Positions 1-26,819 of a DNA stretch of 26,819 nt are shown in pieces. Position 1 is the first letter of the stretch. The number at the start of each line of letters is the position of its first letter. The DNA is from Chthoniobacterales bacterium (lineage in GTDB: Bacteria; Verrucomicrobiota; Verrucomicrobiia; Chthoniobacterales; Chthoniobacteraceae), in NCBI GenBank assembly GCA_038207335.1, contig JBBQZX010000041.1, positions 1-26,819 of the forward strand. The letters are read 5' to 3'. The position numbers were made by a program, and so were the translations under genes. Below the pieces are notes generated by a model, which was given only the letters and a program-made list of their open reading frames with translations, made no database searches and was not told the DNA's origin.

Positions 1-1
1 C

Positions 2-36
2 AGGGTCGCGGCGGAGCGATCACTCCGCCGTGCCCT
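2..36. repeat. GC-rich hairpin (REP-like palindrome or terminator stem)
   Basis: CGCGGCGGAG (7-16) pairs with CTCCGCCGTG (23-32) around a CGATCA loop, with one G-U pair. AGGG (2-5) and CCCT (33-36) extend the stem. No U-tract follows. Confidence 0.5.
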
Positions 37-146
37 CAGGCGTCTGCGGCCTCCCGAAAGCGCATGCATCTTCTCCCAAAACCCTTCACGCTGGCAGCTC
101 GTTTTCGGCATGAAGACGAGATACAAGGCGTCGCTACGCGCACACC

Positions 147-450
147 GTGAATGAAGACCAGAACAAGCCTCCCGAAGCGCAGCCGCGTAACGGGTTCATA
201 TTCGGGCTCATCGTTTCTCTCAGTGTCCTCGCGCTTCTTTGCTATATGTTATTCCCGACTATCAGCGACGGTCCCACACCCGCAAATCGGATGCGGCATC
301 GCGCCCGGAACGAAGCCATTGAGATCACAGAGGCGCTGCGGCGTTACTACAGCGAGTATCAATCACTCCCTACCGGTTCCCATCGTCAGATCATCGCGTC
401 ACTTTCAGGCGACAACCCGAAAAAGATCGTTTTCTTCGCGAGCGACTGGG
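147..450 (+). pseudogene. Truncated GspG/pseudopilin-like membrane-anchored protein (N-terminal ~100 aa)
   Basis: N-terminal hydrophobic helix (FIFGLIVSLSVLALLCYMLF), then a GspG-like helix (EITEALRRYYSEYQSLP) and SLSGDNPKKIVFF. After ~450 the frame becomes non-protein-like Arg-rich sequence and lacks the expected DPWG-type C-terminus. Confidence 0.5.
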
Positions 451-600
451 AGACCACTCGGCGCGGTGCTCGCAGGCATCTACGGCGTTTGTCTCGGCTG
501 GCTTCGAGTCTTCAGCGGTGGCCTCGACTTACCCGTCATTGCCCACATCGCAGCCGAAGCTACTATCTTCACCATCGTCGCCCGTTCCGGCGTTTTATGA
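451..600 (+). pseudogene. C-terminal fragment of CPBP (CAAX/Abi) family intramembrane protease
   Basis: The frame of ORF 151..600 ends PLGAVLAGIYGVCLGWLRVFSGGLDLPVIAHIAAEATIF. This matches the last two TM helices of CPBP proteins (GxxLGWLRxxSGxLxxPxxxHxxxN/D). The upstream EExxxR motif is absent. Confidence 0.55.
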
Positions 601-936
601 GCGTCACGTCTCTGACGGCCGTTATGAGCCCACCAATCGCAACTTTGAGCGGCACGGTAACGGGGAGTTGAATCGATTCGCACAGCGCGCGTTGATACAT
701 CACTGCGCGAGGATCGCCTCCGCGCGTTGGAACTCGACGCTAAACTCGCGGGAGAGTTCACCGAGAAATTTCAGCACAGCGGCAACGTCGGACATCGGCG
801 CGTCCTCGACGAGGAAACGCGGATGGAGATCATGCGACTGCGCCGGATGAGGATGGCGGATGCTCGCACGATCGAGACGGCGCTGGGGGTGAATTAACTT
901 GGCCGTGACCCAGCGGAGGGGAGAACGAGTCAGAAC

Positions 937-1035
937 CGGACTCTCACGGAAATCCACGGACTCGGATGGATTTGCTCCTACTTCGGTTCCTACCTAACTC
1001 GCATTCGCGTCGTAAGTCCCTGTAAATCAGAGAAG
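937..1035. mobile_element. Putative attachment-site (att arm) remnant adjacent to tmRNA 3' end
   Basis: Lower-GC stretch immediately 3' of ssrA with short phased direct repeats: CACGGA at 945-950 and 955-960, TCCTAC at 976-981 and 988-993. It also has an IHF-like motif (minus strand TTACAGGGACTTA). ssrA is a known integration hotspot. No integrase is in the window. Confidence 0.35.
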
Positions 1036-1392
1036 TGGAGGCGAGGGGAGTTGAACCCCTGTCCTGAATGCTGTCAGCGCAGGCTTCTACATGTTTATCC
1101 GATCCTTTGTTTAAGGGGCGCGCGATTGACCGGCAAACTGCGCACCTCCCGAGCAACCACGGAATCGATTCTCCCTCGGACGCGGTTACTCCGCCCTCGG
1201 GATAGCCTGCTGTCGTCGCCCCCGCCGTTAGCAGGCGTCGCTGCGGGGACGTCGCGGAATTAAGCCGCGAGAGCTAGATCTTCGTAATCGTTAGCGTTTA
1301 TTTTTTGTGCCCAGATGTTTTAACGAGGCCAACCAGGCTTCCTCGACATGCCGCCTGCGTCTCGAACAAACAGTCGAAACCAGTACGCCCCC
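1036..1392 (-). ncRNA. ssrA: Transfer-messenger RNA (tmRNA)
   Basis: Minus strand begins GGGGGCGTACTGGTTTCGAC and ends GGACAGGGGTTCAACTCCCCTCGCCTCCA. The 7-bp acceptor stem has the G3:U wobble (Ala identity) and the T-loop is GTTCAAC. Length is 357 nt with an internal tag ORF. The terminal CCA is not encoded. Confidence 0.97.
1260..1295 (-). other. tmRNA proteolysis tag reading frame (A)ANDYEDLALAA*
   Basis: ATAAAC followed by GCT AAC GAT TAC GAA GAT CTA GCT CTC GCG GCT TAA. Typical AND start and LAA end. Confidence 0.92.
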
Positions 1393-1412
1393 GTTTTTTT
1401 GGGGAGGTCGAA

Positions 1413-1440
1413 AAGGTAGGCGCACGATGCGAATTTGCAA
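1413..1440 (-). promoter_or_regulatory. Putative sigma70 promoter for ssrA
   Basis: Minus strand TTGCAA-N16-TACCTT, about 20 nt upstream of the mature tmRNA 5' end. Confidence 0.45.
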
Positions 1441-1519
1441 CCGCGAAATTCGACCGCAGCGCTTCGAAGAGCCAACTGTCGGCTCGCTTTCCGGCGCGCC
1501 GCACGGATTGTTCTTCCCC

Positions 1520-1684
1520 ATGATTTCCCGCTTCACCTTCGCCCTCCTTTCGTTCGCCGCTCTTCTCACCGCCGGCTGCGCGCATCGCGACAAGAAACCG
1601 GACTCGCGCATCTACGCGGGAGAAAGCCCCTCTCTCCATTACTCGAATCGAGAGGCGGCAGGCGGACCTCTCGGCGGATTCTGA
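1520..1684 (+). CDS. Small putative lipoprotein (54 aa)
   Basis: MISRFTFALLSFAALLTAGC has a basic N-region, hydrophobic core and lipobox LTAG-C. Stop lies 5 nt before the Rrf2 start. Confidence 0.7.
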   Translation: MISRFTFALLSFAALLTAGCAHRDKKPDSRIYAGESPSLHYSNREAAGGPLGGF

Positions 1685-1689
1685 GCCGA

Positions 1690-2130
1690 ATGCGGATTTC
1701 AAAAAAAGCGGAATACGCACTCCGGGCGCTCGCCGCGATGGCACGGGAGCCGAAGTCGTGGCGCATCGAGGAACTGAGCGCGCACGAAAATATCCCGGTC
1801 AAATTTCTTGAGCAAATCCTGCTCGCGCTCCGTCACGCGGGGCTTGTCGCGAGCAAACGCGGCGTCGGCGGCGGCTGCACATTGCTGCGCCCGGCGGCGG
1901 AGGTTTCCGTTGGCGAGGTAATCCGTATCCTCGACGGCCCGCTCGCTCCGATCCCGTGCGCCGCGGAGCGCCCGGAGGTGCCGTGCTCCTGCCCAGACCC
2001 GCGCACCTGCCCCGTTCGCGCACTGATGACCCGCCTGCGCCAGGAGCTTGCCGGGTCGCTCGACTCCCAATCGCTCGAGGACATGCTGCGCCTCGCGCCG
2101 GGAGCCGAGACGCTGGCTTACGACATCTGA
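1690..2130 (+). CDS. Rrf2 family transcriptional regulator
   Basis: MRISKKAEYALRAL, IPVKFLEQILLALRHAGLVASKRGVGGG wHTH, VGEVIRILDGPLAP, and a Cys cluster C-x8-C-x-C-x5-C. Confidence 0.93.
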   Translation: MRISKKAEYALRALAAMAREPKSWRIEELSAHENIPVKFLEQILLALRHAGLVASKRGVGGGCTLLRPAAEVSVGEVIRILDGPLAPIPCAAERPEVPCSCPDPRTCPVRALMTRLRQELAGSLDSQSLEDMLRLAPGAETLAYDI

Positions 2131-2220
2131 GCGGTGGCATCGCCCAAGTCAGCCTGGAAAAGCTCCACCGCGTTACCTCCGAAGATGCCCTAACAAACGC
2201 AACGCCGCATCGAAGCAATC

Positions 2221-2670
2221 CTAGCTTGCTCGTGCCGGAACGACCAGGACCGGACACGCAGCTCTTTTCAAAACGCCTGTCGTAACGCTGCCGACGAGCA
2301 GGTGGTAAAGCGCACCGTGACCATGCGATCCGATGACGATCAAGTCCGCGCCATACTTCCCGCCTTCCTCCACAATCTTCTCGATGCTCGGCCCCTGCAC
2401 ATGCAGCGCGGTCACCTCGAGCGCAGTGCCTTCCTCAAGCTGCGCTTTCAGCGCGTCGAGTTGCTGGTGAAAGGATCTCATTTCGCGCGCCACAGTCACG
2501 CGCACCGGCTGAGGGCCGGCCTCGAAGCCGACGAAATCCGGCTCCGGCTCCTCGACATGCAGCAGGATGACGCGGGCACCAAACGCTTCGGCCATCGAGC
2601 ACGCCGTCTGCGCCACACGCGTCGTGACATCGGAGAAATCCACCGGGACGAGAATCGTTTTGACGTTCAT
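2221..2670 (-). CDS. Universal stress protein (Usp family)
   Basis: MNVKTILVPVDFS start, ADLIVIGSHGHG and LLVGSVTTGVLKRAACPVLVVP. True start is ATG 2670. The upstream extension in the ORF track is antisense to rarA. Confidence 0.95.
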   Translation of the reverse strand: MNVKTILVPVDFSDVTTRVAQTACSMAEAFGARVILLHVEEPEPDFVGFEAGPQPVRVTVAREMRSFHQQLDALKAQLEEGTALEVTALHVQGPSIEKIVEEGGKYGADLIVIGSHGHGALYHLLVGSVTTGVLKRAACPVLVVPARAS

Positions 2671-2751
2671 GCCGAGAGGATACGCTGAGGGATCGAAAAC
2701 AGGAAGCCCTCCAACATCGAGGAGCGACTGCGACGATAAACGCCAAACAAA

Positions 2752-4089
2752 ATGCCCGACCTTTTCTCCAACGCTACCGAGACAGATTCCGGTCGAGCCA
2801 ACGCTCCGCTCGCCCAGCGTATGCGCCCCGCCACGCTCGACGAATACGCAGGCCAGGAGCACATCCTCGCGCCCGGCAAACTCCTGCGCCGCGCGATCGA
2901 GGCCGACCGCATTTCCTCCATCATCCTCTTCGGCCCGCCGGGCACCGGAAAGACCACGCTCGCCGAGATTATTGCGCATGCCACGCAGTCGCGCTTCGAG
3001 CGGCTGAGCGGCGTCGAGAGCAACGTCGGCGACCTCCGCCGCGTCATCGCCACCGCCGCCAATCGGCTCGCGAACAAAGGCGAAAAGACGATCCTTTTCA
3101 TCGACGAAATCCATCGCTGGAACAAAGCGCAGCAGGACGTCCTGCTGCCCGATGTCGAGCGCGGCACCGTCCGCCTCATCGGCGCCACGACTCACAATCC
3201 GTTCTTCTACATCAACAGCCCGCTCGTCTCGCGCTCGCAGGTTTTCCAGCTCGAGCCGCTCTCGCCCGAGAGCCTCCTCTCATTGTTAAAGCGCGCACTT
3301 TCCGACAAAGAACGCGGTCTCGGAAACCACCGCGTCGAGGCCACCGACGAGGCACTGAGGCACCTCGCGATCACCGCCGACGGTGACGCTCGCAAGGCGC
3401 TCAACGCGCTGGAGATCGGCATCCTGACTACATCCGCAGGCGATTACGGCACCATTCGCTTCGACCTCGCAGCAGCCGAGGAGAGCATTCAGAAAAAGGC
3501 CGTCGTCTATGATGCCGACGGCGACCAGCACTACGACACGATTAGTGCATTCATCAAAAGTATGCGCGGTAGCGATCCCGACGCCGCGCTCTACTGGCTC
3601 GCGAAAATGCTCTACGCCGGCGAGGACATCCGCTTCATCGCGCGACGCATCGTCATCTGCGCGAGCGAAGACATCGGAATGGCCGACCCGCAGGCGCTCG
3701 TCGTCTGCGTCGCGGCGCAGCAGGCAGTGGAATTCATCGGCCTGCCCGAAGCGCAAATCCCCCTCTCACAAGCCGCCGTCTATCTCGCCACCGCGCCGAA
3801 ATCCAACCGCGCATACGCCGGGATCGCAGCCGCGAAAAAGGACGTGCAGGAAGGTGTCACGCTTGCCGTCCCGCGCGCCCTCCGGTCCACCGGCCACAGC
3901 AAAGGCGCGAAAGCCCTGGGCCACGAAGGCTACAAATACAGCCACGACTTCGATGGCGGGTATGTCCCGCAGGCATACCTCCCCGAAGGCCGCCGCTACT
4001 ACGACCCCAGCGAGCAAGGCTACGAAAAACGCGTCAAAGAGCGCCTCGACTACTGGCGCGCGCTCTTTGACAAAGCGACCGGCAAGTAG
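2752..4089 (+). CDS. rarA: Replication-associated recombination protein A (MgsA/RarA AAA+ ATPase)
   Basis: PLAQRMRP, Walker A GPPGTGKT, Walker B LFIDEIHR, GATTHNP, HYDTISAFIKSMRGSDPDAALYWLA, ASEDIG. Confidence 0.96.
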   Translation: MPDLFSNATETDSGRANAPLAQRMRPATLDEYAGQEHILAPGKLLRRAIEADRISSIILFGPPGTGKTTLAEIIAHATQSRFERLSGVESNVGDLRRVIATAANRLANKGEKTILFIDEIHRWNKAQQDVLLPDVERGTVRLIGATTHNPFFYINSPLVSRSQVFQLEPLSPESLLSLLKRALSDKERGLGNHRVEATDEALRHLAITADGDARKALNALEIGILTTSAGDYGTIRFDLAAAEESIQKKAVVYDADGDQHYDTISAFIKSMRGSDPDAALYWLAKMLYAGEDIRFIARRIVICASEDIGMADPQALVVCVAAQQAVEFIGLPEAQIPLSQAAVYLATAPKSNRAYAGIAAAKKDVQEGVTLAVPRALRSTGHSKGAKALGHEGYKYSHDFDGGYVPQAYLPEGRRYYDPSEQGYEKRVKERLDYWRALFDKATGK

Positions 4090-4098
4090 CGCGTTGCA

Positions 4099-6702
4099 TC
4101 AGCTCGCTTCTGCCTCTGGTTCAGTCTCTGGCTCCTCTTCATCGCGACTCACGACAGGTGCGATCCCGCAGAGTTTCTCCGCGCCTTTGAGGTCGATCAA
4201 CTTCACGCCTTGCGCGTTGCGCCCCGTCTCCCGGATTTCGCTCACTCGCGTGCGGACCATCTTCCCCTTATTGGTGATGAGCATGAGGTCATCCGTCTCA
4301 CGCACCGTGAGCGCTCCCACCAGCCTCCCAGTTTTCTCCGTGAGCTTCATCGCGATGACGCCTTTGCCGCCGCGCGATTGCAGCCGGTAAATCGGCCCTT
4401 GGTCGTCGTCGAAACGCGTCCGCTTTCCGATCCCTTTCTCGCCCGCGACCAGAAGCATGCACTCCTGATTGACGATCGCAGCCGCGACCACGATGTCGTC
4501 CTTTCCATCATCGTCCTTGCCGGGCCGGATTCCCCAGACCCCGACAGTGTTACGGCCTTGGTCGCGCAATTCCCCTTCATTAAAACGGATGCTCATTCCA
4601 TTGCGTGTAATCAACAGGATCTCATCGAGTCCGGTCGTCAGCTTGCAGTCGATGAGCCGGTCGCCTTCCTCGACCTGAATCGCGATGATCCCGCCTTTCC
4701 GCAGGTTCTTGAACTCATTTAAGTTCGACTTCTTCACGATCCCGCTCCGAGTCGCGAAGACGATGTGCAACTGGTCGCTCCAAGTGCCCTCATCGGTCTT
4801 CTGCCCTTGAACTCGGATAGTCGCTGCAATCTTCTCATCGTTCCGTAGCTCCAGGATGTTTGCAATGGAGCGCCCCTTCGACGTGCGGCTCATCTCGGGA
4901 ATCTCATACACCCGTTCGACATAGCAACGCCCATCCTGCGTGAAGAACATGAGGTAGTCATGGGTCGTCGCCGTGAAGAGATGCTCGACGAAGTCTCCAT
5001 CCTCATCGGTCATTCCTTCCCGCGTCGTCATCCCGATCACGCCTTTCCCTCCACGTCGCTGCGCACTGAAAGCGCTCACCGCAGTCCGCTTGATGAATCC
5101 ATTGTGCGTGATCGTGATGATGCACCCTTCATTCGCGATGAGATCCTCCATGTTCATCTCTCCTTCATCGGGAACAATCAAAGTCAGCCGTTCGCTGCCA
5201 TACTTCCTCTGAATCTCGCGCAACTCTTCCTTGATGATCGTTAGCACGCGTGACTCTTTCGCCAAGATGTCGAGCAGGTCTTTGATCGTCTCGATCAGCG
5301 CATCGTATTCATTCTTGATGCTATCACGTTCAAGCCCCGTGAGCTGATACAAACGCAGGTCGAGAATCGCATTCGCCTGCCGCTCGGTGAAGCTGTAGCG
5401 CCCATCGACCAGCCGCCCTTCGCTGCGGATGAGAATGCCAATCTGCTCCACCGCGCTCCGCGTCCAGTTCATCGCCAGCAGCTTCTCCCGCGCATCTTCA
5501 CGATCCCGCGAATCACGGATGATGCGAATGAAGTCATCTAGATTCGCGAGCGCAATGAGGAAGCCCTCCAACCGCTCCGCAAGTTCCTCCGCCTGACGAA
5601 GTAGAAAGCGTGTCCTGCGCAGGATGACCTCGCGCCGATGCTCGATGTAACAGGCAATCGCCTCCTTCAAGCTCAAAAGCTTCGGCTTCCCGCGATCGAT
5701 CGCGAGCATGGCGACCGAGAACGACGACTCCAGCGCCGTGTGCTTGTAGAGGTTGTTGATGACGACCTTCGGATTCGCGTCGCGCTTGAGCTCCACGACC
5801 ACACGCGTGTTCTCATCCGACTCATCGCGAATCGCAGAAACCTCGGTGATGACCTTCTCATTCACCAAGTCCGCGATGCGCTCCACCAGCACCGCACGAT
5901 TCACGTTGTAAGGAATCTCCGTGATGACGATCTGCTCGCGGTTTCCCTTCAACTCCTCGACGCCAGCCTTGCCCCGCACCCGCACGCTCCCTTTGCCGGT
6001 GGCAAAGTATTGTTTGATCCCAGCCGAGCCGAGTAACATGCAACCTGTTGGAAAATCAGGGCCTTTCACAAACTGCATGAGTCCTTCGAGCGTGATTTCC
6101 GGGTCATCGATCTGCGCGCAGACGCCGTCGATGATCTCGCTCAAATTGTGCGGCGGCATGTTCGTCGCCATGCCGACTGCGATGCCTGTGCCGCCATTGA
6201 CCAGCAAGTTTGGAAACGCCGAGGGGAAGACTGTCGGCTCCTTCCGCGTCTCGTCGTAGTTATCGACGAAATCGACGGTGTCCTTCTCCATGTCGTCCAT
6301 CAGTGCAGCACCCAGGTGCCGCAAGCGCGCCTCGGTGTATCGCATCGAGGCAGGTGGATCGCCTTCCACCGATCCAAAGTTCCCCTGCCCCTCGATCAGC
6401 ATCTCTCGCATCGCCCAATACTGCGCCATGTGAACCAGCGTCGGATAGATCGCCTGATCGCCGTGCGGATGGTAGTTGCCCATCGTCTCGCCCACGATCT
6501 TTGCGCATTTTAAGTGCTTACGATTCGGCTGCACACCAAGTTCGTTCATTGCGAAAAGGATGCGTCGTTGTGAAGGCTTCAACCCATCCCGCGCATCCGG
6601 CAGAGCTCGAGAAATGATGACCGACATCGAGTAGTCCAGAAACGACTTCGACATCTCATCGGCCACGTTTACAGGTTCTACTTTTTCGTTTTGATTATAC
6701 AT
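4099..6702 (-). CDS. gyrA: DNA gyrase subunit A
   Basis: SFLDYSMSVIISRALPDARDGLKP, YHPHGD, catalytic Tyr122 in ASMRYTE, GyrA-box QRRGGKG, beta-pinwheel repeats and an acidic C-terminal tail. Confidence 0.97.
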   Translation of the reverse strand: MYNQNEKVEPVNVADEMSKSFLDYSMSVIISRALPDARDGLKPSQRRILFAMNELGVQPNRKHLKCAKIVGETMGNYHPHGDQAIYPTLVHMAQYWAMREMLIEGQGNFGSVEGDPPASMRYTEARLRHLGAALMDDMEKDTVDFVDNYDETRKEPTVFPSAFPNLLVNGGTGIAVGMATNMPPHNLSEIIDGVCAQIDDPEITLEGLMQFVKGPDFPTGCMLLGSAGIKQYFATGKGSVRVRGKAGVEELKGNREQIVITEIPYNVNRAVLVERIADLVNEKVITEVSAIRDESDENTRVVVELKRDANPKVVINNLYKHTALESSFSVAMLAIDRGKPKLLSLKEAIACYIEHRREVILRRTRFLLRQAEELAERLEGFLIALANLDDFIRIIRDSRDREDAREKLLAMNWTRSAVEQIGILIRSEGRLVDGRYSFTERQANAILDLRLYQLTGLERDSIKNEYDALIETIKDLLDILAKESRVLTIIKEELREIQRKYGSERLTLIVPDEGEMNMEDLIANEGCIITITHNGFIKRTAVSAFSAQRRGGKGVIGMTTREGMTDEDGDFVEHLFTATTHDYLMFFTQDGRCYVERVYEIPEMSRTSKGRSIANILELRNDEKIAATIRVQGQKTDEGTWSDQLHIVFATRSGIVKKSNLNEFKNLRKGGIIAIQVEEGDRLIDCKLTTGLDEILLITRNGMSIRFNEGELRDQGRNTVGVWGIRPGKDDDGKDDIVVAAAIVNQECMLLVAGEKGIGKRTRFDDDQGPIYRLQSRGGKGVIAMKLTEKTGRLVGALTVRETDDLMLITNKGKMVRTRVSEIRETGRNAQGVKLIDLKGAEKLCGIAPVVSRDEEEPETEPEAEAS

Positions 6703-6728
6703 CGGAGATAGGAGGAAAGGGGTGCGAG

Positions 6729-7154
6729 TTAGCGGTCTGGAAACACAGCAATATCAAGAATTTCCGCGGCATCGCGGATTCGTTTGTCAGTCGTGCAAAG
6801 TGGGAAGTCCTGACTGAGATCGCACGCCGCGGTGTGGATCGCATCCAGCGTGCGCAAAGGAACCTGAGGATGACACGACTCAAGAATGCGATTTGCTTTT
6901 CGCAGCGTAACGTCATTCAGCGCATGCAAAGCGATCTGCTCGGTCTCAATCCAGTATTTGAAAGTCTTCCAAGCCGTCGCCCGATCCATCGAACTCAGCT
7001 TCCCATTACGCTCCTTTGCGAGCAACGCCGACCACACCTCAGTCAGGGCAAGCTCGGAAGTTGACAGCGACAGACCATTGACCTTTTCGTCAAAGAAGTC
7101 GCTGTCCGGTTCCGGCACCAGCAGTTTGATGATGATCGCGGTATCGAGATACAT
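6729..7154 (-). CDS. vapC: PIN-domain (VapC family) toxin
   Basis: YLDTA N-terminus, ELALTEV, LRTLDAIH and TTDKR supply the four PIN acidic residues. 141 aa, starting 3 nt after an antitoxin gene. Confidence 0.9.
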   Translation of the reverse strand: MYLDTAIIIKLLVPEPDSDFFDEKVNGLSLSTSELALTEVWSALLAKERNGKLSSMDRATAWKTFKYWIETEQIALHALNDVTLRKANRILESCHPQVPLRTLDAIHTAACDLSQDFPLCTTDKRIRDAAEILDIAVFPDR

Positions 7155-7157
7155 CGG

Positions 7158-7484
7158 CTACCAGTCGCGCCCGTCGCGGTCCGCGCGGACGATTTCTTCC
7201 GCAGGCGGCCCGCCGGTCCATGCAGTCATCTTTTTGAGGTGATTTGCCGCTCCGAGGAATACTTTGCGCCGCTTCCGCGACTTGAATGGCGTGATCCATA
7301 CCTTCGGTGTGCCGTCGCTCGTTACGACGACCTCCCGCCCGCGCGAAACCCATTCGAGAAGGCCCGAGAAGTGCGCTTTCGCTGCGCGGATGCTTATGCT
7401 CTCACCTATCCCTGGCAGGACGGCAATCTCCTGCGCAACAGATAGTTCCATGGGCTCCTCGGCCTCGATTGGTGGTCGCTTCAC
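7158..7484 (-). CDS. Phd/YefM family antitoxin
   Basis: ISIRAAKAHFSGLLEWVSRGREVVVTSDGTP is the Phd/YefM DNA-binding signature. Start is GTG 7484 or ATG 7451. Confidence 0.88.
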   Translation of the reverse strand: MKRPPIEAEEPMELSVAQEIAVLPGIGESISIRAAKAHFSGLLEWVSRGREVVVTSDGTPKVWITPFKSRKRRKVFLGAANHLKKMTAWTGGPPAEEIVRADRDGRDW

Positions 7485-7490
7485 ACAGAT

Positions 7491-7518
7491 ATTGTAGTCA
7501 CATGTAGTCCCACTACAA
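7491..7518 (-). promoter_or_regulatory. TA operon promoter with overlapping palindromic operator
   Basis: Minus strand TTGTAG-N16-TACAAT, 6 nt before GTG 7484. Inverted repeats TTGTAGT...ACTACAA (7492-7518) and TGTAGT-CCC-ACTACA (7503-7517). TGTAGTC is also directly repeated at 10-nt spacing. Confidence 0.7.
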
Positions 7519-7520
7519 GC

Positions 7521-10280
<2,760 letters not shown>

Positions 10281-10285
10281 TCAGT

Positions 10286-11911
10286 TTGAAAAAACTCGCC
10301 ATCTTGAAACCCGCGCTCTGGCTCTGCTTTTTCGCCCTCCTCGCGGGCCTCGCGCGCTGCCACGACTTGCGCGAAGTCTTCGTGGAAAATCGCGTCTTTT
10401 TCCTCGATGGCGACTGCTACTCCCGCATGACCCGCGCGCGCATCATCGACTCAGGCGCGGCGGCGTTCGTGCGCCATCACGACTTCGAAAACTACCCGCA
10501 GGGCATCGAGACGCACACGACCGCACCGATGGATTACCTCATCGTCGCACTGCGCTGGTGCGTCGATGTCGTCTTGAAAATCGCGGACCCGTCCAGCACG
10601 AGCGTCCTCTGCGGCCAGACGCTCGATGTCGCGGGCGCGCTCGTCTCGCCGCTGCTCGGCGTGGCGACATGCATCTGGCTCGGCATCTGGTCGCGCCGCT
10701 GGGGCCTCGACCGCACGCGCGCGCCGGACGAGCCGCGCGGCCTCTGGCTCGCCGTGCCGCTCTTCTTCGCGGTCAATCCTATCCTCGTACACGGCACCGT
10801 CCTCGGCCGGCCCGATCACCAGTCGCTACTCATCGCGCTCATCGCCGTAGCGCTCGGCGCGGAGAGCCGCCAGGCGGCGGGGCCGTCGCGCGCGTGGGCG
10901 ATCGTTGGCGGTTTGGCGTGGGCGCTTTCGCTTTGGGTTTCAATTTACGAGCCACTCGTGCTGCTCGCGGTCGTCCTCATCGCGTGGGCCATCTGCAAGC
11001 CGCGCCAGCTCATCGCACGCGCACGCCTCGCCGGTCTCGTCGCCATGCTCGCAGTCGGCGGCATCGCATTGGCCATCGACGGCTGGCGTGTCCACCCACT
11101 CGGGCCCGGCATGTTCGTTTATTTAGAAAGGTGGAACCAAACGATCGGCGAACTCGCCCATGCTGACTTCACCACCCTCTTCCGCTGGCTCGGCTGGGGC
11201 TGCATAGCGACGCCCATCCTGCTCATCCTCGCCGCCCGCACGCACCGCCGCGCGCTGCTACTGCTTGCGCTCGTCGCCCTTCTCCTCGCGCTCACCGTAT
11301 GGCAAGTCCGCTGGGGCTACTTCCTCGCGCTCGCCTTCGCCATGACGCTCCCCTGGCAGCTCGCAGTCCTCCGCCGAGGCTGGATCGCGTGCGCCTTCCT
11401 CCTCATCTCGATGTGGCCGATCGCCCGGGACTGGGACGCCCTCCTTTTCCCAAACGAAGCCGCTCAAAAGCAGCGCGAACTCGGCCGCGCCGAAAACATC
11501 CTGCTCCGCCAAACCGCCGAGCACATGCGCTCCCCCGACGTGCGCCCGTTCCTCGCACCGTGGTGGATTTCGCCCGCAATCGCCTACTGGTCCGGCCAGC
11601 CTGGGGTCGCCGGCAGCTCGCACGAGAGCCTGCCCGGCATCGTCGATACCGCGCGCTTTTATCTCGCGCCTGCGGCGAACAATGGCGCGCCGATCCTGCT
11701 CGCGCGCGGCATCAAATGGCTCATCGCCGACGACGACGAACGCGAAATCGCGAACTCCGAAGAACTCCTCGCCACCACAGCCCCCGAGCCCGCACTCGCC
11801 ACGCTGCTCATCCAGCAGCCGCACAGCGTAGCGCCATTTCTTCAGCCCGTTTTTGCCAACGATTACTTCAAGCTCTTCGCCGTCGATCACTCTAAATTCC
11901 CTCATGACTGA
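10286..11911 (+). CDS. STT3/AglB-like oligosaccharyltransferase (GT-C fold membrane glycosyltransferase)
   Basis: Many TM helices with OST motifs in the canonical order: DGDCY (10406), ENYPQG, GRPDHQ (10814), TIGE (11141), QVRWGYF, PWWISPAIAYW (11561), GIVDTARFYL and GIKWLIAD. Start is uncertain (TTG 10286 or 10304). Confidence 0.75.
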   Translation: MKKLAILKPALWLCFFALLAGLARCHDLREVFVENRVFFLDGDCYSRMTRARIIDSGAAAFVRHHDFENYPQGIETHTTAPMDYLIVALRWCVDVVLKIADPSSTSVLCGQTLDVAGALVSPLLGVATCIWLGIWSRRWGLDRTRAPDEPRGLWLAVPLFFAVNPILVHGTVLGRPDHQSLLIALIAVALGAESRQAAGPSRAWAIVGGLAWALSLWVSIYEPLVLLAVVLIAWAICKPRQLIARARLAGLVAMLAVGGIALAIDGWRVHPLGPGMFVYLERWNQTIGELAHADFTTLFRWLGWGCIATPILLILAARTHRRALLLLALVALLLALTVWQVRWGYFLALAFAMTLPWQLAVLRRGWIACAFLLISMWPIARDWDALLFPNEAAQKQRELGRAENILLRQTAEHMRSPDVRPFLAPWWISPAIAYWSGQPGVAGSSHESLPGIVDTARFYLAPAANNGAPILLARGIKWLIADDDEREIANSEELLATTAPEPALATLLIQQPHSVAPFLQPVFANDYFKLFAVDHSKFPHD

Positions 11912-13307
11912 GCCCTTTGATTTCATCGTGATCGGCGGCGGCAGCGCAGGCTACGCGGGCGCATCCACCGCCGCGCGGCTTGGCCTCCGCGTCGCCGTCA
12001 TCGAGAGCGCGGAGAAAATGGGCGGCCTCTGCATTCTGCGCGGCTGCATGCCGAGCAAAGCGCTGCTGGAGTCCGCCCTCCGCGCCGAGACGATCCGCCG
12101 CGCCGCGGAGTTTGGCCTGCGCGCCGAATACCTCGGCGCCGACGGCCCCGCCATCCTCGCGCGCAAGCGGCGGCTCATCTCCGAATTCGCCGATTACCGC
12201 CGCGACCAACTCGAAAGCGGTCGCTTCGAACTCATCCGCGGCCGCGCCGAATTCACCGATCCCCAGACGCTGAAAATCGCCCTCCTCGACGGCACCGAGC
12301 GCGAGGTCAAAGGCCGCGCATTCCTGATTGCCACAGGCTCGCGCATCCATCGAGTCGCCATTCCCGGACTCGAGGAAACCGGCTCTTGGGACAGCGACGA
12401 AGCGCTCGAATCCGCGCACATTCCGGGCTCGGTAATCGTGCTTGGCGGCGGCGCCATCGCGCTGGAATCTGCGAGCTACTACGCCGGCCTCGGCTCGCAA
12501 GTCACCGTCCTCCAGCGAGGCCCGCATGTGCTGAAAGAGTTCGACCCCGACGTGGCCGGCGCGCTCGCAGCTGCGATGGAAAAGCGCGGCATTCGCGTCC
12601 TCTGCGACACCTCGCTCCAGCGCTGCGAAAAGCGCGGCGAGCAGAAGATCGTCACTTTTTCCAGGAATGGCGAAACGCACACCGTCGAGGCCGAGCAAAT
12701 CATCTATGGCCTCGGCCGCGAGCCGCTCACCGGCGGCCTCGGCCTCGACCGCGCCGGCGTCGTCCTCGGAGCAAAAGGCGTCCGCATCGACGACACACTC
12801 CAGACCAGCGTCCCGCACATCTTCGCCGCCGGCGATGTCTGCGGGCCATACGAGGTCGTCCACGTCGCAATCCAGCAGGCCGAATACGCCGCGCGCAACG
12901 CTGCGCGACTCCACCGCGCCGCATCCGAGCCTCTCGAAAACATCGACTACTCGCTCAAACTTTTCGCCGTCTTCACTCACCCCGAAGTCGCTATGGTCGG
13001 CTACAACGAACGCGAAGCCGCAGCGCGCGAAATCGGCTGCGCCACCGCGACGTATCCATTTGCCGATCACGGAAAATCCATGGTCCGCGGCGAGACCGAC
13101 GGCTTCGTGAAGCTCATCGCCGAGTGCAGCACGCGGCGCATCGTCGGCGCCTCCGTCATCGGTCCCGACGCCTCGGAACTCATCCACGAAATCGCGGTCG
13201 CAATGTATTTCAAAGCCACCGCCGCGGACCTCGCGCGCGTCCCGCATTACCACCCGACGCTCAGCGAAATCTGGACCTACCCCGCCGAGGAGCTCGCCGA
13301 AAAATAG
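11904..13307 (+). CDS. Pyridine nucleotide-disulfide oxidoreductase, dihydrolipoamide dehydrogenase-like (class I)
   Basis: FAD motif IGGGSAG, redox-active GGLCILRGCMPSK, ATGS, second Rossmann GGGAIA, IFAAGD and C-terminal HPTLSE. No MerA C-terminal Cys pair. ATG overlaps the upstream stop (ATGACTGA). Confidence 0.9.
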   Translation: MTEPFDFIVIGGGSAGYAGASTAARLGLRVAVIESAEKMGGLCILRGCMPSKALLESALRAETIRRAAEFGLRAEYLGADGPAILARKRRLISEFADYRRDQLESGRFELIRGRAEFTDPQTLKIALLDGTEREVKGRAFLIATGSRIHRVAIPGLEETGSWDSDEALESAHIPGSVIVLGGGAIALESASYYAGLGSQVTVLQRGPHVLKEFDPDVAGALAAAMEKRGIRVLCDTSLQRCEKRGEQKIVTFSRNGETHTVEAEQIIYGLGREPLTGGLGLDRAGVVLGAKGVRIDDTLQTSVPHIFAAGDVCGPYEVVHVAIQQAEYAARNAARLHRAASEPLENIDYSLKLFAVFTHPEVAMVGYNEREAAAREIGCATATYPFADHGKSMVRGETDGFVKLIAECSTRRIVGASVIGPDASELIHEIAVAMYFKATAADLARVPHYHPTLSEIWTYPAEELAEK

Positions 13308-13379
13308 CGCGCCCGGCGACCTCGAATCGCGTCGTTTCTTGTACCCGTGCCGTTTCCCGAACGATCGCGCACGGCGACG

Positions 13380-13408
13380 TTGACACACCATTCGCGCCGG
13401 TCAAAAGT
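13380..13408 (+). promoter_or_regulatory. Putative sigma70 promoter for bactofilin pair
   Basis: Consensus TTGACA (13380-13385), 17-nt spacer, weak -10 AAAAGT, then 5 nt to GTG 13414. Confidence 0.45.
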
Positions 13409-13413
13409 CCTCC

Positions 13414-13917
13414 GTGTTCAACAAAAACACGCCCCTGAAGTCCCCACTTTCCGAGGTTCCCGCCAACTCCATCATCGACGACCTGTTTTCATCTCAACCC
13501 AAAACCACCGCCATGTCCGACACACAAAACAACCGCAATCTCCTCTCCGCCGACGTTGAAATCAAAGGCTCCATCAAGTTCACCAATGACCTCACCATCG
13601 ATGGTAAAGTCGAAGGCGAAATCACCTCGCAGGGCACGCTGACCGTCGGTGAAAACGCCGAGATCAAAGGCGAAATCCGCACGAAGTCCGCGACTGTGCA
13701 CGGCAAAGTCATGGGCAACATCACAGTGGAAGAGCGTTGCGAGTTGAAGGCGAAAGCCGTCCTGCATGGCGACCTGAAAGCGACGCGCCTCATCATCGAG
13801 GACGGTGCGACTTTCATCGGCAAATCCGAGGTGTCTCCGAACAAAGTCACGGCCATGCGGCCCGACGCGGCGCGCACACCGGAGCAGGCGAAAGCTGCCG
13901 CCGTCGTCGCCCGCTAA
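13414..13917 (+). CDS. Bactofilin (polymer-forming cytoskeletal protein, CcmA/DUF583)
   Basis: LLSADVEIKGSIKFTNDLTIDGKVEGEI...VHGKVMGNITVEERCEL...LHGDLKATRLIIEDGATFIG beta-helix. Alternative start is ATG 13513. Confidence 0.93.
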   Translation: MFNKNTPLKSPLSEVPANSIIDDLFSSQPKTTAMSDTQNNRNLLSADVEIKGSIKFTNDLTIDGKVEGEITSQGTLTVGENAEIKGEIRTKSATVHGKVMGNITVEERCELKAKAVLHGDLKATRLIIEDGATFIGKSEVSPNKVTAMRPDAARTPEQAKAAAVVAR

Positions 13918-13929
13918 TCCGGGCCCCTC

Positions 13930-14703
13930 GTGGCCAGCAGCAATACCCCGAAGCAACCCGAGAAAATCAGTGCGGACTGCCCGCACTGTGGCTTCAGCCA
14001 ACTCGAGTCGGCTTACGCAAAGTCCACTTTCTGCCGGAAGTGCGGCGAGCATTTCAGCATCGAGAAGCTGTTACTGAAAGAGACGGAGAGCCTCAAGGGG
14101 CCTTCGTTCTTCGACAAAATCTCGAAGCTCGTCTCGCGCGAAAAAATCCGGGACGTCGCGTGCTTTAGTTGCCACGCGCGGCAGGAGGTGAGTACCGAGG
14201 CGCAATCGACCTCCTGCCCACAGTGCGGCTCCTACATCGACCTGCGCGACTTCAAAATCGCGGGGCCATTTGGACGCAGCATCCAGACGCAGGGCGAAGT
14301 CGTCATCACGTCAAAAGGCGACGTTGCCGCCGCGCGCATCGCGTGCGGCTCAGCGCTCGTCGAGGGAAAGCTGAAAGGCGTGCTGTTTTGCACCGGCACC
14401 GCGCGGCTGAAGATGCGCGGGCGCTTTGTCGGCGGCATCGAAGTCCACAATCTCGTCGTGGATAAAAGCGCGGAGATCGAATTCACGAAGCCGGTGAAAG
14501 TCGGCGGGATCGAAATCAACGGTAAAGTCCAGGGCCACATCATTTGCGACGGCTGCGTGACGATCAACAAAGGCGGCACGCTGACCGGCAACATCCACGC
14601 CCGCGCTGTGAATTTTGAAAAGGGCGGGATTTATTCTGGCAACCTGACGATCGGAGAGCCCGAAGTCGCCGGGGCGGAAGTCGCTAAAGACGTCGCGTCG
14701 TAG
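13930..14703 (+). CDS. Double zinc-ribbon plus bactofilin-domain protein
   Basis: Four CxxC motifs (CPHC, CRKC, CFSC, CPQC) followed by bactofilin-like beta-helix repeats ending LTGNIHARAVNFEKGGIYSG. Confidence 0.82.
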   Translation: MASSNTPKQPEKISADCPHCGFSQLESAYAKSTFCRKCGEHFSIEKLLLKETESLKGPSFFDKISKLVSREKIRDVACFSCHARQEVSTEAQSTSCPQCGSYIDLRDFKIAGPFGRSIQTQGEVVITSKGDVAAARIACGSALVEGKLKGVLFCTGTARLKMRGRFVGGIEVHNLVVDKSAEIEFTKPVKVGGIEINGKVQGHIICDGCVTINKGGTLTGNIHARAVNFEKGGIYSGNLTIGEPEVAGAEVAKDVAS

Positions 14704-14714
14704 GTGGGACCCGC

Positions 14715-15824
14715 TTACAGCACAAATGTCTCCGCCAACGCGTCGGCCATCAGCTTTCCGCGGCGCGTGAGGACGACGCTGTCGCCTCGCGCATCGAGGA
14801 ATCCGTCGCGCTCGAATTGCGCGACTTCATCAGACCACGGCGTTACAGTTTCTCGCGATATTCCGCGGTTCGTGCGGAGGCCGAATGCAATGCGCTCGCT
14901 GCGACGTGTGTCGCTGGAAAGGGCTTCGGTAAAGGATTCGGCGGTCACGCGGCTCTCGATGCGGTCGCAGTAAGCTGAGGTGTCCGCGACATTCTGCCAG
15001 CGCCGCGCGCCGACCGTGGAAAAGGCGCTCGGGCCGAGGCCCAGGTAATCCGCGCCGAGCCAGTAGGCGAGATTGTGCAGGCAGTCGCGACCGGGCCGCG
15101 CGTAGTTTGAAATCTCGTATTGCTCGAAACCGGCGGCACTCAGCGTGTCCATCGTCGCCTCGAAAAGATCGGCATCCCACGCCGCATCCTGCGTCAATTC
15201 GCCTCGCGCAAACCGCGCAAAAAACGCGGTATCTTCCTCAAACGTGAGGCAGTACGCCGAGATGTGCTCGGGCTGCAACGCGATCGTTTTTTCGAGGCTC
15301 GCCTGCCATTGCGCACGCGTCTGCGTCGGCACCGCAAACATCAAATCGAGGTTCACGTTTTCAAACCCCGCCTCGCGCAAAATCTCGTAGCTGCGCTCCG
15401 CCTGCTCCCCGGAATGCACGCGCCCGAGCACTTTCAATAGCTCCTCGTCCCACGACTGTACGCCCATGCTGATGCGGTTCACACCGAGCCCGCGGAGCGC
15501 CCGCGCTTTCTCCAGCGAGACGGTCGCCGGGTTCATTTCAAGCGTCCACTCGCGCAACTCCGACAGGTCGAGCCTCGCGCGCAAACCGGTCAGCAAATAG
15601 TCGAGTTGCGGAGTGCTCAGCGCGCTCGGCGTGCCGCCGCCAAAGAAGATCGTCTCCGGCTGCAACGGGCGCTCGAGCAAGCGCCCATCGAGCTCCGCGA
15701 GCACGGCATCGAGAAAACGCTGCGTCTTGTTCCGGTCGCTCGCCTCTTTGTAAAAGCTGCAATACGGGCAGACTTTCGGGCAGAAAGGAATGTGGACGTA
15801 GAGGTGACGGATGGCGTCGTTCAC
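14715..15824 (-). CDS. hemW: Radical SAM heme chaperone HemW (HemN-like)
   Basis: LYVHIPFCPKVCPYCSF (CxxxCxxC), FFGGGTPS, EMNP, RISMGVQS, NLDLMF, YEISNY and HNLAYW (HemW HNxxYW). Confidence 0.92.
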   Translation of the reverse strand: MNDAIRHLYVHIPFCPKVCPYCSFYKEASDRNKTQRFLDAVLAELDGRLLERPLQPETIFFGGGTPSALSTPQLDYLLTGLRARLDLSELREWTLEMNPATVSLEKARALRGLGVNRISMGVQSWDEELLKVLGRVHSGEQAERSYEILREAGFENVNLDLMFAVPTQTRAQWQASLEKTIALQPEHISAYCLTFEEDTAFFARFARGELTQDAAWDADLFEATMDTLSAAGFEQYEISNYARPGRDCLHNLAYWLGADYLGLGPSAFSTVGARRWQNVADTSAYCDRIESRVTAESFTEALSSDTRRSERIAFGLRTNRGISRETVTPWSDEVAQFERDGFLDARGDSVVLTRRGKLMADALAETFVL

Positions 15825-16081
15825 CGGAGGGGCTCGATGCGGAGGGGCTTGCGACGAGCCTGTAGCAGTGCCCAGTTTTTGCGAAATTCCTCCTGATGAA
15901 ATGCTGCCCAGTCTTGCGCCAATTTTAGTTTCCGATTCGGCAGCGAGCCGGCCTCGACCTCCAATGTCTCAGTCGCAATCTGCACTTCGAATTCACCGTA
16001 GCGCGCATGAAAATGCGTGGGCGGATGTTCAAGCCCGAACATGCGGATTATGATCCCAAAGAGGCGGCTGATCGCAGGCAT
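15821..16081 (-). CDS. DUF4160 family protein (putative TA toxin)
   Basis: MPAISRLFGIIIRMF...EHPPTHFHARYGE...GSLP...DWAAFHQEEFRKNW...PLRIEPL. Its stop overlaps the hemW GTG. Confidence 0.85.
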   Translation of the reverse strand: MPAISRLFGIIIRMFGLEHPPTHFHARYGEFEVQIATETLEVEAGSLPNRKLKLAQDWAAFHQEEFRKNWALLQARRKPLRIEPLR

Positions 16082-16189
16082 CGGCCAGATGCTTCGCGAG
16101 ATTCGAAAAAGCTCTTCAACCCGCATCCCAGTCACGCGCAAGTAAAGCGAATCGGGACACAAAACGATGTCTTCATTCCACACCAACTC
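16074..16189 (-). pseudogene. 3' remnant of DUF2442 family gene (putative antitoxin)
   Basis: [21 protein letters not shown] resembles the DUF2442 C-terminal W..xxDLCPDxLY motif. The 5' part is missing and the remnant abuts the actP stop. One restored base gives EELFPNLAKHLADA. Confidence 0.7.
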
Positions 16190-17834
16190 AATGCGTGGTC
16201 GCTTTTTCCGCGCCGAGGCCGGTATTGGCGCGGACTGTGAGTTCCGTGAACATGGCTTCGGCGCTTGGTTCGCGGGTGAGAAGCGTGCCGAGGATCGCGG
16301 CGAGGAAGCCGAGCGGGATGGAGACGATACCGGGATTTGTCAGCGAGAAAATCGGCGCGTGCTGGATGAGATGCCTCGCACTGGCAGCGACGGCAGGACC
16401 GTCCAAACCCATGATCGTGGGACTGATGAGGATGAGTCCGATCGAACTCACAAGGCCGACTAGAAGACCGGAAACCGCGCCCGTAGTGTTGAAGCGCTTC
16501 CAGAAAATCGAAAAGAGGATCACCGGCAAATTCGCGCTGGCGGCGACGGCGAACGCCAGTCCGACGAGGAACGCGACGTTGGCATTTGGCCCGAGTCCGA
16601 TCGCGAGAAAAATCGAGACAGCGCCGACGACGAATGCCGTGATACGGGCGACGCGCACTTCCTGGCCAGGGTTCGCTTCTTTGCCGTGATGGATCACATT
16701 CGTGTAGATGTCGTGGGCAAACGAGGAGCTGGCGCTGATCGTGAGACCGGCGACGACCGCGAGGATCGTGGCGAAGGCGACGGCACTGATGAATGCGAAG
16801 AAGACATTGCCGCCGACGAATTGGGCGAGCAGCGGTGCTGCCATATTGCCGCCGCCATTTTTCGCGATAAAATCCGGGCCGAGCAGACTCGCGGCACCGA
16901 AGCCGAAAAAGGTGGTCATCACGTAGAAAATGCCGATGAGCACCATCGCCCAGACCACCGAGGAGCGTGCCGTTTTCGCATCAGGTACGGTGTAAAATCG
17001 GATCAGAATGTGCGGCAGACCGGCAGTGCCGAAGACGAGCGCCAGCGAGAGCGAAATGAAGTCGAGCGGGTTCTTGAACTTCATCCCCGGCGTCATGAAA
17101 TCCGCAGTCACAAGCGCGTCGCCTTTGTGCGAGGTGATGTGCGAGAGCGAGCCGAAGAATTCGCTGAGACTGAAGTGGAATTTGCTGAGCACGAGGATGC
17201 TGAGAAAAACGCTGCCGCTCATGAGCAGGATGGCCTTCACGATTTGCACCCAAGTCGTTGCGATCATGCCGCCAAAGACGACATAGACGATCATCAGCGC
17301 GCCGACGATGCAGACGGCCTGGTTGTAGGAAATCATGCTGCCGATCAGAGCCTTCACAAGGTCGCCCGCGCCGACCATTTGCGCGATCATATAGAAGATG
17401 GAGACGACTAGCGTGCTGAGCGATGCGGCGGCGCGCACGGGGCGCGGACTGAGTCGGTAGGCGAGCACGTCGGCCATCGTGTATTTGCCGGCGTTGCGCA
17501 GCGGCTCGGCGACGATGAGCAGCACGGTGAGATACGCGACGAGGAAGCCGACGGAGTAGAGAAACCCGTCGTAGCCGAAGAGGGCGATCATTCCGGCGAT
17601 GCCGAGAAAGCTCGCCGCGCTCATGTAGTCGCCAGCGACGGCGAGGCCGTTTTGCCAGCCCGTGATGCGGCGTCCCGCGGCGAAGTATGCGTTTGAGCCG
17701 CTGGCTTTCCGCGCGCTGAAATAAGTGATGACGAGCGTCGCAGCGACGAAGCCGACGAACATGAAAAGCGCGGTGTAATTAACCGGCGCGGCTGCGGCAG
17801 CGTCGGCGAGCGGGAGAAGAGTGGAGAGGTTCAT
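16188..17834 (-). CDS. actP: Cation/acetate symporter (SSS family)
   Basis: [83 protein letters not shown]. Follows a DUF485 gene. Confidence 0.93.
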
Positions 17835-17844
17835 GCGGTCGGAT

Positions 17845-18258
17845 TTACTTTTGGAATTTCGCGAGAATGCCCGCTGCGGCTTTGTCCCATCCGGCGGCTT
17901 TTCCGACGTAGATTCCGGCCACGATCCAGGCCATGAAGAACTGCGAGAACGCGAAGAGATACGCGACGTTGACGCTGCCGACTTTGGTTTTCATGAGTTC
18001 GGGGAACCATCCAACAAGCACCGGCAGCGCAAAGTAGTAGGCTAGGAAAAATATCGTCGCGGGCCAGATGAAGCGGGCTTTTGCGGCGAGGAGGTTTTTG
18101 AAATCGGTGTCCGCGGCGATGGCATCCCACGGGGCGAGGGCTGCGTCTTCAGCGCCGGTGCGCTCGTGAGCGGGTTTGGGTGTGGAGCTGCCGACGCGAG
18201 AAATGTCGGTGGGAGAGCCGGATTCGGGAGTGAGATCGCCGCTGGGCTGGGTGGTCAT
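17845..18258 (-). CDS. DUF485 (YjcH-like) inner membrane protein
   Basis: [29 protein letters not shown]...[24 protein letters not shown], directly upstream of actP as in yjcH-actP. Confidence 0.88.
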
Positions 18259-18318
18259 GGGCGCGGACGGTAGTGGACGCGCGGCGCGGGCGTCGAGTGC
18301 GAGGTTCAGCAACGTCCG

Positions 18319-20136
18319 CTACGCCTTTCTGCCGAACTTCTTTTCGAGCTCGAGGTAGCTCATTTGGATCATCGTCGGTCGGCCGTGGGGGCAGCAGTAT
18401 GGGAGGTCGCAGGCGAGGAGGTCTTGGATGAGGCGGACAAGCTCGGGCTCGCGAAGGTAGTCGTTGGCTTTGACGGCGTGGCGGCAGACGGTTTTCGCGA
18501 TCATGTCTTCGCCGAGACGAAGTTTTGATGTCTGGGTGCTGGTCTCGCGGAGGTCGTCGATGATGTCGCGGATGAGCTGCGACGGGTCGCTCGAGCGCAG
18601 GAATGTCGGGAGGGTATCGACCTTGAAAGTGGCGCTACCAAAAGGTTCCAGGCCGATGCCGGCGCGCTCGAGCACGTCGAGATGACGCGTGAGCCAGTCG
18701 GCGTCGCGGGGCGTGACTTGCAGCGTGAGGGGCATGAGAAGGCGCTGCGCAGGGACGCCTTGCTGCTCCATGCGGGCGCGCATTTCCTCGAACAAAATGC
18801 GCTCGTGGGCCGCGTGCTGATCGACGAGCACAAGGCCGCTCGCGTTCTCCATGAGGACGTAAAGCTTGCCGAGAACGCCGAGGATTTTGAAGTCGCGCGG
18901 GGCGGCGTGCTGGCCGGGGATTGGCTCTGGTTGAGGTTTTGGGGGCGGAGCGTCGAATGTCAGAGGTTCGGAGTCGGACGATTTTTGGGATTCGGGCCAA
19001 TCGCGGCGGAGCACGATTTGCTCAGGCTCGGGGATGAGCGAAGGGAGGTCGTCAGAGGCGTTTGCGAGAAACGCGGGTGCGACATTGAGTGGAGCGGGAG
19101 GGGCTGCGGGCGACGCGGGGTTGAAGATTTGGCTCCATTCGGCGCGGTCGCTTTCCAAGGTGCGGCGGATGGCTTGGACGACGGCTTCACGAATGTCGGC
19201 GGCGTTGCGGAAACGGACTTCGCGCTTTGCAGGATGGACGTTCACATCGACAGCGGCGGGGTCCATTTCGATGAAAAGAAAGGTCACAGGATGCTGACCT
19301 TTCATCAGCGCGGTGTGGTATCCCTCGCGCAGCGCGAAGCTGATCGTGCTGTTCTCGACCGCACGCCCATTTAAGAAAACGAGTTGCTGCTGGCGCGAGG
19401 ATCGGCTGACTCCGGCGCGGCCGATGGAGCCGCGGATGCTGATTCCATCGGCCTCGAACGGCGGGACCTCGAGCATTTCGGCGGCGAGCGCGGGGCCGCA
19501 AAGATCGCGGATGCGGTCGATGAGGCGCGCAGCAGGCGGGAGCTGATAGACGACGCGCTCGTCATTTAAAAAGACGAAGCCGACGTGAGGGTGGCCGATG
19601 GCCTGGAGGTGGAGCTGGTGCTCGACGTGGCTGGCTTCGGTGTTTTCGGTGCGGAGAAATTTTCGCCGCGCGGGGAGGTTGTAGAAAAGCGAGCGGACTT
19701 CGATCTGAGTGCCGGGAGCGTCGCCACCATCGCGGACGCTCTCGATTTTACCCGCCGAGATGATGACCTCGGTGCCGGCGATGGCGTCGCGCTCGCGGGT
19801 GGCGAGGCGGAAGCGGGAGACGCTGGCGATGCTCGGGAGTGCCTCGCCGCGGAAGCCGAGCGTGGAGATGGCAGCGAGGTCGGAGCCGGTGCGGATTTTC
19901 GATGTGGCGTGGCGCTCGAGGCAGAGGAGGGCGTCGTCGCGGTCCATGCCGGTGCCGTTGTCGATGACGCGGATGTAGCTGATGCCGCCGCGGCGGATGA
20001 GGACCTCGATGCGCGTGGCCTGGGCGTCGATGGCGTTTTCGACGAGCTCCTTGACGACGGAGGCCGGGCGCTCGACGACTTCGCCGGCGGCGACCTGGCT
20101 GGCGACGGATTCGGAGAGGAGAGCGATGCGGGACAT
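18319..20136 (-). CDS. mutL: DNA mismatch repair endonuclease MutL
   Basis: AAGEVVERPASVVKELVENAIDA, GFRGEAL, DVNVHPAKREV, endonuclease DQHAAHERILFE and CPHGRP. Start is ATG 20136. Confidence 0.97.
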   Translation of the reverse strand: MSRIALLSESVASQVAAGEVVERPASVVKELVENAIDAQATRIEVLIRRGGISYIRVIDNGTGMDRDDALLCLERHATSKIRTGSDLAAISTLGFRGEALPSIASVSRFRLATRERDAIAGTEVIISAGKIESVRDGGDAPGTQIEVRSLFYNLPARRKFLRTENTEASHVEHQLHLQAIGHPHVGFVFLNDERVVYQLPPAARLIDRIRDLCGPALAAEMLEVPPFEADGISIRGSIGRAGVSRSSRQQQLVFLNGRAVENSTISFALREGYHTALMKGQHPVTFLFIEMDPAAVDVNVHPAKREVRFRNAADIREAVVQAIRRTLESDRAEWSQIFNPASPAAPPAPLNVAPAFLANASDDLPSLIPEPEQIVLRRDWPESQKSSDSEPLTFDAPPPKPQPEPIPGQHAAPRDFKILGVLGKLYVLMENASGLVLVDQHAAHERILFEEMRARMEQQGVPAQRLLMPLTLQVTPRDADWLTRHLDVLERAGIGLEPFGSATFKVDTLPTFLRSSDPSQLIRDIIDDLRETSTQTSKLRLGEDMIAKTVCRHAVKANDYLREPELVRLIQDLLACDLPYCCPHGRPTMIQMSYLELEKKFGRKA

Positions 20137-20173
20137 GGAGCGCGTTTTTGCAGTCGAGCGGGCCTGCGGCGCT

Positions 20174-20211
20174 GAACATCGAACATTCAACATCGAACAT
20201 CGAACATCGAA
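20174..20211. repeat. Heptamer tandem repeat (GAACATC)x~5.4
   Basis: GAACATC GAACATT CAACATC GAACATC GAACATC GAA, between the divergent mutL and ErpA/IscA genes. Confidence 0.9.
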
Positions 20212-20293
20212 GTGGAGAAATTGCAGGGCGCGCGGCGAAAGGCGCTGACTCGCCCCTCGACAGGAGCGGCTGCACGATTAAATTCCCGTCGAA

Positions 20294-20656
20294 ATGATCA
20301 CTCTCACCGATGCAGCCGTGAAGCAGCTCCAGACGCTTGTGGGGGAGCATGGCGATGCGACGAAGGGGTTGCGGATTTTTGTGGAGAGCGGCGGGTGCGC
20401 AGGGATGCAGTATGGAATGTCGCTGGACGACGCGAATGACGGCGACGAGATCGCGGAGCGGGACGGGATGAGGGTGATCGTCGATCCGGAAAGCGCGCCG
20501 TATTTATATGGAGCGACGATCGATTACTCGGACGATTTGGCGGGTGCGGGATTTCGGATCAAGAACCCGAATGCAGTGCGGAGTTGCGGCTGCGGGACTT
20601 CGTTTGAGGTGGGTGAGGGAGAGGCGAATTCGCCCGCTGAAAGCGCACAACATTGA
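20294..20656 (+). CDS. A-type Fe-S carrier (HesB/IscA/ErpA family)
   Basis: MITLTDAAV, GLRIFVESGGCAGMQY, GATIDY and NPNAVRSCGCGTSF. Confidence 0.95.
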   Translation: MITLTDAAVKQLQTLVGEHGDATKGLRIFVESGGCAGMQYGMSLDDANDGDEIAERDGMRVIVDPESAPYLYGATIDYSDDLAGAGFRIKNPNAVRSCGCGTSFEVGEGEANSPAESAQH

Positions 20657-20696
20657 TGCAAAAAGCGGGCGACGAGCGCGTCCCGCGGGCTGACGA

Positions 20697-22178
20697 ATGG
20701 CGAACGACTCCTACCGCTACGACGACGATGACGCGCAGCCGCGCGGAAAGGACAACCTGTTTCTGTGGACAGTTTTCATCCTGCTGCTGATCGGCGTCGC
20801 GTTCGCGTGCTGGCTCGGGAGCTTCTACATTTTCGGCCACCCGGAGAATCCGAAAGCGTATCGGATTTTGAAAAAGCTGCACAAACTGGAGGCACCGAAA
20901 CGCTTCGAGGTGACGGCGGCGCCGCGCGGTGATTTTTCGAGCGCACAAAAACTTTACGAGCGTTACGGCAGCCTCACGCGGCTGGAGATGGAGCGGGAAA
21001 ATGGGGAACTGCTGCGGAACTACATCAACAACTACCGCGACACGAAAAAGCTCGTGGCTTACATCCGCGGTCGGTTCAATATTTTGGATTCGTATGCGCT
21101 GAAAAAAGGGGACTTTTTCGAGACAGGCGTGGTCGCGCTGGCGCAGGCGGCGGAGTATCCGAAGGTGCTGATCGAGCACGTCTATCCATCCGCGGCGGAG
21201 ACGGTGCCGATGCTGGAAAATATGCTACAGACAGGGCTCGGGATGAGCATCGAGCGGACGCTGGATTTGTCGGCGATCATCCATGTGGAGCGCATCCCGG
21301 ATGGGCGACTGATGTTCACGGTGGTGCCTCTCTTATATGGAACGTATGCGCTGAAGCAGGGGGAAGGCACGTTTGGGCTGGAGCCGCCGGAGGACTTGAA
21401 TCCGGCGGGCGGGGTGCCGATCACGAAGCCGAAGGAGCTGCAGGATGGGCTAAAGAAATATGCAGATTTTCGGCGGCAGAATCCGCCGGCGAATAGCGAG
21501 ACGATGGACACGACGATGCCGGTGAAGAAGAGTGAAGAACTGGTGCGGCTCGATGCGATTCCCGAGGGGGCAAAGGTGCCCGAGACTGGCGCGCTGCCAC
21601 CGATGCCAGTGGCGACGCCGATCCCGCTGCACGCCGCCGCGACTCCACGAAAGGCGACTCCACCGCCCCTGGTGGCGATGCTAGCGACGCCTCGGCCCGT
21701 GCCTGTCGCGACGCCGATCCCCTTGGCGACTCCGATTCCGCGGATGTCGCCGCAGGGCGTGCCGCTGACACCATTCATCGCGGCGAATCCGGCGCCCGGA
21801 TTGCCGGATGCGAACAGCGGAAAGTGGCGCACGTATGCTGCGGGGAAATTGCCGCCGGGGCGCACGGTGGATGCGGTGGAGGCTGCATCGCTCGCGGGGC
21901 GCGGGGATCTCGGGGAGAAGGTGTATTTGAGCGGGCAATTCGTCGTGACGGCGAGTGGCGAGAGCACGGCGATTTTGCGTCCGCAATCGACTGTGGATCC
22001 GTCGCGCCCGGCACCGGCGCCGACGCGAATTATTGTGGAATTTCCGGCGGGCTACGTTCCGCCGGCAGAAGGCAAATCATTTGCGCGAGATGCTTCGCGG
22101 GCATTCGAGGTGCGCGATGTGCGGCGCGGCGCGGATGGGCAAATCAATATCTACGTGAGGGAAGTCATCGGGGGGTGA
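20697..22178 (+). CDS. Hypothetical single-pass membrane protein with Pro/Thr-rich linker
   Basis: 493-aa ORF with an N-terminal TM helix (LFLWTVFILLLIGVAFACWLGSFYIF), a globular region, an xATP(I/R)P repeat linker and a C-terminal globular domain. Confidence 0.8.
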   Translation: MANDSYRYDDDDAQPRGKDNLFLWTVFILLLIGVAFACWLGSFYIFGHPENPKAYRILKKLHKLEAPKRFEVTAAPRGDFSSAQKLYERYGSLTRLEMERENGELLRNYINNYRDTKKLVAYIRGRFNILDSYALKKGDFFETGVVALAQAAEYPKVLIEHVYPSAAETVPMLENMLQTGLGMSIERTLDLSAIIHVERIPDGRLMFTVVPLLYGTYALKQGEGTFGLEPPEDLNPAGGVPITKPKELQDGLKKYADFRRQNPPANSETMDTTMPVKKSEELVRLDAIPEGAKVPETGALPPMPVATPIPLHAAATPRKATPPPLVAMLATPRPVPVATPIPLATPIPRMSPQGVPLTPFIAANPAPGLPDANSGKWRTYAAGKLPPGRTVDAVEAASLAGRGDLGEKVYLSGQFVVTASGESTAILRPQSTVDPSRPAPAPTRIIVEFPAGYVPPAEGKSFARDASRAFEVRDVRRGADGQINIYVREVIGG

Positions 22179-22268
22179 GCGGCGGTTTTCCGCGGAGCGT
22201 GCCGATTCCCCGCGCGCAATAACCGCCTTGCGCTTTCCTCCGCGCTGCCAAGAATCGCGCTCCTTTTT

Positions 22269-23861
22269 ATGCCAAAACCCAAAGTTCTCGTAGCCGACCC
22301 GATCGCCGAACGCGGCATCGCCGAGCTCTCAGCCGGCGGCTTCCTCGATGTCACCGTGAAGACAGGATTGAAGGAAGATCAGCTCCTCGAAATCATCGGC
22401 GAATACGCAGCGCTCGTGGTCCGCAGCGAGACGAAGGTGAATGCGAAAGTCATCGAGGCTGCGACGAATCTCAAGGTCGTCGGGCGCGCCGGTGTCGGCG
22501 TCGATAACGTCGATGTGGAGGCGGCGACGAAGCGCGGGATTATCGTGATGAACACACCCGGCGGGAACACGATCTCGACCGCGGAGCACGCGTTTTCGCT
22601 GATGGTCTCGACCGCGCGCAGCATCCCGCAGGCGGACGCCTCGGTGAAGGCGGGCAAGTGGGAGCGCAAGTCGTTCATCGGCGTGGAGCTCTATGGCAAG
22701 ACGCTCGCGATCTTGGGCATGGGCCGCATCGGCACGGAGATCGCGAAACGCGCTCTGGCCTTTGGAATGCGCGTGCTGGCTTACGACCCGTATTTGTCGG
22801 CGAGCCGCGCGCGCTCGCTGCAGGTCGAACTCGTGGAAAAACTCGACGACATTTTGCCGCAGGCGGACTTCATCACGATGCACATGCCGCTCACGCCGGA
22901 GACGAAGCACATGCTGAATGTGCCGCGGCTCGCGATCACGAAAAACGGCGCACGGATCGTGAATTGCGCGCGGGGCGGGCTCATCGACGAAACCGCGCTG
23001 CTCGCCTCGCTGAAAAGTGGACACATCGCCGCCGCTGCGCTCGATGTGTTTGAAAATGAGCCGCTACCGGCCGACTCGCCGCTGCGAGGCGCACCGAATT
23101 TGATCTTCACGCCGCACCTCGGCGCATCGACGGCGGAGGCGCAGGAGGGCGTCGGGATCGAGGTCGCGCAGCAGATTCGCGCGGCGCTCTTGGAGGGGGA
23201 AATTCGCAACGCGGTGAATATGCCGAGCATCGACGCAAAGACGCTGGCGATCATCGGGCCGCACTTGAATCTGGGCGAAATGCTGGGGCGCTTTTTGTCG
23301 CAGATTTCGGCGAAACGGTGCGACGGGCTGAACATCAATTTCAGCGGGAAAATCAACGAGGTCGATACGACGGCGATCACGCGCTCAATCTTGAAAGGCT
23401 TTCTGCAACAGGCCGGCGGTGGCGATGTGAATGTGGTGAATGCCCCGGCATTTGCGGAGACGATCGGGCTGAAAATCACGGAGTCGCGGGAGAGCGCGCT
23501 CGGCGATTTCACGGAGCTGGTCGAACTGACGGCGGCGGGCGAGAGCGGCTGGGTGTCGGTCGCGGGCACGTTTTTTGGCAGCACGCCGCGCATCGTGAAA
23601 ATCAACGGACGGCATGTGGAAGCGAAGCCGGAGGGCGTGCTTTTTCTGCTCGAAAACAACGACCGCCCCGGGATCGTCGGGCACGTCGGCACGATGTTTG
23701 GCAAACACGGCGTAAACATCGCGGGCATGTCGCTGAGCCGGAATGAAGTCGGCGGGCAGGCGCTCACGGTGCTGAATCTCGACTCGGTGCCGAGTGACGA
23801 TTTGCTGAAAGAGTTGCTCGCGGTGCCGGACATCAAATCGGCGCAGGTCGTGCAGCTCTGA
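22269..23861 (+). CDS. serA: D-3-phosphoglycerate dehydrogenase (long form with C-terminal ACT domain)
   Basis: VVGRAGVGVDNVD, NTISTAEHA, GMGRIG, NCARGG, AALDVF, TPHLGAST.EAQ and ACT motif NNDRPGIVG. Confidence 0.96.
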   Translation: MPKPKVLVADPIAERGIAELSAGGFLDVTVKTGLKEDQLLEIIGEYAALVVRSETKVNAKVIEAATNLKVVGRAGVGVDNVDVEAATKRGIIVMNTPGGNTISTAEHAFSLMVSTARSIPQADASVKAGKWERKSFIGVELYGKTLAILGMGRIGTEIAKRALAFGMRVLAYDPYLSASRARSLQVELVEKLDDILPQADFITMHMPLTPETKHMLNVPRLAITKNGARIVNCARGGLIDETALLASLKSGHIAAAALDVFENEPLPADSPLRGAPNLIFTPHLGASTAEAQEGVGIEVAQQIRAALLEGEIRNAVNMPSIDAKTLAIIGPHLNLGEMLGRFLSQISAKRCDGLNINFSGKINEVDTTAITRSILKGFLQQAGGGDVNVVNAPAFAETIGLKITESRESALGDFTELVELTAAGESGWVSVAGTFFGSTPRIVKINGRHVEAKPEGVLFLLENNDRPGIVGHVGTMFGKHGVNIAGMSLSRNEVGGQALTVLNLDSVPSDDLLKELLAVPDIKSAQVVQL

Positions 23862-23901
23862 TCACTGCGTGCCGAGGGACTGAGGAGAGCGAAACAAAAA
23901 G

Positions 23902-25305
23902 ATGAAACTCACATTCGAAACGCGACCGGCGAAATCCGACGTGCTCTCCATCCGCTTCGTGGCGACCGATCGGCGCGGCGAAATCATGCCGCGCGTGCCG
24001 GATCAGGAATTTGCGGCGCGCACTAATTCGCTCCTGTATCTGCGCGAGCAGGAGGCGCTCTACGTCGGCATCGGAGAGCGAGAAAAGGTAAGCGCGCAGA
24101 CGTTGCGCTCGGCGGCAGGAGCGGCGGTGATGTTTCTGAAGAAAATCGGACGTACGCGCATCGCTGCGAGCCTGGAGGAGTGGCCGCAGTTCACGGGTGC
24201 CGTGGTCGAGGGATTCGTCCTCGCGGACTACCGCTTCGAGCAATTTGCGACGAAGAAAACGCCCATTCTCGAGAGCATCCGCGTGCAGGTGCTGGCGGCC
24301 GATGTGAAGACCGCGAAGCAAGCAGGCGAGCGCGGTGAGAAGATCGCGAGTGCGACAAACTACGCGCGCGAAATCGGCAATCTGCCGGGCAATCTACTTT
24401 ATCCGGAGACCCTCGCGGCGCGCGCTTCGCGGATGGCGAAGAGCAAGAAACTCGGCTTTAAAATATTCAATGAGGCTCAACTACGCGCTGGCAAATTTGG
24501 CGGCATCCTAGCGGTCGGCGCGGGCAGCGTGCGCGGGCCGCGACTCATCGTGCTGCATCATCGCGGCGGGCCGAAATCGCAGGCGCCGATCGCACTAGTC
24601 GGGAAGGCGATCACGTTCGACAGCGGCGGCATTTCGATCAAGCCGGCGGCGAACATGGAGGAGATGATTTTCGACAAATGCGGCGGGATGGCGGTTCTCG
24701 GCGCGATGTCCGGCATCGCGGAACTCGGCATCAAGCGAAACGTCGTCGGCATTATCGCGAGTGCGGAAAATATGCCGGGCTCGGCGGCGTATCGGCCGGG
24801 CGACATCGTCACGACCTACGACGGCACGCACATCGAAATCATCAACACCGACGCCGAGGGGCGTGTGGTGCTCGCGGACGCGATTGCTTTTGCGCGCAAG
24901 GACTGCAAGGCGGCGGCGATCGTCGATCTCGCGACGCTCACCGGCGCGTGCGGCGTGGCGCTCGGTGACTCGGCGGCAGGATTTTGGAGTTCCGAAGATG
25001 CGTTGAAAACACGCGTCCTTTCCGCCGCGGAGAGCGCGGGCGAGAGGCTCTGGACGATGCCGCTTTTTGCGGAGCATGAGGAGCAGATCAAGAGCGACGT
25101 GGCGCGGCTGAAAAACAGCGGCGGGCGGCTCGGCGGCGCATGCACTGCGGCGGCGTTCTTGAAACATTTCGCGGGCGAAACTCCGTGGGCGCACCTCGAC
25201 ATTGCCTACACCGCGAATCGCACGAAAGACCGCGCGGATATGGCGCGCGGCGCGACAGGCTTCGGGGTGCGGACACTCATCGAGTTGGTGCAAAGCTGGC
25301 AGTGA
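23902..25305 (+). CDS. pepA: Leucyl aminopeptidase (M17 family)
   Basis: VGKAITFDSGGISIKP, AENMP, NTDAEGRVVLAD, DLATLTGA and WAHLDIA. Confidence 0.94.
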   Translation: MKLTFETRPAKSDVLSIRFVATDRRGEIMPRVPDQEFAARTNSLLYLREQEALYVGIGEREKVSAQTLRSAAGAAVMFLKKIGRTRIAASLEEWPQFTGAVVEGFVLADYRFEQFATKKTPILESIRVQVLAADVKTAKQAGERGEKIASATNYAREIGNLPGNLLYPETLAARASRMAKSKKLGFKIFNEAQLRAGKFGGILAVGAGSVRGPRLIVLHHRGGPKSQAPIALVGKAITFDSGGISIKPAANMEEMIFDKCGGMAVLGAMSGIAELGIKRNVVGIIASAENMPGSAAYRPGDIVTTYDGTHIEIINTDAEGRVVLADAIAFARKDCKAAAIVDLATLTGACGVALGDSAAGFWSSEDALKTRVLSAAESAGERLWTMPLFAEHEEQIKSDVARLKNSGGRLGGACTAAAFLKHFAGETPWAHLDIAYTANRTKDRADMARGATGFGVRTLIELVQSWQ

Positions 25306-25359
25306 GTCTCGCGCTTGGGACGCGGCAACCGGCGAAGGTGCCACGTTCGATTGGTGAAC

Positions 25360-25608
25360 ATGGGAATCATCGGATCAATCATCATCGGCCTTCTGGTCGG
25401 AATCGTCGCGAAGCTCCTGATGCCGGGCAAAGATCCCGGCGGCTGCATCATCACCATGTTGCTCGGGCTCGCGGGCTCATTTATCGCCGGGTATCTCGGG
25501 CAGGCGATCGGCTGGTATAAAGTCGGAGACCCGGTCGGCTTTTTCGCTTCGGTCGTCGGCGCGATGATTCTCCTTCTGATCTATCGGCTCGTGATGAAGC
25601 CGCGGTAA
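25360..25608 (+). CDS. GlsB/YeaQ/YmgE (transglycosylase-associated) membrane protein
   Basis: MGIIGSIIIGLLVGIVAKLLMPGKDPGGCIITMLLGLAGS...SVVGAMILLLIYR, 82 aa. Confidence 0.93.
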   Translation: MGIIGSIIIGLLVGIVAKLLMPGKDPGGCIITMLLGLAGSFIAGYLGQAIGWYKVGDPVGFFASVVGAMILLLIYRLVMKPR

Positions 25609-25724
25609 CGCGGCTTCCCGGACCGCATTTTCCTGCGCCGCAAGTTCCACCGCGAACTTCTCACGCGCTAGCGCGAGGCGTTTGAAGTCGCGCATGTGCC
25701 GAAGCGTTTTCAGACTGCATTGAA

Positions 25725-26819
25725 TTGAATCATTATCCGTCCATCCCGACCGCGACCTACCGCTTCCAGTTCCGCAAGCATTTCAAATTCGACGCGGCCC
25801 GTGCGCTCATCCCCTATCTGGACGAACTCGGAATCAGTCACGTCTATGCGTCGCCGATTTTCACGGCATCGCCCGGGAGCCCGCATGGATACGACGTTTG
25901 CGACCACAACACGATCAACCCGGAGATCGGCACGCGGAGCGAATACGACGAGCTGACCGCCCAGCTGAAGAGCCATGGAATGAGCCAGATACTCGACTTC
26001 GTGCCGAACCACATGGGCATCGCGGAGGCGACGAATGGTTGGTGGATGGACGTGCTGGAAAATGGGCCGAGTTCACCTTACGCGCGCTACTTTGACATCG
26101 ACTGGGCGCCGGCAAAGCGGGAGCTCGAGAGCAAAGTGCTGCTCCCGATTTTGGGCGATCAATACGGGCGCGTGCTTGAGAGAGGCGACCTGAAACTCGT
26201 CTTCGAGGACGGAGCGTTTTTCGTTGAATATTTCACGCGCCGCCTGCCCGTCGCGCCGCGCACTTCGCGCCCGCTGTTGAAGCGCGCGCTGAAGAAAGTC
26301 ATCGCAAACGGAGTCGAACCACCGGCGGAGTTCGAGAGCATCATTTTCGGCCTCGAGCATGTGCCCGCGCGGCATGAGACGACACCGGAAAAAATCACGG
26401 AACGTGCGCGGGAAAAGGAGATCATCAAGCACCGACTGAAGCGACTGTGTGGCATGAACCACGCGGTGGAGAGGGCGATCACCGACGTGGTGGCGGAAAT
26501 TCAAGCGGGCGGCACAACGAAGAGCTTCGATGAGCTGGACGATCTGATTTCAAACCAGCCGTATCGGCTCGCCTACTGGCGCGTGGCGGCGGAGGAGATC
26601 AACTACCGGCGTTTCTTTGACATCAATCAGCTCGCGGCAATTCGCATGGAGCTGCCCGAGGTCTTCGAAGCCACTCACCGGCTGGTCTTCGAGCTCGTGG
26701 CGAGCGGTGCCGTGACCGGTCTGCGGATCGATCACGTGGACGGCCTTTTCCATCCCCGCGCTTATCTCGAGCAGCTGCAGCAGCGCACCTCGGAGCTGCT
26801 CGGCGCACCCGTGGAAAAT
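25725..26819 (+). CDS. treY: Malto-oligosyltrehalose synthase, 5' part running off the window end
   Basis: Open frame absent from the ORF track because it has no stop in the window. Reads IPTATYRFQF, YLDELGISHVYASP, HGYDVCDH, LDFVPNHM, WWMDVLENG, YFDIDW, INYRRFFDI and GLRIDHVDGL. Probable start is TTG 25725. Confidence 0.95.
   Translation, partial: MNHYPSIPTATYRFQFRKHFKFDAARALIPYLDELGISHVYASPIFTASPGSPHGYDVCDHNTINPEIGTRSEYDELTAQLKSHGMSQILDFVPNHMGIAEATNGWWMDVLENGPSSPYARYFDIDWAPAKRELESKVLLPILGDQYGRVLERGDLKLVFEDGAFFVEYFTRRLPVAPRTSRPLLKRALKKVIANGVEPPAEFESIIFGLEHVPARHETTPEKITERAREKEIIKHRLKRLCGMNHAVERAITDVVAEIQAGGTTKSFDELDDLISNQPYRLAYWRVAAEEINYRRFFDINQLAAIRMELPEVFEATHRLVFELVASGAVTGLRIDHVDGLFHPRAYLEQLQQRTSELLGAPVEN

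Follow-up and report, generated by a model that had tools for sequence, protein, structure and literature searches.

A 541-residue membrane protein encoded in Chthoniobacterales DNA descends from the STT3/AglB/PglB lineage of oligosaccharyltransferases, a conclusion that is well supported, and the family to which it belongs has lost the Asp of the WWD motif. We consider it somewhat probable that this protein is a WWD-less transferase of that lineage that glycosylates exported proteins outside N-X-S/T, using a sugar or short glycan linked to a lipid phosphate. The gene is an open reading frame with a TTG start and no internal stop in the window (the whole stretch of 26,819 nucleotides that was analysed), an identical protein is present in protein records (P0002), and gyrB is transcribed divergently from it. 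The preliminary description of this DNA had pointed to a frame of ~540 codons with STT3 motifs in order, and D41 (10406), D177 (10814), T286 (11141) and W426 (11561) all lie where it had placed them. In the list below, counts out of 120 refer to close homologs and counts out of 98 to diverse homologs, the latter being representatives of 470-690 residues kept from 148 new identifiers, plus the query.

10286..11911, + strand: GT-C membrane protein of the STT3 lineage, with ~11 membrane helices and, at the C terminus, an AglB-like core domain
10406..10435, + strand: EL1 motif DxDCYxRMxR; D43 (120/120, 96/98), which aligns with the EL1 Asp of the PglB-like proteins, is predicted to correspond to AfAglB D47 and ClPglB D56 (metal ligand, acceptor activation)
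10514..10516, + strand: H77, predicted lipid-phosphate contact (120/120, 94/98), an equivalence suggested by its position 34 residues past D43, the AfAglB D47-H81 spacing
10793..10822, + strand: EL2, G170...R175-P-D177-H178-Q179, with Gly/Ala for the canonical EL2 Arg and an invariant Gln at the third DxD/H position
10934..10951, + strand: EL3, W217-x-S-x-x-E222(P); E222 (120/120, 98/98) is an extra invariant acid and a candidate compensating ligand or base
11141..11152, + strand: EL5 xIGE, the TIxE/SVSE counterpart, aligned to PglB-like ITEL; E289 (120/120, 96/98), T286 (64/120, 32/98)
11309..11311, + strand: R342, the EL6 Arg (counterpart of AfAglB R426 and ClPglB R375) and a predicted phosphate contact (120/120, 97/98)
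11480..11887, + strand: C-terminal periplasmic core domain, ~residues 399-534, nearest to AfAglB-S1/S2 (3vu0 Z 12.9, rmsd 2.4 over 132 residues; 3vgp profile E 3.4e-8)
11561..11575, + strand: WWISP in place of WWDYG, with Trp-Trp kept, the third residue free, S-P starting the next helix and the loop one residue shorter
11612..11638, + strand: GSSH[EQ]SLPG loop at the DGGK/NPFQ position by AfAglB-S alignment; H446 (120/120, 96/98) is a predicted donor-sugar or peptide contact

An AlphaFold2 model built on a 115-sequence alignment (pLDDT 96.0, pTM 0.94) returned STT3, AglB and PglB structures at all of Foldseek ranks 1-19, followed by DPY19, AftD, ALG12 and ArnT. With VIA-align, the top 11 rows were STT3 (Z 22.6-25.8, rmsd 3.2-3.5 over 474-494 residues), ahead of DPY19 (Z 21.4, rmsd 4.1), AglB (21.2, 3.0), PglB (19.8, 3.3), ArnT (19.7, 5.0) and ALG12 (19.2, 5.2), and an independent wide structural search agreed with this ranking. 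Pmt4 reached Z 20.4 over the membrane part only, and Pmt matches spanned only residues 2-393; the helix count would suit a PMT/POMT enzyme, but the protein carries an AglB-type C-terminal core. STT3/AglB-labelled clusters, together with one Dpy19-labelled cluster, were found in the Atlas at 0.97-0.98. When family profiles were searched against the PDB, the sole sequence matches (2 of 177,635 sequences) were the C-terminal domains of AfAglB-S1 and AfAglB-S2 (E 3.4e-8 and 3.4e-6), and a single-sequence search gave AfAglB-S alone (E 1.1). Foldseek, VIA-align and profile matches agree on the STT3/AglB/PglB ancestry that had been proposed, and no non-STT3 GT-C family was the best structural match, ArnT and ALG12 being worse than STT3.

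The polytopic membrane fold and the conserved EL1 acidic residue (D43) place the protein in the GT-C superfamily. As in GT66 (STT3/AglB/PglB), its best structural match is an STT3 fold with C-terminal core, and it has the first DxD (D41-x-D43), the EL5 Glu and the EL6 Arg; it lacks a Pfam or NCBIfam model, the EL2 Rx6DxD/H motif, WWDYG and the 13 helices. At E<=1, 0 Pfam or NCBIfam families were found for P0002, and an STT3 family match was likewise absent in the 7 close and 5 distant homologs tested. Model helices and averaged hydropathy give ~11 membrane helices, short of the 13 of the AglB reference (PMC8342417). However, six WWD-bearing PglB-like proteins (P0270-P0275, from Kiritimatiellae/Desulfobacterales), whose profile matches ClPglB at E 6.5e-38, likewise show 11 hydropathy peaks plus an EL1 helix, and so the helix count is not tied to loss of WWD.

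The protein had been described as archaeal-type, which fits the core domain and some residues (H77, H178) and not the whole fold, which is nearer to eukaryotic STT3 than to AglB; in overall score, DPY19 ties AglB. Archaeoglobus fulgidus AglB-L (3WAJ, 7E9S, 5GMY) gave the lowest rmsd (2.9-3.1 over 463-487 residues) and shares the D-H at EL2, the His 34 residues past the EL1 Asp, the EL5 Glu and the EL6 Arg, and AfAglB-S1/S2 (3VGP, 3VU0), the only PDB sequence matches, have the same compact core-only C-terminal domain. In contrast to AfAglB, which has WWDYG, the protein has WWxSP with a one-residue deletion, Gln at the His163 position, no EL2 Arg, ~11 rather than 13 helices and no recognisable DK motif, and identity is 14-16%. 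Yeast Stt3 and human STT3A/B (8AGE, 8PN9, 6S7T) scored highest (Foldseek E 1.8e-13; TM-score 0.66-0.73 by query) at 10-13% identity; unlike them, the family is without WWDYG, SVSE, the double-sequon and DK motifs, and here there is a single gene. Campylobacter PglB (3RCE, 5OGL, 6GXC) scored Z 19.2-19.8, whereas the family is without WWD, DGGK and a pgl locus and has DHQ for DxD.

The motifs are near-invariant in the 120 of 120 close and the 98 diverse homologs, which argues against chance, and, in an alignment of 94 diverse members with P0270-P0275, they lie in register with the PglB-like profile (hhalign probability 94.6, E 6.5e-8). The 94 sequences, with identity down to 28%, contain 15 invariant columns concentrated in active-site loops. 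The residue equivalences that follow are predictions from these profile alignments. Six catalytic residues are named for ClPglB: D56, R147, D154, D156 (His in AglB), E319 and R375 (PMC6801728); in AfAglB, D47, D161 and His163 are the metal ligands and H81 and R426 lie near the phosphate (PMC8342417). By these assignments four of the six would be kept, as D43 (96/98), D177 (97/98), E289 (96/98) and R342 (97/98), and two changed, the R147 position being Gly/Ala (92/98) and the D156/His163 position Gln (97/98). The view that the metal and catalytic acids are retained therefore applies at D43, D177, E289 and R342; it fails at G170, which stands in place of the EL2 Arg, and at Q179, the third residue of DxD/H. 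The role of the EL1 Asp as metal ligand and in acceptor activation is drawn from PMC8342417 and PMC6801728.

DHQ, likened previously to the DHH of AglB, keeps the D-H, with H178 (96-97/98) matching AfAglB H162, but has an invariant Gln for the metal-ligand His. In the same way, the Glu of the EL5 motif read as TIGE, or TIxE, is conserved and its Thr is variable, with I287 kept in 81/98 diverse homologs; the contact of the sequon with TIXE is described as main-chain (PMC8342417), which fits a variable T286 beside a conserved E289. CjPglB H479, in the DGGKH loop, is required for activity (PMC3527161). In the model, a helix spans residues 484-495, and R486 (74/98) could occupy the position of the DK-motif Lys, although no DK/MI motif is assignable. 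The further conserved polar residues R175, E68, D83, E222 and H446 could, we infer from alignment, rebuild the active site.

Retention of D43, D177, H178, E289 and R342 in 96-97 of 98 homologs is as expected of an active enzyme. The replacement of the EL2 Arg and of the His/Asp metal ligand, and the clean absence of the gene from some relatives, would suit a catalytically dead or non-transferase remnant that binds or hydrolyses lipid-glycans or acts as a scaffold. Such a remnant is very improbable, given invariant columns that fall mainly in active-site loops and a gene kept in most of the order's genomes.

To our knowledge, descriptions of oligosaccharyltransferases treat WWD as strictly conserved, and it accounts for the need for Ser/Thr at +2 in N-glycosylation. 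In the family studied here, WWDxG occurs in 0 of 268 homologs, so that the alternative of homologs that all carry WWD was not seen and a degenerate allele, which we had entertained, is ruled out. Among homologs with a readable motif, only 1 of 237 has Asp at the third position, and none of the 120 close homologs does; in the 98 diverse homologs this residue is L in 44, I in 13, Q in 8, F in 8, E in 5, D in 1 and others in the remainder. The Trp residues are kept (W426 in 89/98, with Tyr/Phe in 7/98; W427 in 96/98). A gap of one residue after WW was found in 3 of 4 profile alignments, the 3vu0 alignments being ungapped there. The claim that Ile replaces the WWD Asp holds insofar as the Asp is lost family-wide; the change is better described, on alignment evidence, as an apparently unconstrained third position plus a one-residue deletion after WW than as a swap of Asp for Ile. 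The 79 genome loci examined are likewise without WWD but add little on this point, because the WWxSP pattern was used in part to find them.

Could the protein still be an ordinary N-X-S/T oligosaccharyltransferase, with a +2 pocket rebuilt from the two Trp residues plus S429, H446 and R486? The conservation of W426, W427 and E289, the frequent R486 near the position of the DK/MI helix, and the fact that this is the sole full STT3-like gene found in the source genome are compatible with such an enzyme, but we judge it improbable. The +2 pocket has been defined as WWD plus the DK/MI residue (PMC3703281), and in simulations of PglB no residue contacts the +2 position more strongly than the Asp (D465; PMC8479172). 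In CjPglB, D459V (Table 2), D459N, W457S and W458R/C inactivate the enzyme (PMC3527161); since D459V alone does so, hydrophobic residues at this position are unsuited to canonical recognition. Desulfovibrio PglBs with relaxed sequons retain WWDxG (PMC12229607). The S429 position varies (S 70, T 10, C 8, A 7 among 98) and S429-P430 start a helix in the AlphaFold model, which indicates a structural role.

Nor did the source genome give a sequon signal. A crude signal-peptide rule applied to 3351 gene calls gave 902 exported-like and 1277 cytoplasmic-like proteins. Relative to local shuffles, N-x-T was 1.09 in both exported-like and cytoplasmic-like proteins, which argues against the standard sequon, and N-x-S was 1.07 as against 1.00; in a ranking of 1560 gapped pairs, N-x-T came at place 786 and N-x-S at place 355. 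WxxW was not enriched in exported-like proteins (0.91). In PEP-CTERM proteins (45 of 48 matches, after two short frames and one duplicate were dropped), N-x-T was 1.11, no higher than in the two controls, S/T-x-N (1.12) and D-x-S/T (1.17). No sequon or motif enrichment was thus found in predicted exported proteins by these crude calls, a negative result that carries little weight because the search had no positive control. PEP-CTERM proteins, which would be the most evident substrates, were rejected as an obligate substrate, since there is no strict co-occurrence with the gene and the distributions differ: one genus (g189) has the gene in 12/12 genomes and PEP-CTERM in 0/12, and one family (f6) has the gene in 0/32 and PEP-CTERM in 14/32.

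The lack of a peptide motif signal, together with an unconstrained WWD Asp position and a W426 that may be Tyr/Phe, is also what might be seen if the protein were a GT-C enzyme acting on envelope molecules other than proteins (lipid A, the LPS core, a polysaccharide or a glycolipid), in the manner of ArnT, AftD, ALG12 and YfhO, and its sequon pocket had decayed because no peptide is read. In favour of this reading, the C-terminal dome is common to bacterial glycan-acting arabinosyltransferases (PMC10154233), and hypothetical prokaryotic proteins connect STT3/PglB with a large dark family resembling YfhO (PMC10584680). We regard it as unlikely, given that ArnT, ALG12, ALG9, AftA and AftD fit worse (rmsd 5.0-5.5 versus 2.9-3.5 for STT3/AglB), both Trp residues and the EL5 xIGE are retained, and LPS or polysaccharide genes were found neither in the window nor among the 45 commonest neighbour clusters of the 79 loci, which were read without family scans.

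One STT3 relative that reads another sequon with a WWD-less dome is DPY19, the tryptophan C-mannosyltransferase. C. elegans DPY19 (7ZLG/H/I) aligned at Z 20.9-21.4 over 508-512 residues, and a Dpy19-labelled Planctomycetota cluster was among the nearest Atlas matches (0.98). However, the rmsd is 4.1-4.2 and the WxxW ratio gives no sign of its motif. DPY19 is described as metal-independent, with ExE in EL1 and Rx6LRE in EL2 (PMC6801728, PMC10154233), whereas the family keeps DxD, D177-H178 (DHQ) and the EL5 Glu.

For the transferase acting on exported proteins, which we prefer, the following route can be proposed. The active site would face the periplasm, as suggested by the model and charge pattern. 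H77, by its spacing, and H178 and R342 match AfAglB residues beside the phosphate or metal, which suggests an AglB-like site for a polyprenyl-monophosphate donor that would be made by glycosyltransferases encoded elsewhere. D43, D177 and E289 would continue to serve metal binding and acceptor activation, with Q179, R175 and E222 replacing the lost His and Arg. An unfolded peptide may be bound through backbone pairing with xIGE and packing against both Trp residues, with no Asp to check the +2 hydroxyl. The acceptor would tentatively be an Asn amide under a new or relaxed +2 rule, favoured over a Ser/Thr hydroxyl, itself rather unlikely, because both amide-activation acids are kept. Counting against this reading are the two differing catalytic positions (G170, Q179), the near-equal scores of DPY19 and AglB (Z 21.4 versus 21.2), the dome shared with arabinosyltransferases, the lack of an enriched motif in predicted exported proteins and the differing distribution of PEP-CTERM proteins.

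The family is large. A protein search gave 2341 relatives among 8000 scored candidates, and a profile search of cluster representatives gave 1506 at E<=0.001 and 293 at 1e-30. Named relatives belong to Chthoniobacterales/Spartobacteria and include a cultured member, Chthoniobacter flavus Ellin428 (CfE428DRAFT_4377, P0062; 47% identity); the hosts are soil and freshwater bacteria. The gene is present in 207 of 301 Chthoniobacterales genomes, mostly in single copy, and in no searched genome of five families of the order (0/24, 0/32, 0/4, 0/4 and 0/1); two of the genomes behind the order-wide tallies of the gene, PEP-CTERM and bactofilin (G528, G556) are marked unpublished. In the phylum as a whole, matches came from 8 of 401 genomes: six belong to the order, and the two weak ones outside it are without WW. 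The source genome (94.7% complete) has one copy and gave no STT3 or AglB-core match over the cut-off, and a search of a plasmid collection gave no match to the family. A 1293-residue open frame in one genome (G476) was considered as a fusion and rejected as read-through antisense to gyrB; no fusion was found among longer proteins (1193-3405 residues), which is weak evidence. Another genome (G642; L090, contigs C3 and C76) has two full-length copies. Elsewhere in Verrucomicrobiota, STT3-like proteins at four loci (L087, L088, L094, L099) keep DHH and TIxE-like motifs with no WW at the WWDYG position, and two canonical-looking PglB-like proteins (L092:123-2279, L093:1189-3303) with WWDNG and a replaced DGGK come from another lineage, one with a relative named Kiritimatiellae.

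Chthoniobacterales include the abundant soil bacterium Udaeobacter. As a tentative proposal, to which we give somewhat less than an even chance, a general protein glycosylation system may extend across this order, based on an enzyme of STT3 type whose metal site has been rebuilt (D-H-Q, extra Glu) and which places glycans on Asn, Gln, Ser or Thr outside N-X-S/T; if so, it would be a natural oligosaccharyltransferase with a new sequon. With its catalytic core conserved and the Asp gone, the family provides a natural experiment on what makes a sequon. If active on peptides, the enzyme would offer glycoengineers a compact single subunit with new site rules and would represent the first protein glycosylation pathway for Chthoniobacterales, none having been found in the open-access literature searched. 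Among open-access main texts, mostly titles and the starts of abstracts, we found no paper on this STT3-like family, and PMC4973528 mentions Verrucomicrobia only in passing. What is added here is an order-wide distribution, an altered metal site, clean natural deletions and negative tests of partners.

The last two rest on the neighbourhood of the gene, which in the window continues as follows (11904..14703, given as context and not as shown partners).

11904-13307, + strand: FAD disulfide reductase, overlapping the stop of the 541-codon frame by 8 bases
13414-13917 and 13930-14703, + strand: two bactofilins in tandem

The gene had been described as stand-alone, and indeed no glycan genes adjoin it in the window. 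A promoter scan gave 0 sites, and terminators were at chance level. Of the 68 loci with enough sequence, 39 have gyrB no more than 600 bases upstream; the reductase adjoins the gene in 23 of 74 loci and a bactofilin in 24 of 74. Among eight loci of gene-lacking genomes, three have gyrB-reductase-bactofilin-bactofilin intact with a gap of 250-310 bases at the place of the gene, in the remaining five that place is taken by unrelated genes, and no gene remnant was detected. Because relatives keep the neighbours with the gene cleanly gone, the gene is dispensable, and the association with its neighbours looks like synteny kept by descent. A functional pair with the reductase was rejected on these counts, and so was a bactofilin partner, as bactofilin-2 is present in 259/301 genomes, including 22/24 of a gene-lacking family (f76). 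In the source genome there are 12 PMT_2-like matches and one GtrA match, and 13 GT2 proteins are relatives of the GT2 that sits among four membrane proteins on contig C40; this makes lipid-linked donors plausible, though none is tied to the gene.

Several features of these genomes merit mention in their own right. The second bactofilin (13930-14703) has an N-terminal double zinc-ribbon region and stands in tandem with a plain bactofilin; it occurs in 259/301 genomes and in 0/32 of family f6. Just upstream of the gene, 14 of 24 scanned loci have a tRNA whose anticodon is CAT (L035, L045, L054, L082 and others), and in all 14 bactofilins come directly after the gene. In a gene-lacking genome (G606, L105:2481-3332), a protein-coding gene, which we take to be FGE/sulfatase-like, lies upstream of the bactofilins. 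A Phd/PIN toxin-antitoxin pair lies between gyrB and gyrA (6729-7484, - strand), as in 7 of 79 related loci, and positions 20697-22178 encode a 493-residue protein that has a single membrane segment at its N terminus, a Pro-rich linker and no Pfam or NCBIfam family. The source genome also contains a candidate lipid-sugar transfer cluster (L103:1481-8876, G000:C40) of four related-looking membrane proteins of ~500-530 residues, at least two with PMT_2 matches, around one GT2. Finally, two paralogous PMT_2-like GT-C proteins (L081:1111-2901, that is G000:C7:22751-24505, and G000:C31:7141-9036) share a conserved C-terminal SDMPWAVAWY reminiscent of the WWDYG region, and one of them is the only weak STT3 match in the source genome (E 0.012).
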